64,000 bases of DNA from Escherichia phage TH12, in the sequence record MT446390.1, one strand, 5' to 3'. Below the pieces are notes generated by a model, which ran no database searches, was not told the DNA's origin, and saw only the letters and a program-made list of their open reading frames with translations. Shown here one piece after another: positions 1-64,000 of this stretch (position 1 is the first letter of the stretch; each line of letters starts with the position of its first letter). The position numbers were made by a program, and so were the translations under genes.

Positions 1-197
1 TCGGTCAAGAAAGAACCAAATGCCTGAGCGATTTTCTCGTCTTTATATTCAGGGGATACTTCGAAATCTTTTTCCTGGTTTTCGAAGATTTTAGCGATAA
101 TAGCCTGCTTGCTATTAGCGATTTCCGGCAGGCCTTCACCTTCCAGCAGTTCTTTCCATTTGTCTACGAGCTGAGCTTTAGTTTTGATAGTAGTCAT
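1..197 (-). CDS. 23: major capsid protein gp23, N-terminal fragment (gene continues beyond window start)
   Basis: Reverse translation from ATG at 195-197 reads MTTIKTKAQLVDKWKELLEGEGLPEIANSKQAIIAKIFENQEKDF..., matching T4 gp23 N-terminus; lies directly downstream of gene 22 as in T4. Confidence 0.85.
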   Translation of the reverse strand, partial: MTTIKTKAQLVDKWKELLEGEGLPEIANSKQAIIAKIFENQEKDFEVSPEYKDEKIAQAFGSFLT

Positions 198-214
198 TTG
201 TGTTAACCTTTAAA

Positions 215-1027
215 TTAGAAACGAGATGCGACTTTCGCATATAAACTTACATTAGAATTCTGTTCTACCTGAGTTGTGGTAGTGTCAACTGCTTCGGCAA
301 CAAAATTAAGACCGGCAGCGTCATTGTCAACTGTATTTATACTTTCGGTAATAGCGGCTTCTTCTTTAGTAGAACCTTTGACCATTTCTACAATAGCAGT
401 TAACTTAGTACCAAATGCGTCAGAATAATCCATACCTTCAACCAGGCCAATAACTTTTTCTTTCTGAGATTCAGTCAGGTCTTTTACGCTTTCATTAATA
501 GCGGTTTCACGCTGAACGTAATTGATATATGCATCACGTTTGGTAACTTCTTCGAACAAACGAGCGGTTTCTTCTTTATGTTCGGCCAGCTCTTCTTCCA
601 TTTCTGCTACAACATCTACAGATTCTTCTGGAACAACAACGTTATGTTCAACAAACAGTTCTTTCAGACCACCAAGCATGGATTCGAACAAATCAGCTTT
701 AATGCCTTTATCAACTGCGATTTGGTTTTCTGCGAGCCATTCTTTTGCAAGATGGTCTAGGAATTTAGAAGCTTGTTCAGCCAATTTTTTATCAGCTTTC
801 TCTTCAGCATCTTCTTTGGCCTTTTCAACTTCTTCTTCAGCCTTTTCGGCGATGGCTTTGATATGAGATTCAGCCAGTTTGACTGCTTCCTGCTTAACGG
901 TGGCTTCGAATACAGTGCTGAAATTAGCTTTAACGTCCGGAGACAGTTCTACTGATTCGAAAACACTATTAAGAGCAACTGAAGTCTCGATGTTCTGAGC
1001 TTCTTTCAAAAGTTGTTCTTTGATCAT
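215..1027 (-). CDS. 22: prohead core scaffold protein gp22
   Basis: 270 aa E/K-rich coiled-coil ORF; size and position between 21 and 23 as in T4. Confidence 0.85.
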   Translation of the reverse strand: MIKEQLLKEAQNIETSVALNSVFESVELSPDVKANFSTVFEATVKQEAVKLAESHIKAIAEKAEEEVEKAKEDAEEKADKKLAEQASKFLDHLAKEWLAENQIAVDKGIKADLFESMLGGLKELFVEHNVVVPEESVDVVAEMEEELAEHKEETARLFEEVTKRDAYINYVQRETAINESVKDLTESQKEKVIGLVEGMDYSDAFGTKLTAIVEMVKGSTKEEAAITESINTVDNDAAGLNFVAEAVDTTTTQVEQNSNVSLYAKVASRF

Positions 1028-1057
1028 TTTAGTGTCCTGTGGTTTAGATTACATTAT

Positions 1058-1065
1058 TATTTATA
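1058..1065 (-). promoter_or_regulatory. T4-type late promoter (TATAAATA on minus strand) upstream of gene 22
   Basis: Plus-strand TATTTATA, 31 nt upstream of gene 22 ATG. Confidence 0.55.
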
Positions 1066-1708
1066 ATGCTTTTAAACTCTCTGCGAGAGCTTTAAATGCT
1101 TCGTCAGCACTGTTTTTGGTGATTTCCACCGAATTTTCTGATTCTGATTCTGATATTTGTTTAGGAGTAACCCAAGCATCTGGAGCAGAAGGTCCCCATA
1201 CGGCATCTACGCCGACGGTTAATTTAAATCCTTCGTTCACGATACGGTACCCTTTATTGGTGTCGGTTAAAGAACCAAGACCACGAGAGGAAACACCTGG
1301 AATCCAACCAGCTCGTATATTAGCAGCTAATTTATCGCCGGGACCATGGTCGCCTTCAATAATTCTAGCACGTCCATATACATCGTTTCCTTTCCACCAC
1401 ATATCTTCAATAATGATAGCGGCTTGCATAGGGTCAACATTTGCACGAGGTGGATGGTTTAATTCTCCAAGGGCTTGTTTGGTTGCGACTTGTTCTTTAA
1501 TATAGTCACTTACTGCTTTTTCCAAAACGCGTTTAGGATATAAACGTTTATTTCGGTTAACAACCTCTGCCTGAAGAAAAATACCTTCTATATAAAGCCC
1601 TGGTTTTAAGCCAGAATCTTTTCCATCATGAGATTCCAACATTGGAACGCCATCAATAATCTCACCGGGTTGACCCCAAGTTTCAATAAGTAACTCGGGT
1701 TTATTCAT
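1061..1708 (-). CDS. 21: prohead core protease gp21
   Basis: 215 aa; [42 protein letters not shown]... typical of T4 gp21. Confidence 0.9.
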   Translation of the reverse strand: MNKPELLIETWGQPGEIIDGVPMLESHDGKDSGLKPGLYIEGIFLQAEVVNRNKRLYPKRVLEKAVSDYIKEQVATKQALGELNHPPRANVDPMQAAIIIEDMWWKGNDVYGRARIIEGDHGPGDKLAANIRAGWIPGVSSRGLGSLTDTNKGYRIVNEGFKLTVGVDAVWGPSAPDAWVTPKQISESESENSVEITKNSADEAFKALAESLKAL

Positions 1709-2133
1709 TAGCTTAATCCTAATGCTTTACGACGTTTAAGAGCCTTTTTACGCTTACGCATGCCTTTAACTTGGCCTGAAGGGTTAGCTTTTTTAGCTTT
1801 AACGACCTTACGAGCGATTTGTCTACGTTTTGCTTTAGAAAGACCGGTTGTTTGGAACGCGTTACGTTCACGAGTTTTACGGTCTTTAGTGCGGGTGACT
1901 TCACCACGAGAAGAAACATGTTTAACGATAAACTCATTTAACTGCTCTTCATTAATAATGGAAGCCATTGCAACAGCTAAATCCGTTTCAGTTTCAAGCA
2001 TGTTCTCGATAATAGTATTTATATCGTCAATATCGAGAGCAGAAGACAATGCATCGATTCGGCCCTGTGCTTCAGGAATAAGTGCTTCGACATTTTCGAG
2101 TACCAATTCATAAGATTCAGGGATAAGATACAT
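1708..2133 (-). CDS. 68: prohead core protein gp68
   Basis: 141 aa, basic C-terminus; T4 order 67-68-21. Confidence 0.8.
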
Positions 2134-2372
2134 TATTCATCGTCCTCATCATCTTCGTCTTCGTCGTCATCGCCTTCATCAGCGTCGTCTTCCGAAGCTT
2201 TAGCTTTCTTTTCTTCTTCTTCAGGTTCTTCGCCTTCAATCAAAAATTGAGAAGCGATTTCTGCTTTGCGTGCTTCAATCAAACGAACCGTTTTTTCTGC
2301 CATTGCACTTTCAAAAAACTTTCGAGTAGCAACGAGGTCGTTTGATTTAATAGCTTGAATTAAATCGTCCAT
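2133..2372 (-). CDS. 67: prohead core protein gp67
   Basis: 79 aa with poly-acidic C-terminal tail ([18 protein letters not shown]); position after gene 20. Confidence 0.8.
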
Positions 2373-3943
2373 TAAAAATCCTCTTGTTCTTGGTCGGGGT
2401 CTTGGAAACGAGCCTCTTTCGACTCTTCTTCAATTTGCTTAGCCTCTTGTTCAATTTCCTCGTCAGACATCTGAAGAATATCTTTCATAGCTGTTCTGTG
2501 AGAAATATATTTACCAATAAATGGTTCGGCCATCTGAAGCATATTAATGCGACGCTCCAGAATCTCAGCATCCTTTAATTCCGAGAAATAACTATCCCGA
2601 TGAAATTTTATCTTAATATTATTTATTTCATCATTCCACTCATCTTCTGTAATAATTCCTTTAAGAATTAAATTAGTTTTAAGCGGGTCTAGGAATATCT
2701 CTTCAAATTTATGTTGCAGCTCACGAATAAATTTACCAAATGACAATTCATCTCGTGTAATAGAAGTACCAGCATCAAACTGTATACCACCTTGGTCGCT
2801 TGGAATACGGGTAATAGGAATACGTAAAGCCATATAAAGCGCATTACGGAACCAACGTACATCTTCCATATTTCCGGTATTATCTGCACCCGGTAATGTA
2901 TCAACTTCTGTTACTGCTTTACCATCACGTCGTTGTAACCAATAATCTTCGGTCATCGACATAATATGCTGCTGGTTTTTAATCTTGCCTGTAGTAGCAT
3001 CATATGCAATACGGTTTTTCATCGTATTCATAACATGTTGCATATGTTCTGCTGCTTTTCTTGAAGGCATATTACCTGTATCAACGTACCATACACGACG
3101 ATCTGGAGCACGAGTAATACGATAAATTACGACGGCATCTTCAAGAAGTTTTAATTGGTTCGCCGGCTTAATAGCCCGATGCAAATAACCAATGATATTT
3201 TTACCACAGCAATCAACTAAACCAGAATGGGCATAAACAATCGCGGCTTTAGGGATTTTTATTTTTGTGCCAGCTTCATATATGCGACCATCACAAGCAT
3301 AAGATTCGTGTGATGTGTCATAAATGAAATATTCTTTATAACCCTTGACTATTTTAACACCGGCTTCAGTGGTTGTAATAACTTCACGGACATATTGAAC
3401 TTGACGTGGGTCTAAACGACGAAGCTCTTTAATACCTTCTTTAGGGCGTTTAGGGTCAATAATTTTATGGAAGAAAATTCGAGAATCCACATACCAACGT
3501 CTAAAATGGTCTGAACCTTTACGTTGGAAAGATAAATGATTTAACACTTCGTTAAATTCATCCAACATCATTGATTTGATATTTGGGCTAAATTTTGTGT
3601 TGTCTAAATTTATAGAAACGACTTCTGTATCATCTTCATATACGATAGCATCGGAAACTATTTCAGAGACTGCATTATCCACTTCATAGTTCGTCATCAA
3701 ATTTCGATACGTATCGATTAATTCACGGGTTGATTTGAGCCCAGGTTCTTGGCTACCGAACATTCTCTGAAACATAGCATTATATGTTTGCTGTGCTTCA
3801 TTTTCAGATACTTCGTATTCTTTCGCACCGTCGTCCAATTTTGGTGTGGTGATCGATTCTAAATTTTCTTTTTCTTGGTCTTTGTAATCACGTTCGTCCA
3901 TTTTTGCCCATGGAGCAAACAAACTTAAGATATTAAATTTCAT
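2372..3943 (-). CDS. 20: portal vertex protein gp20
   Basis: 523 aa; [23 protein letters not shown]... matches T4 gp20. Confidence 0.95.
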
Positions 3944-3971
3944 TGTATTCTCCGAATGGGAATTATAGTTA

Positions 3972-3979
3972 TATTTATA
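3972..3979 (-). promoter_or_regulatory. late promoter TATAAATA upstream of gene 20
   Basis: Plus-strand TATTTATA 29 nt upstream of gene 20 ATG. Confidence 0.55.
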
Positions 3980-4027
3980 TGGACTTCTCCGTCATCACGG
4001 GAAGCTGGGGATTTCTCCCCAACCAGA

Positions 4028-4519
4028 TTATTCCCACCAATCAAGAGCAAGAGTTACTTCGAACGTTTCAATCTCGTTATTCGAATCCCAGTCAAGAGAT
4101 ACTTCACCAACGTTAGTAGGCCACAAGCCGACAATTTCAACTTCTTTAGTGACCGTTTTAGCATCACGAGCAAATTGACGAACGATAGCAGTCTTTTTAT
4201 ATTCAGCAGGTTTACCACCGGTAATTTCATTACCTTGACCTGCTGCAATACCTTGCCAATCAACAAATTTCTGACGAATACTATGAGCATCGTCGTTCAT
4301 TACTGTAATAGTCCAATCATCGAATGTACGATCACCGGCCACGTTAATTTTACGGTTCATATAAGAAACAGGAACCTTTTCAACGATTGCAGCAGGAAGA
4401 GCCGTAGCACGACACTGGAAGCTAAAGTTTTGCCCAAGATAAGAGATTTCTACTTCGAACAGGTTAGGGCGAGCGAAATCACCAGATTCGAAGGCGCGAG
4501 TTACGTCATCTACAAACAT
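4028..4519 (-). CDS. 19: tail tube protein gp19
   Basis: 163 aa; MFVDDVTRAFESGDFARPNLFEVEISYLGQNFSFQC... matches T4 gp19. Confidence 0.95.
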   Translation of the reverse strand: MFVDDVTRAFESGDFARPNLFEVEISYLGQNFSFQCRATALPAAIVEKVPVSYMNRKINVAGDRTFDDWTITVMNDDAHSIRQKFVDWQGIAAGQGNEITGGKPAEYKKTAIVRQFARDAKTVTKEVEIVGLWPTNVGEVSLDWDSNNEIETFEVTLALDWWE

Positions 4520-4591
4520 ATTAGCCTCTGTAGTAATATGGGCTTAGGATTAACCAGATGCCCATAGAATTAATTTTTAAACGATATAGTA

Positions 4592-4599
4592 TATTTATA
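4592..4599 (-). promoter_or_regulatory. late promoter TATAAATA upstream of gene 19
   Basis: Plus-strand TATTTATA in the 18-19 intergenic gap. Confidence 0.5.
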
Positions 4600-4600
4600 T

Positions 4601-4618
4601 GGGCTACCGAAATAGCCC
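4601..4618 (-). terminator. intergenic stem-loop after gene 18
   Basis: GGGCTA-ccgaaa-TAGCCC perfect hairpin immediately before the late promoter. Confidence 0.45.
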
Positions 4619-4631
4619 ATCAGGCATCTTA

Positions 4632-6614
4632 TTAACCACCTACAGCACCAATCAGTTCGTCGAAATCGGCACCAGTTGCTGTTGCTACAAAGTTCAACGT
4701 AATATAATTTATCGAGCGGGCAGGTTGTAAGTAGAAAGTAGCTACAAATTCATTACGGTCGATAACTGCTGGGGTGTTATTGGTAGTATCACAAACAACT
4801 TTAAAGTTATATACACCACCGAGAGCTTTAATACCCTGTAGATATTGAGAAGTCTCTGTACGGAAAGAAGAACGGGTAAATGCGTTGTTCAATTCAAACA
4901 GGCGATATTTAGATGCTGAACCAATGTTCGTTTTAACCATATTGAACAAACGACGAACGTTAATACGGTCAAATGGTGAAGGAACGGAAGTGGCAGTTTT
5001 ATCACCATACAGAACATATCCATCACCACCGGTACCAGTAACAGGGTTAATAGCTTCCTGATACAAACGATCACGTTGTGGTTGACGAGTTTCAATTGCA
5101 AGCTTAATAACGTTAAGAATTTGTCCACGGTTATAACCGGCCGGAGACATCCAAGGCTGAGAAATATTGTCTGTGCGAGCACAAAGACCGGCAATATCAG
5201 CAGCTAACGGAACCCAACGATTCACATCGTTATATTTGTCGTATTGATATTTATAGTTACCGTCAATAGCAGCATAAGTAGAACTTACATTAAAGTTATT
5301 ATCAGTGTAAGATCCTGATGCAGTACGCCAATCAACCAGATTATCAACTGCACGATTAACAGGAATACCGACTATAGTTGCACGTGGTGGTGAGCAAAGA
5401 ACCAAGCAATCTTGTCGAGAATCACCAATTGCTACAACATGTTTCTGAACTGTAGAAGCAACTTCTAAAGATTCACCTGCACAAGAACCGGCAATAAACA
5501 ACTGCGCATTAACAGATTCGCGGTCAGCAAACAAATCCCAAGCTTCCATTAAATCACCAGCGTCAACCGTTTCATTAGATGATAAGCCACCACTCAGTTT
5601 GATTACACCAGAGAAACCTTTTGGCCAACCTTGTGCAGTAGCGAAAATATAATTGCTTGCGCCTTTAGCAAAGAAATCATCAATAAAGATATTACTACCA
5701 TAAATATCGCGTTCACCGCGTTTAGTAGAAAGAACTACACTCTGGACTACAGCATCGTTACGACGAACGATAATCGCATATTGGTCATCAGTTTGTGGGC
5801 CATACCCAAAGATTGCTTTAGCAGTAGATGCGCGAGTACCACCATCAGGATAAATTTTTAACTGGGCTGAAGCACCTTTGTCATAGTCTGCTTTAGATAC
5901 GATTTCAATTTCGAGCCGGTCGCCAAGTTCACCAGGATAAAGAGCAACTACGCCTGGGACACCATATTTTTTAATAGATTCTTGGAAAGTTAGAGAAGTA
6001 ATAGCTTCTTCTGAAGTTTCAACTTCAGTCAACAGAATACCTGAATCGGTTACGATAGAACCAATTGTAATAACGCCAGAGAGTCCAGAAGAAGAACTGG
6101 CAACTTCGGCGGTCCAGTTAGAACCTAATGCCGGATATTCATTAATTTCTTTTGCACGAGCAATAATTTTACCGGTTGGGATATAAATGTTAAGGATTTT
6201 ACCATCGACATCAACTGAAGTGACATAACCATCTGCTTCAACAGTTTCGGACAAATACTTAACGATAATTTTATCACCAACAGCATAGTTACTACCTGCA
6301 GCTGAGATTGTGAATTCGATATTGCCTGCTACAGGAGATGAGTTCTTAGCAGTATCACGATCAACTGCGCGTACAACACGAAGGTCATTACCGTATTGAA
6401 GGAAGTTCATAGCAGACATGAAATAATCTGCTGTATCCGTATTAGGAGTACCAAACATATCAACCAATGCAACTTCATCAGTGATTTGTTTAATCTGGAA
6501 TGCAGGGCCCCATTGGAATTTTCCAGCCAGAGCAGCAGTACCAGTGGAGTTATTAACTACAGTACTCTGTACGGTAGTTTCTTTGAGCTCAACGCCCGGA
6601 GAGAGAAGTGCCAT
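4632..6614 (-). CDS. 18: tail sheath protein gp18
   Basis: 660 aa; MALLSPGVELKETTVQSTVVNNSTGTAALAGKFQWGP... matches T4 gp18. Confidence 0.95.
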   Translation of the reverse strand: MALLSPGVELKETTVQSTVVNNSTGTAALAGKFQWGPAFQIKQITDEVALVDMFGTPNTDTADYFMSAMNFLQYGNDLRVVRAVDRDTAKNSSPVAGNIEFTISAAGSNYAVGDKIIVKYLSETVEADGYVTSVDVDGKILNIYIPTGKIIARAKEINEYPALGSNWTAEVASSSSGLSGVITIGSIVTDSGILLTEVETSEEAITSLTFQESIKKYGVPGVVALYPGELGDRLEIEIVSKADYDKGASAQLKIYPDGGTRASTAKAIFGYGPQTDDQYAIIVRRNDAVVQSVVLSTKRGERDIYGSNIFIDDFFAKGASNYIFATAQGWPKGFSGVIKLSGGLSSNETVDAGDLMEAWDLFADRESVNAQLFIAGSCAGESLEVASTVQKHVVAIGDSRQDCLVLCSPPRATIVGIPVNRAVDNLVDWRTASGSYTDNNFNVSSTYAAIDGNYKYQYDKYNDVNRWVPLAADIAGLCARTDNISQPWMSPAGYNRGQILNVIKLAIETRQPQRDRLYQEAINPVTGTGGDGYVLYGDKTATSVPSPFDRINVRRLFNMVKTNIGSASKYRLFELNNAFTRSSFRTETSQYLQGIKALGGVYNFKVVCDTTNNTPAVIDRNEFVATFYLQPARSINYITLNFVATATGADFDELIGAVGG

Positions 6615-6641
6615 TTTAATTCCTCTTAATTTGCTTTATTT

Positions 6642-8967
<2,326 letters not shown>

Positions 8968-9792
8968 TTATTGTTTTCTAGGACCAGGAGGGGTTGGTGG
9001 AGTCGGGATTGGAATATCATGAGTATAAGTTTGTTCAACTTCGCCATTCCAATCTTGTGCTTCAACGTCTCTCGGTTTAATTTCTGTATCAACTGATTCA
9101 AAAACGCTGGCGGCTGTTTGAAGGTCTCGTTCATTAGCATGAAAATCAAGATAAGTCGTTTTAATAAGGCCTTCAGCTGCGCCTACCGGAGGATACATCC
9201 ATCCATTTACTTCAAATGTTAATGACCACTCTAAACGTCGACGGGATAAATTATCACCGTCTATTTGTTCATCCATTGCTGCTGCCATCCATACGACTTT
9301 AATATCCCTTTCAAATGGAATATCCTGCCCATATTGCTCAATCATAGTCGTATTAAAATGCGGCTGAAAATATGGAATAATTTGCTCAACGATTTGGAAC
9401 ATATCATCTTCATAACGAGTAAAGATGCTCAGTTCAAAAATCATTTTAATTGGTGATGGGTTGTATTGGTCTACAATATCCTTAGTCGATTTACTCAAAA
9501 GAGAGTTATTCAATATATTCGTTTTAAACGTTGGGTTATAAACGAAATCTACCATTTGGAGATTTATACGTGGTAGAATAGTTTCGACTTTAGCCACATC
9601 TTCTTGTGAGTTTATAGAGGTCCATTTATTAAGTTTCATCATAAAGTGCTCTTTAGATGCATACGTAATAGGAACTCTAATTAATTTATTGCCTGTAGAC
9701 AATTGACGGTTAACTTGGATATTTGAAAACAAATCGCCCATCATTGTGATATATCGCCTGAACGACGAGTTGTAAAAATAGCCAAACATCAT
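8968..9792 (-). CDS. 15: tail sheath stabilizer/completion protein gp15
   Basis: 274 aa; (M)MFGYFYNSSFRRYITMMGDLFSNIQVNRQL...; start may be the second Met (9789). Confidence 0.9.
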   Translation of the reverse strand: MMFGYFYNSSFRRYITMMGDLFSNIQVNRQLSTGNKLIRVPITYASKEHFMMKLNKWTSINSQEDVAKVETILPRINLQMVDFVYNPTFKTNILNNSLLSKSTKDIVDQYNPSPIKMIFELSIFTRYEDDMFQIVEQIIPYFQPHFNTTMIEQYGQDIPFERDIKVVWMAAAMDEQIDGDNLSRRRLEWSLTFEVNGWMYPPVGAAEGLIKTTYLDFHANERDLQTAASVFESVDTEIKPRDVEAQDWNGEVEQTYTHDIPIPTPPTPPGPRKQ

Positions 9793-9801
9793 TTCTCCTA
9801 A

Positions 9802-9819
9802 CCGGCCTTTCGACCGGTG
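9802..9819 (-). terminator. intergenic stem-loop between genes 14 and 15
   Basis: ACCGG-cctttcga-CCGGT hairpin just before the gp15 RBS. Confidence 0.4.
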
Positions 9820-9841
9820 TTTGCTTTATCTTATTTATTTA

Positions 9842-10606
9842 TTAATTCATAAACCCATCGTCAAATGGTGAATTTTGTCTACCGCGGTTGTTAACTACTA
9901 CATATGGTTCAACGTATTCACTTGCCTCTGAATTGATTTGCTCAACTTCAGAATATTCATCGATATTAATGTCATGGATACCGTCAAGATTTCTAACAGG
10001 ATTAAGTTCCAAGTCACTAAATTCAGGTATATTGATACCTTCATTTTTCTGAAGCACCGGATTGATTTCTTCGCCAGAGTAAATAAACTTGCCTGCAGTA
10101 ATTTTACGAATCGCATTTTTACCTACTTGATAGAACGGGTCATATGGTTCAACCCAGTTAATCTCAAACAAACTGTTGTCCATTGGGAAGTATATTAAAT
10201 CACCTTCCTTAGGCTCCTGATTGTTGACCTGGTGTTTGAAAAGACCTGGGTTAATAGATAATGTAACTTCGTCTTGAACTTGCATTCCGAAGTTGCTGAA
10301 GAACGATTTCGCTCCTTCATAACCTTCAAAAGAGTTCAGATATGCAGCAAATTTCCATGCTTTAGTAAATTTATTTTTAAGGTCCTCACCAAAGATAAGG
10401 TCCACGGCAACATATTCACGTGGAACATAAAAACATTCAATACCGCGCATCTGTATGCTTTCTGCCACTAGAACATCGGCTAGGGTTTGACTATTTTCGT
10501 ATTTGTTGAAGTTCACGTATTTGTTTAAAATCTCGGTCTCATTTGTCTGAGAATACCCACCACGATTTTCTAGCTTGGCGAAAAGATTTTTATCATAAGT
10601 TGCCAT
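9842..10606 (-). CDS. 14: neck protein gp14
   Basis: 254 aa; [33 protein letters not shown]... Confidence 0.9.
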
Positions 10607-10607
10607 A

Positions 10608-11534
10608 TTAACCTACCAAAATACCTGCAGGAGGGTCTAGTAAATATAACTCTTCTCGTAAAGCTTCTTTCTCTAAACGAGCTTCTTCAATTAATCGAAC
10701 ACCGTCGACAGTGACACCACCCGGTAACATCATACCTTGATGTTTAGCAAGAATTTGTCCGTTAAGCTCTTTAGCTAATGCAGTTGCATAATCTTTAACC
10801 CAGCGGTTGTTATATGCGCCTTGTTTAGTTGCAGGATCTTCACCAACTCGACGTCCTACCAAATTATGGTCTGGATTATCATAACGTTCAGAAATAGACC
10901 ATGAATCACGAGGACCGACCTGACCGTACCCTACTGTATTTCCTACCATCTTATGGGTCTCGATATAAGAGCGAACATACGATTCAACGATAATGACATC
11001 TTTCTGTCTAAAGTTACCCATTACTTTTAATTGCTCGTTTGCAGAGTTAAACCAAAAATCCGGAAGAGGAGCAATCATATCTTGAAGCATACCCATATAA
11101 GATACTAATTGAGAATAATATCCGAGGTCAGCGCCAAAAGCGTTCGGGCCGTAGAATTTACCACAATTACTGCCCATACCACCTGAAACACCAGCCATTC
11201 CTAAAAGGAAATCGGTGAACCATGGATAAGTTGCGTTACCATCCATTGAAGTAATAGAGCCAACGTTTGTTCTTATAATTCTTGTTACAGCAAATACATT
11301 AGAACCACGCATATCAAATACGCCATGACGGTATTTTTCTTCGTCATCAACAAAAAATACATGGAAACCTTTATTCAACCCGTCAAAATGGTATTCGCCG
11401 TAAAGTTCTAACGCTCGTGAAATACAATCATAAATTTGGTCTGTAGTTAATTCAACATTTACAATAGGAGCGCCTAAACGACGTAATATTACATCCTTTA
11501 ATTCTTTAGGGTTTTGTGCATTATAACCTGACAT
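10608..11534 (-). CDS. 13: neck protein gp13
   Basis: 308 aa; [30 protein letters not shown]... Confidence 0.9.
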
Positions 11535-11546
11535 ATAAATCCTTTA

Positions 11547-11560
11547 GGGCCCGAAGGCCC
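11547..11560 (-). terminator. intergenic tetraloop hairpin between wac and gene 13
   Basis: GGGCC-cgaa-GGCCC; a T-run follows on the plus-strand side. Confidence 0.4.
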
Positions 11561-11566
11561 TTTTCA

Positions 11567-13009
11567 TTAAGCTGTAGGAAGTTCAACCCAAGCACCATCT
11601 TTACGAACATAGAATTTACCGTCTGAAGGAGCATCTTCGATATATCCAGCCTCTTTAAGGGCCTGAATTTCTGCTTCTGCTGCAGCAAGGTCTGTTTCTA
11701 AAGTGGTAACACGCGTAGTTAAATCCGTAATTGTCGTGTCGTGGTTTTTAACTGTTGGCAATATACCACGTTCTTCTATGGTTTGACCGTTTGGGGTGGT
11801 GCCGCTTATAAGTTTATTTAAACTAGTTACTTGTCCTTTAATACCAGACGAATTAGTTCCCAATTCAGTTTGAACGTTTTGAATGTTATTGCCTAGGTCA
11901 GTAACACCAGTTTCAAGAATACGAGTCCTATATAAAAGTGAACCGGCCGGTTCAGGTTGTCCACCGTTTGAATCAACGCCAACCACCTGATTAAGCCATG
12001 CTACGTTAAAACGTAAACCACTAGAAGAATCAACACCTAAAACTGTGTTAATACCTGAAATGGAATCGGTATTTAATTTGATCTTACCCTGAAGAGTAGT
12101 TGGTAAATCTGGAGAGCCTATAGTAGTTTCTAACGTTGTCAAACGTGGTTTAATACCGCCAGGCGAGTTAATGTCTGAATTTATTGTTGATATAGAAAGA
12201 CGATTGGCCTCGACTTGAGTTTTAATAGCGGTTGAATTAGGATATCCAACAAAATCTTTTAATGCCGCAATATCTCTAGTTTGGATAGAAATGGATGAAT
12301 CAATACTGGATAAACGAGTGTAAACCGGTACTGTTAACGATGGTCTAGGACCTATTTCTTGACGGAGGTTTTCAACTTCGGTTGTCAGAGCCCCAACATC
12401 AGAATCGGCAAATTTATTTTCTAACTCGGTTAAACGAACGCCTTGGTCAACCAACACTGAGCTGTTAGTAATAATACGTCGTTTCATCCCGGTGCTTTCA
12501 TTACCTTCGGTCGGGACACCATTAATATCTTGTCCAGTATATTGCCCTAATTCGGTTTTAATCCAAAGAAGGTCGTTACGCACCGTACGATACACTGAAT
12601 CTGTTTCTGGATTAACTACTCCGATATTAGCAATAGTATCATCTAGTTTTTCTTCAGTGTTTAAAATATCAACACCGTGTGAATTTACAGTGTGTTTTAA
12701 TACTTCAATATCATCAGTGTTATGTCCAATTTGTGCTAAAGCATCTACGTCACCAGAAACATCCAAGATACTTTTAATTGTGTCAATATCAGCATTAGCG
12801 GTATCTAAAGATTCTGCTATAGTCTTAACGTTATCGTTAATTGTTTCTACATTTCGTTGAACTTCTGTTATTGGACGGTTCATTACTCCTTCAGAACCGT
12901 ATAACGTATCAGCGCCAGTTATTTCTTCTGAATTTTTAATCCAGTTTAAACGTTTTTGACCCTCATCAGGAGGGCCATCAACGTATGGTAGACTTTTTAA
13001 TTCGATCAT
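11567..13009 (-). CDS. wac: fibritin (whisker antigen control, Wac)
   Basis: 480 aa segmented coiled coil ending in the foldon motif GYIEDAPSDGKFYVRKDGAWVELPTA. Confidence 0.9.
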   Translation of the reverse strand: MIELKSLPYVDGPPDEGQKRLNWIKNSEEITGADTLYGSEGVMNRPITEVQRNVETINDNVKTIAESLDTANADIDTIKSILDVSGDVDALAQIGHNTDDIEVLKHTVNSHGVDILNTEEKLDDTIANIGVVNPETDSVYRTVRNDLLWIKTELGQYTGQDINGVPTEGNESTGMKRRIITNSSVLVDQGVRLTELENKFADSDVGALTTEVENLRQEIGPRPSLTVPVYTRLSSIDSSISIQTRDIAALKDFVGYPNSTAIKTQVEANRLSISTINSDINSPGGIKPRLTTLETTIGSPDLPTTLQGKIKLNTDSISGINTVLGVDSSSGLRFNVAWLNQVVGVDSNGGQPEPAGSLLYRTRILETGVTDLGNNIQNVQTELGTNSSGIKGQVTSLNKLISGTTPNGQTIEERGILPTVKNHDTTITDLTTRVTTLETDLAAAEAEIQALKEAGYIEDAPSDGKFYVRKDGAWVELPTA

Positions 13010-13018
13010 TTTTTACCC

Positions 13019-14569
13019 TTAGTAATGGACTTTAATAATATAATTTAAAGATATATTCCATGGACGAGTCTCATATCCGATAAGTCCTTCACGGTTAAGA
13101 GTGCCCAATGCGTCGCGGTGACCACCTAATTCGAAGCCGTCATTTGTGAAATATGATGCATTATCCCAATCAGAGTATTTTCTAGTACCCAAATAACCTT
13201 GATATACGGATGCTCCGAACGGCGCCTCATGCCGATTATATTCGCCCCATCCACCAGCGTGTTTATGATATGACATTTGCTGTGCTTGGACACCACCAAC
13301 ATGCATGCCGTCACATCCTACACCTAATCTATCCTTTCCATAGCCGTCTTGACCGCGATTATTTAAAATATGGCTGCCTGTACCGGCTCCTCTAACAAAA
13401 AGACCGCGCATGTCTGGAATTCCAGGATTATTCCAATCACCGCCAAATCTTGTTCCAACCACATTTCGATAGTCCGGAAATTGGTCTCCAGAAATGGTCC
13501 CGCCATGACATAAAACCCAACCTGGAGGAGCGCTATCACCTGCGAACATTTGAATTGTTCCAACAGGAACACGTTCAGATGCATATCGCTCTGTTGCAAC
13601 CGGCTGGTCACCGTTTTTCCACATTCCGCCACGTGACCAAATTCCATTTGCTGTGAGATGGTCTAAATTTAAAGAACCATTAATAGTTTGCCCACCGCGT
13701 GTATTAATTACATCTGCGTTCCATGCTAATGCTCCAGAGCTATCGCCTTCGGGTGCAACACCGGCCTGTGTCGTTAATTTTACGACTCCACGCATAGAAC
13801 CGGTAGCTCCTCTACCATTTAGCGTTTCACCCGTTACAGCAACATCTCCTAAATTACTATTAATTTCCGCTTGTGTTCCTAGACGTATAACACCTTTATA
13901 TTCTTGTGTTGCAACAGAATTCATAAAGGTATACGGGGAAATTGCATATCCTTCGCGAAGAGTTCCTTGACGTGTTTGAGCCACCGTAGCTAAACGCACA
14001 ACACCGGTAATAGATTCTGAAGCCGGGTCGTTATTAGGAGCTATTTGAGAAATTAATTTTATTGCTAATTGCTGAGTTTTAAGCGGTGTCATTGCTGTGG
14101 TATCATCAGACCCGGCAAGTGCAGCGGTTTGAGTTGCAATTTTAATAACACCATTAGTTGTTTCGGTGGAATAACGAGTAGAGAACGTGTTATCAATAGT
14201 TTGGTTTAATTTAAGCGGAGTAATAGAAACAGTGTCTAAAGTGCCGGCAATGGCTTCCTCTTGTGTTGCATATTTAGTTACACCGTATTGTGTTTCTGAC
14301 GCGTTCGGATACTGAAGTCTTGCATTTAATGTGGCGGGTGTAACAGCTTTAGTACTATTAAATCCATCAAGAACTTCTTGTTCTGTCGCTAATTGAATTA
14401 CACCTTTTTCTGCTTCACTTGCGTCCGGAACACCTTTAACACCATACGCGCTAATTGAGGCTAAGGCTGCCTGGACATTGGTTATTGAACTATCAAAATT
14501 TGACCCTACCGGGTCAAATTCAACATATACAGATTCGTTCGAAACGTGTTGATATGTATTGTTACTCAT
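13019..14569 (-). CDS. 12: short tail fiber protein gp12
   Basis: 516 aa; position between wac and gene 11; size as T4 gp12. Confidence 0.9.
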
Positions 14570-15243
14570 GCGGTTCTCACAAAATAATAAAAGGTTGTAG
14601 GTGAAATATGGTTGTCAAGAGTAATGGTTTGCGCACCTAGTAAATTCCAAGTGCCGTACCCGGACTTAGCCTGAGACACTATTTCTTGAGAAACCGTGAT
14701 ACCATAAGAGGAATACGTTGGGAGTACGTGTCTTTGGTTATCTAAATATGTTATTTGTAATTTAGTCCCAACAGTAGGGTCATCTTTATACTCTGCAATA
14801 GCCAATTGGTCGGAAATCGCATTCCGGAGAGTAGTACGTAATTGTACAACAAATTCGTCGGCTGTCATACCTACAGTAGCATTAACAGGAAGCCCGTAAA
14901 CTTTTACAATAACAGGGCTTCCATCGGGCAAACTAGGGTCAGTTACACTTCCACTAAAGGACCAATAATCTACCTGTGAAGTTCCTTCAGGAGATACACC
15001 TGAGGTGTTAATTGTAACTGTTCCTACATCTGCTCTAGCAATATTATGAACATCGTTTATTGCAGATTCTACGTTATCATCATAGAATCCTTTTGCCAAT
15101 TGAGAAATAGTTACAGAACCTACGCCTTGGTTGTTTAAAATATCAATTTGAGTAGGATTTTTTCTAAATCCTAAAAAATCTGCTTCGCGGGATATTACTC
15201 CCGCTTTAGTACTAAGTATGGTCATTATGCAATCCTTACCCAA
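14566..15243 (-). CDS. 11: baseplate wedge / short-tail-fiber connector gp11
   Basis: 225 aa; T4 synteny 10-11-12. Confidence 0.85.
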
Positions 15244-17039
15244 CGGTATACGGTAATTGACGGTTGAATATTATTTACAGCTTGAGGCGGTACGTGTGTA
15301 CTATTCGTTGTGGCGTGGCCTTCACGGTATTTGGTGTATATAGGACCTTCTGCATCAGGGTCGTATTGACAACCACCAATAATAATTGTACCGTTCTCAT
15401 CGGAAATAAGAACTTTCTCGTCAGTTTGAGTAGGAGGTAAATCAGAATTAGTTAGTGTGTTAGACGTTGTTCCGACTGTTCCACCGGCGGTATGTGTAGG
15501 ATTCCCGCTAGAATCAAGGTCGTTATTATTTAATGCAAAATTAGGATCGCTAATATCGTCGTTCCATCCAACTAATACTTTTCCTTGTCCCCATAATTTC
15601 CAAGAGCCAAATCCTAAATATGTGGCTGGGTTATTAGGGTTCACTGCATTTTCGTAAATAGTACCGACAGGGTAAATGGTGTTAAAAATATTTGCAATAG
15701 ACGAGAATTCCCTGCTATATGCCGGAACAGATTCTACATTAGGCCATCCGATATTATTGAAATCGGTCAAAGCCACATCGCCGGTCACATTTACGGTTGC
15801 ACCTTGTGCGACATACCTTTCATCAGTTGTATCTAAAATGTCATCGATACTTAATAAAGTGCCTAAATCGTTATTAAACCATGTAATATCAATAATGTCT
15901 TGGTCTTCAAACTTACGGTCAAAGACTAAAGCACGTGCAATAGTTGCATCGTTATCATCATATTCAATAGAATAATCGGTATTAGATGTAACCCAAGTCC
16001 CACCTAAAGCTGAACACTCGGTAGAAGTTTCTGCATCAGCACCTTCACATCTGAACATAGGTAAACCAACAGTACCAGCTAATTCTTGAAGAATACCGTT
16101 AAAACGAACTTCTAAAGAATTGGTATTGACCGGTTCTGAAGGATTAACTCCAAATGCCGAAAAAGGAATAGATTTCAAAGTTGACAAATCAGCGACATAT
16201 ACACTTCCTTCTAAGGAAGGACGGGTTGTTAATTTCGAATCTAAAATACGTATTTGGCGGCGAGAATAAGAACTGCGTAATTGTGTAATCCCATCCAAAA
16301 AGGTTTCAATTTGTACGGTGTCGCCAATATTACATGGTTGTCTTAAACGGATGTTTTTACCATCTAATGCAACGATTTCTCCAGGATTAGCTCCTGGAGA
16401 ACCAAAGTCACTATTGTCACTGAACGCATCACCGTAGTATAATTCGTTACCACGATGTTTTACACGGATATTATTCACATTATAAGAAACAGACCCAAAT
16501 ACATCAAGAAAATCAGTTTGGCCTTGAACTTCGACTAAAAATTCTTTACGAGCTACACTACTAATATCAGAACTAGTAATTTTGTCTATTTGTTTATTTT
16601 TAACGTATTCCCAGCGCCCAGGAGAACAGTAAACTAATTCTAAGTCTGAAAACTGCACATTGATTTCTACTGGGCTAGAAGAACCTTTAATAGTATCACC
16701 ACTGGCAGCAATTAATGTTACAGGGTTAATATTCCATGTGGCGAATACATCACGGGCTCTAATTACTTTATTATAATCTTCCACTGTTCCTTTAGGTAAA
16801 TTTATAGAAACACGCCCTGTTGAAGTATCAATTGCGTATGATTTACCCCATTCAGCAGCTAAATTAAGTCCATCTGAAGAATGGTATGTTTTCCAGGCAC
16901 CAGCGGAATATGGAACTTCGCCATCGCCTAATTCATAATACAACTCATCAAAGTTTTCATTAATTTTTGCACCACCACGACGAAGGTAATCGCCTTGTCC
17001 GTCATCAACGACGTTCCCAATTTTAATATTTTGTTTCAT
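15225..17039 (-). CDS. 10: baseplate wedge protein gp10
   Basis: 604 aa; T4 synteny and size. Confidence 0.9.
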
Positions 17040-17902
17040 TATTGAGCGACCCTAATTTTCTGAGTTGAAATAACTTTAGCTGCCACTCGAAGACCATTTA
17101 TATGTGAAGAAACTGTCATAGTGGCAAAATTGTTAATTATCGAAAAACTAATATTCGCAATTTCATCTTCTTCGTTATCATTACCAACGCGCATCACTGC
17201 GTATTCGGTTGAAATAACTCTTGAATTAATTGTATCTATTAGAATATTTATTTCACATGATTTAATTTTTCTGCCGTTGGCAGATTGGCATGTAACCAAA
17301 AGTTTAGCAGCATTATATTCAGTTTTATAAAATAGAGGAATATTGACATAGTCTGAAATAATATTCCATGTCCCGTCTACAGGAATTTCGGTATGACTAA
17401 ACATACTTTCTGTAGAATAATCCCATATTGAACCGCCTGTACCAGAAGAAATACAACGAAGAGTAACTTTAGTATAAGGTGTAGTTATAACTAAATTACC
17501 TGCAACACCTTTAATAGAATCTAATGCTTGGATACTTAATGGGTTGTTTACCGAAATTGACCCGTTTGAATTTATAAATTCCACGGAATCACCGAGTTCA
17601 CCTCTAGCAACAGTAACAATAACACCACCGGTGGAAGCATCTATGTCGTGTCTACTTCCTACTGGAACAGGGGTGAAATAATCAGTAGGACCTCCTTTTT
17701 GGTAGTATCCAGTAGCATGGATTATTTGTCCATTTGGTCCTGTCCCATTAGCAGTTGCCATTTTTCGTTGGTCACCAAACGCATTGTAAATAGCATTTAT
17801 ATCATTGTTTATTTTAACACCGCCGTCAAAAAGGATATCGCCTGTAGAAGCGTTACCAATTTCGCCAACGTCAATCAATTGTTTTGGAGTTTGAATATAC
17901 AT
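17039..17902 (-). CDS. 9: baseplate wedge / long-tail-fiber attachment protein gp9
   Basis: 287 aa; MYIQTPKQLIDVGEIGNASTGDILFDGGVKINNDINAIYNAFGDQRK... Confidence 0.9.
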   Translation of the reverse strand: MYIQTPKQLIDVGEIGNASTGDILFDGGVKINNDINAIYNAFGDQRKMATANGTGPNGQIIHATGYYQKGGPTDYFTPVPVGSRHDIDASTGGVIVTVARGELGDSVEFINSNGSISVNNPLSIQALDSIKGVAGNLVITTPYTKVTLRCISSGTGGSIWDYSTESMFSHTEIPVDGTWNIISDYVNIPLFYKTEYNAAKLLVTCQSANGRKIKSCEINILIDTINSRVISTEYAVMRVGNDNEEDEIANISFSIINNFATMTVSSHINGLRVAAKVISTQKIRVAQ

Positions 17903-17927
17903 ATGGCTAATCCTTAATAGTTTATAC

Positions 17928-17935
17928 TATTTATA
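17928..17935 (-). promoter_or_regulatory. late promoter TATAAATA upstream of gene 9
   Basis: Plus-strand TATTTATA 26 nt upstream of gene 9 ATG. Confidence 0.55.
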
Positions 17936-17942
17936 CACGAAA

Positions 17943-17960
17943 GGGAGACCGAAGTCTCCC
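17943..17960 (-). terminator. terminator hairpin after gene 8
   Basis: GGGAGAC-cgaa-GTCTCCC tetraloop hairpin between gene 8 stop and the gene 9 late promoter. Confidence 0.5.
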
Positions 17961-17964
17961 TAAA

Positions 17965-18969
17965 TTAGAACATAAACAAAATATTGATCTCTTCGGTTTG
18001 GTCCATTGCCATAATAATAGGTGGACGGTTTTCCATATAAATCATTTCACCAGAATGACGCTGTAAATCTCTGGGGTCATAATAATCCTTTTCAGCTTTT
18101 ATATTAGGGTCATTAGGACGGAGTTTAGCTTCCAACGGGTTTGTGATAATAGAAATTTGTCTAAATCCTTTATTACCAGGCAGTGCTGCATTAGGGAAAT
18201 AAACTGAGTCTAAATAGGCTTTAAAACGAATTATGTTTGCTTTAACTCTATACACAAGGCCAAAATCATCTTGTTGCCAGGTTAGATTGTTTTCATATCC
18301 CCAACGAGCAGGGTCTTCTTTAACTTCTTCTGGCCATGGAACGACTATATATTCATTAGTACATCGGTTTATAGACACATCGGGTGGAATCTCATAAAGA
18401 TACTCCCATATATATCCATCGCCAACTTCGATAATCCCTTCAGCATCTCCACGGCCTTCAGGAGGGGTTAAAGACCTAACAGATGGTGTCCATTTACCGC
18501 CTAATTTAAGACATTCTTCTTTGTTGTCGAGAGACTCAATAGAACACATCCCGACATCAGGAACATCTACGCACCGGTATACTAACCATCCAGCTCCGAC
18601 TTCAGTGGCATTATATGGGGCTGTATTACATACGACTATATCATTTATTTTGAATGTATAAGGGTCCGGATAACGAATATCTCCCCAGTCACGTCTAGGA
18701 ATAACCGAGTCTAACATAGATGGGATAACTTTAACTAAACCCATCATGTTAGTCCACATATCTGTTACACCTAAAACCGAGTCTGTTGGATACGGTGGGG
18801 CGAAGCCCACCTCATTTTCATTAGCAGCCCATGGTTCAGACCGACCAAACGTTATAAAGATGGTGTTTTTATTATCACCATCACCTATTGAATTGTAAAA
18901 ATTCAACATTTTTTCAGTTCTAAATTTTGAAGTAACTATCGCACGATAGACAACACTTGAATCATTCAT
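17965..18969 (-). CDS. 8: baseplate wedge protein gp8
   Basis: 334 aa; T4 synteny and size. Confidence 0.9.
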   Translation of the reverse strand: MNDSSVVYRAIVTSKFRTEKMLNFYNSIGDGDNKNTIFITFGRSEPWAANENEVGFAPPYPTDSVLGVTDMWTNMMGLVKVIPSMLDSVIPRRDWGDIRYPDPYTFKINDIVVCNTAPYNATEVGAGWLVYRCVDVPDVGMCSIESLDNKEECLKLGGKWTPSVRSLTPPEGRGDAEGIIEVGDGYIWEYLYEIPPDVSINRCTNEYIVVPWPEEVKEDPARWGYENNLTWQQDDFGLVYRVKANIIRFKAYLDSVYFPNAALPGNKGFRQISIITNPLEAKLRPNDPNIKAEKDYYDPRDLQRHSGEMIYMENRPPIIMAMDQTEEINILFMF

Positions 18970-21900
18970 CTAATTTAACCTGTGGTGGATTAATCGGGTC
19001 TCTAGGATTTCCCACGTTATCTAACAATCTTTCATTAACAAGCTCTCTAAATCTAGAGAACGTTGTACCTGATGCATCAAATAATGGGCTCATTGGCTTG
19101 CGTCGTTCGGACGGTAATTGTCCTTGGAAAATAGAGTTATCATTTTCTTCATTATAATTTGCAGGTAAAGGGTATTCGATACCAGCATAAGGACCAGCAT
19201 CATAAATTACTTCACCTGTAACAGGATTGAATTCTACATTACCTTGAGGGTCTAAACGAGCGACGCGGTCTGCATATTCCATAGGCAGTCCGGAATCCCA
19301 CTTATAATTTTTATATTTATTAATAATAGTTTCAACATGTTTAAGCGTTAATCCTGTATTAATAAACATTGTTAATAAGGTTATTGCAATAAATCCAAAT
19401 CCTACCGGATGTACAAAACGCAGTACGTCAGATTTCCAACGAGAGGATGGAAGATTTGACTTTATTTTCATGACGTAATAAGCTCTACCACGATTAAAAT
19501 AATCGATAGTGTTTTGGGCAAGTTCTTTACCTTTAATACCGCGAACTATTTCACCTTCAAAATCTGCTAGTCTTTCGGCTTTTACTTCTTGACCGACTAA
19601 AAGCCTACCTAAAAGGTTATGAATAGTCACAGTCCATTGTAATTTACCTTTAGAATAGCTTCTTTCTAAATATGTAACATTACATCTACCTGTAGCGGTG
19701 TATATAGTTTGTCCAACCAAATCTTCACTTATAGAATCAGATTGAATTATGATATCGTACTCTGTTCCAGCAGATGACTCAATTTCCACTTCAACGTCTT
19801 CGTTATAAAGAACTTTAAACAAAAACTTATACGACGCTTCAGTTCCTTTAGTAGAATAAAAATCGTAACTTCTGGACTCAAAGAACCTAGAAACTAAATC
19901 ACGTTTCTCAGCATTCAAATAAATGTTCCGTTTATAAATTTCAGACCAAAGATATTCCCATGCGTGTTCTTCTCGTGGGTATTTATTTTTAATCAAATTC
20001 AATAAGTTATTATAATGAGTCCCGTATCCATCAGAAAGATATTGAATATACGCTTCACAAAATGCTTCAAAGTTTGTATTATCCAACAGATAAGACTCTG
20101 GCATCATTGTAGTGAGTAATGGGCGTAAATCCGGGTCAGCTAGACCTGTCTCTTCAACAGGAACCCAAGAAGTTTCTTTTTCTTGGTTTTGTAATGAGGC
20201 GGTCAAAAATACGTTAGTGGGCTTCCAAATTATAGAAACGTTATCTCTAACACGATAACTAAAATCGTAATATGAAATTATTTCACCTGATGATTTATAA
20301 AACAACATACCAGATGCGTATTTTTTAAATCCAGTGAATTCTATATTCGGCATAACAATCTTACAATCACCATCATTCCAGTATTCATGAACTTTACGAT
20401 CAGGTGAAGTGCTAGGGTGGCTTTCCACTACCTTTGTGTAAAGCAAATCAGAATAAATCACTACCGCTCTATCAGAGTTATTAATCCAAGAACGTGTGCC
20501 TGATTTTCTAGAATAACTAAAGAAAGGTTCTGCATAATACTGCATAGGAGTTGGTGAAAAAGTTTCCCAATTACTTTCTTCGTTTGATGCGAAAATCATC
20601 ATATGGTAATGTTTATCTGCGAGCCATTCTCTAGGATATTCATACTTAACTGCTCCTAAAAGTCCATACTTAGATTGCGTTTCTGGGTCGTCAACAATAT
20701 CAGATTCTAAAAATTTAAAATTACTAGAAGAGATATAAAGCTCAACACCATCAGTAGACATATTGGTGAAAGCCGGTTCTATACGACGGCGTTCTTCTTC
20801 GGTATTACCAAATATCCTTTTAAATGTTCCAGCGTCATGGTCTAAAACGTATACACCTTTATCAACGGAATCTAAAATAGGCTTTGTTCTTGGGTCGTCA
20901 TTAACGTTTTCGACTTCACCAATAATAAGAGCGAATATTCTTCCACCAACAGAATCCATTTTATAACAAACTGCTTTAGGGTTGCCTGTTATTGTAAACG
21001 TCTCAGGTTCAAACAACCGTTCGGAATAGGTCGGAGATAATGGATCTGAATCAATAGGAGCGTTACTGGTTTTAACGAAGCGAACTTTATCTCTGGCCGC
21101 AATATAAACATAGTCATCATTACAAGTAATAGCTTCTGCAATACGTGATACGTTTCCTGGTAATGATGCGTATGTACCGAAAATCTCTACATCAAAACCT
21201 AAATTTAATCGGTCCCCGATTTTAGCAAATGTTACATCTTGTGAACTGAAACGAACATCATCAGCAGACCAACGAATATCGGATGATTTACGCCCGTAAA
21301 AAATCTTATCATAGCCGAGCAAATACGTCGTATATTCTGATTGGTAATATACAGTTCGTGAAAGCGGATATCCTACACGGTCATTAAGCAATTTAACCGC
21401 TTTCCATGTTTGGCCTTTATCATTAGACACTTTTACAATAGGTTGGAATCTTTCAAAAAGGTAAAGAATTCCTTCAGATTCCATTAGATATACTCGATTT
21501 ATATCTTTACATACGTCCTGGATATGCCCCTGGATTTCATGATACCGATTTTCACCAATTATAAAATTTCTAATCGATGACACATCGGTGTATGCAGGAC
21601 TAAATTGGAACGACTCGCTCATCAGTGCTGCCATGATAGTGTCATTATTAAAATCAACGTAGTTTGTATTATTTTTTGTAAATTTTTCAGAAATAAACTC
21701 GTTAGCTAATTGCATTTCAATCATATGTTGGAATGTGTAAGCGTTTATTTCAAATGTTTCAAACTCTTCGGTGTATCTCCAATCAGACTGCTCAAATCCC
21801 TCCGCTGCTGTAGCCACACGCATCATATATGTTGTTAATGAATTTAAACCAGACTCAAAGAAATTGTTATCAGCGGTATATCCTAAATTAGTCCATCTAT

Positions 21901-22060
21901 AGCTATTACGGGGAATTGCTTCCCCATTAGCTGTTTTGGTCTCAGCTATTTCCACAAAATAGTAGAAATTAGCGCCAACCTCATCCCAGCGAATTTGAAC
22001 TTGGTTTGCGGACAATTTAGATAATCTGAGACTCGTGACTGCTGGCGCTTTTACTGTCAT
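18962..22060 (-). CDS. 7: baseplate wedge initiator gp7
   Basis: 1032 aa, same length as T4 gp7. Confidence 0.9.
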   Translation of the reverse strand: MTVKAPAVTSLRLSKLSANQVQIRWDEVGANFYYFVEIAETKTANGEAIPRNSYRWTNLGYTADNNFFESGLNSLTTYMMRVATAAEGFEQSDWRYTEEFETFEINAYTFQHMIEMQLANEFISEKFTKNNTNYVDFNNDTIMAALMSESFQFSPAYTDVSSIRNFIIGENRYHEIQGHIQDVCKDINRVYLMESEGILYLFERFQPIVKVSNDKGQTWKAVKLLNDRVGYPLSRTVYYQSEYTTYLLGYDKIFYGRKSSDIRWSADDVRFSSQDVTFAKIGDRLNLGFDVEIFGTYASLPGNVSRIAEAITCNDDYVYIAARDKVRFVKTSNAPIDSDPLSPTYSERLFEPETFTITGNPKAVCYKMDSVGGRIFALIIGEVENVNDDPRTKPILDSVDKGVYVLDHDAGTFKRIFGNTEEERRRIEPAFTNMSTDGVELYISSSNFKFLESDIVDDPETQSKYGLLGAVKYEYPREWLADKHYHMMIFASNEESNWETFSPTPMQYYAEPFFSYSRKSGTRSWINNSDRAVVIYSDLLYTKVVESHPSTSPDRKVHEYWNDGDCKIVMPNIEFTGFKKYASGMLFYKSSGEIISYYDFSYRVRDNVSIIWKPTNVFLTASLQNQEKETSWVPVEETGLADPDLRPLLTTMMPESYLLDNTNFEAFCEAYIQYLSDGYGTHYNNLLNLIKNKYPREEHAWEYLWSEIYKRNIYLNAEKRDLVSRFFESRSYDFYSTKGTEASYKFLFKVLYNEDVEVEIESSAGTEYDIIIQSDSISEDLVGQTIYTATGRCNVTYLERSYSKGKLQWTVTIHNLLGRLLVGQEVKAERLADFEGEIVRGIKGKELAQNTIDYFNRGRAYYVMKIKSNLPSSRWKSDVLRFVHPVGFGFIAITLLTMFINTGLTLKHVETIINKYKNYKWDSGLPMEYADRVARLDPQGNVEFNPVTGEVIYDAGPYAGIEYPLPANYNEENDNSIFQGQLPSERRKPMSPLFDASGTTFSRFRELVNERLLDNVGNPRDPINPPQVKLDE

Positions 22061-24027
22061 TGTGAAATAGGCTCCAAATCTATGGTTAAATATTGTGGAC
22101 GTAAGTCATTTTCAAATACAATTAATGACCCGTCTTTAGTAAAGATAACATCATCAGCTGGGTCTGAATAGAGTTCAATAGTTTGAACTTCAAATCTATC
22201 GGAAGTTAAATCAATTTTAGCTATATTCCAATAAATTGAATCAGCTGGATAATTTACTTCACCTATAGAGTAATATTTGTTTCTTCCGTCCGTAACATGA
22301 AGTTTATTAAAATCGTCACCAGTATATGGTTGAATATAAGCATTTTCTATAACGTCGCCATCTGCAAACGGGCCAATAATAACTTGTCCAATGCCACGGT
22401 CATTTCTATCTGAACCTACAATGCGAACGTCGTATTTAATAGTAGCTTCCGTTTCAGGGTCAACGCGTAAACTATCAAATGAAAACACGTTAGATTCTAA
22501 TGTTCTATCTTTAATCTGGTTATTGTATTTAATACCTGTTTCAGGTGTTTTGTAGAAGTTCTGTACCTCGCGAACCATTTGAATAGTCGCAGACGAACCA
22601 ATGATAGAAATATCTGCGTCATCGACATACGTTAGCATTTTAGATTTTGCGAATGACGAGTTAAAAATTTCCACGTCTTCAATATAATACCGGTCGATTT
22701 TATTAATAATTTGGCCTTCTAACCATTGTTCAGATTCCTGTAATTTGTTCAATGCATACGTAACGCGAATATTCATTTTAATAAACAAATAATCAGGAGA
22801 AATAACAACAGGAGTTATCGTCCCTAAGTTATACTCATTAAGATAATTTTTAATATCGTCTCGTTGGACGGAAGTCAAATATAACCCAGACTTAGGTTTA
22901 GCAGCAATAAATGCGTACCCAGGCTTAGATGAATCCGTAAATGTCTGAACCGCTTGAATAATAGAACCAAATCGTTCAGAGACGAATGTGTCGTAATCTG
23001 TCGCAGTCACACATCGTTGTTGAGTTTCGCGTTTAATTGTACCTAATTCACGGATACGTTCAATATCTTCAGGGTCGCCACCGCCATCCGCACCAACGAA
23101 GTCAGGGTTATTACTTGGGTTTTCATTAATTCCAATAACTGTGATATTAGCTAATGTATCAGCATAAGAGAATCCTACTGCACCATTTGCTTCAGCACCA
23201 TTAGTAGAAATATATTCAATTACGATTTTAGAACCCTGGACAGGTTTAAGGCCGCCAACGTAGTTAGATGTTAAAGCACCTTCTGATGTGTTAATAGAGA
23301 TTTCACCTTCACCAAAATAAAATTCAGTGTTCCCGTCAACAGTTTCTCGCATATAATAAATGGTTGAAGTAGAACCAGCATGAACCATCGATTTGCGAGT
23401 CCAGTTAATCCATTCTGCTCCGTCAACATACAATTTAACCAAATTACGGTCAATGTTCTTATCACGAATAATGATAGGTTTTAATTTATCAAATGTTAAT
23501 TCAGTACGAACAATACGTCCCTGAGCTAACCTAAGACGTGGGAAATATTGATTATTTTTGTCTTTAACTACAATGACGTCTTCTGTGGAAACAAAGTTAT
23601 ATGGATTTACAGAAGTACCTTTAGCATACGCCAGGAAACGAGTACCACGTGGAATAGTGATATAGTTTCTATTTAATGCATCCGTACATGTGAGCATAAT
23701 TTCTGTTTGTGCTGCCGATTTAGATGAAGGCAGGTATCCGTTATCTTGAGCCGCTTGTACAACAGAGCTACGCAAGTTTGCAGTGCGCATAAAGCTTTCA
23801 TACACCGCACTATTACTGAACTGTTGGATATAAAGAGTATTATATGCTAAAAGGTCGCACAATACGTTTAAACGCGAACCTTCAAAATCATAATCAAGAA
23901 ATTCGTTCTGTCCATTGAGCCATTCGATAATGTTTTGTTTGATTTCGGCAAATGTGCCCCCGATAAAAATCTCGGGAATAGCATTCGCTGTTCGGGTTAA
24001 TTGATAATTTACAGGAGTGTTTGCCAT
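22057..24027 (-). CDS. 6: baseplate wedge protein gp6
   Basis: Start moved to internal Met (MANTPVNYQLTRTANAIPEIFIGG...), the T4 gp6 N-terminus; ORF track extends 19 codons further upstream. Confidence 0.9.
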   Translation of the reverse strand: MANTPVNYQLTRTANAIPEIFIGGTFAEIKQNIIEWLNGQNEFLDYDFEGSRLNVLCDLLAYNTLYIQQFSNSAVYESFMRTANLRSSVVQAAQDNGYLPSSKSAAQTEIMLTCTDALNRNYITIPRGTRFLAYAKGTSVNPYNFVSTEDVIVVKDKNNQYFPRLRLAQGRIVRTELTFDKLKPIIIRDKNIDRNLVKLYVDGAEWINWTRKSMVHAGSTSTIYYMRETVDGNTEFYFGEGEISINTSEGALTSNYVGGLKPVQGSKIVIEYISTNGAEANGAVGFSYADTLANITVIGINENPSNNPDFVGADGGGDPEDIERIRELGTIKRETQQRCVTATDYDTFVSERFGSIIQAVQTFTDSSKPGYAFIAAKPKSGLYLTSVQRDDIKNYLNEYNLGTITPVVISPDYLFIKMNIRVTYALNKLQESEQWLEGQIINKIDRYYIEDVEIFNSSFAKSKMLTYVDDADISIIGSSATIQMVREVQNFYKTPETGIKYNNQIKDRTLESNVFSFDSLRVDPETEATIKYDVRIVGSDRNDRGIGQVIIGPFADGDVIENAYIQPYTGDDFNKLHVTDGRNKYYSIGEVNYPADSIYWNIAKIDLTSDRFEVQTIELYSDPADDVIFTKDGSLIVFENDLRPQYLTIDLEPISQ

Positions 24028-24035
24028 TTTAATTC

Positions 24036-24329
24036 CTATTTGATAAAGACTTTTGACGAGGCCTGAGAAACAGTATCCCCGCATGAAATTGGGTCAGCCA
24101 TTTGAACGGCCTTTTTACCGGTGACATATACTTTAGATGTACGAGGTTCAGTAACACCTCCATGAGTCTCGTATGGTTTTTTAATTTCTGTATGAGGTGT
24201 TATTTGGTCTCCTGCTACAAGAACAGGAATACCACCGGTGAATACTTTAGATTGAGAAGCGTTAATTACCGTAGGAGGCCATGCTTCATGACCTGTTGTA
24301 ACGCACTGGTCGTAACTTAAGCCAGACAT
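24036..24329 (-). CDS. 5.4: gp5.4 PAAR-repeat spike tip protein
   Basis: Start at internal Met ([26 protein letters not shown]...); about 97 aa; T4 gp5.4 family. Confidence 0.85.
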
Positions 24330-24331
24330 TT

Positions 24332-24847
24332 TTATGGCCTCATATAAACATAGTTTCGTAATTGTTGTGCCCATTTGCTCCAATTTCCTACTATAGTTTT
24401 TGTATAAACCTTAGTAAGAGTTTTTTGTACTGGAGCCGGTGGAGGTTCTGCACCAGAGTCACTTCTTGTGCCGCCTGATGAACTTTCTTCTTGGTAGTTA
24501 TAAATCATTTCAACCGTATAACTAAACACTTTACGAAGATTCTGAGGAGCTCTCCACAAATATAACTGTGCGGATTCATCTTTCGGTAAATCATCCCATG
24601 AAGATGCAGTTTTAAAATCATCATTTAATCGATATTTCAATGCATCCGAAGAAAAGCTAAACACACTTTCATATGTTCCATATAAACGATTACCATCTAC
24701 CGTAATGCCTTGTGTCGGTTCATAATCTGTTATATTTATTGACACTAAAGTTTCGGACGTTTCTAGCTGAGGAGTAAAAAGGACGTCAATAGACGCCCCT
24801 TCCATGTCTTCTCCTAAGTCGGTATTTAAAGGAAGTATTTGTGCCAT
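24332..24847 (-). CDS. 5.1: gp5.1-like hypothetical protein
   Basis: 171 aa ORF between genes 5 and 5.4; assigned by position only. Confidence 0.55.
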
Positions 24848-24850
24848 ATA

Positions 24851-26584
24851 TTACCCAATATCAATACGAGATCCGTCAACAGTATATTGTCCTGAAGCTA
24901 TTGAGCTCATTGTAGTCATTGTCTCAGACCAATTGCCAGCAACAGTCATATCAACATTACCATTGACAGTCCATTTAACATTACCATTGACAGTATAGTC
25001 ATGATTCCCTTCAACTTGAGTCTTAGCATCACCTTTAACAAGAATATCTGCATTTCCGTCAACAACTATTTTGATATTGCCCTTAACGTAAAGAGTTCCA
25101 TCGCCTTCAACAGTTTTAGTTTGGTTACCACGAATAAAGATTGTGTCGCTGCCATCTATTTGATGGAGGCGGTCTGCCATGTTATAATATATTTCATTAG
25201 CACCAACGTTAACAAGTTTATCACCAGAAATCAAGAAGTTCCCATCGCCATTAGTGATGTCAAAAAGGTCTTCTACAGTTTTACGAGTACGACGACCGGA
25301 TGGAGAAACTTCCTCATATGACCCTGTTGGATGAACTAAGCGATAACGTTCATTACCTGGAGTGTCGTCAAACTCTTGGATATGTCCGCTTTCTGTTTCC
25401 ATAGCATGAACATACGGGTATTCACCACGATAACTTGATTCCGGTTCTTTAAAAAGGATACGTGAATCTAATGGAACAGGAGGACTAGCCGGATCTTCTG
25501 GATCTGTATTTCTAGTAACTAAATCGGCACCAACACCAGGCGAAGGTGGTGTTTTAACAGGAACACCGTATGATTCCATGTTACCAGTTAAAATAATTGT
25601 TGTTACGCGTGAAGCACGTCCTTTAGTCTGTTGGAACCATAACGAATCACGCCCAGATTTGTATGCAGTTTTCCAATCGCCTGCGGCCATTGCTTTAAGC
25701 ATAGTATTGAATTTTGCTACACCGCCAACACCCATTTGGAAGCACATGTTTTCTAATGCCATTTGGCGAGACCTATTCATTTTGGCATAAACAGGACCTA
25801 CTTTAGAATTAGAACGAATATCTTTCTGCATCTTAGCAAGGTCTTTCTCAAATAACGCTGTTGCTTCTTCTAATGTAATAGTCCCGGGATTTCCTGTTAC
25901 TTCACGCCCTACTTGATCAGATAATAATTTATTAATTCGAGACATATCTCGGGTCTTTTCCATTACGATAAGGTGTCCAATACCTACTGTAGGATACCCT
26001 AGATGGTCCCAATACACTTTATCACGAAGTCCTTCGTCACGACGTAACATTTCTGTTATTGTAAAATTAGGGTCATCATCTTCTGGAATATTTGCTAAAT
26101 CTGTATCATCTGGGTTTATACCATAATCCAAGTTGTTATCTTGAATTACGTTAGAGTTTGAATAATAACCAGCTTCACCACCTTGGTTTAATACGTTCGT
26201 ATCATTACCTAAACGTCGCGGATATTGGCCAGTCGGGTCTGAAAAACCTTCAAGTCTATTAGGCTTTTCACGTACGATTCCGCCGTATGTACCAAGTACA
26301 ATCCCGTTTGTTTTCCATTTGTCTAAGAAATGACCATATACTCGAGTTCCTTCAACAGGACCTGTAACAGAACCACCAATACCTGAAATTGATGCAGACG
26401 TAATAGGTTGAATAACAGTCATCCACGGAAGTTTTTCTGTAGGAATACCTTGTACATCACCTTGTGCTCTCTGTGCTGGATGAAGACCAACGACTCGAAC
26501 TCGAACTCGCCCTTGTTTTAATGGGTCCATTCTGTCCTCAACAACACCCACGAACCAATTAAGGCTACTGCTAATCATTTCCAT
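24851..26584 (-). CDS. 5: baseplate hub + tail lysozyme, cell-puncturing device gp5
   Basis: 577 aa; MEMISSSLNWFVGVVEDRMDPLKQGRVRVRVVGLH...; C-terminal beta-helix repeats (VDGNADILVKGDAKTQVEGNHDYTVNGNVKWTVNGNVD). Confidence 0.95.
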   Translation of the reverse strand: MEMISSSLNWFVGVVEDRMDPLKQGRVRVRVVGLHPAQRAQGDVQGIPTEKLPWMTVIQPITSASISGIGGSVTGPVEGTRVYGHFLDKWKTNGIVLGTYGGIVREKPNRLEGFSDPTGQYPRRLGNDTNVLNQGGEAGYYSNSNVIQDNNLDYGINPDDTDLANIPEDDDPNFTITEMLRRDEGLRDKVYWDHLGYPTVGIGHLIVMEKTRDMSRINKLLSDQVGREVTGNPGTITLEEATALFEKDLAKMQKDIRSNSKVGPVYAKMNRSRQMALENMCFQMGVGGVAKFNTMLKAMAAGDWKTAYKSGRDSLWFQQTKGRASRVTTIILTGNMESYGVPVKTPPSPGVGADLVTRNTDPEDPASPPVPLDSRILFKEPESSYRGEYPYVHAMETESGHIQEFDDTPGNERYRLVHPTGSYEEVSPSGRRTRKTVEDLFDITNGDGNFLISGDKLVNVGANEIYYNMADRLHQIDGSDTIFIRGNQTKTVEGDGTLYVKGNIKIVVDGNADILVKGDAKTQVEGNHDYTVNGNVKWTVNGNVDMTVAGNWSETMTTMSSIASGQYTVDGSRIDIG

Positions 26585-27159
26585 TATGCAATCTCCATCT
26601 CACGAATCAAATCAGTAATAAACGAGTTTATATCTTCTTTTGCAACAATTTTTATTTTACGAAGTTTTTCATTATCTAATATTGCCGCTTCATAAGTATC
26701 TACTGCAGCTAAAGGTCCTTTATATTGCGGATACTTACGAGCTTCATCACCTTTATCATACCACACTAAAGGCTCGTCTGGATATGAAACTAAATTGTAA
26801 AATTTCTCACGGTTATCGTTAATATGGTAAAGAATTTGGTCTCCGCCAGCATTTGCATATTTCTGAATAGACGCTTGATACGCTGCTTCCTGAGATGTAA
26901 TCCAACCATAATACGGATCATAGTTATCATTACACATCAAAAGGACCCAGTATAATTGAGGGTTGCCATAAATTATGTTTGCTAGTTCTTCAGGACGTGG
27001 AGAGCCTTTAATGTAATAAGAACGTAATCTATAATTGGCAGCAACACGTTTAAAGTACTCTTTATAGTTACGAAATATGTCTGTCATAGGAATAGTAGGT
27101 GCATTCTTATCAACTGTTTTAGCACTATATCCTATTGGGTCGAAGAATGTAAATAACAA
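26584..27159 (-). CDS. 53: baseplate wedge protein gp53
   Basis: 191 aa; T4 synteny 53-5. Confidence 0.85.
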   Translation of the reverse strand: MLFTFFDPIGYSAKTVDKNAPTIPMTDIFRNYKEYFKRVAANYRLRSYYIKGSPRPEELANIIYGNPQLYWVLLMCNDNYDPYYGWITSQEAAYQASIQKYANAGGDQILYHINDNREKFYNLVSYPDEPLVWYDKGDEARKYPQYKGPLAAVDTYEAAILDNEKLRKIKIVAKEDINSFITDLIREMEIA

Positions 27160-27186
27160 AATAGTCTCCTTCCAATATTAAATTGG

Positions 27187-27194
27187 TATAAATA
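27187..27194 (+). promoter_or_regulatory. late promoter TATAAATA upstream of gene 4
   Basis: TATAAATA 27 nt upstream of ATG 27221, followed by RBS AAGGAGG. Confidence 0.55.
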
Positions 27195-27201
27195 ATAATA
27201 C

Positions 27202-27209
27202 TATTTATA
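27202..27209 (-). promoter_or_regulatory. late promoter TATAAATA (minus strand) upstream of gene 53
   Basis: Plus-strand TATTTATA about 44 nt upstream of gene 53 ATG. Confidence 0.45.
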
Positions 27210-27220
27210 AGGAGGACAAC

Positions 27221-27670
27221 ATGGCCTACTCTGGTAAATGGGTCCCAAAAAATTTAAAAAAATACCGTGGAGACCATACCAAAATAACGTATCGTTCAAA
27301 CTGGGAAAAATTCTTTTTCGAATGGTTGGATAAAAATCCGGAAATTATTGCATGGGGTAGTGAAACAGCCGTAATTCCATATTTTTGTAATGCTGAAGGT
27401 AAGAAACGTCGATACTATATGGACATATGGATGAAAGATGCATCAGGTCAAGAGTTCTTTGTAGAAATAAAACCAAAGAAAGAAACTCAACCACCTATTA
27501 AGCCTGCAAATCTTACGACCGCAGCAAAGAAACGTTATATGAATGAAATATACGTGTGGTCTGTGAACTGCGACAAATGGAAAGCTGCTTCTGCTGTCGC
27601 AGAAAAGAGAAATATAAAATTTCGAGTTCTAACCGAAGACGGACTTAGGAAACTCGGATACAAGGGGTAA
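27221..27670 (+). CDS. 4: head completion protein gp4
   Basis: 149 aa; divergent from gene 53 as in T4. Confidence 0.8.
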
Positions 27671-27672
27671 TT

Positions 27673-28494
27673 ATGAGCATATTCCAAATTATATCTGAAG
27701 GCGTACAAGCCCCTAAGATTGCTCAGTCTATGAATGAAAGAAAATGGATTGAGATAGGATTAGAATACAAGAAAGCTAAAGAGAAAGGAATCACTGCAAA
27801 AGCATTTGCAGAATCAAAAGGAATAAAATACTCGTCGTTTACATCTGCAATGTCTAGATATGCATCATCTATTAAGACTGCACAGAAAATTGAAACGCTT
27901 GAATCTAAACCTAAAAATAAACTCAATAAGCAAGAACGTCAACTTCTGATGATAAACTCGTTTCGCAGTTCAATACGAGAAAAGATTAGAAATGAAGGCG
28001 CAGCAGTAAACAACAAATCATCTAAGTGGTTTGCTGAAACAATTAAGAAAAGTGTAAAAGGTCATAAAGTAGTCAAGCCTACGCCAGGCAAAATTTATAC
28101 TTACGTGTATGATGCTAAACATAAAGATACTCTGCCATACTGGGACCGATATCCTTTGATTATTTATTTAGGATTAGGTAAACATAATTTGATGTATGGG
28201 CTAAACTTGCACTATATCCCACCTAAAGCACGACAACAGTTTCTTGAAGAATTGCTGAAGCAATATGCTAGCACAACTACTATTACTAATAACACAAAGT
28301 TGAAGATAGACTGGAGCAAGGTGAAAGGATTTCAAGGTGCTGACAAAATGATTAAAGCATACCTACCAGGCCACATTAGAGGAACAATAACAGAAATAGC
28401 TCCTAAAGACTGGGCTAACATAATCATGTTACCTACTCAGCAGTTTATGTCAAAAGGAAAACGTTTCTCTGCGAATACTGTTTGGAAATCTTAA
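27673..28494 (+). CDS. 2: DNA end protector protein gp2
   Basis: 273 aa basic protein; T4 gene order 4-2-3-1. Confidence 0.8.
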
Positions 28495-28590
28495 TTCTAT
28501 TCTCTTCCGTTCTTCTGATATTCTGTTGAACCAGATTAATGGAAGAGACCTAAAACCATTATACTGTATTTTTATTAAAGCGTTTTTGAG

Positions 28591-29181
28591 GTGCTTATGA
28601 CTCGTCCAACGAGACAGATTTTTAACCAAACAAATATAACAAACTTTGTTGTGGATATCCCAGATAGTACACGAACTTCAGGTTTTGTGCTCAATGCCCA
28701 AACGGCACCATTGCCAGGTGTGAGAATTCCTGTTGTTGAAACTGTGACAGGCACAATGGGGCTAGGGCGTGCAATGCGTGCAGGCACAACATTTGAATAT
28801 GACCCTTTTATTGTACGATTTATAGTTGATGAAGACATGACGTCCTGGATGAACATGTATAAATGGATGCTCAGCACTAATAACTATATAACCGGACATA
28901 ATACGGCCCATGCTGATGGTCCTGAGTTTGTTACTTTGCACATTTTAAACAACAATAAGACTGAAGTCGTTTTGACGGCAAATTTCTATAAACCATGGAT
29001 TTCTGATTTGAGCGAAATTGAATTTAGTTACACTGAAGATTCTGATCCTGCCGTTACGTGCGTAGCAACTATTCATTACGCGTATATGACGATAGAAAAA
29101 GACGGTGAAGTCATTGTATCTCAACAACCACGTCAGGCTGCCGAATCTAAATCCATTTCTAGACACCCTTCCTTGCGTTAA
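28591..29181 (+). CDS. 3: tail completion / sheath stabilizer gp3
   Basis: 196 aa ORF by position in T4 order; track start appears non-ATG, an in-frame ATG lies 2 codons downstream. Confidence 0.7.
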   Translation: MLMTRPTRQIFNQTNITNFVVDIPDSTRTSGFVLNAQTAPLPGVRIPVVETVTGTMGLGRAMRAGTTFEYDPFIVRFIVDEDMTSWMNMYKWMLSTNNYITGHNTAHADGPEFVTLHILNNNKTEVVLTANFYKPWISDLSEIEFSYTEDSDPAVTCVATIHYAYMTIEKDGEVIVSQQPRQAAESKSISRHPSLR

Positions 29182-29235
29182 TCGCTTCTAGCTCCGTATG
29201 TTATAATCACTCATAAATTATATGAGGAAAAACCT

Positions 29236-29970
29236 ATGGAGCTAATCTTTTTAAGTGGCATCAAACGTAGTGGTAAAGACACTACTGCTGATTACATCAA
29301 TTCAAACTTTAAATCCGTAAAATACCAATTAGCATATCCAATTAAAGACGCTCTAGCAATAGCCTGGGGGCGTAGACATGCCGAAAACCCTGATGTATTC
29401 ACAGAGTTGAAATACGAATACTTTGAAGGCATTGGATACGACCGTGAAACACCATTAAATCTCAATAAGTTGGATGTTATTGAATTATTGGAAGAAGCGC
29501 TAATTTATTTACAAAGTCAATATTTACCAATTAATAATGTTAAAGTATTATCATCGTTAGAAGGTGGATATTCATATCTAGATATTAAACCATATGAAGC
29601 CCTGCGTGAAGCTATAAATAATATCAACGACACATGGTCAATCCGCCGTCTTATGCAAGCCCTCGGTACGGATGTTGTCGTTAATTTATTTGACCGTATG
29701 TATTGGGTTAAGCTTTTTGCATTAAACTATATGGATTATATTGGAAGTGATTTCGATTACTACGTTGTGACCGATACACGCCAAGTCCATGAAATGGAAA
29801 CCGCTAGAGCGATGGGTGCTACAGTTATTCATGTGGTTCGCTCTGGTACGGAATCCACTGATAAACATATTACAGAAGCTGGGTTGCCTATTGAAGAAGG
29901 CGACTTAGTTATTACAAACGACGGCTCGTTAGAAGAGCTTTATTCTAAAATTGAAAAAATCTTAAGGTAA
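29236..29970 (+). CDS. 1: deoxynucleoside monophosphate kinase gp1
   Basis: 244 aa; MELIFLSGIKRSGKDTTADYINSNF... (P-loop) matches T4 gp1. Confidence 0.9.
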   Translation: MELIFLSGIKRSGKDTTADYINSNFKSVKYQLAYPIKDALAIAWGRRHAENPDVFTELKYEYFEGIGYDRETPLNLNKLDVIELLEEALIYLQSQYLPINNVKVLSSLEGGYSYLDIKPYEALREAINNINDTWSIRRLMQALGTDVVVNLFDRMYWVKLFALNYMDYIGSDFDYYVVTDTRQVHEMETARAMGATVIHVVRSGTESTDKHITEAGLPIEEGDLVITNDGSLEELYSKIEKILR

Positions 29971-29974
29971 TAAA

Positions 29975-30660
<686 letters not shown>

Positions 30661-30673
30661 TTTTACAAAACAG

Positions 30674-30707
30674 TTTACATAAGGATGATGGCGTGTTACT
30701 ATCATCC
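30674..30707 (+). promoter_or_regulatory. early promoter with stem-loop (PeSL-like cassette)
   Basis: GTTTAC at 30674-30679, TACTAT 17 nt downstream, inverted repeat GGATGAT/ATCATCC flanking the -10. Confidence 0.6.
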
Positions 30708-30736
30708 TATCAAATAAACGACCTCAAGGAAATAAA

Positions 30737-31024
30737 ATGAAAACCTATAAAGAATTTATATCACCTGATGCTAACGTTTCTACTCTGACTGAAGCAACCC
30801 TTACTTCCGAAGTTATTAAAGCAAATAAAGGACGTGAGGGCAAACCAATGATTAGTCTGGTTGACGGCGAAGAAGTAAAAGGTACTGTTTACTTAGGGGA
30901 TGGATGGTCTGCTAAGAAAGATGGCGCTACTATTGTTATCTCTCCGGCTGAAGAGACTGCACTGTTTAAAGCTAAGCATATTTCTGTAGCTCAGCTTAAA
31001 ATTATTGCAAAAACCCTTCTGTAA
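30737..31024 (+). CDS. ipI: internal protein I (IPI)-like, capsid-targeted
   Basis: 95 aa; N-terminal capsid targeting sequence MKTYKEFI...; C-terminus GWSAKKDGATIVISPAEETALFKAKHIS resembles T4 IPI. Confidence 0.8.
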   Translation: MKTYKEFISPDANVSTLTEATLTSEVIKANKGREGKPMISLVDGEEVKGTVYLGDGWSAKKDGATIVISPAEETALFKAKHISVAQLKIIAKTLL

Positions 31025-31027
31025 GTA

Positions 31028-31065
31028 GTTTACATGCTAATAGGACTATGTTATAGTAGTCCTAT
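31028..31065 (+). promoter_or_regulatory. early promoter / stem-loop cassette
   Basis: GTTTAC -35; 26-nt palindromic element ATAGGACTATGTTATAGTAGTCCTAT at 31040-31065 containing the -10. Confidence 0.6.
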
Positions 31066-31087
31066 CAAAATTAATTAGGAAAATAAA

Positions 31088-31396
31088 ATGAAAACCTATA
31101 AAGAATTTATCAATGAAGCGGCTGCACCAAAGACATTTGTTATTAATACTCAAGCGAGTCTTGATGATGAGTACGCGGATGCAATTCTGAGGTCACTTGC
31201 TAAGAACGGTGTTGAAGTATCTGCATCAGACTTTAAGAAAGGGTCTTCCGAGATGTTTATTTCTATAACTAAAGGATCTAAAGCTAAGATTAAATCATCA
31301 TTCGGAGTTGCTCGCACCGATCAAATCGACAGTCATGACTTTAAACAAACTGGTGTTAAACGGCAGAATACGATTGCATCACGCGGAATAAAATAG
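31088..31396 (+). CDS. internal-protein-like protein with capsid targeting sequence
   Basis: 102 aa; N-terminus MKTYKEFINEAAAPK (CTS-like, Glu at position 10). Confidence 0.65.
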   Translation: MKTYKEFINEAAAPKTFVINTQASLDDEYADAILRSLAKNGVEVSASDFKKGSSEMFISITKGSKAKIKSSFGVARTDQIDSHDFKQTGVKRQNTIASRGIK

Positions 31397-31407
31397 TTTA
31401 TAAAACC

Positions 31408-31444
31408 GTTTACTTTTAGATAGGGTGGTGATACTATTACCCTA
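31408..31444 (+). promoter_or_regulatory. early promoter / stem-loop cassette
   Basis: GTTTAC, TACTAT, inverted repeat TAGGGT/ACCCTA. Confidence 0.55.
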
Positions 31445-31465
31445 TCAACTACTGAGGAGAATAAA

Positions 31466-31651
31466 ATGAAACGCGCTGAACTGATTCGTAATGTTGCTGT
31501 AGTAATTGCTTCAATGGCTTTTAGTTTTTCGATGTTTGTAGGATTCATTTGTGGACTACTGACAACAACAGAAAATTCTATCTCATTGGTAGTAGCATTT
31601 CTAATCGGCTTAATCGCTATCGTTATGGATAAAATTGCAAAAGGTGAGTAA
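31466..31651 (+). CDS. small hydrophobic (membrane) protein
   Basis: 61 aa ORF with RBS GAGGAG; predicted TM helices. Confidence 0.45.
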   Translation: MKRAELIRNVAVVIASMAFSFSMFVGFICGLLTTTENSISLVVAFLIGLIAIVMDKIAKGE

Positions 31652-31652
31652 A

Positions 31653-32015
31653 ATGAAATATCATGTATATGCGGATTTTGAAGCAAATCCTTCTAAAGAC
31701 CCTGATTGTCGTTTGATACGCAAACCATTTGATTCAGCGGCTCAAGCATGGGCTTGGATTAAAACTTGTACTCCTTCTTACACTTTCTTTGAAGTGGTAG
31801 ATGATAACGGCATTCTGCATCCAGAACCTACAGAAACTATTAATTTCCTTCTGTTTGCTGGTTACGACTGTTATCCTCTTGGCGGTATTGACGATCTTGT
31901 TGCTACAGGAAAAACTGTTGAAGCTCTTCGTGAAATCTACAAAAATGCTGAAGAAAATTTTGACTGGTACCAGATTGTAAATGCACATACTTTTGAAGCG
32001 GTGGAACACTCATGA
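31653..32015 (+). CDS. hypothetical protein
   Basis: Start moved to ATG 31653 (MKYHVYADFEANPSKD...) with RBS AAGGTGAG. Confidence 0.5.
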   Translation: MKYHVYADFEANPSKDPDCRLIRKPFDSAAQAWAWIKTCTPSYTFFEVVDDNGILHPEPTETINFLLFAGYDCYPLGGIDDLVATGKTVEALREIYKNAEENFDWYQIVNAHTFEAVEHS

Positions 32016-32302
32016 TTCTTTATGCTAAAGTAAAATCTGTCGAGAATGGATACGAAAGCGATCAACGTGCAGCTAAAGCATTGATCGATGATTATGGCAT
32101 TTTAACATATTTTGAAGTTGAAAAGGTTTACATTGACCGTTCGTCTTCACAGGTTAAATTACTCTGTGAAGATGATAAATTTAACACAGTTAACTTTGAT
32201 TTCTTTATTGAAACAGAAAAAGGCCCTCTTGAATATGATATTTTCAAGAATCCTTTGAAATTACGTTGCATTGAATATAATTACATTAATATGGTACGGT
32301 GA
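32012..32302 (+). CDS. hypothetical protein
   Basis: 96 aa ORF, ATGA overlap with upstream gene. Confidence 0.5.
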   Translation: MILYAKVKSVENGYESDQRAAKALIDDYGILTYFEVEKVYIDRSSSQVKLLCEDDKFNTVNFDFFIETEKGPLEYDIFKNPLKLRCIEYNYINMVR

Positions 32303-32306
32303 TTAA

Positions 32307-32822
32307 ATGAATATTCGATTAGGCAGTACAATTCCTAAGGGCTACGTAATTGATGTCACTACCTATGAAAGTGATGGTGACAACTATAAAACCAAAACAT
32401 TGTTTGAAGTGGAAGAGCATGAGCTCCAACAGTTTAAATATCTCTTGAAGAAATTTAAGAGCCGTCATTCTAGCACCAAAGCCGAACGTTATTGCGGTAA
32501 TACACCATTCGGTCGTTGCTCGCTTATTATCTACGAATATCTGGTTGAAGGACTGTTCTCAGACCAACTCCAACCGGAATTCATTAAAAAGGTCTTTGGT
32601 ATCGAAGTAGACCTTGGTGATAAATCTGAAGAAGACGAAGCCCGCGTATTCGACCTGTTCTTTGTGAAAGGCGATGAGATATCTCAAGGACTTATTGATA
32701 TTCTTGGCTATGCTTCTGAATACTACGACTATGATTTCTTGCGTGTAGTTGAACGTGTTGAATTCGCTTATATTGAAGAAGAAATTGTTTTGCCGACTGT
32801 TAAAATGATTGATTTGCTTTAA
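32307..32822 (+). CDS. hypothetical protein
   Basis: 171 aa ORF in operon context. Confidence 0.5.
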   Translation: MNIRLGSTIPKGYVIDVTTYESDGDNYKTKTLFEVEEHELQQFKYLLKKFKSRHSSTKAERYCGNTPFGRCSLIIYEYLVEGLFSDQLQPEFIKKVFGIEVDLGDKSEEDEARVFDLFFVKGDEISQGLIDILGYASEYYDYDFLRVVERVEFAYIEEEIVLPTVKMIDLL

Positions 32823-32901
32823 GAATTATGTGTTATTATTAATTCATACCCTCTATTACCAAAGGTGCTCTAAAGTGCCTTTCATAATAGAAAGTTATTA
32901 A

Positions 32902-32976
32902 GGCCCTGTAGCTCAATGGGAGAGCTGTCAGCTCATAACTGATAGGTAGCTGGATCGAAACCAGCCAGGGTCACCA
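32902..32976 (+). tRNA. tRNA, anticodon CAT (Met or Ile2/lysidine type)
   Basis: Manual cloverleaf: acceptor GGCCCTG/CAGGGTC, D-arm GCTC-AATGGGA-GAGC, anticodon loop CTCATAA, T-arm GCTGG-ATCGAAA-CCAGC, discriminator A + CCA. Confidence 0.7.
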
Positions 32977-32979
32977 ATC

Positions 32980-33056
<77 letters not shown>

Positions 33057-33074
33057 ACTTTAAGTGAGGAAAAT

Positions 33075-33419
33075 ATGAAAGGCAATATTTATTTTGTAGT
33101 TCATGATTTAACGTTTTATTTTAATGAATATGATACAGTTATTTCTCATCGATTGATTAATTCACTTTATCAGCATGCCGATTACATCTATGTTCAAAAT
33201 GAATTCGGACATTGGAAGTTCATTAAAAACCGTTCAGGGTTAACTAGTTTTGAATACTTTGATCGTAAAGACCTTTTAAACGAAATCCCATTGCAACATC
33301 GGTTTCAGAAACGTGAATCATTATATTATTGCCGTCATATACCAAACGCCGAATGTGTTAATGAAGCGATTAATCTATGGCGTCGGCGTCGAGAGCAAAT
33401 TGATGATATGCCAAAATAA
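33075..33419 (+). CDS. hypothetical protein downstream of tRNA pair
   Basis: Start trimmed to ATG 33075 (MKGNIYFVVHDL...) with RBS GAGGAAA; the longer track ORF overlaps tRNA-Arg. Confidence 0.45.
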   Translation: MKGNIYFVVHDLTFYFNEYDTVISHRLINSLYQHADYIYVQNEFGHWKFIKNRSGLTSFEYFDRKDLLNEIPLQHRFQKRESLYYCRHIPNAECVNEAINLWRRRREQIDDMPK

Positions 33420-33519
33420 GAAGCCGGGTCGCTACCGGCAAGTCGTCGGACTGATGTTCCCTGAGTAAGGACTGGTCTTAATAAATCTTTACGATTTGTT
33501 AATATCCCCTTACATCACA

Positions 33520-33680
33520 GCAGAAACGGCGCACAGAATTATCGATTCGAGGAAATATCTTTGCCGTAAGCCGAGTAGCGTTTTTGACGGAACGTTCGGA
33601 TATGGTCGAGATATGGCCTTTTAAAAATATTGAGTAGCGTCAACTGCTTAATAACCGGGTTCGAATCCCGGCGTTTCGTA
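33520..33680 (+). ncRNA. candidate structured small RNA (tRNA-like T-arm motif); boundaries approximate
   Basis: No ORF; contains CCGGGTTCGAATCCCGG (T-arm-like) but no complete cloverleaf could be folded by eye; T4 carries small stable RNAs (rnaC/rnaD) in its tRNA cluster. Confidence 0.25.
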
Positions 33681-33722
33681 CAAACACTTGCCTTAGTAGG
33701 TGGAAACCCCGACAAGGTATAT

Positions 33723-33752
33723 AGCCCCTTCCGAAAGGTTGGGGCTTTTTTG
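33723..33752 (+). terminator. rho-independent terminator
   Basis: AGCCCC-ttccgaaaggtt-GGGGCT followed by TTTTTT. Confidence 0.7.
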
Positions 33753-33760
33753 TATAAATA
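33753..33760 (+). promoter_or_regulatory. late promoter TATAAATA
   Basis: TATAAATA 36 nt upstream of ATG 33796. Confidence 0.5.
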
Positions 33761-33795
33761 TAGTAAACAATAAACCTACTTTCTAAGGACCATCA

Positions 33796-34422
33796 ATGTA
33801 TACTTTTAATGAATTTTTAGCCGAAACGGAAGTAATCACCGAAGCCGGTGTACGTATGACAAAAGAGAAATGGCAAGCTGCTTACGATGCTATTTCTGGT
33901 ACAAAAACTAGTACAGAGTTTTTCAAAAACGTTCAAGCCATGTACGGTATCGACACTTCCAGCCAAAAAGAATATTACAGAGCTTCTAAAGCATTCAAAG
34001 ATATTGTTAGTGGTGGTGTTTCTGCTAAATCTGGTTCGCCTAAAGTAAAACCTGCTCCTACCATTCCTAAACCTGCGACCCCTAAAGCAATAGCAAAACC
34101 TGAGCCTAAGCCGGAAGTAAAAGCAACTCCTAAAGCTCCCGCTCTTAAGTTTGATACTTCTAGCCTGGAAAAAAAATATAAACAACTATCTTCGCTTGTT
34201 CGTGATATTGAATCCGATACATCTTCACTCGTTCGTGAATTCAACAGTCTTCGTAATGGCCAACATATCAACAACCTTGATACCCCAGACCTTTATCGTC
34301 TTTATTTGACTATCGAAGGTTTGAAGTATACTCAACCACTTCACGATGCGATTAAAGAAAAACTTCGTCAGGCAGGTCGTTTGGCCGCTGACGCTGCTCA
34401 GTATGCAAAAACTCGTAAGTAA
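33796..34422 (+). CDS. internal-protein-like protein (IPIII-like), capsid-targeted
   Basis: 208 aa; N-terminus MYTFNEFLAETEVITEAG resembles a capsid targeting sequence; Lys/Pro/Ala-rich basic middle region; preceded by a late promoter. Confidence 0.55.
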   Translation: MYTFNEFLAETEVITEAGVRMTKEKWQAAYDAISGTKTSTEFFKNVQAMYGIDTSSQKEYYRASKAFKDIVSGGVSAKSGSPKVKPAPTIPKPATPKAIAKPEPKPEVKATPKAPALKFDTSSLEKKYKQLSSLVRDIESDTSSLVREFNSLRNGQHINNLDTPDLYRLYLTIEGLKYTQPLHDAIKEKLRQAGRLAADAAQYAKTRK

Positions 34423-34427
34423 AGAAT

Positions 34428-34446
34428 GGGGACTTCGGTCCCCTTT
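34428..34446 (+). terminator. terminator hairpin
   Basis: GGGGAC-ttcg-GTCCCC tetraloop hairpin then TTTAGG. Confidence 0.5.
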
Positions 34447-34474
34447 AGGGGGTCTATAACTTACTGAAAAAGTT

Positions 34475-34503
34475 GTTTACTTCTTCCCTAGATGTGTTAC
34501 TAT
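34475..34503 (+). promoter_or_regulatory. early promoter
   Basis: GTTTAC, 17 nt, TACTAT. Confidence 0.55.
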
Positions 34504-34531
34504 GGTCCTATTAAAACATGAGGAGAATAGT

Positions 34532-34837
34532 ATGAGTCTTTATACTGAACTGAATAAAAAATCTGAAGAATCTGCTGAAACTATTTTTAAAAACGTGCAA
34601 AAGCGTATTTTAGAAAAGATGTATAACACTGCAGCTAAAGGTGAAAAATCTTGCCGGTTCCCGATGAGGTGTTCTTCTGATTTATGCGCAAATACTATTG
34701 AATGGCTGGAAAGTGAAGGTCTTACGGTAGAGAAAAACCCGGCGATTTCTATTGACAGCGAATCATATATTAGTATTTCTTGGGATAAACCACGTACGAA
34801 TGAAGGATACTACAAGTTGTTAAGTTGGAAAAATTAA
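34532..34837 (+). CDS. hypothetical protein
   Basis: Start set to ATG 34532 (MSLYTELNKKSEES...) after RBS GAGGAGAA. Confidence 0.5.
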   Translation: MSLYTELNKKSEESAETIFKNVQKRILEKMYNTAAKGEKSCRFPMRCSSDLCANTIEWLESEGLTVEKNPAISIDSESYISISWDKPRTNEGYYKLLSWKN

Positions 34838-34905
34838 AAATAATGATGTACAAACACCAAGGATGGTGATACTATAGACTTATCAACTACAGAGGAGTAA
34901 ACAAA

Positions 34906-35070
34906 ATGACTACTTTAATTATTTGGTTCGATGAAAATGAAGAAACATACTGTGTGAATATTGGTGAAAGTCCAATGCCTGAATTTGAATCCTCAGATAA
35001 AAACTCTGTTGTATCTTGGGCTGAAGGTTATAAAGCCGCTAAAGGTGACGTTGAAATAATTTACATCTAA
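34906..35070 (+). CDS. small hypothetical protein (54 aa, not in ORF track)
   Basis: ATG preceded by RBS AGAGGAG and an upstream promoter-like cassette; reads MTTLIIWFDENEETYCVNIGESPMPEFESS... Confidence 0.4.
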   Translation: MTTLIIWFDENEETYCVNIGESPMPEFESSDKNSVVSWAEGYKAAKGDVEIIYI

Positions 35071-35117
35071 GTACGTTTATGTTATAGTAATCACATCAAA
35101 TCAAGAGGAGAAACAAA

Positions 35118-35372
35118 ATGGCTAAAGTTAGTATTGATGTCGTTGATTACGAATACACCGAAGAAGTTATTCGCAACCGTCACCCTGAAGTTCGTATCGA
35201 TTCAGCCCAAGATTCCAAGTTCTGGACAACTGAGCTTAATCTGAGTGGTCCTTATGAAGCTGTTAAGAAGTTCATGGTTGAAGAATACTGTGAAGGCATG
35301 CACCCCGAAGACGCCAAGTTTTATGTCAATTTGATTAAAAATAATTTACAAACTCTTGAGAGCAGAGTATAA
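35118..35372 (+). CDS. hypothetical protein
   Basis: 84 aa ORF with RBS AGAGGAGA. Confidence 0.5.
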   Translation: MAKVSIDVVDYEYTEEVIRNRHPEVRIDSAQDSKFWTTELNLSGPYEAVKKFMVEEYCEGMHPEDAKFYVNLIKNNLQTLESRV

Positions 35373-35414
35373 TGCTCTCATTGGATAATAAACCACCAAT
35401 TGAAAGGTAATAAT

Positions 35415-36008
35415 ATGAACACACTGAAGAAACTTGTTGAATTCATCCGCACTAAACTGGGTACTGCTATGGCTAAAAATCTGACTGTCGAAGAACAGTA
35501 TAACGCAGCTGCAGATAAGTTGATTACCCAAATCAAAGAACTAAAAACGGCTTCTGTTAAATCTATTAATGAAGAAAAACGTATTCGCGAACTTGTTATT
35601 GAAAAGAATAAGCAAGCCGCTTCTAAGGAACGTGAAATTCGTAAGCTCCTGGCTGAAGGACAAGATGTTACCATGCATGCTAAGCTTGGTCTTCTGTATC
35701 GTCGAACTGCCGAACAACTTAATACAAAAGCTGACGGGTATGCCGCTATGCGAATTGAAATTGCTCGTAAGGTGGTTGAACTTGATGATGCTCGTCAGAA
35801 TCTGGCAATCAAACTCGAATACATTCGTGAAACTCGAGCAGCCAATGCCCTTGGTATCTCTACGGCTGATGATGTAATTGAAATCGCTGCACTGACTAAG
35901 GTTGATATCGAAGACACTCTGACTCGTGTTGAAACGTTCAATGGTACTCCAGCCGGTGTCGAAACCACTTCTGCTGATGTACAAGAATATATTAACTCTT
36001 TGAAATAA
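35415..36008 (+). CDS. coiled-coil protein, possibly PspA/IM30-like
   Basis: Start at ATG 35415 ([23 protein letters not shown]...); long amphipathic helices reminiscent of PspA; followed by a terminator. Confidence 0.45.
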
Positions 36009-36016
36009 AATAATAC

Positions 36017-36038
36017 GGAGGACTCCGGTCCTCCTTTT
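36017..36038 (+). terminator. rho-independent terminator
   Basis: GGAGGAC-tccg-GTCCTCC followed by TTTTGG. Confidence 0.6.
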
Positions 36039-36057
36039 GGATAATAAAGGAGTTAAC

Positions 36058-36654
36058 ATGCGAAACCAAAATAATGATATTGACTCAATGTTCGAAGAGT
36101 TCCGAGATAAGGTAAATCCACCTACGTCTTTAGTTGATTCATTACGATATGTTGCAACCGGACGTAAATGGTACTGGTCGTCTTCTTATGAGACAACTGA
36201 ATATGCAAATAACCGAAAATCTTTATTAGCCCCAGGTATTATGATTCATGATATCGGAGCTATTGCTAAACTAGTTGCAGACCATGATATTAGATTCACT
36301 GATTTCGTTGCTCCTACGTGGTCTGTTTGTTGTTTAAACACCGAATGGGACTATATCAGTGAACGTTCAGATGATTACGTAGGCTTTAGAGACAAGCTTT
36401 TAAGGTCTAACATGTTTTATATTGATACAGAAGTTCTTGTCAATAATAAAAAATACTACTTCACTTTAATCGTCGATTCTGAAACTATGTATGAAGGCAA
36501 GCCTTTGCTTAAGAGAGTTGATGCTTTAAGTGCTATTGATGCGCTTTATGAAACTATGGTTGTTAGTCCTAATTTCACTAACAATTTAATCCTTGAGCAA
36601 TTTATTATGGAATGTAGAGAATATGTCAAAGCCAACCCTATACATGCCAAGTAA
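36058..36654 (+). CDS. hypothetical protein
   Basis: Start at ATG 36058 (MRNQNNDIDSMFEEF...) with RBS AAAGGAG. Confidence 0.5.
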   Translation: MRNQNNDIDSMFEEFRDKVNPPTSLVDSLRYVATGRKWYWSSSYETTEYANNRKSLLAPGIMIHDIGAIAKLVADHDIRFTDFVAPTWSVCCLNTEWDYISERSDDYVGFRDKLLRSNMFYIDTEVLVNNKKYYFTLIVDSETMYEGKPLLKRVDALSAIDALYETMVVSPNFTNNLILEQFIMECREYVKANPIHAK

Positions 36655-37015
36655 GCCCTGGGCGTATGAATACAAGCGTAAATTAATCCCAAATGAAGTA
36701 CTATTTGGCCCTATTTTAGCTTTAGCATTTTTAATCTTTATGATTATAGGAGCCGTTTTAGATTCTAGTGAAGTTATATCGTCTGATGCAGCATTTTCAT
36801 TAATGTTCGACGCACCACTTATTGTACCGTTTTTATTAATGCCTATTAACTGGATGGGATATTGGTACCAAGGACGTCATCACAGAGCCCGATTAAGAGA
36901 ATGGAAAGTTCAGTGCGCAAAAGCCCAAGCTCAGTATGATGAAGCTGTTAAAAAGTATGAATATGAAGAAGCTATGGAATTCGTTAAGGAAATAAGATGC
37001 AAAAGCCTTAACTGA
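36623..37015 (+). CDS. hypothetical membrane protein
   Basis: Start at ATG 36623 (MSKPTLYMPSKPWAYEY...); two hydrophobic helices. Confidence 0.45.
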   Translation: MSKPTLYMPSKPWAYEYKRKLIPNEVLFGPILALAFLIFMIIGAVLDSSEVISSDAAFSLMFDAPLIVPFLLMPINWMGYWYQGRHHRARLREWKVQCAKAQAQYDEAVKKYEYEEAMEFVKEIRCKSLN

Positions 37016-37113
37016 ATTTATGCTGTTTACGCTTCTCAAATGATTAGTTATAATGAACTCCTAGCTAAACGTGAAAATGAAACAATCGAAAACTTTATTA
37101 AGGAATGTAGAAA

Positions 37114-37419
37114 ATGAGTAAGATTATTGAAATTAAAGTACCAGAGTTTAATGATGCCAAATCCGCTTCAGATGCAATTTATAAACTTCTGAATCAAGCT
37201 GAACGTATCGAAGAAGAAGCAACAAAGATCGCAGACCAATATGCAGTATCATTTTCTGTAGGTGATTATGGTAGCGGCCGTACTTATTATCCTAAGGGTG
37301 AAATCGTATCCCAGTGGATGAAAGATGAAATTGAAAATAATGGTGGCGATGTTAAGCGTGAAGGTAATGGTTACGTTATTACTGAAGGTGCTTGGGTTTC
37401 GTCTTCTGCGTTGTGCTAA
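37114..37419 (+). CDS. hypothetical protein, paralog family member A (C-terminal GAWVSSSALC)
   Basis: 101 aa ORF with RBS; shares YG-G-TY--PG and C-terminal GWVSSS--C motifs with the next two ORFs. Confidence 0.5.
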   Translation: MSKIIEIKVPEFNDAKSASDAIYKLLNQAERIEEEATKIADQYAVSFSVGDYGSGRTYYPKGEIVSQWMKDEIENNGGDVKREGNGYVITEGAWVSSSALC

Positions 37420-37428
37420 GGAATCATT

Positions 37429-37701
37429 ATGTCTAAAGAACAAACCGAACTGGCTGAAGCTGTAGCAAAAATCTATGCAGCTATTGAGGCTGCCAAAGAA
37501 ATTGCTAATAAACAAAACACAACATTCAACTTGTATCCAGCTTATGGCATGGGTGGAACCTATCATTCACCAGGACATCTTAAAGCCGATCTTGAACGTT
37601 GTACAAAAAACGGTTATGCTGAATGGGCCGACGTTTACCAATACGACTACAACTTGAGCCTTGAAGATGGTGGTTGGGTTGCATCTTCTCACACTTGTTA
37701 A
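37429..37701 (+). CDS. hypothetical protein, paralog family member B (C-terminal GGWVASSHTC)
   Basis: 90 aa ORF; conserved junction TAAGGAATCATTATG. Confidence 0.5.
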   Translation: MSKEQTELAEAVAKIYAAIEAAKEIANKQNTTFNLYPAYGMGGTYHSPGHLKADLERCTKNGYAEWADVYQYDYNLSLEDGGWVASSHTC

Positions 37702-37710
37702 GGAAATCAT

Positions 37711-37908
37711 ATGTCTCGTGAATTAGATTGTGCTGTACGTACGGCCGTAGCTGCTCTAGAAAACCTGTTCCAGATTGCAACCGAAGAGCGTGAAGAAGTT
37801 ACATTGTGGATTGAAGATAATGCAGGTCTGAATCTCCAGGACGCAATCTCGTTATCAAATAATAGTATTACTGTTCAAGGCTGGGTATCATCTAGTTATT
37901 CTTGCTAA
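37711..37908 (+). CDS. hypothetical protein, paralog family member C (C-terminal QGWVSSSYSC)
   Basis: 65 aa ORF; conserved junction TAAGGAAATCATATG. Confidence 0.5.
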   Translation: MSRELDCAVRTAVAALENLFQIATEEREEVTLWIEDNAGLNLQDAISLSNNSITVQGWVSSSYSC

Positions 37909-37913
37909 AACAG

Positions 37914-37950
37914 TTTACAACAAGATAGGGCTATGTTATAGTAGTCCTAT
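37914..37950 (+). promoter_or_regulatory. early promoter / stem-loop cassette
   Basis: GTTTAC -35; element ATAGGGCTATGTTATAGTAGTCCTAT, one mismatch from the 31040 copy. Confidence 0.6.
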
Positions 37951-37970
37951 CAAATTAAATGGAGACAACA

Positions 37971-38210
37971 ATGGTTTATTACGAAAGTATAGGAACCGAA
38001 GTAGTTGCTAAAACTATTACTCGTGAAAAGTTTGCAAAGATATTCGATATGCGTTATAAAAAATCTGAACACAAAGGCATCCGATTCGAAGATGCGCACT
38101 GTACAATTTGCCCTTATAATGAAGACATAAACGGCACAATCGTTCCATTAGTAGAGGCTTCACATGACGACCTCTGGGATGAATATAATATCGCATGTCG
38201 CGAAATTTAA
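37971..38210 (+). CDS. hypothetical protein
   Basis: Start at second ATG (MVYYESIGTEVVAK...), which has RBS GGAGACAACA. Confidence 0.5.
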   Translation: MVYYESIGTEVVAKTITREKFAKIFDMRYKKSEHKGIRFEDAHCTICPYNEDINGTIVPLVEASHDDLWDEYNIACREI

Positions 38211-38235
38211 GTAATCTAAATTCGAGGAAAATATT

Positions 38236-39192
38236 ATGATGTTAGTTATTGGTTCTCGTGCACTTCACTATCACGGTCTTATTGATTCTAGCGCTATCAA
38301 AAATAGTGACTGGGACTTTATTGCGGACCAAGGTTCTTGGAATGTATTCAAAAATCAAATGATGGGTGTATATGTTCACCAAGATAACCCTGATGTCCAA
38401 GTTTTCAAATGCTTCCATAATGGACGCGAAACTCATTTTGAAGCATATATTGTTCCGGCAATCACTAATGTCCGTGAATTAGTCGGTGAACTCACTCCTG
38501 AAGATTTCACGTCTTCTTATGACCTTTTAAAATACGCCAAGAAAAATTTGACTAAAGACCGTTTGAACGGGTTTTACTGGGCAACTCCTGAGATGTGTCT
38601 TGCAATTAAGATGTCTCATCGTTTCAAGAAAAATAATCCATTCTTTTTAAAGACTATGAACCATATTCAGTATCTTCGTGGTAAAGGTGTTACACTTAAC
38701 GATGAACTTACTGAAATTATGCTGAAACGCCAGAAAGAAACCTTGAACTATGCTCACCCAGTTCTTGACACTTCTAAAAGCGCATTCTTTAAAGATGACA
38801 TCTATACGTATGACCATGATACTATTCACGAAGCCATTGCACTAACAGACCGTCCAGCGTATACATTTTATATGAAAGATGGTTCTGAAGTCATGACCTC
38901 ACGCGAGAAGTTCGAATCATTACCAGAAATGGTCAAATTAGCCGGCGTATACGAAGAATCATGTGTACTAGCGTTAGAACGTTCTCAGATTCCTAATAAC
39001 TTTGAAATCCATCCACGTGATAGTTTTATGATGGCATTAGAAAAAGTCTGTACTTCAATCACGTCAGGCTGGTTCCGTGAATACGCTTGGGAAAACTACA
39101 GCAAAGTTGTAAGTATGTACCAAAGCTTAGGACATGACGATTATGTAAAACGTTTTAAACAAAATTTCCATATGGTAAAACCTTTCAAATAA
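38236..39192 (+). CDS. hypothetical protein with possible nucleotidyltransferase-fold motif
   Basis: 318 aa; N-terminal VIGSRALHYHGLIDSSAIKNSDWDF resembles the G[GS]...DxD NTase signature with a longer spacer. Confidence 0.5.
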   Translation: MMLVIGSRALHYHGLIDSSAIKNSDWDFIADQGSWNVFKNQMMGVYVHQDNPDVQVFKCFHNGRETHFEAYIVPAITNVRELVGELTPEDFTSSYDLLKYAKKNLTKDRLNGFYWATPEMCLAIKMSHRFKKNNPFFLKTMNHIQYLRGKGVTLNDELTEIMLKRQKETLNYAHPVLDTSKSAFFKDDIYTYDHDTIHEAIALTDRPAYTFYMKDGSEVMTSREKFESLPEMVKLAGVYEESCVLALERSQIPNNFEIHPRDSFMMALEKVCTSITSGWFREYAWENYSKVVSMYQSLGHDDYVKRFKQNFHMVKPFK

Positions 39193-39204
39193 TTTCGCAA
39201 AACT

Positions 39205-39242
39205 GTTTACACAATTATAGGACTATGTTATAGTAGTCCTAT
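39205..39242 (+). promoter_or_regulatory. early promoter / stem-loop cassette
   Basis: GTTTAC; exact copy of the 26-nt element ATAGGACTATGTTATAGTAGTCCTAT at 39217-39242. Confidence 0.6.
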
Positions 39243-39262
39243 TAAAACATGAGGAGAATATT

Positions 39263-39568
39263 ATGAAATTAGGCGAAACCAACCGAATTGGTCTTTTAAC
39301 TATATTTGTATCACTTTTTTACGTAGCTCTTTCTGTTGCAGTATTACAAAAGGCTTACGATATGGATGGTGTTCCTGGTTTTGTATTCTTATCACCATTT
39401 TTATTATTCGTCGGGGCTTTGTTATTATATGCCACGACTAGTTTTGACCATAACGTCTGGGTTAATTATAAATGTAAATTGTCTGAAGAAGAACACGCAG
39501 AAGCTCGTAAAAAAGCTATTGAATCTACCAATCTAGAAAATTTCATTAAAGAATGTCGAGGAAAATAA
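39263..39568 (+). CDS. hypothetical membrane protein
   Basis: 101 aa; two hydrophobic helices; RBS GAGGAGAA. Confidence 0.5.
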   Translation: MKLGETNRIGLLTIFVSLFYVALSVAVLQKAYDMDGVPGFVFLSPFLLFVGALLLYATTSFDHNVWVNYKCKLSEEEHAEARKKAIESTNLENFIKECRGK

Positions 39569-39569
39569 T

Positions 39570-40256
39570 ATGAATAGTTCTAAAGTGTTTAATAGTCAAG
39601 CTCGTGCAGTAGGTGGTTTTGCTCATAACGTACAAAATGACCAAATCAAAAATGAACCAATGTTCTTTAACTGTGATTTGAGTTTTGCTTGGGATAACGG
39701 CGGTCCTATTACTCGTAGCTTTATTGCCAATCTCCCAATTGATTGGACTAATCAACATGTTGTATTTGATTCTCGGGTTCATATGCTGATGCCTGGTTGG
39801 TATCCTGCTATTCCTGGATATCACCATGACGATGTTCCTCGCCCTGATATTCCAGTCGGCCAACACTTTATTACTGCAGGACAACCTGACTATGATAACC
39901 CTCGTTACCATTCTGAACATATTCTTGGTCTTGTTAACGCTGACGTGTGTCCTACTCATTTTGCAACAGGAACTGCAGAGTTCAGTCAGATTCCTGATGG
40001 CGAACTTATCTATCGCCAATGGCACAAAGAAGTCCTCGAAAAAATTGAAAAAGGTGAACTAGAGAAATGGGAAGCTCCAGACCGTACTCTTCTTCAGTTT
40101 GATTGGCAAACATGGCACACTGGTTCTCGTGCAATTAGTAATGGATGGCGTTGGTTCGGACGTGTATCTCGTAATACAGACCGAGTTAAAAAGATTACCA
40201 ATGAAATTCGTGTCAATGCCCAAGTTTATCTGGAATTCCCTATGGAAGGCTGGTAA
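39570..40256 (+). CDS. hypothetical protein
   Basis: 228 aa ORF, His/Trp-rich; translationally coupled to upstream gene. Confidence 0.55.
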   Translation: MNSSKVFNSQARAVGGFAHNVQNDQIKNEPMFFNCDLSFAWDNGGPITRSFIANLPIDWTNQHVVFDSRVHMLMPGWYPAIPGYHHDDVPRPDIPVGQHFITAGQPDYDNPRYHSEHILGLVNADVCPTHFATGTAEFSQIPDGELIYRQWHKEVLEKIEKGELEKWEAPDRTLLQFDWQTWHTGSRAISNGWRWFGRVSRNTDRVKKITNEIRVNAQVYLEFPMEGW

Positions 40257-40747
40257 TGATTAACAAAACATATTGGTCTAATATTGACGACGGCAATGAA
40301 GGTATTTCATACTATTCAGTAGATTGGACAGGATGTCCATCCTACTTAGTGAAACGTATTTGTCAAGAATTTAAAATCGACCAGCCAGCAGGTATTATCG
40401 TGAACAGATACATTAATGGATATCAACCTATCGATGAAGTAATACGAACAACTCAAGCTGATCTTGAAAAGTTTTTCAATAAGTGTCAATGGATAACAGG
40501 ATGGATTATATTTGTACCGTCGGTATGGTTTTTTAGTACTAAAGTAAGTGCCTTTGCCATACCAGATATTATCGCTATCTTATTAGCATCTACTATCGTA
40601 AGTATTATTGGTGGTATTATTGGTGGAGGTACTATAGGCATCATTATTAATCTTGTTAAAAGTAGTTTACAGGAACGTAAAGACAAGATAAAGGCCAAGA
40701 ATAATGAAGTTGAACGTTTTATTACCGAATGCAGGAATTTGAGATGA
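40256..40747 (+). CDS. hypothetical membrane protein
   Basis: 163 aa; C-terminal Gly/Ile-rich TM segments. Confidence 0.5.
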   Translation: MINKTYWSNIDDGNEGISYYSVDWTGCPSYLVKRICQEFKIDQPAGIIVNRYINGYQPIDEVIRTTQADLEKFFNKCQWITGWIIFVPSVWFFSTKVSAFAIPDIIAILLASTIVSIIGGIIGGGTIGIIINLVKSSLQERKDKIKAKNNEVERFITECRNLR

Positions 40748-40980
40748 GTATAGCAATTTACATTAAATCAGAATCATGTGATAGTTATCTGTACACATAT
40801 GATAAAGATGTGTCAGAAGAAAAAATCAAAGACGATCTTAATATGGACCTTGATTTGTTCAGTCCTATTGCAGATTACAAACTTGCGGTCTCTAATAGTG
40901 AAAGTCCATCTAAAGAAACGCGTATTGAAGAATTTATGTCCGAATTAATGGCCAAATCATGGGACCGAGATGATGAGTAA
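40729..40980 (+). CDS. small acidic hypothetical protein
   Basis: 83 aa ORF overlapping neighbours. Confidence 0.4.
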   Translation: MQEFEMSIAIYIKSESCDSYLYTYDKDVSEEKIKDDLNMDLDLFSPIADYKLAVSNSESPSKETRIEEFMSELMAKSWDRDDE

Positions 40981-41428
40981 GAAAAATAAAGTGAAAGAAC
41001 TATCAGCCGGTATTATCTTCATGACAAAAGATAAAGAATTATTCATGGGTCGTGTAACTGGTTCTCGTCCTAAAGGTGCATTAGCTCATCGGTGGGATAT
41101 TCCTAAAGGCCGTGTCGAACCTGGCGAATCTCCTATCGAAGCCGCTATTCGTGAATGCGAAGAAGAAACTGGGTTTACACAATATGACCCTGCCTTCCTG
41201 AAAGACCTAGGTGAACATCATTACTCAGATAATAAGAATATTCATCTGTTCCTATATACCATCCCTGTAGAGCACGAGCAATTCAGAAACAGTGTTTGTA
41301 ATTCATATCATACATTCCCGGACGGACGACAGATTCCTGAATTTGATGCATTCGCTTTAATTAAACCTTCTCAATGGGAATATGTAATGGGCAAATCATT
41401 ATATAAGGTGCTCACTACCATCCTATAA
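40970..41428 (+). CDS. nudE: Nudix hydrolase NudE (e.1)
   Basis: 152 aa; Nudix box GRVEPGESPIEAAIRECEEETG; immediately upstream of e as in T4. Confidence 0.85.
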   Translation: MMSKKNKVKELSAGIIFMTKDKELFMGRVTGSRPKGALAHRWDIPKGRVEPGESPIEAAIRECEEETGFTQYDPAFLKDLGEHHYSDNKNIHLFLYTIPVEHEQFRNSVCNSYHTFPDGRQIPEFDAFALIKPSQWEYVMGKSLYKVLTTIL

Positions 41429-41462
41429 GTAATAAATACCTCCTATAAACGTGGGAGGTATT

Positions 41463-41951
41463 ATGAATATATTTGAAATGCTTCGTAATGACGAAGGTCT
41501 TAGACTGACTTTATACAAAGACACTGAAGGCTTTTGGACGATTGGCATAGGCCATTTAGTAACAAAGAACCCGTCTTTAGCCGTAGCTAAAGCTGAACTT
41601 GACAGAATGATCGGTCGTAAATGCAACGGTACAATTACCCTTGATGAGGCTGAAAAGCTATTTAATGAAGACGTCGATAAAGCCGTTCGCGGAATCTTGG
41701 GTAATGCTAAACTTAAACCGGTATATGATTCTTTAGACGCGGTTCGTCGATGTGCATTGGTCAATATGGTCTTCCAAATGGGTGTAGCAGGCGTTGCTGG
41801 TTTTACTAATTCTCTTCGTATGCTTCAACAGAAACGTTGGGATGAAGCGGCAGTAAATCTCGCCCAATCTAAATGGTATCGTCAGACACCTAATCGCGCG
41901 AAACGCGTAATCTCAACATTTAAAACAGGAACTTGGAAAGCGTATATATGA
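41463..41951 (+). CDS. e: endolysin (T4 lysozyme, gene e)
   Basis: Start at internal Met ([32 protein letters not shown]...); near-identical to T4 lysozyme including catalytic E11/D20/T26 context. Confidence 0.95.
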
Positions 41952-42229
41952 AAACATATAGTGAATTTTTATCAGAATCTATTCTTAACGAAGCTACTGA
42001 CACATTTGCAACTAAGCTAGGTGCAGCTTTGGTTGAAGCCGAAAGTCTATTAGCACGTATTTCTGAACTTGCTAGTAAGATAGATACTCGCAAATTTGAA
42101 CGTACCAGCGATATCGCTAAGCTTGAAGCCTTGTTACGTATGTGCGATAAACCGGAAGAAATCGCTAAGAACGGCTCGCTGATGAAACAACGTCTTGAAA
42201 AATATATTTCAGGCGCTTCAGAAAAATAG
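41933..42229 (+). CDS. internal-protein-like protein with capsid targeting sequence
   Basis: 98 aa; N-terminus [18 protein letters not shown]. Confidence 0.6.
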
Positions 42230-42230
42230 T

Positions 42231-42284
42231 GTTTACTTCCTCCAAGGGTTTTGATACTATACATTCATCAACTACTTGGAGGAA
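42231..42284 (+). promoter_or_regulatory. early promoter for denV embedded in a 10-bp inverted repeat that pairs the RBS
   Basis: GTTTAC at 42231-42236, TACTAT at 42255-42260; TTCCTCCAAG (42237-42246) is the exact reverse complement of CTTGGAGGAA (42275-42284). Confidence 0.6.
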
Positions 42285-42287
42285 ATT

Positions 42288-42701
42288 ATGACTCGTATCA
42301 ATTTAACACTTGTTTCTGAACTGACCGATCAACATCTTATGGCTGAGTATCGTGAATTACCACGCGTATTTAGTGCAGTCCGTAAACATGTCCAAAACGG
42401 TAAACGTGTAAAGGATTTTAAAATCTCTCCAACATTTATCTTAGGCACAGGTCACGTAACATTCTTTTACGACAAACTTGAATTTTTACGTTTACGACAA
42501 ATCGAGCTAATCGCTGAATGCTTGAAACGTGGTTTCAAAATCAAGGACACGACAGTCCAGGATATTTCCGACATCCCTGCCGAATTTCGTAATAATTATG
42601 TCCCGTCCGAAGCGTCCGTTGCGATAAGTCAAGCACGCTTAGATGAAAAAATTGCTCAACGTCCTACTTGGTACAAATACTATGGTAAATCAATTTACTA
42701 A
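42288..42701 (+). CDS. denV: endonuclease V, pyrimidine dimer DNA glycosylase (DenV)
   Basis: Start at [28 protein letters not shown]...; near-identical to T4 DenV. Confidence 0.95.
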
Positions 42702-42707
42702 GGAAAA

Positions 42708-42968
42708 ATGAAAATGTATCAAGAATTTATCATTGAAGCAGATGCCAAAGGTCCTAAATTTAAAGTTAAAGCTTTCATTGGTGATGCCGAAGACTTTGGC
42801 TCATTAAAACGTAATGGGTATTCTTTCTTAGGTGGCGATGGTAAAGAAATCAACACCTATGCAAAACGTAGTGAAATTGCTTATGTTGTAGTAAATCCTA
42901 AAGTAGATGTTGACGATATTGGATACGATTTTAACAACTTCGGAATTATTTCTGGCGGTAAAGCTTAA
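42708..42968 (+). CDS. internal-protein-like protein with capsid targeting sequence
   Basis: 86 aa; N-terminus MKMYQEFIIEADAKG. Confidence 0.6.
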   Translation: MKMYQEFIIEADAKGPKFKVKAFIGDAEDFGSLKRNGYSFLGGDGKEINTYAKRSEIAYVVVNPKVDVDDIGYDFNNFGIISGGKA

Positions 42969-42971
42969 ATT

Positions 42972-43001
42972 GTTTACGCTTAAGTATTAATATGGTATAA
43001 T
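42972..43001 (+). promoter_or_regulatory. early promoter
   Basis: GTTTAC, 18 nt, TATAAT. Confidence 0.6.
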
Positions 43002-43032
43002 TACTCTATCAAAACAAACAAGGAAACAAAAA

Positions 43033-43335
43033 ATGAAAACATATCAAGAATTTATTACTGAAGCGCGAGTGAGTGCAGGTAAATTAGAAGCCGCTATAAA
43101 TAAAAAGGCCCATTCATTTCATGATTTGTCCGATAAAGACCGTAAGAAACTTGTAAGCCTTTATATTGACAAAGAGCGTATTCTCGCTCTTCCTGGCGCT
43201 AATGAAGGTAAACAGGCCAAGCCTTTGAATGCTGTCGAAAAGAAAATTGATAACTTTGCTTCTAAATTCGGTATGTCTATGGATGACCTTCAGCAAGCGG
43301 CTATCGAAGCAGCTAAAGTAATTAAAGGTAAATAA
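43033..43335 (+). CDS. ipII: internal protein II (IPII)-like, capsid-targeted
   Basis: 100 aa; N-terminus MKTYQEFITEARVSAGKLEAA...; basic. Confidence 0.7.
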   Translation: MKTYQEFITEARVSAGKLEAAINKKAHSFHDLSDKDRKKLVSLYIDKERILALPGANEGKQAKPLNAVEKKIDNFASKFGMSMDDLQQAAIEAAKVIKGK

Positions 43336-43448
43336 CAGTTTACTTTCTCCTAGAATTGTGATAGTATATTCATAATTACTTAGAGGGGTAAATACAGAAA
43401 TGGACAATTCATGCGCCACGGAATGGCCCAACCTAAAAGAGAAACTAA

Positions 43449-43988
43449 ATGAGAACATTTTTAACTGGTCCTTATCTATCCCTGATGAATGCTTTTACAC
43501 ACCATTCTGATGTTAGAGTAGAAGAAATTTGTAAGAACGGTTATGCCCCACCATTTGAAGACGTACTCAAGCAGTACTGTACACTTCGTTTAGACGGCGG
43601 CAGACAATCAGGTAAATCGACTGCAGTAACTAATTTTGCTGTTAATTGGCTGTATGACGGTGGAACAGTTATTGTTCTTTCTAATACTTCAGCCTATGCT
43701 AAAATTTCTGCTGGCAACATTAAAAAAGAATTTTCTCGTTATTCTAGCGATGATATTCGATTCCGTTTATTTACCGATTCTGTCCGTAGTTTTATTGGCA
43801 ATGAAGGTTCTAAATTCCGTGGATTAACGCTTTCTCGTATTCTGTACATAATTGACGAGCCTATTAAAGCTCCTGATATGGATAAGATTTACAATGTCCA
43901 TATTAAAACAGTCCAACACTGTTGCAAAAGCAAATATTGCATCGGCGGTAATGCTCGTCCTCAATTTTTTGTGATTGGAATGCAATGA
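43449..43988 (+). CDS. hypothetical P-loop protein
   Basis: 179 aa; Walker A-like GGRQSGKST. Confidence 0.5.
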   Translation: MRTFLTGPYLSLMNAFTHHSDVRVEEICKNGYAPPFEDVLKQYCTLRLDGGRQSGKSTAVTNFAVNWLYDGGTVIVLSNTSAYAKISAGNIKKEFSRYSSDDIRFRLFTDSVRSFIGNEGSKFRGLTLSRILYIIDEPIKAPDMDKIYNVHIKTVQHCCKSKYCIGGNARPQFFVIGMQ

Positions 43989-44293
43989 TGACCACTATTG
44001 AAGTTTTTGAATATTGTTATAACAGCCCAGTATGCAATAAAAGGGCTCTTGTAGAAAATTATGAGATTTACCATTTTAAACCTAAACGATATCGTTTGAC
44101 TAAAGGCCCGTTCGCAGGGCAGCAGGTTCTTTGTACTGCTCCTAATGCACGGTTTATGACTAGTATTCCGCATTTCAAAATGGAATTTATTGATGGGCCG
44201 TTTAAGGGATTAATCACTCAAAGTTTAATGGCGTTTAATTCTGACCCATTTTTGATTAAAGAAAAAACTTGGATAAATTTATTTTCTAATTGA
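43985..44293 (+). CDS. hypothetical protein
   Basis: 102 aa ORF, ATGA overlap with upstream gene. Confidence 0.45.
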   Translation: MMTTIEVFEYCYNSPVCNKRALVENYEIYHFKPKRYRLTKGPFAGQQVLCTAPNARFMTSIPHFKMEFIDGPFKGLITQSLMAFNSDPFLIKEKTWINLFSN

Positions 44294-44299
44294 GGTTAT

Positions 44300-44662
44300 A
44301 TGAAAGCATATCAAATTCTTGAAGGCACACACAAAGGCACTATTTATTTTGAAGACGGTACTCAAGCCCGGATTATTGTCTCTAAGACTTTTAAAGAAGA
44401 CGCTATTGTAGACCCGGAAATTTTCTACGGTTTGAATGCCCGTGAAATTGAAATTGAACATCAACCTAAAGTTAAAATTGAAGGTGGTCAACACCTGAAC
44501 GTTAATGTTCTGCGTCGTGAAACTCTGGAAGATGCAGTTAAGCATCCAGAAAAATATCCGCAGTTGACCATCCGTGTATCCGGTTATGCAGTTCGCTTTA
44601 ACTCTCTGACTCCGGAACAGCAGCGTGACGTTATCGCTCGTACCTTTACTGAGAGTCTATAA
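44300..44662 (+). CDS. autonomous glycyl radical cofactor (GrcA/YfiD-like)
   Basis: 120 aa; C-terminal about 65 aa ([60 protein letters not shown]) matches the glycyl-radical domain of E. coli GrcA/PflB including the radical Gly in RVSGYAV. Confidence 0.85.
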
Positions 44663-44886
44663 TGGCTAAATTGATTATAGAAGGGTCTGAAGATGTTTTA
44701 AAATGTTTTGCCGCCTGGTTTAGTTGCTCAGGCGAGCAATCATTCATTGAAGCATTTAGAATGGGTGATATTACTGGAAACTATCCGACAACTGATATAA
44801 TTGTACGTGGATATGGCATTAATGAGCCTATCCAATTAGTCGAATATGACCTTGCCACTGATGAGGAAATTCCTTATGTCGATTGA
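44662..44886 (+). CDS. hypothetical protein
   Basis: 74 aa ORF. Confidence 0.45.
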   Translation: MAKLIIEGSEDVLKCFAAWFSCSGEQSFIEAFRMGDITGNYPTTDIIVRGYGINEPIQLVEYDLATDEEIPYVD

Positions 44887-45142
44887 AGACATCAAAGGCT
44901 ACAAGCCGCATACCGATGATAAAATCGGTAAAGTGAACGCTATTAAAGATGCAGAAGTCCGTCTTGGATTGTTGTTTGATGCTCTGATTGAAGAAGCATA
45001 TATCTTGAAAGAAAATGAAACAGAGCAACAAACCAAAGAAGATATGGATGCAGTACAGGCTCTTAAGTATGCTAAGCAACATCTAAAAGAAGCCAGCATG
45101 TGGGCCTGTCGTGCAGTATTTCGACCTGAGGAAAAATACTAA
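44876..45142 (+). CDS. vs.4-like protein (possible Acb2 cyclic-oligonucleotide sponge family)
   Basis: Start at ATG 44876 ([21 protein letters not shown]...) with RBS GAGGA; about 88 aa; assigned by position upstream of vs.3/regB and size. Confidence 0.5.
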
Positions 45143-45441
45143 TGGCTCAAATCCTATCAGGCTTTGGAACTCATTATGAAGCATCTAGACGCATAACTGA
45201 AAGCAATCCTTTTGGCCTTGTTCCGAAGCACAAGAAAATTCAAAGCCTTGATGACTTTGAGAACCGCCTATGGGCCCTCTTTAATGAGTACAAGGCATAT
45301 CTGAAAGAAGACGCTGACGATTGTCTTGAAGAAGATGAGATTGCGTATTACGAACAACGCCTTGAACAGCTCAAGAACTTCCATCAGGTTCGTGACGAAG
45401 TATCTAAAGCAGTTAAAAAGTTAATTCCTTTCAAAGAGTAG
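45142..45441 (+). CDS. hypothetical protein (vs.3 position)
   Basis: 99 aa ORF immediately upstream of regB. Confidence 0.5.
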
Positions 45442-45491
45442 TTTACTTCTCCTCTAGTTGTGTTACTATAGACTTGTCAACTAGAGGAGAA
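45441..45491 (+). promoter_or_regulatory. early promoter for regB embedded in a 14-bp inverted repeat that pairs the RBS
   Basis: GTTTAC at 45441-45446; TTCTCCTCTAGTTG (45447-45460) is the exact reverse complement of CAACTAGAGGAGAA (45478-45491). Confidence 0.6.
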
Positions 45492-45497
45492 ATCAAA

Positions 45498-45956
45498 ATG
45501 ACTATCAATTCGGAAGTTTTTATCCGCCGTAATAAACTCCGTCGAATCTTTGAAACGGAGTTCCGCAAAATAAATGCCGGTATAAAAGATGCTGCAAAGT
45601 CTCTTGGACTACCAGGCTTTCATATCAAGTATTCTCAACATCTCTTAGATCGTGCCATCCAGAGAGAAATAGATGAGAATTACGTTTTTGAATTATTTCA
45701 TAAAGTAAAAAATCATGTTAAAGAAGTTGCAGAATTTTTATCAATGCCGGCACGTCCAGATGTTGATGAAGATTTTGTCGAAGGTGTCGAATATCGCCCA
45801 GGCCGTTTAGAAATAACTGATGGAAATCTTTGGTTAGGTCTTACAGTTTGTCGCGAAAATCCGGCATTCAAAATGAAGACTCTTCAATGTAGAATGGCTA
45901 TTATTAACAGTAAACGACTACCAGGAAAAGCTTCTAAAGCAGTGATTAAAATCTAG
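45498..45956 (+). CDS. regB: RegB site-specific endoribonuclease
   Basis: Start at MTINSEVFIRRNKLRRIFETEFRKINAG...; near-identical to T4 RegB. Confidence 0.9.
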   Translation: MTINSEVFIRRNKLRRIFETEFRKINAGIKDAAKSLGLPGFHIKYSQHLLDRAIQREIDENYVFELFHKVKNHVKEVAEFLSMPARPDVDEDFVEGVEYRPGRLEITDGNLWLGLTVCRENPAFKMKTLQCRMAIINSKRLPGKASKAVIKI

Positions 45957-45964
45957 AGGTAAAC

Positions 45965-46507
45965 ATGAGAAAAGCACTACTCGCTGGTCTATTTGCTCTT
46001 TCGTTATCAGCACATAGCTCCGAGCATACTTTTAGTAATGTCCAACTCGATAACTTGAATTATGCTTATCAGTTTGGGGAACAGTTTTCTAAGGACGGAA
46101 AATTTAAAACGCATGAAAATATGCATAAGAAAGGACTTGGATACATAATGGCCGCAATACTATGGCAAGAATCATCCGCAGGTATTAATCTTAAAGATAA
46201 GAAAGGTCACCATGCGTATGGAATGTTCCAAAACTATCTACCAACAATGAGGGCAAGAATTAACCAGCTTGGTTATAATATGACTGATGCCCAAATTAAG
46301 AAAATGCTATCTAAGCGGTCTAATTCAGCAAGATGGGCTTATATCGAATTTTCTTATTGGTTAAATATACATAACGGGGATATAAGAAAAGCTATATCCT
46401 CATATAATGCGGGATGGAAGACAAGTGCTGGAAGTAAATATGCTTCTGAAGTCCTAGAAAAGGCTAATTACCTTAAATCAAATAAACTACTGGAAATAAA
46501 AGAATGA
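45965..46507 (+). CDS. secreted hypothetical protein (vs.1 position), possible lytic-transglycosylase-like
   Basis: 180 aa; N-terminal signal peptide MRKALLAGLFALSLSAHS; motif LWQESS. Confidence 0.5.
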   Translation: MRKALLAGLFALSLSAHSSEHTFSNVQLDNLNYAYQFGEQFSKDGKFKTHENMHKKGLGYIMAAILWQESSAGINLKDKKGHHAYGMFQNYLPTMRARINQLGYNMTDAQIKKMLSKRSNSARWAYIEFSYWLNIHNGDIRKAISSYNAGWKTSAGSKYASEVLEKANYLKSNKLLEIKE

Positions 46508-46851
46508 CCAAAATGTTGGCTTTAATAGTTAGCTTGGTTTCATTTAACGCTCTTGCTAATACTACATATACTGATGTAACGGAGTATACAAACAGAACGG
46601 CGTCTGATTATTGTGGTAAAAGTCAAGAGTGTAAAGTAGATTTTTCACAAAAATTGTTATATGCGTATAAAGACGGAGAAAAAGATGGGGCGTCTAGTAG
46701 GTTCAAGGCGTCTACTTTAATTAAAAGATACTATAAAAAATGGCAAATATTAGAATGCTCGGTGGCGGAACCTAAAGATAAGGCAGCATGCAATTCTATG
46801 GTGGACCGTCTAGTTGACTCTTATACTAGAGGACTTGTAGCAAGTGATTAA
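46504..46851 (+). CDS. secreted hypothetical protein (vs position)
   Basis: 115 aa; signal peptide MTKMLALIVSLVSFNALA. Confidence 0.5.
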   Translation: MTKMLALIVSLVSFNALANTTYTDVTEYTNRTASDYCGKSQECKVDFSQKLLYAYKDGEKDGASSRFKASTLIKRYYKKWQILECSVAEPKDKAACNSMVDRLVDSYTRGLVASD

Positions 46852-47311
46852 AAACTATATCAAGGGCGATATTGTCGCCCTGTTTTCTAAAGGTAATAAT
46901 ATTGCTCATGGGTGCAATTGTTTTCATACAATGGGTGCCGGTGTAGCAGGTCAATTGGCAAAGGCTTATCCAAAAATTTTAGAAGCCGATAAACTTCAAA
47001 CCGAATTCGGAGACGAGACTAAACTCGGGACTTATTCGGTTTATGAAAAATATTTTAAGACCCATAAAGCTTATTGCTTTAATCTTTATACACAGTTTGA
47101 GCCGGGACCTAATTTTGAGTACTCTGCTTTAATGAATTGTATAATAGAATTAAATGAATTCGGAAAAAATAAGATAACAAAGCCTGTAATTTATATGCCA
47201 AGAATTGGTGCAGGTATTGGTGGTGGAAACTGGGATGTCATCGAAGAGATTTTAGATACGTATTCCACTAAACTAGAAATTGTGATTGTTGATTGGGAAC
47301 CATTGTTATGA
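46844..47311 (+). CDS. macro-domain protein, TARG1/OARD1-like
   Basis: 155 aa; motifs IAHGCNCFHTMGAGVAGQ and PVIYMPRIGAGIGGGNWDVI parallel the OARD1/TARG1 macro-domain signature (AHC-S-D--MGAGIA ... MPRIGCGLD). Confidence 0.65.
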   Translation: MIKNYIKGDIVALFSKGNNIAHGCNCFHTMGAGVAGQLAKAYPKILEADKLQTEFGDETKLGTYSVYEKYFKTHKAYCFNLYTQFEPGPNFEYSALMNCIIELNEFGKNKITKPVIYMPRIGAGIGGGNWDVIEEILDTYSTKLEIVIVDWEPLL

Positions 47312-47514
47312 GCCAAACAAAAATTCTTACAGGTGCTAAATGCGAAAAATGCGAATGGCCTGTAGTTTTTGCTTTATGCAATGACGAAATGGCTTGTGAT
47401 TTTGATTATTGGTGTTACTGTTCGAACAAAGGTTGTAGCAATCATAAAGGTGAAGGGTTTTACTCAGGATTTTACCCTTACCCAGATTTCGTTAAAGAAG
47501 GTGAACCTAAATGA
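47308..47514 (+). CDS. small Cys-rich hypothetical protein
   Basis: Start at ATG 47308 (MSQTKILTGAKCEKCEWP...); multiple Cys pairs suggest Zn binding. Confidence 0.4.
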   Translation: MSQTKILTGAKCEKCEWPVVFALCNDEMACDFDYWCYCSNKGCSNHKGEGFYSGFYPYPDFVKEGEPK

Positions 47515-47693
47515 AATTGACTAAAGAAGAGAAAACTAAACTGTTCGAACTTATCCATGACCTATTGGATGAGCAAGCAGCCACTAATGCGTACGATGAA
47601 TATGCTCCTTTAACAGACGAAGAATATCAAGCATTGATGGAATCATTTGACAGGAAAGAACAAGAACTCATTGACTACGTGAATTCACTATAA
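47511..47693 (+). CDS. small acidic hypothetical protein
   Basis: 60 aa ORF. Confidence 0.4.
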   Translation: MKLTKEEKTKLFELIHDLLDEQAATNAYDEYAPLTDEEYQALMESFDRKEQELIDYVNSL

Positions 47694-47702
47694 GGGACTC
47701 TT

Positions 47703-48284
47703 ATGGCTAGTTTAATTTTTACCTATGCCGCTATGAACGCTGGTAAGTCTGCTTCATTACTTACTGCCGCACATAACTATAAAGAACGTGGCATGGGTGT
47801 ATTAGTTCTTAAACCGGCTATTGATACTCGCGATTCAAAAGGTGAAATAGTCTCCCGTATTGGTATTCGTCAGGATGCCAATATAATTACAAAAGACATG
47901 GATATCTTTGAATTTTATAAATGGGCTGCAGCACAAAAGGATATTCACTGTGTATTTGTTGACGAAGCTCAGTTCTTAACTACTGAAAAGGTGTATCAAC
48001 TTAGTCGTATTGTTGACGTATACAATGTGCCGGTAATGGCATACGGACTACGAACAGATTTTAAAGGTAATCTATTTGAAGGTTCTCAAGCATTAATGGC
48101 TATTGCCGATAAGCTTGTTGAACTTAAAGGTGTCTGTCATTGTGGTAAAAAGGCCACTATGGTAGCTAGAGTCACGGAAGACGGACTTCCAATTACAGAT
48201 GGCAGTCAAATTGAAATTGGTGATACCGATAGATACGTGTCATTATGCCGGAAGCATTGGAATGATTTGACAGGGTTGTTATAA
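47703..48284 (+). CDS. tk: thymidine kinase
   Basis: 193 aa; MASLIFTYAAMNAGKSASLL... P-loop and C-terminal Zn-ribbon CHCGKKAT...CRKHW; matches T4 Tk. Confidence 0.95.
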   Translation: MASLIFTYAAMNAGKSASLLTAAHNYKERGMGVLVLKPAIDTRDSKGEIVSRIGIRQDANIITKDMDIFEFYKWAAAQKDIHCVFVDEAQFLTTEKVYQLSRIVDVYNVPVMAYGLRTDFKGNLFEGSQALMAIADKLVELKGVCHCGKKATMVARVTEDGLPITDGSQIEIGDTDRYVSLCRKHWNDLTGLL

Positions 48285-48311
48285 ATACTAATATCTAACC
48301 AAGAGGTATAT

Positions 48312-48524
48312 ATGCAGCAATTAAACGAAAGACAACTTCGTAATCTTACTGTAACCCAATTGGATGAAATCCGAAGAGAATTAGGACATTCTATTTCTCA
48401 TTTAAACGAGGATATCCGTCAAACTGGTTCTAAAGCTGATTATACACGCAAGCGCAAGCTGGAAAAATACCTCACAGATGTTAAGGCCGTCCAAAGGCGA
48501 AAAATAAATACTGGCCAAAATTAA
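48312..48524 (+). CDS. hypothetical protein (rI.1 position)
   Basis: 70 aa ORF between tk and rI. Confidence 0.45.
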
Positions 48525-48536
48525 CAGGAGGCCTAT

Positions 48537-48839
48537 ATGGCCTTAAGAGCGATAGCTGTCATGGCGATGCTGGGGTTTTTTGCAGCAACAACTCCTATCG
48601 TTGGTACTGCACATATTGACCCATATTTTGATAACTTTATGGAATCAGGGATTAAAAACGTATATACTTTGTTTGAAATTCAAAATGTCGAGAATTCTGA
48701 AAAATTCTATAAGTATATGGCAAAGCATTACAAAAATAGCCCCTGTGATGATGCATTTGAATGTCATGAACAAGGCATAAAAACTGCCAGACAATTTGCT
48801 GAGTTCATGAAAATAAAATTAGAGCCTACATCTATCTAA
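48537..48839 (+). CDS. rI: lysis inhibition regulator rI
   Basis: 100 aa; N-terminal signal-anchor MALRAIAVMAMLGFFAA; periplasmic domain DPYFDNFMESGIKNVYTLFE... resembles T4 RI. Confidence 0.8.
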   Translation: MALRAIAVMAMLGFFAATTPIVGTAHIDPYFDNFMESGIKNVYTLFEIQNVENSEKFYKYMAKHYKNSPCDDAFECHEQGIKTARQFAEFMKIKLEPTSI

Positions 48840-48845
48840 TTTACT

Positions 48846-48875
48846 AGCCCCTTCCTTATGGTTGGGGCTTTTTGG
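48846..48875 (+). terminator. rho-independent terminator
   Basis: AGCCCC-ttccttatggtt-GGGGCT followed by TTTTTGG. Confidence 0.65.
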
Positions 48876-48884
48876 CATTTAACA

Positions 48885-48935
48885 GTTTACTTCTCCTTGA
48901 GATGTGTTATAGTAGTCCTTACTTACTAGAGGAGA
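48885..48935 (+). promoter_or_regulatory. early promoter with RBS-pairing inverted repeat
   Basis: GTTTAC; TTATAGT -10; TTCTCCT (48891-48897) complementary to AGGAGAA (48929-48935). Confidence 0.55.
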
Positions 48936-48940
48936 ACGTT

Positions 48941-49120
48941 ATGACACGTAAAGAAAAGATTTCTAAGTTGATGTTTTTGATTGAAGAGTACGCTAATGCG
49001 GTATCTGATTGGGAAAATGCTCATGGTTGCGAAGATGGAGACATCGACATTAACAGGGCTATGAAAAAGATGGCCGACGCTCACACCGAATTGCAAATGT
49101 ATGTTAACGAGATTATGTGA
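48941..49120 (+). CDS. small hypothetical protein
   Basis: Start at ATG 48941 (MTRKEKISKLMFLIEEY...) after RBS AGAGGAGAA. Confidence 0.45.
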   Translation: MTRKEKISKLMFLIEEYANAVSDWENAHGCEDGDIDINRAMKKMADAHTELQMYVNEIM

Positions 49121-49127
49121 GGATATT

Positions 49128-49334
49128 ATGCTTTACGATTATACTGGAAAATCTGAAGACGGTGTACTTGAACTTTTACCTGAAAGCGCTGAAGATGATG
49201 ATATGGTGGTGATGTTTTGTAAAAATGGCCCTGGGGATAAGGGATGGATTTATCTTCGCCAAGAAAATGACCTAATTGTTTTAGACCCTAAACAAGTTGA
49301 AGAACTTTATCAACATTTAAAACACAATCGGTAG
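49128..49334 (+). CDS. small hypothetical protein
   Basis: Start at ATG 49128 (MLYDYTGKSEDG...) after RBS TGAGGA. Confidence 0.45.
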   Translation: MLYDYTGKSEDGVLELLPESAEDDDMVVMFCKNGPGDKGWIYLRQENDLIVLDPKQVEELYQHLKHNR

Positions 49335-49372
49335 TTTACATCTTGGTAGGACTATGTTATAGTAGTCCTACC
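49335..49372 (+). promoter_or_regulatory. early promoter / stem-loop cassette
   Basis: GTTTAC; inverted repeat GGTAGGACTA/TAGTCCTACC around TGTTATAG. Confidence 0.6.
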
Positions 49373-49391
49373 AAAACAAACGGAGAACAAA

Positions 49392-49502
49392 ATGAAACTT
49401 TTGCTTATCGCTTATGTTGTAGTACAATACAATTATCCGATGTTTACTTATAACATGGTAAACGGCATAGTGAATCTTATTGAAACGAGTATGGTAAAAT
49501 GA
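49392..49502 (+). CDS. small hydrophobic peptide (36 aa, not in ORF track)
   Basis: ATG after RBS CGGAGAA; MKLLLIAYVVVQYNYPMFTYNMVNGIVNLIETSMVK. Confidence 0.3.
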   Translation: MKLLLIAYVVVQYNYPMFTYNMVNGIVNLIETSMVK

Positions 49503-49678
49503 CCCGTGAACAAGCTAATAAATTGATGGACCTTATCCATGACCTACGTGAAGCCGATTCAGATTTGAATGATGTAGCTTATCACGCGGTAAATGATAAC
49601 GGAGACTTTTATGAAAATCAGGTTGATGCTTGTCAGAATGATTTGGTGAATTTTGTTGAAACTTTAATTGGTGAATAA
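49499..49678 (+). CDS. small acidic hypothetical protein (59 aa, not in ORF track)
   Basis: ATGA overlap with the upstream peptide ORF; MTREQANKLMDLIHDLREADSDLNDVAYHAV... Confidence 0.35.
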   Translation: MTREQANKLMDLIHDLREADSDLNDVAYHAVNDNGDFYENQVDACQNDLVNFVETLIGE

Positions 49679-49679
49679 T

Positions 49680-50210
49680 ATGAAAATTGTAATTGAAACA
49701 ACCGAGTTGTTTGGTGATTTATGTATCGAAAAACGTGGTTATGCTTACGTTCTGACACAAGAAGATGATTCTGTTACTATTCTTCCTATGGAACTGGACA
49801 AGATTTTGAAACTCAATCCACCGGGCCATGCATCTGTAATTAACATTGATGAAGACCTTCAAGTTCGTTTTTATCATGGACTTTATAGTGGGGTTAATAT
49901 CGAAACAGAAGATGAATGCCTTTCTATTAATAATTGGAAAACATTCGTCACTAAAGTGAAAGAATTCATTGAATCTGAAACAGCCAAAAAGGCCAAACTT
50001 CAATGGGCTAAATGCCGTAATGCTTTTATTACAAATCAGGACCGCCCTGACTATACAACGGTCCTAGGCGTTAATCCTTCTTATGAAGATGGCGATGTTG
50101 TAGTTATTCGTCAAATTGATGACCTTCGTCAACATATCGTTACATTAGACAAAGATGAAGCAGTTGCTCTTAAAGCTTATCTTGATTCTATTATCCCAAC
50201 TTTGAAATAA
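49680..50210 (+). CDS. hypothetical protein
   Basis: Start at ATG 49680 (MKIVIETTELFGDL...); 176 aa. Confidence 0.5.
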   Translation: MKIVIETTELFGDLCIEKRGYAYVLTQEDDSVTILPMELDKILKLNPPGHASVINIDEDLQVRFYHGLYSGVNIETEDECLSINNWKTFVTKVKEFIESETAKKAKLQWAKCRNAFITNQDRPDYTTVLGVNPSYEDGDVVVIRQIDDLRQHIVTLDKDEAVALKAYLDSIIPTLK

Positions 50211-50219
50211 GGAATTATT

Positions 50220-50693
50220 ATGATTATCAATGAAAACTCTTGGCACTTTAAAATTTATGCCGCGTTCAATAGTACATGGAATCGTCCGAAAACGTTGTGT
50301 GCTTATTTTTGGAAAACGTTAATCCCAGTATTGTCTGTTTCAATTATTGGATTTGCGATTTTAGCAGCAGTCGTAATCATTGGCCAGGAAATTTTAACTA
50401 GATTCTTTGTTTTTAGCAGTCTATGGACATTAGTTCCGGCCTCAATTGGCGTAGGCATTTTAATGGTAGCAGTCATGTCTCTTATTGCTGTCGGGTTGGT
50501 AATTGGCCCGTCTTGGTTGTTAGACAAATATAACGACAGAAAATATTATAAAGAAGTTGAGCTCATTGCACAAAACCAAGAACGAATTAAAAATGGACTT
50601 GAGCCTATTGAACGTAAGAAATCATTAATAGGTGAATACCTTAAAGCTCGTAAAGAAAAAGTCTGTCCTACTCTTGAATATAAGGCTAAATGA
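50220..50693 (+). CDS. hypothetical membrane protein
   Basis: 157 aa; 2-3 predicted TM helices. Confidence 0.5.
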   Translation: MIINENSWHFKIYAAFNSTWNRPKTLCAYFWKTLIPVLSVSIIGFAILAAVVIIGQEILTRFFVFSSLWTLVPASIGVGILMVAVMSLIAVGLVIGPSWLLDKYNDRKYYKEVELIAQNQERIKNGLEPIERKKSLIGEYLKARKEKVCPTLEYKAK

Positions 50694-51679
50694 TGAAAAC
50701 AATTATGAAAGGCTACTTTGGTAGTCACCTTTATGGAACGTCTACTCCTGAATCTGACGTCGATTTTAAAGAAATTTATGTCCCTCATGCTCGTGATATC
50801 TTGACCGGTAACGTTAAAGAACACATGAGCAAGAACACGAATAACACATCTTCTAAGAACACAAAAGACGACGTGGACCATGAGTTGTATAGTCTCAAAT
50901 ATTTCTTTAAACTAGCTGTGGATGGTGAAACCGTCGCATTAGATATGCTTCACACTCCACAAAGTCTAGTAGTTAAATCTGATTTGCCTGATGTATGGAA
51001 GTATATTCAAGATAACAGATCTCGTTTCTATACCACTAACATGAAATCTTATTTAGGGTATGTCCGTAAGCAAGCTTCTAAATATGGCGTCAAGGGTTCT
51101 CGTCTGGCTGTTCTCCGCCAAGCCCTTAAACGTTCTAATGAATGGGGACGATACTTTGATAATGGCGCAGTAATTCGTTTATCACATATGAAGAACGTTC
51201 TGCCTGTAGGTGAATTTGCTTCATGGGTTGAAACTGAAAACGAGAAAACAGGTAAGCAAACATTCTATAGTCTGTTGGACCGTAAATTCCAAGACACGTT
51301 AACCAATAAAGAGTTCAATGCCATCCTGGTTAAACTTGAAGAGAACTACGGTGAACGTGCTCGTAAGGCAGAAGCCAATGAAGGTATTGATTGGAAAGCA
51401 TTGAGTCATGCATGCCGTGGTGGACTTCAGCTCTTAGAAATTTACAAAACCGGCGACCTGGTTTACCCGCTTCAGGATGCTCCATTTATTCTCGATGTTA
51501 AGCTTGGTAAACATACGTTTAAAACCGTACAGGAATTCTTAGAAGATATCGTTGACCAAGTTGAACATGCGGCAGAACAAGCTGCTAAGAACGGTATGCA
51601 GCAAAAAGTAGATATGAGTTTCTGGGATGACTTCCTTGAGCAAGTCTACTTAGAAAACCACAATTCATACTATAAATGA
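50690..51679 (+). CDS. nucleotidyltransferase-fold protein (Pol-beta-like NTase superfamily)
   Basis: 329 aa; N-terminal YFGSHLYGTSTPESDVDF fits the hG[GS]-x(9-13)-DhDh NTase signature. Confidence 0.6.
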   Translation: MMKTIMKGYFGSHLYGTSTPESDVDFKEIYVPHARDILTGNVKEHMSKNTNNTSSKNTKDDVDHELYSLKYFFKLAVDGETVALDMLHTPQSLVVKSDLPDVWKYIQDNRSRFYTTNMKSYLGYVRKQASKYGVKGSRLAVLRQALKRSNEWGRYFDNGAVIRLSHMKNVLPVGEFASWVETENEKTGKQTFYSLLDRKFQDTLTNKEFNAILVKLEENYGERARKAEANEGIDWKALSHACRGGLQLLEIYKTGDLVYPLQDAPFILDVKLGKHTFKTVQEFLEDIVDQVEHAAEQAAKNGMQQKVDMSFWDDFLEQVYLENHNSYYK

Positions 51680-51680
51680 T

Positions 51681-51698
51681 AAGGGCCTTCGGGCCCTT
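51681..51698 (+). terminator. tetraloop hairpin
   Basis: AAGGGCC-ttcg-GGCCCTT directly after the NTase gene stop. Confidence 0.5.
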
Positions 51699-51726
51699 TA
51701 GGGGGTCAAAATATTTTTAAAAAGTA

Positions 51727-51760
51727 GTGTACATGTTTTTAGGATATGTTATTATAGACC
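51727..51760 (+). promoter_or_regulatory. early promoter-like cassette
   Basis: GTGTAC -35-like; GTTATTATAGACCTATC shared with the cassette at 53198. Confidence 0.45.
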
Positions 51761-51794
51761 TATCAAAACGAAATGAGTAAATTTGGAGAATAAA

Positions 51795-52775
51795 ATGTTC
51801 AACGTTCAAATCAAAAAAGGTATCTATCGTAATAATGAAATCTCCGGTTCTTATGTTGCCACAAAGACATGGTTCCCAGCAAAGCTTAATCCTGAATGTT
51901 CCCACTTAGGTGACGGTAAAATTTTCGTTATGATTGATGGTTCTGAACGTGGAGTATGGGTCTTCAAATCAGACATCGTAATGGAAGGAGTTGAGACGAC
52001 ACCAGTTGCAGTTGTTGAAAGCACTGAAGATATGAAAACTCGTATCAACAAACGCTTTAAAGTAATGAACATGATGACGAATGGCATTATCGATGGCAAA
52101 ATTCGTTCACTCATTATTTCAGGTGCAGCTGGTATTGGTAAGACGTATTCTCTGGATAAAGCGCTTAATAATGCTAATGATAATGGTTTCATCAAATACA
52201 AAAGCATTAATGGTAAAATCTCTGGTATTGGCCTTTACGAACAACTTTGGCTCAACCGTGATGCAGACAGCGTTCTCTTAATCGACGATGTTGATGTATT
52301 CTCGGATATGGATATCTTGAACCTTCTTAAAGCAGCATTAGATACTGGTGATAAACGCAAAGTTTGCTGGAGCACTGCATCATCTTATCTTGATGATAAG
52401 GGTATCGATAAAGAATTTGAGTTTGAAGGTACTATTGTTTTCATTACAAACGTTGATATCGATAAAGAGTTAGAACGCGGTTCGAAACTTGCTCCGCACC
52501 TTCAAGCTTTAGTATCTCGTTCAGTGTATCTCGACCTTGGAGTACACTCTAATGAAGAGATTATGGTTCGAGTTGAAGATGTAATATTATCTACTGACAT
52601 GATGCAGAAACGTGGTCTGACGGATGCAGAAACGTATAAAGCATTGTCCTGGATGAAGGCTAACGTATCTCGTCTTCGCAATGTATCATTACGTACGGCT
52701 CTTTATGTAGCAGATTTTATTTCAACCGATAAAGATGGTTGGGAGGAAATCTCTGAAGTAACTTTACTGAAATAA
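51795..52775 (+). CDS. AAA+/P-loop ATPase
   Basis: Start at ATG 51795 (MFNVQIKKG...) after RBS TGGAGAA; Walker A ISGAAGIGKTYS, Walker B VLLIDDVDVF, sensor-1-like IVFITNVD. Confidence 0.6.
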   Translation: MFNVQIKKGIYRNNEISGSYVATKTWFPAKLNPECSHLGDGKIFVMIDGSERGVWVFKSDIVMEGVETTPVAVVESTEDMKTRINKRFKVMNMMTNGIIDGKIRSLIISGAAGIGKTYSLDKALNNANDNGFIKYKSINGKISGIGLYEQLWLNRDADSVLLIDDVDVFSDMDILNLLKAALDTGDKRKVCWSTASSYLDDKGIDKEFEFEGTIVFITNVDIDKELERGSKLAPHLQALVSRSVYLDLGVHSNEEIMVRVEDVILSTDMMQKRGLTDAETYKALSWMKANVSRLRNVSLRTALYVADFISTDKDGWEEISEVTLLK

Positions 52776-52907
52776 GCTTATAGGAAGTTCTGAGGTAAGC
52801 CATAAAGATGAATAATCATATGGCTTACCTCAAAGAAGGACACCAGGAACCTACTGAGGGCATAGAAATATTTAAAATAATGATGTACAAATCAAAGAGG
52901 ATATGTT

Positions 52908-53195
52908 ATGGATTTTATGCAAAAAAATAAAGCCGCAGTCGAACTCTATGCTCATCGTATGGTTAGTTCTACAATGCAATATAGCGAGGAAGTTCGCCAG
53001 GACTCTTCCTTGAAAGGAAAAACTAAAGCCTTAATTACCTTAGATCGTTTGCAAAAGAATGCCATAGAGATGCTCCAGTACGACAAGAGTGTATATAAGA
53101 AAGAACAGGAAGAGAAACTTAAATCTGAAAAGTTACAGAAAACCCCGAAGTCGGTTTGGTTCAGTGGAAAAAATACTGAAAAAAGTTTCTTTTAG
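52908..53195 (+). CDS. hypothetical protein
   Basis: 95 aa ORF. Confidence 0.45.
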   Translation: MDFMQKNKAAVELYAHRMVSSTMQYSEEVRQDSSLKGKTKALITLDRLQKNAIEMLQYDKSVYKKEQEEKLKSEKLQKTPKSVWFSGKNTEKSFF

Positions 53196-53197
53196 TT

Positions 53198-53231
53198 GTT
53201 TACAAGGTCTATGGTTGTGTTATTATAGACC
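53198..53231 (+). promoter_or_regulatory. early promoter / stem-loop cassette
   Basis: GTTTAC; TATTAT; inverted repeat GGTCTAT/ATAGACC. Confidence 0.55.
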
Positions 53232-53253
53232 TATCAACTACTGGAGGTAAAAC

Positions 53254-53781
53254 ATGAACGCTAAAGATATTTTCAACCTGGTAAATTATAACGACGGTAA
53301 ATTTAAATCTGAAGCACAGAGCAAGTTCTTTAATGACGTTGCTTATGGTAACGAGATTACCGTGGATGGAGGTCAGATTTTCAAATCTCGCTGGAATTGG
53401 ATTGCTATCATCGATTCAGTTGGAATTGTGGAAGTCTACAAAAACACTAACAAAAAACGTACATTATTCTGGTCTCGTGAAACTAACGAACAGTACAAAA
53501 AGGATAAAGCATCTCGTTTATCCAAAGTAACCCAGGAAGATATCGAGTTTATCAAGAAAGATATCGAGATGTACGAAAATTTAATAGCTGAAGACCAGGC
53601 AGTACTCGATAAGTTTGATGAAATTAAAGCTTCTCGTGAAATCCCTGACTTCATGAAAGAAACAGTAAACGAACGATACGCTCTCACTTCAGAACGTATT
53701 GCAAACTATACAAAACAGAAAGCAGAACGTATTAGTACTCTTCGGAAATTTGAAGAACGTTTAAAGACGGTTCACGCATAA
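53254..53781 (+). CDS. hypothetical protein
   Basis: 175 aa ORF with RBS TGGAGGT. Confidence 0.5.
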   Translation: MNAKDIFNLVNYNDGKFKSEAQSKFFNDVAYGNEITVDGGQIFKSRWNWIAIIDSVGIVEVYKNTNKKRTLFWSRETNEQYKKDKASRLSKVTQEDIEFIKKDIEMYENLIAEDQAVLDKFDEIKASREIPDFMKETVNERYALTSERIANYTKQKAERISTLRKFEERLKTVHA

Positions 53782-53843
53782 ACGCTTTACCCAAGGACGG
53801 GTTATAATGGTTTTGAGTTCCAATTCAATCTGAGGAAATAGTT

Positions 53844-54839
53844 ATGAGCATTATATCTGATGCGGTAAAACATGAAATTAACGGTTTATGTGCTTCACAG
53901 ATTAAAGTGTGGTTTAAAGACCATAACGATCGCAGAGCACTTAATTATGAGCAAATTGCTATCCAAGTTCATCAATTACTGACTAGTAAATTTGATTTTC
54001 ATATGCCATCTGAAATCTATACTAATCTGCCACGAGCACTTATTAAAGCGTGTAAAGGTTATGGAAAATCAATGGCTGATGGAATCTTCAGCGCGCTGAA
54101 TAAACTTAACGTTCTGTCGATGATTAACTCTAACAATATCCTGCGTAATCTAGGACGTACTGATTTGTTCGGACGTGAACAGTGTAAAATGCCTTTGAAA
54201 TGGATTGTTGCTCATCTTAACGAGAACCAAACACGTTTTATGGCCGTAACAGCACGTTTACAAATGGGCTTAGATCGTCAGATGAACTTTAAAACTCATC
54301 CATGTTATTCAGGTTCAACAGACTTTTATAAATGCGAGCTTCAAAAGGTCGGTGGCAAAACTGTCTTAGTAGTTCGTGTAACGTTTGAAGGACGACGTCA
54401 AGGATATTTTGACATAATCGGCTCTGGTCTTAAACATTGTGGATTTATCAACGAAGTTGATATCAAGCGAGACAGCGTTGGATACCGTATTGGGTATGTT
54501 TGTACTCTTAAAGAAGAGATTTCAGGACCAGCACCAGGACTAAAAGACGTTAGATATAAAGACGAGCTCGTTGAAGAAATAAAAGAAGTTGAATATGATA
54601 TCAACCAAGAAGATGCTCTTAAAGACCTTATTGACGAACTAAACCAAGACGTTATTCCGGTTCAGAAATTTGAATCAAAACATGCTGAGCAAATCAAATA
54701 CTTTGAAGCTTTGATTAACGAACTTAATGTAACTATTCAACAGACTGACGATGAAATCTCACGATTAGCAGGCTTAAATGGTAAAAATAAAACAGAACGA
54801 GCTAATCTTATTCAAGTAGTAAAACTTCTTAAGGAATGA
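53844..54839 (+). CDS. hypothetical protein with C-terminal coiled coil
   Basis: 331 aa ORF with RBS TGAGGAAA. Confidence 0.5.
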   Translation: MSIISDAVKHEINGLCASQIKVWFKDHNDRRALNYEQIAIQVHQLLTSKFDFHMPSEIYTNLPRALIKACKGYGKSMADGIFSALNKLNVLSMINSNNILRNLGRTDLFGREQCKMPLKWIVAHLNENQTRFMAVTARLQMGLDRQMNFKTHPCYSGSTDFYKCELQKVGGKTVLVVRVTFEGRRQGYFDIIGSGLKHCGFINEVDIKRDSVGYRIGYVCTLKEEISGPAPGLKDVRYKDELVEEIKEVEYDINQEDALKDLIDELNQDVIPVQKFESKHAEQIKYFEALINELNVTIQQTDDEISRLAGLNGKNKTERANLIQVVKLLKE

Positions 54840-54843
54840 TGTA

Positions 54844-54868
54844 CAACCAAGGATGGTTGGAGTATAAT
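54844..54868 (+). promoter_or_regulatory. early promoter cassette (25-nt repeat copy 1)
   Basis: CAACCAAGGATGGTTGGAGTATAAT, identical to the copy at 55874-55898. Confidence 0.55.
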
Positions 54869-54894
54869 AAATTTTTCAACATGAGGAATATAAA

Positions 54895-55854
54895 ATGGCT
54901 TTTATTACACGTAGAGAACTTATCAAAGAATTTACCTCGAACGCATATACTCCAGGACCTAATCCTATCCGTATGCCTGTAAAGACTCCTGAAGAGATTG
55001 AGGAAATCTGTTCGTATTATGGGATTACTTCTCGTATGTTTACTCAATTTGAATGTGTTACTAACACGCCCGTTAAAGAGTTCATTAAAAATGGTGAGTT
55101 CAGCCGTTTATTAGCCAAACAGAAACTTCGTAATTTTTGTATTGGCGGTTGTGGACAATATTTCGCTAAGCAGTTCCGGAATAACCTTAACAATCTGATG
55201 GCCATTGCTTCTCGTATTCGTCCTCAAGCAATTAACATGAAACATTTGAAATATACTTACGATAAGTTAGAAATCATGGTTATCAGTGAGAACGAGTTCA
55301 CTCTTACGTATAAACCTAAGAATGATAACGTTGCTCGTGTATTCCACCAAGCGCTAGAAGTGTTAGGCGATAATATCCATGAGATTAAAGCAATTTATTC
55401 TCGTGAGCTTAATATTATCGACCCTATCAAGAATAAGGGCCATATCGCTATCCAGGCTCGTGTATCTATTGGTAAAAAGGTTCCTGCGCCATGGTGGCAC
55501 AAAGACTCTGAATACTATCAAAATCTTAAAAAGGAAAATGCAACGTTCGAAGGCAATATCACAGCAACACCAGTCGGTAATGCAGAGGTTCTAAGCGCAT
55601 ATTCTCCGACACAACCCGGTATGTTTAAAGGTTTGCCAAATGTGTGCAAACTGTCGGCAGTAAAACTAAATGTTTCTAATGACCTTCTTCCGGCCGAAGA
55701 TTATCATTACAACCAAATCAAGGCTACTGTAGACCAACTGTCCGTTGAACTTGACAAAGCACAAGCTAAGCTTCGTGATGCTCAAAGTGTTGTAACGAAT
55801 CTCCAGTTGCAGTACTCTAAACTTTTTAATGCAATGAATGCATTAAAATCATAA
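54895..55854 (+). CDS. hypothetical protein with C-terminal coiled coil
   Basis: 319 aa ORF; flanked on both sides by identical promoter cassettes. Confidence 0.5.
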   Translation: MAFITRRELIKEFTSNAYTPGPNPIRMPVKTPEEIEEICSYYGITSRMFTQFECVTNTPVKEFIKNGEFSRLLAKQKLRNFCIGGCGQYFAKQFRNNLNNLMAIASRIRPQAINMKHLKYTYDKLEIMVISENEFTLTYKPKNDNVARVFHQALEVLGDNIHEIKAIYSRELNIIDPIKNKGHIAIQARVSIGKKVPAPWWHKDSEYYQNLKKENATFEGNITATPVGNAEVLSAYSPTQPGMFKGLPNVCKLSAVKLNVSNDLLPAEDYHYNQIKATVDQLSVELDKAQAKLRDAQSVVTNLQLQYSKLFNAMNALKS

Positions 55855-55868
55855 AACGGTTTACAACC

Positions 55869-55898
55869 AAGGATGGTTGGAGTATAATGAATCTATCT
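55869..55898 (+). promoter_or_regulatory. early promoter cassette (25-nt repeat copy 2)
   Basis: GTTTAC at 55869 then CAACCAAGGATGGTTGGAGTATAAT. Confidence 0.6.
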
Positions 55899-55916
55899 TA
55901 ACGAGAGGAAAATATT

Positions 55917-56867
55917 ATGACACGTTCACATTACATTGAATACTTTGCCGGTCTTATCGCTAACGTTCATGCCCAGCGCGCTGTTGGTGCACTAGGATTT
56001 GATGTTCCACACCGAGATGTAGTAAGTGGTATTCTTCGCGATTTTGGTACATACACAGGTCAAGAAAATCATATCTGTAAAGATACTCAGAATGCGTATT
56101 CTCATTCATTAGGGACACTGCTTCAATGGTTCAAACGTTCTCGTTTATTATCTTCTACTGTAGCTCGCGATAACATTAAAAACTTTATGAAACCGAGCTT
56201 TATTAAATCTGTGACATCTAAAACCGATTTGGTTGAATTCACTATTGTTAATGATGTTAAAAAGACTCATTTGGCTGATTGGTTATCTACCATTCCTGAA
56301 ACTAAATTCGCTGATAAATTTGCTTGTGAATTCAATAACCAAGTGAATATGCTTTTTAAACATTCTCGTAAATTATTCACGGGCGGTGATGGTCGTACAA
56401 ATAAAGTTCATGTTAAAGATTGGGTTACTGCAGTATTCAAACCGACCGGTAATGGTAACGCATCATTATCAATTGATATCCAGGTTCCTTATTACTACTC
56501 ACGTAATCTCGGTACCATGAAAGCTGAAGAAATTAATAAGCATAACAAAACCGTTCGTTCATTGTCTTATAAACTTATTACATTGTTAGAGACTATGGAT
56601 GTTGTTGAAACGTTCGACGAATCCGAAGATAACGGTTCAATGTTATACAGTTCTCGCACCCGAATTAAGCTGAAGAACCCTAACGAGTATAAACTTAAGA
56701 CTATTAAAGAACCTAAAGTAGAAAAAGTTGACAACTTGAGCGAAGAACGTGAATATCTCAAATCTCGTCTGAAAGAAGTCGAAGCCCAGATTAAAGAACA
56801 GACTAAATCATTAAAAGCTCTGAATGCAAAAGCTGATGGTTTACGAAATGCTATTGAGGTTTTATAA
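55917..56867 (+). CDS. hypothetical protein with C-terminal coiled coil
   Basis: 316 aa ORF with RBS GAGAGGAAA. Confidence 0.5.
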   Translation: MTRSHYIEYFAGLIANVHAQRAVGALGFDVPHRDVVSGILRDFGTYTGQENHICKDTQNAYSHSLGTLLQWFKRSRLLSSTVARDNIKNFMKPSFIKSVTSKTDLVEFTIVNDVKKTHLADWLSTIPETKFADKFACEFNNQVNMLFKHSRKLFTGGDGRTNKVHVKDWVTAVFKPTGNGNASLSIDIQVPYYYSRNLGTMKAEEINKHNKTVRSLSYKLITLLETMDVVETFDESEDNGSMLYSSRTRIKLKNPNEYKLKTIKEPKVEKVDNLSEEREYLKSRLKEVEAQIKEQTKSLKALNAKADGLRNAIEVL

Positions 56868-57172
56868 TGAAACTACGTCTTTTAGAGGATATTGATATGA
56901 GCACTAATCATGGCTTGGTTAAGTTTATTGACGATAGTTCAAAGATTGAATTTGTTCAGCGAGATAAAATCCACGGTGAAGAAGAGTTCGTTCCTCCGGC
57001 ATGGAACGAAATCATGAAAATGGTTGAACGACGTGAAAATGCTGCCAAATCGGCGGCAAAACATCCATGCCCGGAATGTGGAACTATCCAAGTCCAACTG
57101 GTTAACTGGACCACTGATAACTTGAAATTGAAATGCCGTAAATGCTTCCACAAATTTGAGAGAATATTATAA
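56867..57172 (+). CDS. hypothetical Zn-ribbon protein
   Basis: 101 aa; CPECG...CRKCFHKF C-terminal four-Cys motif. Confidence 0.5.
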   Translation: MKLRLLEDIDMSTNHGLVKFIDDSSKIEFVQRDKIHGEEEFVPPAWNEIMKMVERRENAAKSAAKHPCPECGTIQVQLVNWTTDNLKLKCRKCFHKFERIL

Positions 57173-57585
57173 TGAGATATAGCCTTCGTTGTTTTATCGC
57201 AGCTTTAGTTTTTGCCGTTATTCCATTCATTTGGAACAGTCAGAATACTTACATGGAAACTAAAGTAATTCCTGTGGAGGTAGTGGAATTAATCTCAGGC
57301 CAATCTACAGGAAAATATTCTAAATTAGAATTTATTGCAGTCTATAAAGATGAGCAAGGACGAGTTTTTGACAGGCGTGTATCGCCATCGTTTTATACGC
57401 TTCTGAATAAAGGTGATACGATAGCTATAGAAATTCGTGAGATGGATATCAAACAAACTACTAAAGATAACTTGATTTGGTTCTTTGGTACAGTGTTGTT
57501 GGTTTCTATTTGTATCACAGGTTTTATTACATGTATTGTATTTGGCATTGCATATTTAATCGATGAAAGGAAAAATAATGTTTAA
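57172..57585 (+). CDS. hypothetical membrane protein
   Basis: 137 aa; N- and C-terminal TM helices; overlaps nrdC start. Confidence 0.5.
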   Translation: MRYSLRCFIAALVFAVIPFIWNSQNTYMETKVIPVEVVELISGQSTGKYSKLEFIAVYKDEQGRVFDRRVSPSFYTLLNKGDTIAIEIREMDIKQTTKDNLIWFFGTVLLVSICITGFITCIVFGIAYLIDERKNNV

Positions 57586-57841
57586 AGTGTACGGGTATGA
57601 CTCTACTATTCATAAATGCATTTATTGCGATAATGCGAAACGACTGCTGACTGTTAAGAAACAGCCATTCGAATTCATTAACGTTATGCCAGAAAAAGGT
57701 GTATTCGATGATGAGAAAATTGCTGAGCTTCTGGTTAAGCTTGGACGTGAATCACAAGTTGGATTGACTATGCCTCAAGTGTTTGCTCCTGACGGAAGTC
57801 ACATTGGTGGATTTGACCAACTACGAGAATATTTTAAATGA
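57578..57841 (+). CDS. nrdC: thioredoxin/glutaredoxin NrdC
   Basis: Start at MFKVYGYDSTIHKCIYCDNAKRLL...; near-identical to T4 NrdC. Confidence 0.9.
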   Translation: MFKVYGYDSTIHKCIYCDNAKRLLTVKKQPFEFINVMPEKGVFDDEKIAELLVKLGRESQVGLTMPQVFAPDGSHIGGFDQLREYFK

Positions 57842-58134
57842 GTATTGATTTAACTTTCCCTGGCCCTTATGACCAGAACGAATTAGAAACTTTGTTATAT
57901 CAAGAAATGTGCTCTCGTGCTAAGAACGATATTCAGTATGCTATTGATAATCCATGGGGCGAATTTCGGGTAATGATGGGTAATAGAATCATCGGTGTCC
58001 AATGGCGATTCGTTGGCCTTGAGCCTGAGGACTATGAAGAAAACGAGCATGGTGACTGGATTCCTGTTGGTGAATACCACTGGGAATACGGTGGTCCTGA
58101 CTTCGAAGTTTCCTGTGCATGGGTAGAACAATAA
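57838..58134 (+). CDS. hypothetical protein
   Basis: 98 aa ORF, ATGA overlap with nrdC. Confidence 0.45.
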   Translation: MSIDLTFPGPYDQNELETLLYQEMCSRAKNDIQYAIDNPWGEFRVMMGNRIIGVQWRFVGLEPEDYEENEHGDWIPVGEYHWEYGGPDFEVSCAWVEQ

Positions 58135-58152
58135 ACTGCGAGAATATTTTAA

Positions 58153-58488
58153 ATGAACGATATTGATTTCGCCAAAGCATATAAATTTGTAGCAACTCTT
58201 CTCGGTCCTGACGCTCCTACTAAGCTTGAAGTTTTAAATTCTATTCCGACTTCATTGGTTCGAGATGCTGAAATATGGACATGGGACGACTCGGCTGTTT
58301 GTGAAGATCTGTACATTCTGATGAATGACATGATGGTTAAAAAGCCTGAAACAATGGTTACTATTACTGTTGAAGAATATAATCGCCTGCAAGCCATTGA
58401 AGAGCTTCTGTGGAACATTGAATGTGACCTGCCGTCAGGGCTAGAATCCTGGATTGATTATGAAGAGCTCAATAAACTCCGGGGTTAA
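58153..58488 (+). CDS. hypothetical protein
   Basis: 111 aa ORF. Confidence 0.45.
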   Translation: MNDIDFAKAYKFVATLLGPDAPTKLEVLNSIPTSLVRDAEIWTWDDSAVCEDLYILMNDMMVKKPETMVTITVEEYNRLQAIEELLWNIECDLPSGLESWIDYEELNKLRG

Positions 58489-58616
58489 ACCGTGGTATTC
58501 TGCTCGATGGGAGACTGTCGAGCCAGACGTCGAAACGGTTTACAACGACGAAGAACCATGTTATGATGAACCTTCAATAAATGAATTAATTGATATGGAA
58601 ATGGGAAGAGATTATT

Positions 58617-58787
58617 ATGCAAGTTAAATTATTGTACCGTTTATTAAAAAATGGCAAGCATGATTGGTATTTGCTTATTAAAACCGATCCGAATTTTTTC
58701 TCTGGACAACCATTTACAGTTCGTCCTACTAAACGTCAGCTTCGCAAAGCTAAACGTTCTCATCGTAACTTTTATAGAGAATATTGA
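58617..58787 (+). CDS. small basic hypothetical protein
   Basis: Start at ATG 58617 (MQVKLLYRLLKNGKHDWY...). Confidence 0.35.
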   Translation: MQVKLLYRLLKNGKHDWYLLIKTDPNFFSGQPFTVRPTKRQLRKAKRSHRNFYREY

Positions 58788-58788
58788 T

Positions 58789-59202
58789 ATGAATATTTCT
58801 GAAACTCGCGGTAAATGGTTCAAGATTGTTAAAGAAGACGAAGAACTACAAGACAAGTTTCCTGAATTAAAGAAAGGAACAATCATCAAGGTAATTGGTA
58901 CTACTACCGAAGATGGTTATGGCGACCATGGCATTATCGAAGTGATGTTGAACACAGGTGAGAAACTTTGCATCTATGACCGTGATACTTCTCTTTGGTG
59001 CTTCTGGGAATCCCATTCAATAGATGAACTCGAAGAAATTGACCAAGTAGTTTGTGATGGTGGACTTGGTGAATTCGAAGGTGAACGTATTTCTTATGCT
59101 TTAGCTAAATTAGCTGGTCAAGAAAATAATGACGGTTATGAAGGTAATCTGATGCAAGCCGCAGCGGAATACATTGAATATTTAGAAAGACGTTTAAGTT
59201 AA
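58789..59202 (+). CDS. hypothetical protein
   Basis: Start at ATG 58789 (MNISETRGKWFKIVKEDEE...); the track ORF extends upstream in the same frame. Confidence 0.5.
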   Translation: MNISETRGKWFKIVKEDEELQDKFPELKKGTIIKVIGTTTEDGYGDHGIIEVMLNTGEKLCIYDRDTSLWCFWESHSIDELEEIDQVVCDGGLGEFEGERISYALAKLAGQENNDGYEGNLMQAAAEYIEYLERRLS

Positions 59203-59237
59203 TAAATACCCTTATCTATTTAAGGTAAGGGTTTATT

Positions 59238-59711
59238 ATGTTATTATCTGGCAAATTATACAAAGAAGAAAAACAAAAATTTTATGATGCACAGAACGGT
59301 AAGTGTCCTATTTGCCACCGTGAATTAGACCCTGATGTTCAAGGTAACCATCTTGACCACGACCACGAGTTAAACGGGCCAAAAGCCGGTAGAGTTCGTG
59401 GATTACTCTGTAATCTGTGCAACGCAGCAGAAGGCCAAATGAAGCATAAGTTCAACCGTTCTGGTCTTAAAGGTCAAAACGTTGATTACCTCGAATGGCT
59501 TGAAGCTCTTCTTGCTTATTTGAAACAAGATTATTCTGATAATAATATCCATCCTAATTTTGTTCCAGACAAAACTAAAGAGTTCTCAAGACTAGGTAAA
59601 GAGGAAATGATGGCTGAGATGCTTCAAAGAGGATTTGAATATACTGAATCTGATACTAAAACACAATTAATAGCTTCATTCAAAAAGCAGCTTAGAAAGA
59701 GTTTAAAATGA
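59238..59711 (+). CDS. 49: endonuclease VII (Holliday junction resolvase gp49)
   Basis: 157 aa; MLLSGKLYKEEKQKFYDAQNGKCPICHRELDPD...HLDHDHELNGPKAGRVRGLLCNLCN; matches T4 gp49. Confidence 0.95.
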   Translation: MLLSGKLYKEEKQKFYDAQNGKCPICHRELDPDVQGNHLDHDHELNGPKAGRVRGLLCNLCNAAEGQMKHKFNRSGLKGQNVDYLEWLEALLAYLKQDYSDNNIHPNFVPDKTKEFSRLGKEEMMAEMLQRGFEYTESDTKTQLIASFKKQLRKSLK

Positions 59712-61525
59712 AAATTGAAAAAGAAATTGAAGGATTAATTTATAAAACTAATAAAGATCTTTTGAACGAGAATGCTAATAAAGATTCTCGTGTTTTTCCA
59801 ACTCAACGGGACCTTATGGCTGGTATTGTGTCTAAGCACATTGCCAAAAATATGGTCCCGTCTTTTATTATGAATGCGCATGAAAGCGGAATCATTCATA
59901 TGCATGATATTGATTATTCTCCTGCTCTTCCGTTTACTAATTGTTGTTTAGTCGATTTAAAGGGGATGCTTGAGAATGGATTTAAATTAGGCAATGCTCA
60001 AATTGAAACGCCTAAATCGATTGGTGTTGCTACTGCAATTATGGCACAAATTACTGCACAAGTTGCTTCCCATCAGTATGGCGGAACTACATTTGCGAAT
60101 GTCGATAAAGTTCTTTCTCCTTATGTTAAACGTACATACGCTAAACATGTTGAAGATGCAGAAAAATGGCAAATACCAGACATTCTGAATTATGCTCAAT
60201 CTAAAACAGAAAAAGACGTATACGATGCATTCCAAGCTTATGAATATGAGGTAAATACTCTTTTTAGTTCAAACGGTCAAACGCCTTTTGTAACAATTAC
60301 ATTTGGTACTGGAACTGATTGGACCGAACGAATGATTCAGAAAGCAATTCTGAAAAATCGGATTAAAGGTCTCGGTCGTGATGGAATAACTCCTATTTTT
60401 CCTAAACTTGTTATGTTTGTTGAAGAAGGTGTTAATCTTTATAAAGATGATCCGAACTATGATATTAAACAACTTGCGTTAGAATGTGCAAGCAAAAGAA
60501 TGTATCCTGACATTATTTCGGTTAAGAATAATAAAGCTATTACTGGTTCTTCAGTTCCAGTTTCTCCAATGGGTTGCCGTAGTTTCTTGAGTGTATGGAA
60601 AGATTCGACTGGTAATGAAATTCTTGATGGACGTAATAATCTCGGTGTTGTAACACTGAATCTTCCTCGCATCGCGTTAGATTCTTATATTGGAACACAG
60701 TTCAATGAACAGAAATTTGTTGAGCTATTTAATGAACGAATGGATCTGTGCTTTGAAGCCTTGATGTGTAGAATTAGTTCCTTAAAAGGAGTTAAAGCGA
60801 CTGTTGCTCCTATTCTTTACCAAGAAGGTGCATTCGGGGTTCGTCTTAAACCTGATGACGACATAATTGAGTTATTTAAAAACGGTAGAAGTTCAGTGTC
60901 TTTAGGATACATTGGTATTCACGAATTGAATATTCTTGTCGGACGTGATATTGGACAAGAAATTTTAACTAAAATGAATGCTCATCTTAAACAGTGGACC
61001 GAAAGAACTGGATTTGCTTTTAGCTTATATTCTACTCCTGCTGAAAACCTTTGTTATCGCTTCTGTAAACTTGATACAGAAAAATATGGAAGTGTAAAAG
61101 ATGTCACTGATAAAGGCTGGTACACTAACAGTTTCCATGTTTCAGTAGAAGAAAATATTACTCCGTTTGAAAAGATTTCTCGTGAAGCCCCATATCATTT
61201 CATTGCGACAGGCGGTCACATTTCTTATGTTGAACTTCCTGATATGAAAAATAACCTAAAAGGTCTTGAGGCTGTATGGGATTATGCTGCACAACATTTA
61301 GATTATTTTGGTGTTAATATGCCAGTAGATAAATGTTTTACATGTGGAAGTACTCATGAAATGACTCCTACTGAAAATGGATTTGTTTGTTCAGTTTGCG
61401 GAGAAACTGATCCTAAAAAGATGAACACTATAAGAAGGACCTGCGGTTATTTGGGAAATCCGAACGAGCGCGGATTTAATCTAGGCAAAAATAAAGAAAT
61501 CATGCATAGGGTTAAACACCAATGA
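59708..61525 (+). CDS. nrdD: anaerobic ribonucleoside-triphosphate reductase NrdD
   Basis: 605 aa; C-terminal Zn-ribbon and glycyl-radical region (CFTCGSTHEM...CSVCGE...RRTCGYLGNP); uninterrupted, no intron. Confidence 0.95.
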   Translation: MKIEKEIEGLIYKTNKDLLNENANKDSRVFPTQRDLMAGIVSKHIAKNMVPSFIMNAHESGIIHMHDIDYSPALPFTNCCLVDLKGMLENGFKLGNAQIETPKSIGVATAIMAQITAQVASHQYGGTTFANVDKVLSPYVKRTYAKHVEDAEKWQIPDILNYAQSKTEKDVYDAFQAYEYEVNTLFSSNGQTPFVTITFGTGTDWTERMIQKAILKNRIKGLGRDGITPIFPKLVMFVEEGVNLYKDDPNYDIKQLALECASKRMYPDIISVKNNKAITGSSVPVSPMGCRSFLSVWKDSTGNEILDGRNNLGVVTLNLPRIALDSYIGTQFNEQKFVELFNERMDLCFEALMCRISSLKGVKATVAPILYQEGAFGVRLKPDDDIIELFKNGRSSVSLGYIGIHELNILVGRDIGQEILTKMNAHLKQWTERTGFAFSLYSTPAENLCYRFCKLDTEKYGSVKDVTDKGWYTNSFHVSVEENITPFEKISREAPYHFIATGGHISYVELPDMKNNLKGLEAVWDYAAQHLDYFGVNMPVDKCFTCGSTHEMTPTENGFVCSVCGETDPKKMNTIRRTCGYLGNPNERGFNLGKNKEIMHRVKHQ

Positions 61526-61992
61526 ATTATGATAGATTTTATCCTTGCGATTTTGTGAATGGTCCTGGTTGTAGGGTCGTTCTTTTCGTTACGGGGTGTT
61601 TGCATAAATGCGAAGGGTGTTATAATAAATCAACATGGAATGCTAGAAATGGTATTCCATTCACTGGTGAAACACTAGAACAATTAATTGAATGTTTGAA
61701 TAATTATTATATAGAAGGATTAACTATAACCGGAGGAGACCCTCTCTATCCTGATAACCGAGATGTTATTCATTACATTGTTCAAACAGTAAAAAATCTT
61801 TATCCCAATAAAAGCATTTGGTTGTGGACAGGATATAAGTTTGAAGATATTAAACAGCTAGAAATGCTTAAATATGTTGATGTTATTATTGATGGGAAGT
61901 ATGAGAAAAATCTTCCGACCAAAAAGCTGTGGCGAGGATCAGATAATCAGCGACTTTGGTCAAATACCGATGGGGTGTGGAAACATGATTAA
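61522..61992 (+). CDS. nrdG: anaerobic RNR activating protein NrdG (radical SAM)
   Basis: 156 aa; radical-SAM Cys cluster CLHKCEGCYNK. Confidence 0.9.
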   Translation: MNYDRFYPCDFVNGPGCRVVLFVTGCLHKCEGCYNKSTWNARNGIPFTGETLEQLIECLNNYYIEGLTITGGDPLYPDNRDVIHYIVQTVKNLYPNKSIWLWTGYKFEDIKQLEMLKYVDVIIDGKYEKNLPTKKLWRGSDNQRLWSNTDGVWKHD

Positions 61993-62103
61993 ATTGAATT
62001 ACATTATGGATACTATAAATGATATGATTTTTCATTTTGGTCCAGAATTTTATTCGCAATATGGTTTGCTTATCAATGCTTGGTTAATTAATTAAGGGTA
62101 AAT

Positions 62104-62319
62104 ATGTATAAATTTCGTAAAGGTTTAGCTGATTTTCTTACAACTGTAACGTTCTTTTTGTTTATGGCAGTTGGAGCTATTTTTCTTATTCCTTTTACTG
62201 GTGTATTTTTCGTGATTAGTTTAATTTCTCCAGAAAAGGGCTTATCTTCTAATGAGTTCAATGAGCGTCTGGATAAAATTACTAACAAACTGAATTCTGT
62301 TCTTGATAAAAAGGCTTAA
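62104..62319 (+). CDS. small membrane protein
   Basis: 71 aa, hydrophobic core. Confidence 0.45.
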   Translation: MYKFRKGLADFLTTVTFFLFMAVGAIFLIPFTGVFFVISLISPEKGLSSNEFNERLDKITNKLNSVLDKKA

Positions 62320-62321
62320 TT

Positions 62322-62639
62322 ATGATTAGTTTTGAGCGGTATGTAGTAGAGAGTTGGAATGGGTTTGATATGTTCGGTAATGACTATTATTTTTACGAAT
62401 GTAATCTAAATCCTAGTTTTTGGGCTGGACGTGAACGAGATCTCGAAGAAATTAATGCTCGCGCCGAATTGTTAGGTGAACTGCCTACAGTTTATTTTAC
62501 ATTTGATGAATCTGGATTTGTTATCCAGGTTTATTTTCCTGAAGAAAACTCTGGTGAGGATTCTGTTAATCCTCCTTATTGGGCTTATCAAGGAATTATT
62601 TCTCGTGGAACAAAACTCGAACTTAAAGAACAAGATTGA
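62322..62639 (+). CDS. hypothetical protein
   Basis: 105 aa ORF. Confidence 0.45.
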   Translation: MISFERYVVESWNGFDMFGNDYYFYECNLNPSFWAGRERDLEEINARAELLGELPTVYFTFDESGFVIQVYFPEENSGEDSVNPPYWAYQGIISRGTKLELKEQD

Positions 62640-62928
62640 AATCTATGGCATCCCTGAAGAAGTTGGACGTTGTCCAGGATGTTATACTGTTACAAAACTT
62701 TTAAAGGAGCTCAATGCTCCTTATACATTTTATAAAGTCCTCACTAATAATGGTAAGATTGAATATGACCGTCCTTTAATCGTATCTCTTGCTAAACGTG
62801 CAGGATTCACTTCACTTAATATTCGTTATCCTGTCATATTTTTAAATGGTAAGAAACAAAAGAATATTGCAGAGTTTAAAAAGTCCTTGATTTCATTAGG
62901 ATACGACTCTGATATCATAGAAGATTGA
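62605..62928 (+). CDS. glutaredoxin/thioredoxin-like protein (CPGC motif); start uncertain, possibly non-ATG
   Basis: Reading frame contains ...IEIYGIPEEVGRCPGCYTVTKLLKEL...; no in-frame ATG after the upstream gene stop; candidate GTG at 62605. Confidence 0.4.
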   Translation: MEQNSNLKNKIEIYGIPEEVGRCPGCYTVTKLLKELNAPYTFYKVLTNNGKIEYDRPLIVSLAKRAGFTSLNIRYPVIFLNGKKQKNIAEFKKSLISLGYDSDIIED

Positions 62929-62950
62929 CCAGGTGCCGCCTGGTCTTCTT
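62926..62950 (+). terminator. terminator hairpin
   Basis: GACCAGG-tgccg-CCTGGTC followed by TTCTTT. Confidence 0.5.
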
Positions 62951-63036
62951 TATCCCATTTCTAATATAATCTATTGGAACCCTCACTTCACTATCTCCTT
63001 GTGCCCCTCTCAAATCAAAAATATTTTCATAAAACA

Positions 63037-63066
63037 GTTTACATCCTCGATAGATATGTTAAGATT
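63037..63066 (+). promoter_or_regulatory. early promoter
   Basis: GTTTAC with a weak -10 (TAAGAT) about 17 nt downstream. Confidence 0.45.
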
Positions 63067-63093
63067 AAACCATCTGCTATAGAGGAAAACAAA

Positions 63094-63276
63094 ATGACAA
63101 TTGAAGATAAAGAAATTAAGGTTGACCAGTACTATTCTGTCAACGGTAATGCAGTACAGATAACCAGAGTTTCAAGCCTGGATGTTTGGTACCGTTCAAT
63201 CAAATATCCAGAAATTGGTGAAATGCTTTGTGACCGTAGTATCTTCTGTTCAATTGCGAAGGAAATTAAGCCATGA
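63094..63276 (+). CDS. small hypothetical protein
   Basis: Start at ATG 63094 (MTIEDKEIKVDQYYS...) after RBS AGAGGAAAA. Confidence 0.4.
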   Translation: MTIEDKEIKVDQYYSVNGNAVQITRVSSLDVWYRSIKYPEIGEMLCDRSIFCSIAKEIKP

Positions 63277-63521
63277 TTAGTTTAGATTCAAAGAAAGTTG
63301 TTCTAACCCTTAAAGTTAATGATGAGCGACCGGTATTCGTTACCATTTCCGATTTGCATGTTGAAATTGCTAATGGCGTTCGTACTTATCAAACGTCTAA
63401 AACTCAATGGGACTATATCCCAATGTTGACGCTTACTCAGCGTTTAGAATCAATCGGACTTAAAGACCTTTCAGTAAGTGAAGTGAATTTTATCAAACGC
63501 ATTGTATCAATCAACCTCTGA
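63273..63521 (+). CDS. hypothetical protein
   Basis: 82 aa ORF, ATGA overlap with upstream gene. Confidence 0.4.
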   Translation: MISLDSKKVVLTLKVNDERPVFVTISDLHVEIANGVRTYQTSKTQWDYIPMLTLTQRLESIGLKDLSVSEVNFIKRIVSINL

Positions 63522-63528
63522 GGTACTT

Positions 63529-63822
63529 ATGGGTAAAACATATCGTCGTAAAGATTTGAAAGTTCGCGATTACGACTATTTTGGTAAGCGTAAAGCTCCT
63601 GATGGTGTTAGCCACAAAGACATGGTTGAAAACATCTTCCGCTCAGATAAATGGAAACGTATGAAAGGCGTTGATTCTGAAGTCAAGAATGAAATGAATC
63701 GACAACTCCGCAAAGAAGTTCGTAAGTTGAAAAAAGATGTTTACAGTAAAGAAGATTATGATTATAATACTTCTCATACTGAAGCCAAACGTAAAGCTAA
63801 CGAATGTTATCGTTACAGTTGA
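63529..63822 (+). CDS. small basic hypothetical protein
   Basis: Start at ATG 63529 (MGKTYRRKDLKVRDYDYFG...) after RBS TGAGGT. Confidence 0.4.
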   Translation: MGKTYRRKDLKVRDYDYFGKRKAPDGVSHKDMVENIFRSDKWKRMKGVDSEVKNEMNRQLRKEVRKLKKDVYSKEDYDYNTSHTEAKRKANECYRYS

Positions 63823-63829
63823 GGAAATT

Positions 63830-63964
63830 ATGAATATCAAACGAATGCTTTTTAAGCAGGGATTATATACTTTAAATGTTAATCCAAAGGGTGATACAAC
63901 TAAATGGTCTGTAAATGACTGGATTAAGTTCATCGATGAAAATGGGGCATGGAACACAAAATGA
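63830..63964 (+). CDS. small hypothetical protein
   Basis: Start at ATG 63830 (MNIKRMLFKQGLYTLNV...) after RBS GAGGAAA; 44 aa. Confidence 0.3.
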   Translation: MNIKRMLFKQGLYTLNVNPKGDTTKWSVNDWIKFIDENGAWNTK

Positions 63965-64000
63965 ATCCTGAAAATATTGTGTCATGGCAACTTCGTGAAG

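What the first reader, a model, noticed from the sequence alone, without database searches (positions are those of the whole stretch)
62605..62928. Glutaredoxin-like CPGC protein with no in-frame ATG start
Downstream of nrdG, a reading frame encodes ...IEIYGIPEEVGRCPGCYTVTKLLKELNAPY..., a thioredoxin-fold redox motif fitting an NrdH-like partner for the RNR genes. There is no ATG between the upstream gene's stop region and the motif, leaving GTG 62605 or ATT 62635 as candidate starts, or translational coupling to the overlapping upstream ORF.
Basis: seen in the sequence. Interest (0 to 1): 0.4.

Follow-up and report, generated by a model that had tools for sequence, protein, structure and literature searches.

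The report
T-even phage nrdH, ordinary GTG start
This is the long-annotated glutaredoxin-like gene "nrdH" of T4/RB69-type phages, which starts at a conserved GTG codon behind a ribosome-binding site inside the end of the upstream gene, so the missing ATG is ordinary.

Summary
The window is an RB69-like Mosigvirus, 99% identical here to Shigella phage Shf125875. The reading frame is real. GTG 62605 to TGA 62928 encodes a 107-aa CPGC protein, 84% identical to T4 NrdH.

Public records already annotate this gene from the homologous GTG: T4 (NP_049686), RB69 (NP_861771) and Shf125875. The Sf21 record says "alternate start codon GTG".

Evidence for GTG 62605:
- It is the only candidate with a Shine-Dalgarno site (AAGGA, 10 nt upstream).
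- An in-frame GTG behind a strong Shine-Dalgarno site recurs in six sequence types, 5, 7 or 10 codons before the conserved IEIYG strand.
- In T4, Gaprivervirus and others, an in-frame stop 2-10 codons upstream leaves GTG as the only canonical start.
- Substitutions follow the upstream ORF's frame up to 62588 and the nrdH frame from 62631.

ATT 62635 is simply the conserved Ile-11 codon. It has no Shine-Dalgarno site and is ATC, ATA or GTA elsewhere.

The protein has a glutaredoxin fold closest to T4 NrdC (1AAZ). It is not a bacterial NrdH-redoxin. The feature is already known and of low interest.

The parts
62605..62928 (+). nrdH coding sequence (107 aa plus TGA), a T-even phage glutaredoxin-like protein
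   Evidence: 84% identical to T4 NrdH. Same coordinates as the annotated CDS in Shf125875 and the same start as in RB69. phrog_22 'thioredoxin domain' E=3.3e-15. Pfam Glutaredoxin 22.2 bits, E=1.6e-4.
62605..62607 (+). GTG initiation codon (best-supported start)
   Evidence: Homologous to the annotated GTG start of T4 nrdH. An in-frame GTG sits 5, 7 or 10 codons before IEIYG in six sequence types. In T4, RZ, L015, L024 and L047 an in-frame stop 2-10 codons upstream leaves it as the only canonical start.
62590..62594 (+). Shine-Dalgarno sequence AAGGA, 10 nt before the GTG, inside the upstream ORF
   Evidence: Anti-SD duplex -5.4 kcal/mol, against -0.9 for ATT 62635 and +0.8 for ATG 62506. The equivalent sites give -6.1 in T4 and -8.0 to -11.9 in the other GTG-type lineages. 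It lies in a 42-nt block (62589-62630) with no variation among 9 Mosigvirus and Tequatrovirus loci.
62671..62682 (+). Active-site codons TGT CCA GGA TGT (Cys23-Pro-Gly-Cys26)
   Evidence: Both cysteines are invariant in 20 diverse homologues. They sit at the N-terminus of helix 24-35 of the model.
62635..62637 (+). ATT, codon for Ile-11 at the start of strand beta-1 (rejected as a start)
   Evidence: No Shine-Dalgarno site. ATC in L026 and L047; ATA, GTA or GTC in the ATG-type lineages. The model's beta-1 strand is residues 11-15.
62506..62508 (+).
   Evidence: All 10 variable sites at 62516-62588 are nonsynonymous in the nrdH frame, and 9 of 10 are synonymous in the upstream ORF frame. No Shine-Dalgarno site. 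The frame is closed upstream of the GTG in T4, RZ and others.
62322..62639 (+). Upstream ORF (105 aa, phrog_2749, unknown function; RB69ORF082c homologue), overlapping nrdH by 35 nt in another frame
   Evidence: phrog_2749 E=1.6e-49 over its full length. Found in 526 phage records; next to nrdH in every locus inspected, and most listed hits also overlap the glutaredoxin annotation. Absent from T4.
62927..62955 (+). Intrinsic-terminator-like hairpin GACCAGGTGCCGCCTGGTC followed by TTCTTTATCC, overlapping the last two bases of the nrdH stop codon
   Evidence: Terminator scan, 8-pair stem with 5 G-C pairs. T4 has a G+C-rich inverted repeat and T-run at the same place.

Best explanation
The feature is the nrdH gene of a T-even (RB69-like) phage. 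It is the last gene of the nrdD - nrdG - 55.8 - phrog_2749 ORF - nrdH block, and a terminator-like hairpin follows it.

Translation most likely starts at GTG 62605. The Shine-Dalgarno sequence AAGGA (62590-62594) directs it, and both signals lie inside the 3' end of the upstream ORF, which reads in another frame and stops at 62639. Ribosomes finishing the upstream ORF pass over the nrdH start site, so some translational coupling is likely (inferred).

The product is a 107-aa glutaredoxin-fold dithiol oxidoreductase with a Cys23-Pro-Gly-Cys26 active site. Its first ~10 residues form a poorly conserved, probably disordered tail ahead of strand beta-1 (IEIYG). That tail appears to be the by-product of placing the start signals inside the upstream gene.

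Shown here: gene identity, fold, conservation of the GTG and its Shine-Dalgarno site, and the switch of selective constraint between frames. Inferred: actual use of the GTG, coupling, redox activity, and any link to the anaerobic ribonucleotide reductase.
For: Identity:
- The window is 99% identical to Shigella phage Shf125875 and 97.7% to RB69.
- The CDS coincides with annotated 'glutaredoxin/NrdH' genes that start at the same GTG.
- T4 nrdH is annotated from the homologous GTG, in the context AAGGAATAGTTGTG.
- The Sf21 record notes 'alternate start codon GTG'.

Start codon:
- In 55 loci there are two classes. One has ATG 1-4 codons before IEIYG. The other has GTG 5, 7 or 10 codons before it, always behind a strong Shine-Dalgarno site.
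- GTG-to-Ile11 distances are 15, 21 or 30 nt, so the GTG stays in frame through indels.
- In several lineages an in-frame stop 2-10 codons upstream leaves GTG as the only canonical start.
- Anti-SD pairing energy is -5.4 for GTG 62605, -0.9 for ATT and +0.8 for ATG 62506. It is -6.1 to -11.9 for the GTGs of other lineages.
- All 10 variable sites at 62516-62588 are nonsynonymous in the nrdH frame, and 9 of 10 are synonymous in the upstream ORF frame. From 62631 onward the pattern reverses.
- Position 62631 C>T lies upstream of the ATT. It is silent in nrdH (AAC>AAT) but creates an earlier stop in the upstream ORF.
- No variation occurs at 62589-62630, as expected for a ribosome-binding site plus two overlapping frames.
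- Two deletion variants at the DNA level keep the Shine-Dalgarno site and GTG intact while losing all or most of the upstream ORF: T4 and CT01. A fused protein from UFV-AREG1 suggests a third.

Fold:
- The AlphaFold model has mean pLDDT 80.9. Residues 1-7 are below 50 and beta-1 is residues 11-15.
- The best PDB fold match is T4 glutaredoxin 1AAZ, with TM 0.82 normalised to the target and rmsd 2.0 A.
- The family profile against PDB also puts 1AAZ first, E=1.8e-8.
- 19 of 20 family members match Pfam Glutaredoxin.
Against: - No experimental N-terminus was found for any T-even NrdH in the searchable literature. Use of the GTG therefore rests on comparative inference.
- The window's AAGGA is only a moderate Shine-Dalgarno site: 17% of random 22-mers from the window pair at least as well. 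Its 10-nt spacing is on the long side.
- Conservation of the GTG in lineages with the upstream ORF is partly confounded by that ORF's own coding constraint (CGT GGA).
- Only one substitution (62631) speaks directly to nrdH-frame coding between the GTG and the ATT.
- In Pectobacterium phage PM2 the homologous GTG is out of frame.
- The window protein alone scores 22.2 bits on Pfam Glutaredoxin, just under the 22.9 gathering score.
Confidence: 0.88

Rival explanations
1. Translation starts at ATT 62635. Ribosomes that terminate the upstream ORF at TGA 62637-62639 (the ATTGA overlap) would reinitiate there, giving a 97-aa protein that begins exactly at strand beta-1. This could happen alone or alongside the GTG product.
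For: - The upstream ORF's stop overlaps or lies within 1-3 nt of the Ile-11 codon in the window, Sf21, RZ and JS98-like loci.
- Lineages with ATG starts begin 1-4 codons before Ile-11, often with an ATGA stop/start overlap.
- Residues 1-10 are poorly conserved, and residues 1-7 are predicted disordered.
Against: - There is no Shine-Dalgarno site (-0.9 kcal/mol).
- The codon is ATC in L026 and L047, and ATA, GTA or GTC elsewhere, so ATT is not conserved beyond encoding Ile or Val.
- In T4 no ORF terminates at the ATT. The gp55.8 stop lies just before the GTG instead.
- AUU is a very weak initiator in E. coli (general knowledge).
- The 62631 substitution is silent in the nrdH frame upstream of the ATT.
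Confidence: 0.06
2. Translation starts at the in-frame ATG 62506, giving a 140-aa protein with a 33-residue hydrophobic leader, as annotated in GenBank MZ234025.
For: - The frame is open from 62476 and ATG 62506 is in frame.
- One annotator chose it.
Against: - All 10 variable sites in 62516-62588 are nonsynonymous in this frame, and 9 of 10 are silent in the upstream ORF frame.
- There is no Shine-Dalgarno site (+0.8 kcal/mol).
- The frame is closed by a stop just upstream of the GTG in T4, RZ, L015, L024 and L047.
- The other frame of this stretch encodes a protein matching phrog_2749 at E=1.6e-49.
Confidence: 0.01
3. The upstream ORF and nrdH are expressed as one fusion protein by ribosomal frameshifting in the overlap, as the single-frame 199-aa gene of Pectobacterium phage PM2 might suggest.
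For: - In PM2 the two reading frames are fused in frame.
- The two genes are adjacent and overlap in every lineage inspected that has the upstream ORF (526 records carry that ORF).
Against: - The PM2 fusion depends on the length of an A7 homopolymer run. With A8 the usual layout returns, which fits a sequencing error or a lineage-specific mutation.
- Reading through the window overlap (62605-62639), I saw no +1 frameshift motif.
- T4 and many other phages lack the upstream ORF entirely.
Confidence: 0.01
4. The apparent lack of an ATG is a sequencing or assembly error in this window.
For: None found.
Against: The same sequence around the start occurs in independent genomes of several genera.
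Confidence: 0

Closest known systems
Bacteriophage T4 NrdH (gene nrdH, formerly 55.7; NP_049686) and RB69 NrdH (NP_861771)
   Same: - Orthologue: 84% identity to T4 NrdH and the same CPGC site.
- Same GTG start behind AAGGA.
- Same place in the nrdD-nrdG-55.8-...-nrdH-terminator-55.6 block.
   Different: - The window protein has five extra residues (SNLKN) in the N-terminal tail.
- A phrog_2749 ORF lies between 55.8 and nrdH and overlaps the nrdH start. T4 lacks that ORF.
- The RB69 reference carries a 2-nt deletion that truncates its annotated NrdH to 90 aa.
Bacteriophage T4 glutaredoxin ('T4 thioredoxin', NrdC; PDB 1AAZ, 1ABA)
   Same: - Closest solved structure by sequence profile (E=1.8e-8) and by fold (TM 0.82, rmsd 2.0 A).
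- Same beta-1 'xVYG' strand, CxxC site at the helix N-terminus and conserved Pro loop.
   Different: - About 20% identity.
- Active site CPGC instead of CVYC.
- About 15 extra C-terminal residues (LISLGYDSDIIED) and an N-terminal tail.
- NrdC is the established reductant of the aerobic NrdAB enzyme (general knowledge). No partner has been shown for NrdH.
Bacterial NrdH-redoxin (E. coli NrdH, PDB 1H75; TIGR02194), reductant of class Ib RNR
   Same: - A small glutaredoxin-fold CxxC protein encoded next to RNR genes.
- Shares the gene name.
   Different: - No NrdH HMM match at E<=1 and no PDB NrdH sequence hit at E<=0.01.
- 1H75 ranks only 23rd by fold, TM 0.60.
- The motif is CPGC, not C(V/M)QC, and there is no WSGFRP motif.
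- It sits next to class III nrdDG, not nrdIEF.
GTG-initiated genes whose ribosome-binding site lies inside the preceding gene (ordinary overlapping-gene coupling in phage and bacterial operons)
   Same: - A Shine-Dalgarno site and a non-ATG start inside the upstream ORF.
- A short out-of-frame overlap.
   Different: The 35-nt overlap is longer than the common 1- or 4-nt overlaps. Nothing else is unusual.

Membership tests
T-even phage NrdH (T4 NP_049686 orthologues; phrog_22) | High sequence similarity to T4 or RB69 NrdH over the full length | tested here: met
   84% identity to T4 NrdH. Same start as the RB69 nrdH CDS, in a segment 97.7% identical at the DNA level. phrog_22 E=3.3e-15.
T-even phage NrdH (T4 NP_049686 orthologues; phrog_22) | Conserved position downstream of nrdD, nrdG and 55.8, and upstream of 55.6 | tested here: met
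   The window ORF order matches RB69, Shf125875 and T4. 55.8 = phrog_1930.
T-even phage NrdH (T4 NP_049686 orthologues; phrog_22) | GTG start preceded by an AAGGA-type Shine-Dalgarno site | tested here: met
Glutaredoxin / thioredoxin-fold (Pfam PF00462) | Pfam HMM score at or above the gathering threshold | tested here: inconclusive
   The window protein scores 22.2 bits against a cut-off of 22.9, E=1.6e-4. 19 of 20 family members match at E<=0.01, best 8e-8.
Glutaredoxin / thioredoxin-fold (Pfam PF00462) | CxxC active site at the N-terminus of helix 1, after strand beta-1 | tested here: met
   C23-P-G-C26, both cysteines invariant. The model has beta-1 at 11-15 and the helix at 24-35.
Glutaredoxin / thioredoxin-fold (Pfam PF00462) | Conserved proline (cis-Pro) loop before strand beta-3 | tested here: met
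   Y75-P76 is invariant in 20 homologues and aligns with the M-P of T4 NrdC. The cis conformation itself cannot be tested here.
Glutaredoxin / thioredoxin-fold (Pfam PF00462) | Overall beta-alpha-beta-alpha-beta-beta-alpha fold matching solved glutaredoxins | tested here: met
   The top 11 Foldseek PDB hits are all glutaredoxins; 1AAZ gives TM 0.82 and rmsd 2.0 A. Model pLDDT 80.9.
Glutaredoxin / thioredoxin-fold (Pfam PF00462) | Glutathione-dependent disulfide reductase activity | not testable with these tools
   The T4 and RB69 GenBank notes say 'has glutaredoxin activity'. I found no primary data.
Bacterial NrdH-redoxin (TIGR02194) | Match to the NrdH family HMM | tested here: not met
   At E<=1, NCBIfam returned only a weak YruB-family hit (13.4 bits against a cut-off of 88.55) and no NrdH model.
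Bacterial NrdH-redoxin (TIGR02194) | C(V/M)QC active site and WSGFRP motif (recalled from the NrdH literature) | tested here: not met
   The sequence has CPGC and no WSGFRP.
Bacterial NrdH-redoxin (TIGR02194) | Genetic association with class Ib nrdI, nrdE and nrdF | tested here: not met
   The neighbours are class III nrdD and nrdG.
Bacterial NrdH-redoxin (TIGR02194) | Reduced by thioredoxin reductase and donates electrons to the RNR | not testable with these tools
   Needs biochemistry.

The most novel reading that the evidence does not exclude
NrdH is made in two N-terminal forms. One starts at the GTG. The other starts at the non-canonical AUU (62635), where ribosomes terminating the phrog_2749 ORF at the overlapping ATTGA reinitiate. 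This would tie NrdH output to that ORF's translation. The in-frame fusion of the two genes in phage PM2 would then reflect a real functional partnership between the phrog_2749 protein and the glutaredoxin.
Probability: 0.05. Interest if true: 0.35.

Novelty: already known. Interest (0 to 1): 0.08.

Why it matters
It matters little for biology, because a GTG-initiated nrdH is standard annotation in T4 and RB69.

Its practical value is for annotation. GenBank records disagree on this gene's start:
- the GTG (T4, RB69, Shf125875, Sf21);
- an upstream ATG (MZ234025);
- an internal ATG that removes strand beta-1 (MN04);
- a fused 199-aa gene (PM2).

The comparative evidence here says which is right. 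It also shows that "NrdH" is a misleading name. The protein is a paralogue of T4 glutaredoxin NrdC, not a bacterial NrdH-redoxin. Its role beside a class III reductase remains untested, and T4-type class III enzymes use formate as reductant (general knowledge).

Tried and rejected
- The Miller et al. 2003 T4 genome review (PMC150520) is not held, so I could not check its start-codon table.
- Literature searches for T4 nrdH found only listings as a quasi-core auxiliary gene and a transcript mention. None gave N-terminal or ribosome-profiling data. One search failed on a term that was too short.
- The search for homologous proteins returned only 18 hits for NrdH and 4 for the upstream ORF, and no further fusions among the latter. 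The DNA-level survey of 55 loci was more informative.
- RNA folding of 62560-62690 showed nothing special: z=+0.95, and 167 of 200 shuffles fold at least as well. I dropped the idea of a structured regulatory element at the start.
- tblastn with the fused UFV-AREG1 protein listed only ordinary two-piece matches among its top hits, so I did not see that deletion junction at the DNA level.
- Rejected: ATG 62506 as start, ATT 62635 as sole start, programmed frameshift fusion, and sequencing error (see the rival explanations).

Full report
**What is in the sequence**

The + strand frame containing 62605-62928 reads VEQNSNLKNKIEIYGIPEEVGRCPGCYTVTKLLKELNAPY... and ends at TGA 62926-62928.
- GTG is at 62605-62607.
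- ATT is at 62635-62637.
- The CPGC codons are at 62671-62682.

The upstream ORF (62322-62639, another frame) stops at TGA 62637-62639. It therefore overlaps the GTG-started gene by 35 nt.

- The frame is open from 62476 and holds an in-frame ATG at 62506.
- Two ORFs, not none, separate the gene from nrdG (61522-61992; Fer4_12 and Radical_SAM). These are a gp55.8 homologue (62104-62319, phrog_1930) and a phrog_2749 ORF (62322-62639, E=1.6e-49).

**What the window is**

The segment is 99% identical to Shigella phage Shf125875 and 97.7% identical to RB69, both genus Mosigvirus. It matches 445 phage records at 80% identity or more.

The gene is annotated in several records:
- RB69: 'nrdH, NrdH glutaredoxin', starting at the base homologous to 62605.
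- Shf125875: 'glutaredoxin, NrdH', with exactly the 324-nt CDS that corresponds to 62605-62928.
- T4: nrdH (NP_049686) is also annotated from a GTG, in the context ...AGTAAGGAATAGTTGTGAAACAAAATAAGATTGAAGTC....
- Sf21: the record notes 'alternate start codon GTG'.

So the absence of a nearby ATG is a known, annotated property of this gene.

**Which start is used: comparative evidence**

I collected 55 loci encoding homologues, from GenBank phages and IMG/VR contigs, and listed the candidate starts upstream of the conserved IEIYG strand. They fall into two classes.
- Class A (Jiaodavirus, Gelderlandvirus, Roskildevirus, Aeromonas phages and others) has an ATG 1-4 codons before Ile-11. It often overlaps the upstream stop as ATGA.
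- Class B has an in-frame GTG 5, 7 or 10 codons before Ile-11. It comprises T4/T2, the window/RB69/Sf21 type, Gaprivervirus RZ, Dhakavirus JS98-like, L015, and the group L028/L029/L034/L052.

Three observations favour the GTG in class B:
- In T4, RZ, L015, L024 and L047 an in-frame stop lies 2-10 codons upstream of the GTG. No other canonical start lies in between, so GTG is the only canonical option there.
- The GTG-to-Ile11 distance varies (15, 21 or 30 nt) but stays a multiple of three.
- Each class B GTG has a good Shine-Dalgarno site. Anti-SD duplex energies are -5.4 kcal/mol in the window (AAGGA 62590-62594, 10 nt upstream), -6.1 in T4 and -8.0 to -11.9 elsewhere.

The other candidates pair poorly. 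ATT 62635 gives -0.9 and ATG 62506 gives +0.8, against a background mean of -3.2.

The Ile-11 codon is ATT in most class B loci. It is ATC in L026 and L047, and ATA, GTA or GTC in class A. Nothing beyond coding for Ile or Val is conserved there.

**Selection pattern**

I compared nine Mosigvirus and Tequatrovirus loci that share the upstream ORF.
- All 10 variable sites between 62516 and 62588 are nonsynonymous in the nrdH frame. Nine of the 10 are synonymous in the upstream ORF frame.
- From 62631 onward the changes are mostly synonymous in the nrdH frame.
- Positions 62589-62630 show no variation at all. This block holds the Shine-Dalgarno site, the GTG and the first eight nrdH codons, and is the region expected to carry a double constraint.
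- The 62631 C>T change lies upstream of the ATT. It is silent in nrdH (AAC>AAT) and creates an earlier stop in the upstream ORF.

This rules out ATG 62506 as the start and mildly favours the GTG over the ATT.

**Deletion variants**

- T4 lacks the phrog_2749 ORF. Its 55.8 stop is followed by TT and then the GTG, with AAGGA retained.
- Shigella phage CT01 has lost most of the ORF, fusing gp55.8 to the ORF's last ~21 codons. It keeps AAGGAATTATTTCTCGTG intact.
- A UFV-AREG1 protein (P0003) shows another junction that retains ...KELFLVEQNS.... This one was seen at the protein level only.

The Shine-Dalgarno site and GTG survive rearrangements that remove what lies upstream of them.

**The protein**

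- Pfam Glutaredoxin scores 22.2 bits, just under the 22.9 gathering score. Nineteen of 20 diverse family members match it, best 8e-8.
- A profile of 20 homologues finds T4 glutaredoxin NrdC (1AAZ, 1ABA) as the best PDB sequence match, E=1.8e-8 over nearly the full length. Other glutaredoxins follow far behind, and no NrdH-redoxin appears at E<=0.01.
- An AlphaFold model built on a 16-sequence alignment has mean pLDDT 80.9 and pTM 0.70. Residues 1-7 are below 50, beta-1 is residues 11-15, and the CxxC sits at the start of helix 24-35.
- Foldseek against the PDB ranks 1AAZ first (TM 0.82 normalised to the target, rmsd 2.0 A). E. coli NrdH 1H75 ranks 23rd with TM 0.60.
- NCBIfam gives no NrdH (TIGR02194) match.

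The protein is therefore a glutaredoxin-fold paralogue of T4 NrdC. 'NrdH' is a positional gene name, not membership of the bacterial NrdH-redoxin family.

The Met of T4 NrdC and the ATG of class A homologues both align with Lys-10 or Ile-11 of the window protein. Residues 1-10 are thus a lineage-specific tail.

**How it most likely works**

Ribosomes bind AAGGA and start at GTG 62605, inside the last 35 nt of the phrog_2749 ORF. Ribosomes translating that ORF pass over the site and terminate at 62639. Coupling is plausible but was not shown.

No special RNA structure surrounds the start (z=+0.95). A terminator-like hairpin at 62927-62945 with a T-rich tail ends the unit, and a promoter-like site at 63038-63065 precedes the next gene.

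The product should act as a dithiol oxidoreductase. T4-type class III ribonucleotide reductase uses formate as reductant (general knowledge), so the assumed role as an NrdD or NrdG partner is unproven. Petrov et al. 2010 (PMC2993671) list nrdH among the quasi-core auxiliary metabolism genes of T4-related phages and describe it as an anaerobic RNR subunit, without supporting data.

**Rivals**

- ATT reinitiation at the ATTGA overlap is not excluded but is poorly supported (about 6%).
- ATG 62506 is contradicted by the selection pattern and by stops in relatives (about 1%).
- A frameshift fusion is suggested only by phage PM2, where the two genes share one frame. That depends on an A7 run, and A8 would restore the normal layout. 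It is about 1%.
- Sequencing error is excluded by conservation.

**Verdict**

This is the known T-even nrdH gene with its known GTG start. Novelty: already known. Interest: low. The useful by-products are clearer start-site evidence for a gene that GenBank annotates inconsistently, and the point that it is NrdC-like rather than NrdH-redoxin-like.

Noticed in passing
L033 1208-1803 (Pectobacterium phage PM2, NC_028940; also L055 358-957): The phrog_2749 homologue and nrdH lie in a single frame and are annotated as one 199-aa 'glutaredoxin'. The fusion hinges on an A7 run (gtggaaaaaaatatcctaaaATT). With A8, the GTG would be in frame 7 codons before IEIYG and the upstream ORF would stop at TAA 1 nt before the ATT, as in other lineages. 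This is either a homopolymer sequencing error or a genuine gene fusion.
   Followed up: partly
L001 1806-2078 (RB69 reference NC_004928), equivalent to window ~62858-62866: RB69 has a 2-nt deletion relative to the window (AAACAAAAGAATATT becomes AAACAAAGATATT). It frameshifts the 3' end, so RB69 NrdH is annotated as 90 aa instead of 107 and lacks the conserved C-terminus LISLGYDSDIIED. This is a possible error in the reference sequence or a real truncation.
   Followed up: partly
L056 312-575 (Shigella phage CT01, OK018184); protein P0003 (phage UFV-AREG1): Independent deletions between 55.8 and nrdH. In CT01, gp55.8 is fused to the last ~21 codons of the phrog_2749 ORF through an ATTCTGTT microhomology. 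In UFV-AREG1, gp55.8 is fused in frame to the extended nrdH frame, giving a 173-aa protein. With T4, which lacks the ORF altogether, this junction looks like a recombination hot spot. The CT01 and T4 DNA keeps the nrdH Shine-Dalgarno site and GTG; the UFV-AREG1 junction was seen only as protein.
   Followed up: partly
window 62322-62639: A 105-aa ORF of unknown function (phrog_2749, E=1.6e-49; RB69ORF082c) is found in 526 phage records and lies immediately upstream of nrdH, overlapping it, in every locus inspected. It has no Pfam or NCBIfam match. Its 3' end carries the nrdH ribosome-binding site. RB69 annotates it from a later start, as a 270-nt gene.
   Followed up: partly
window 62589-62630: A 42-nt block with no substitution among nine Mosigvirus and Tequatrovirus loci, while the flanks vary about once per 8 nt. 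It covers the nrdH Shine-Dalgarno site, the GTG and the region where the two frames overlap.
   Followed up: yes
L007 637-903 (phage MN04, MT129654); L003 1207-1629 (MZ234025): GenBank start-site annotations for this gene disagree. MN04 starts at an internal ATG two codons before CPGC, which deletes strand beta-1. MZ234025 starts at the equivalent of ATG 62506. Others use the GTG.
   Followed up: yes
window 61985-62095: A small ORF (MIKLNYIMDTINDMIFHFGPEFYSQYGLLINAWLIN, 36 aa) has an ATG that overlaps the end of nrdG (ACATGATTAA). Short ORFs are annotated at a similar position in MZ234025, CT01, Klebsiella phage YP11 and Erwinia phage IT22. I did not check whether they are homologous to each other or are real genes.
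   Followed up: no
window 62704-62722: A terminator-like hairpin AAGGAGCTCAATGCTCCTT lies inside the nrdH coding sequence (codons for KELNAP). It is probably a chance match within coding sequence.
   Followed up: no
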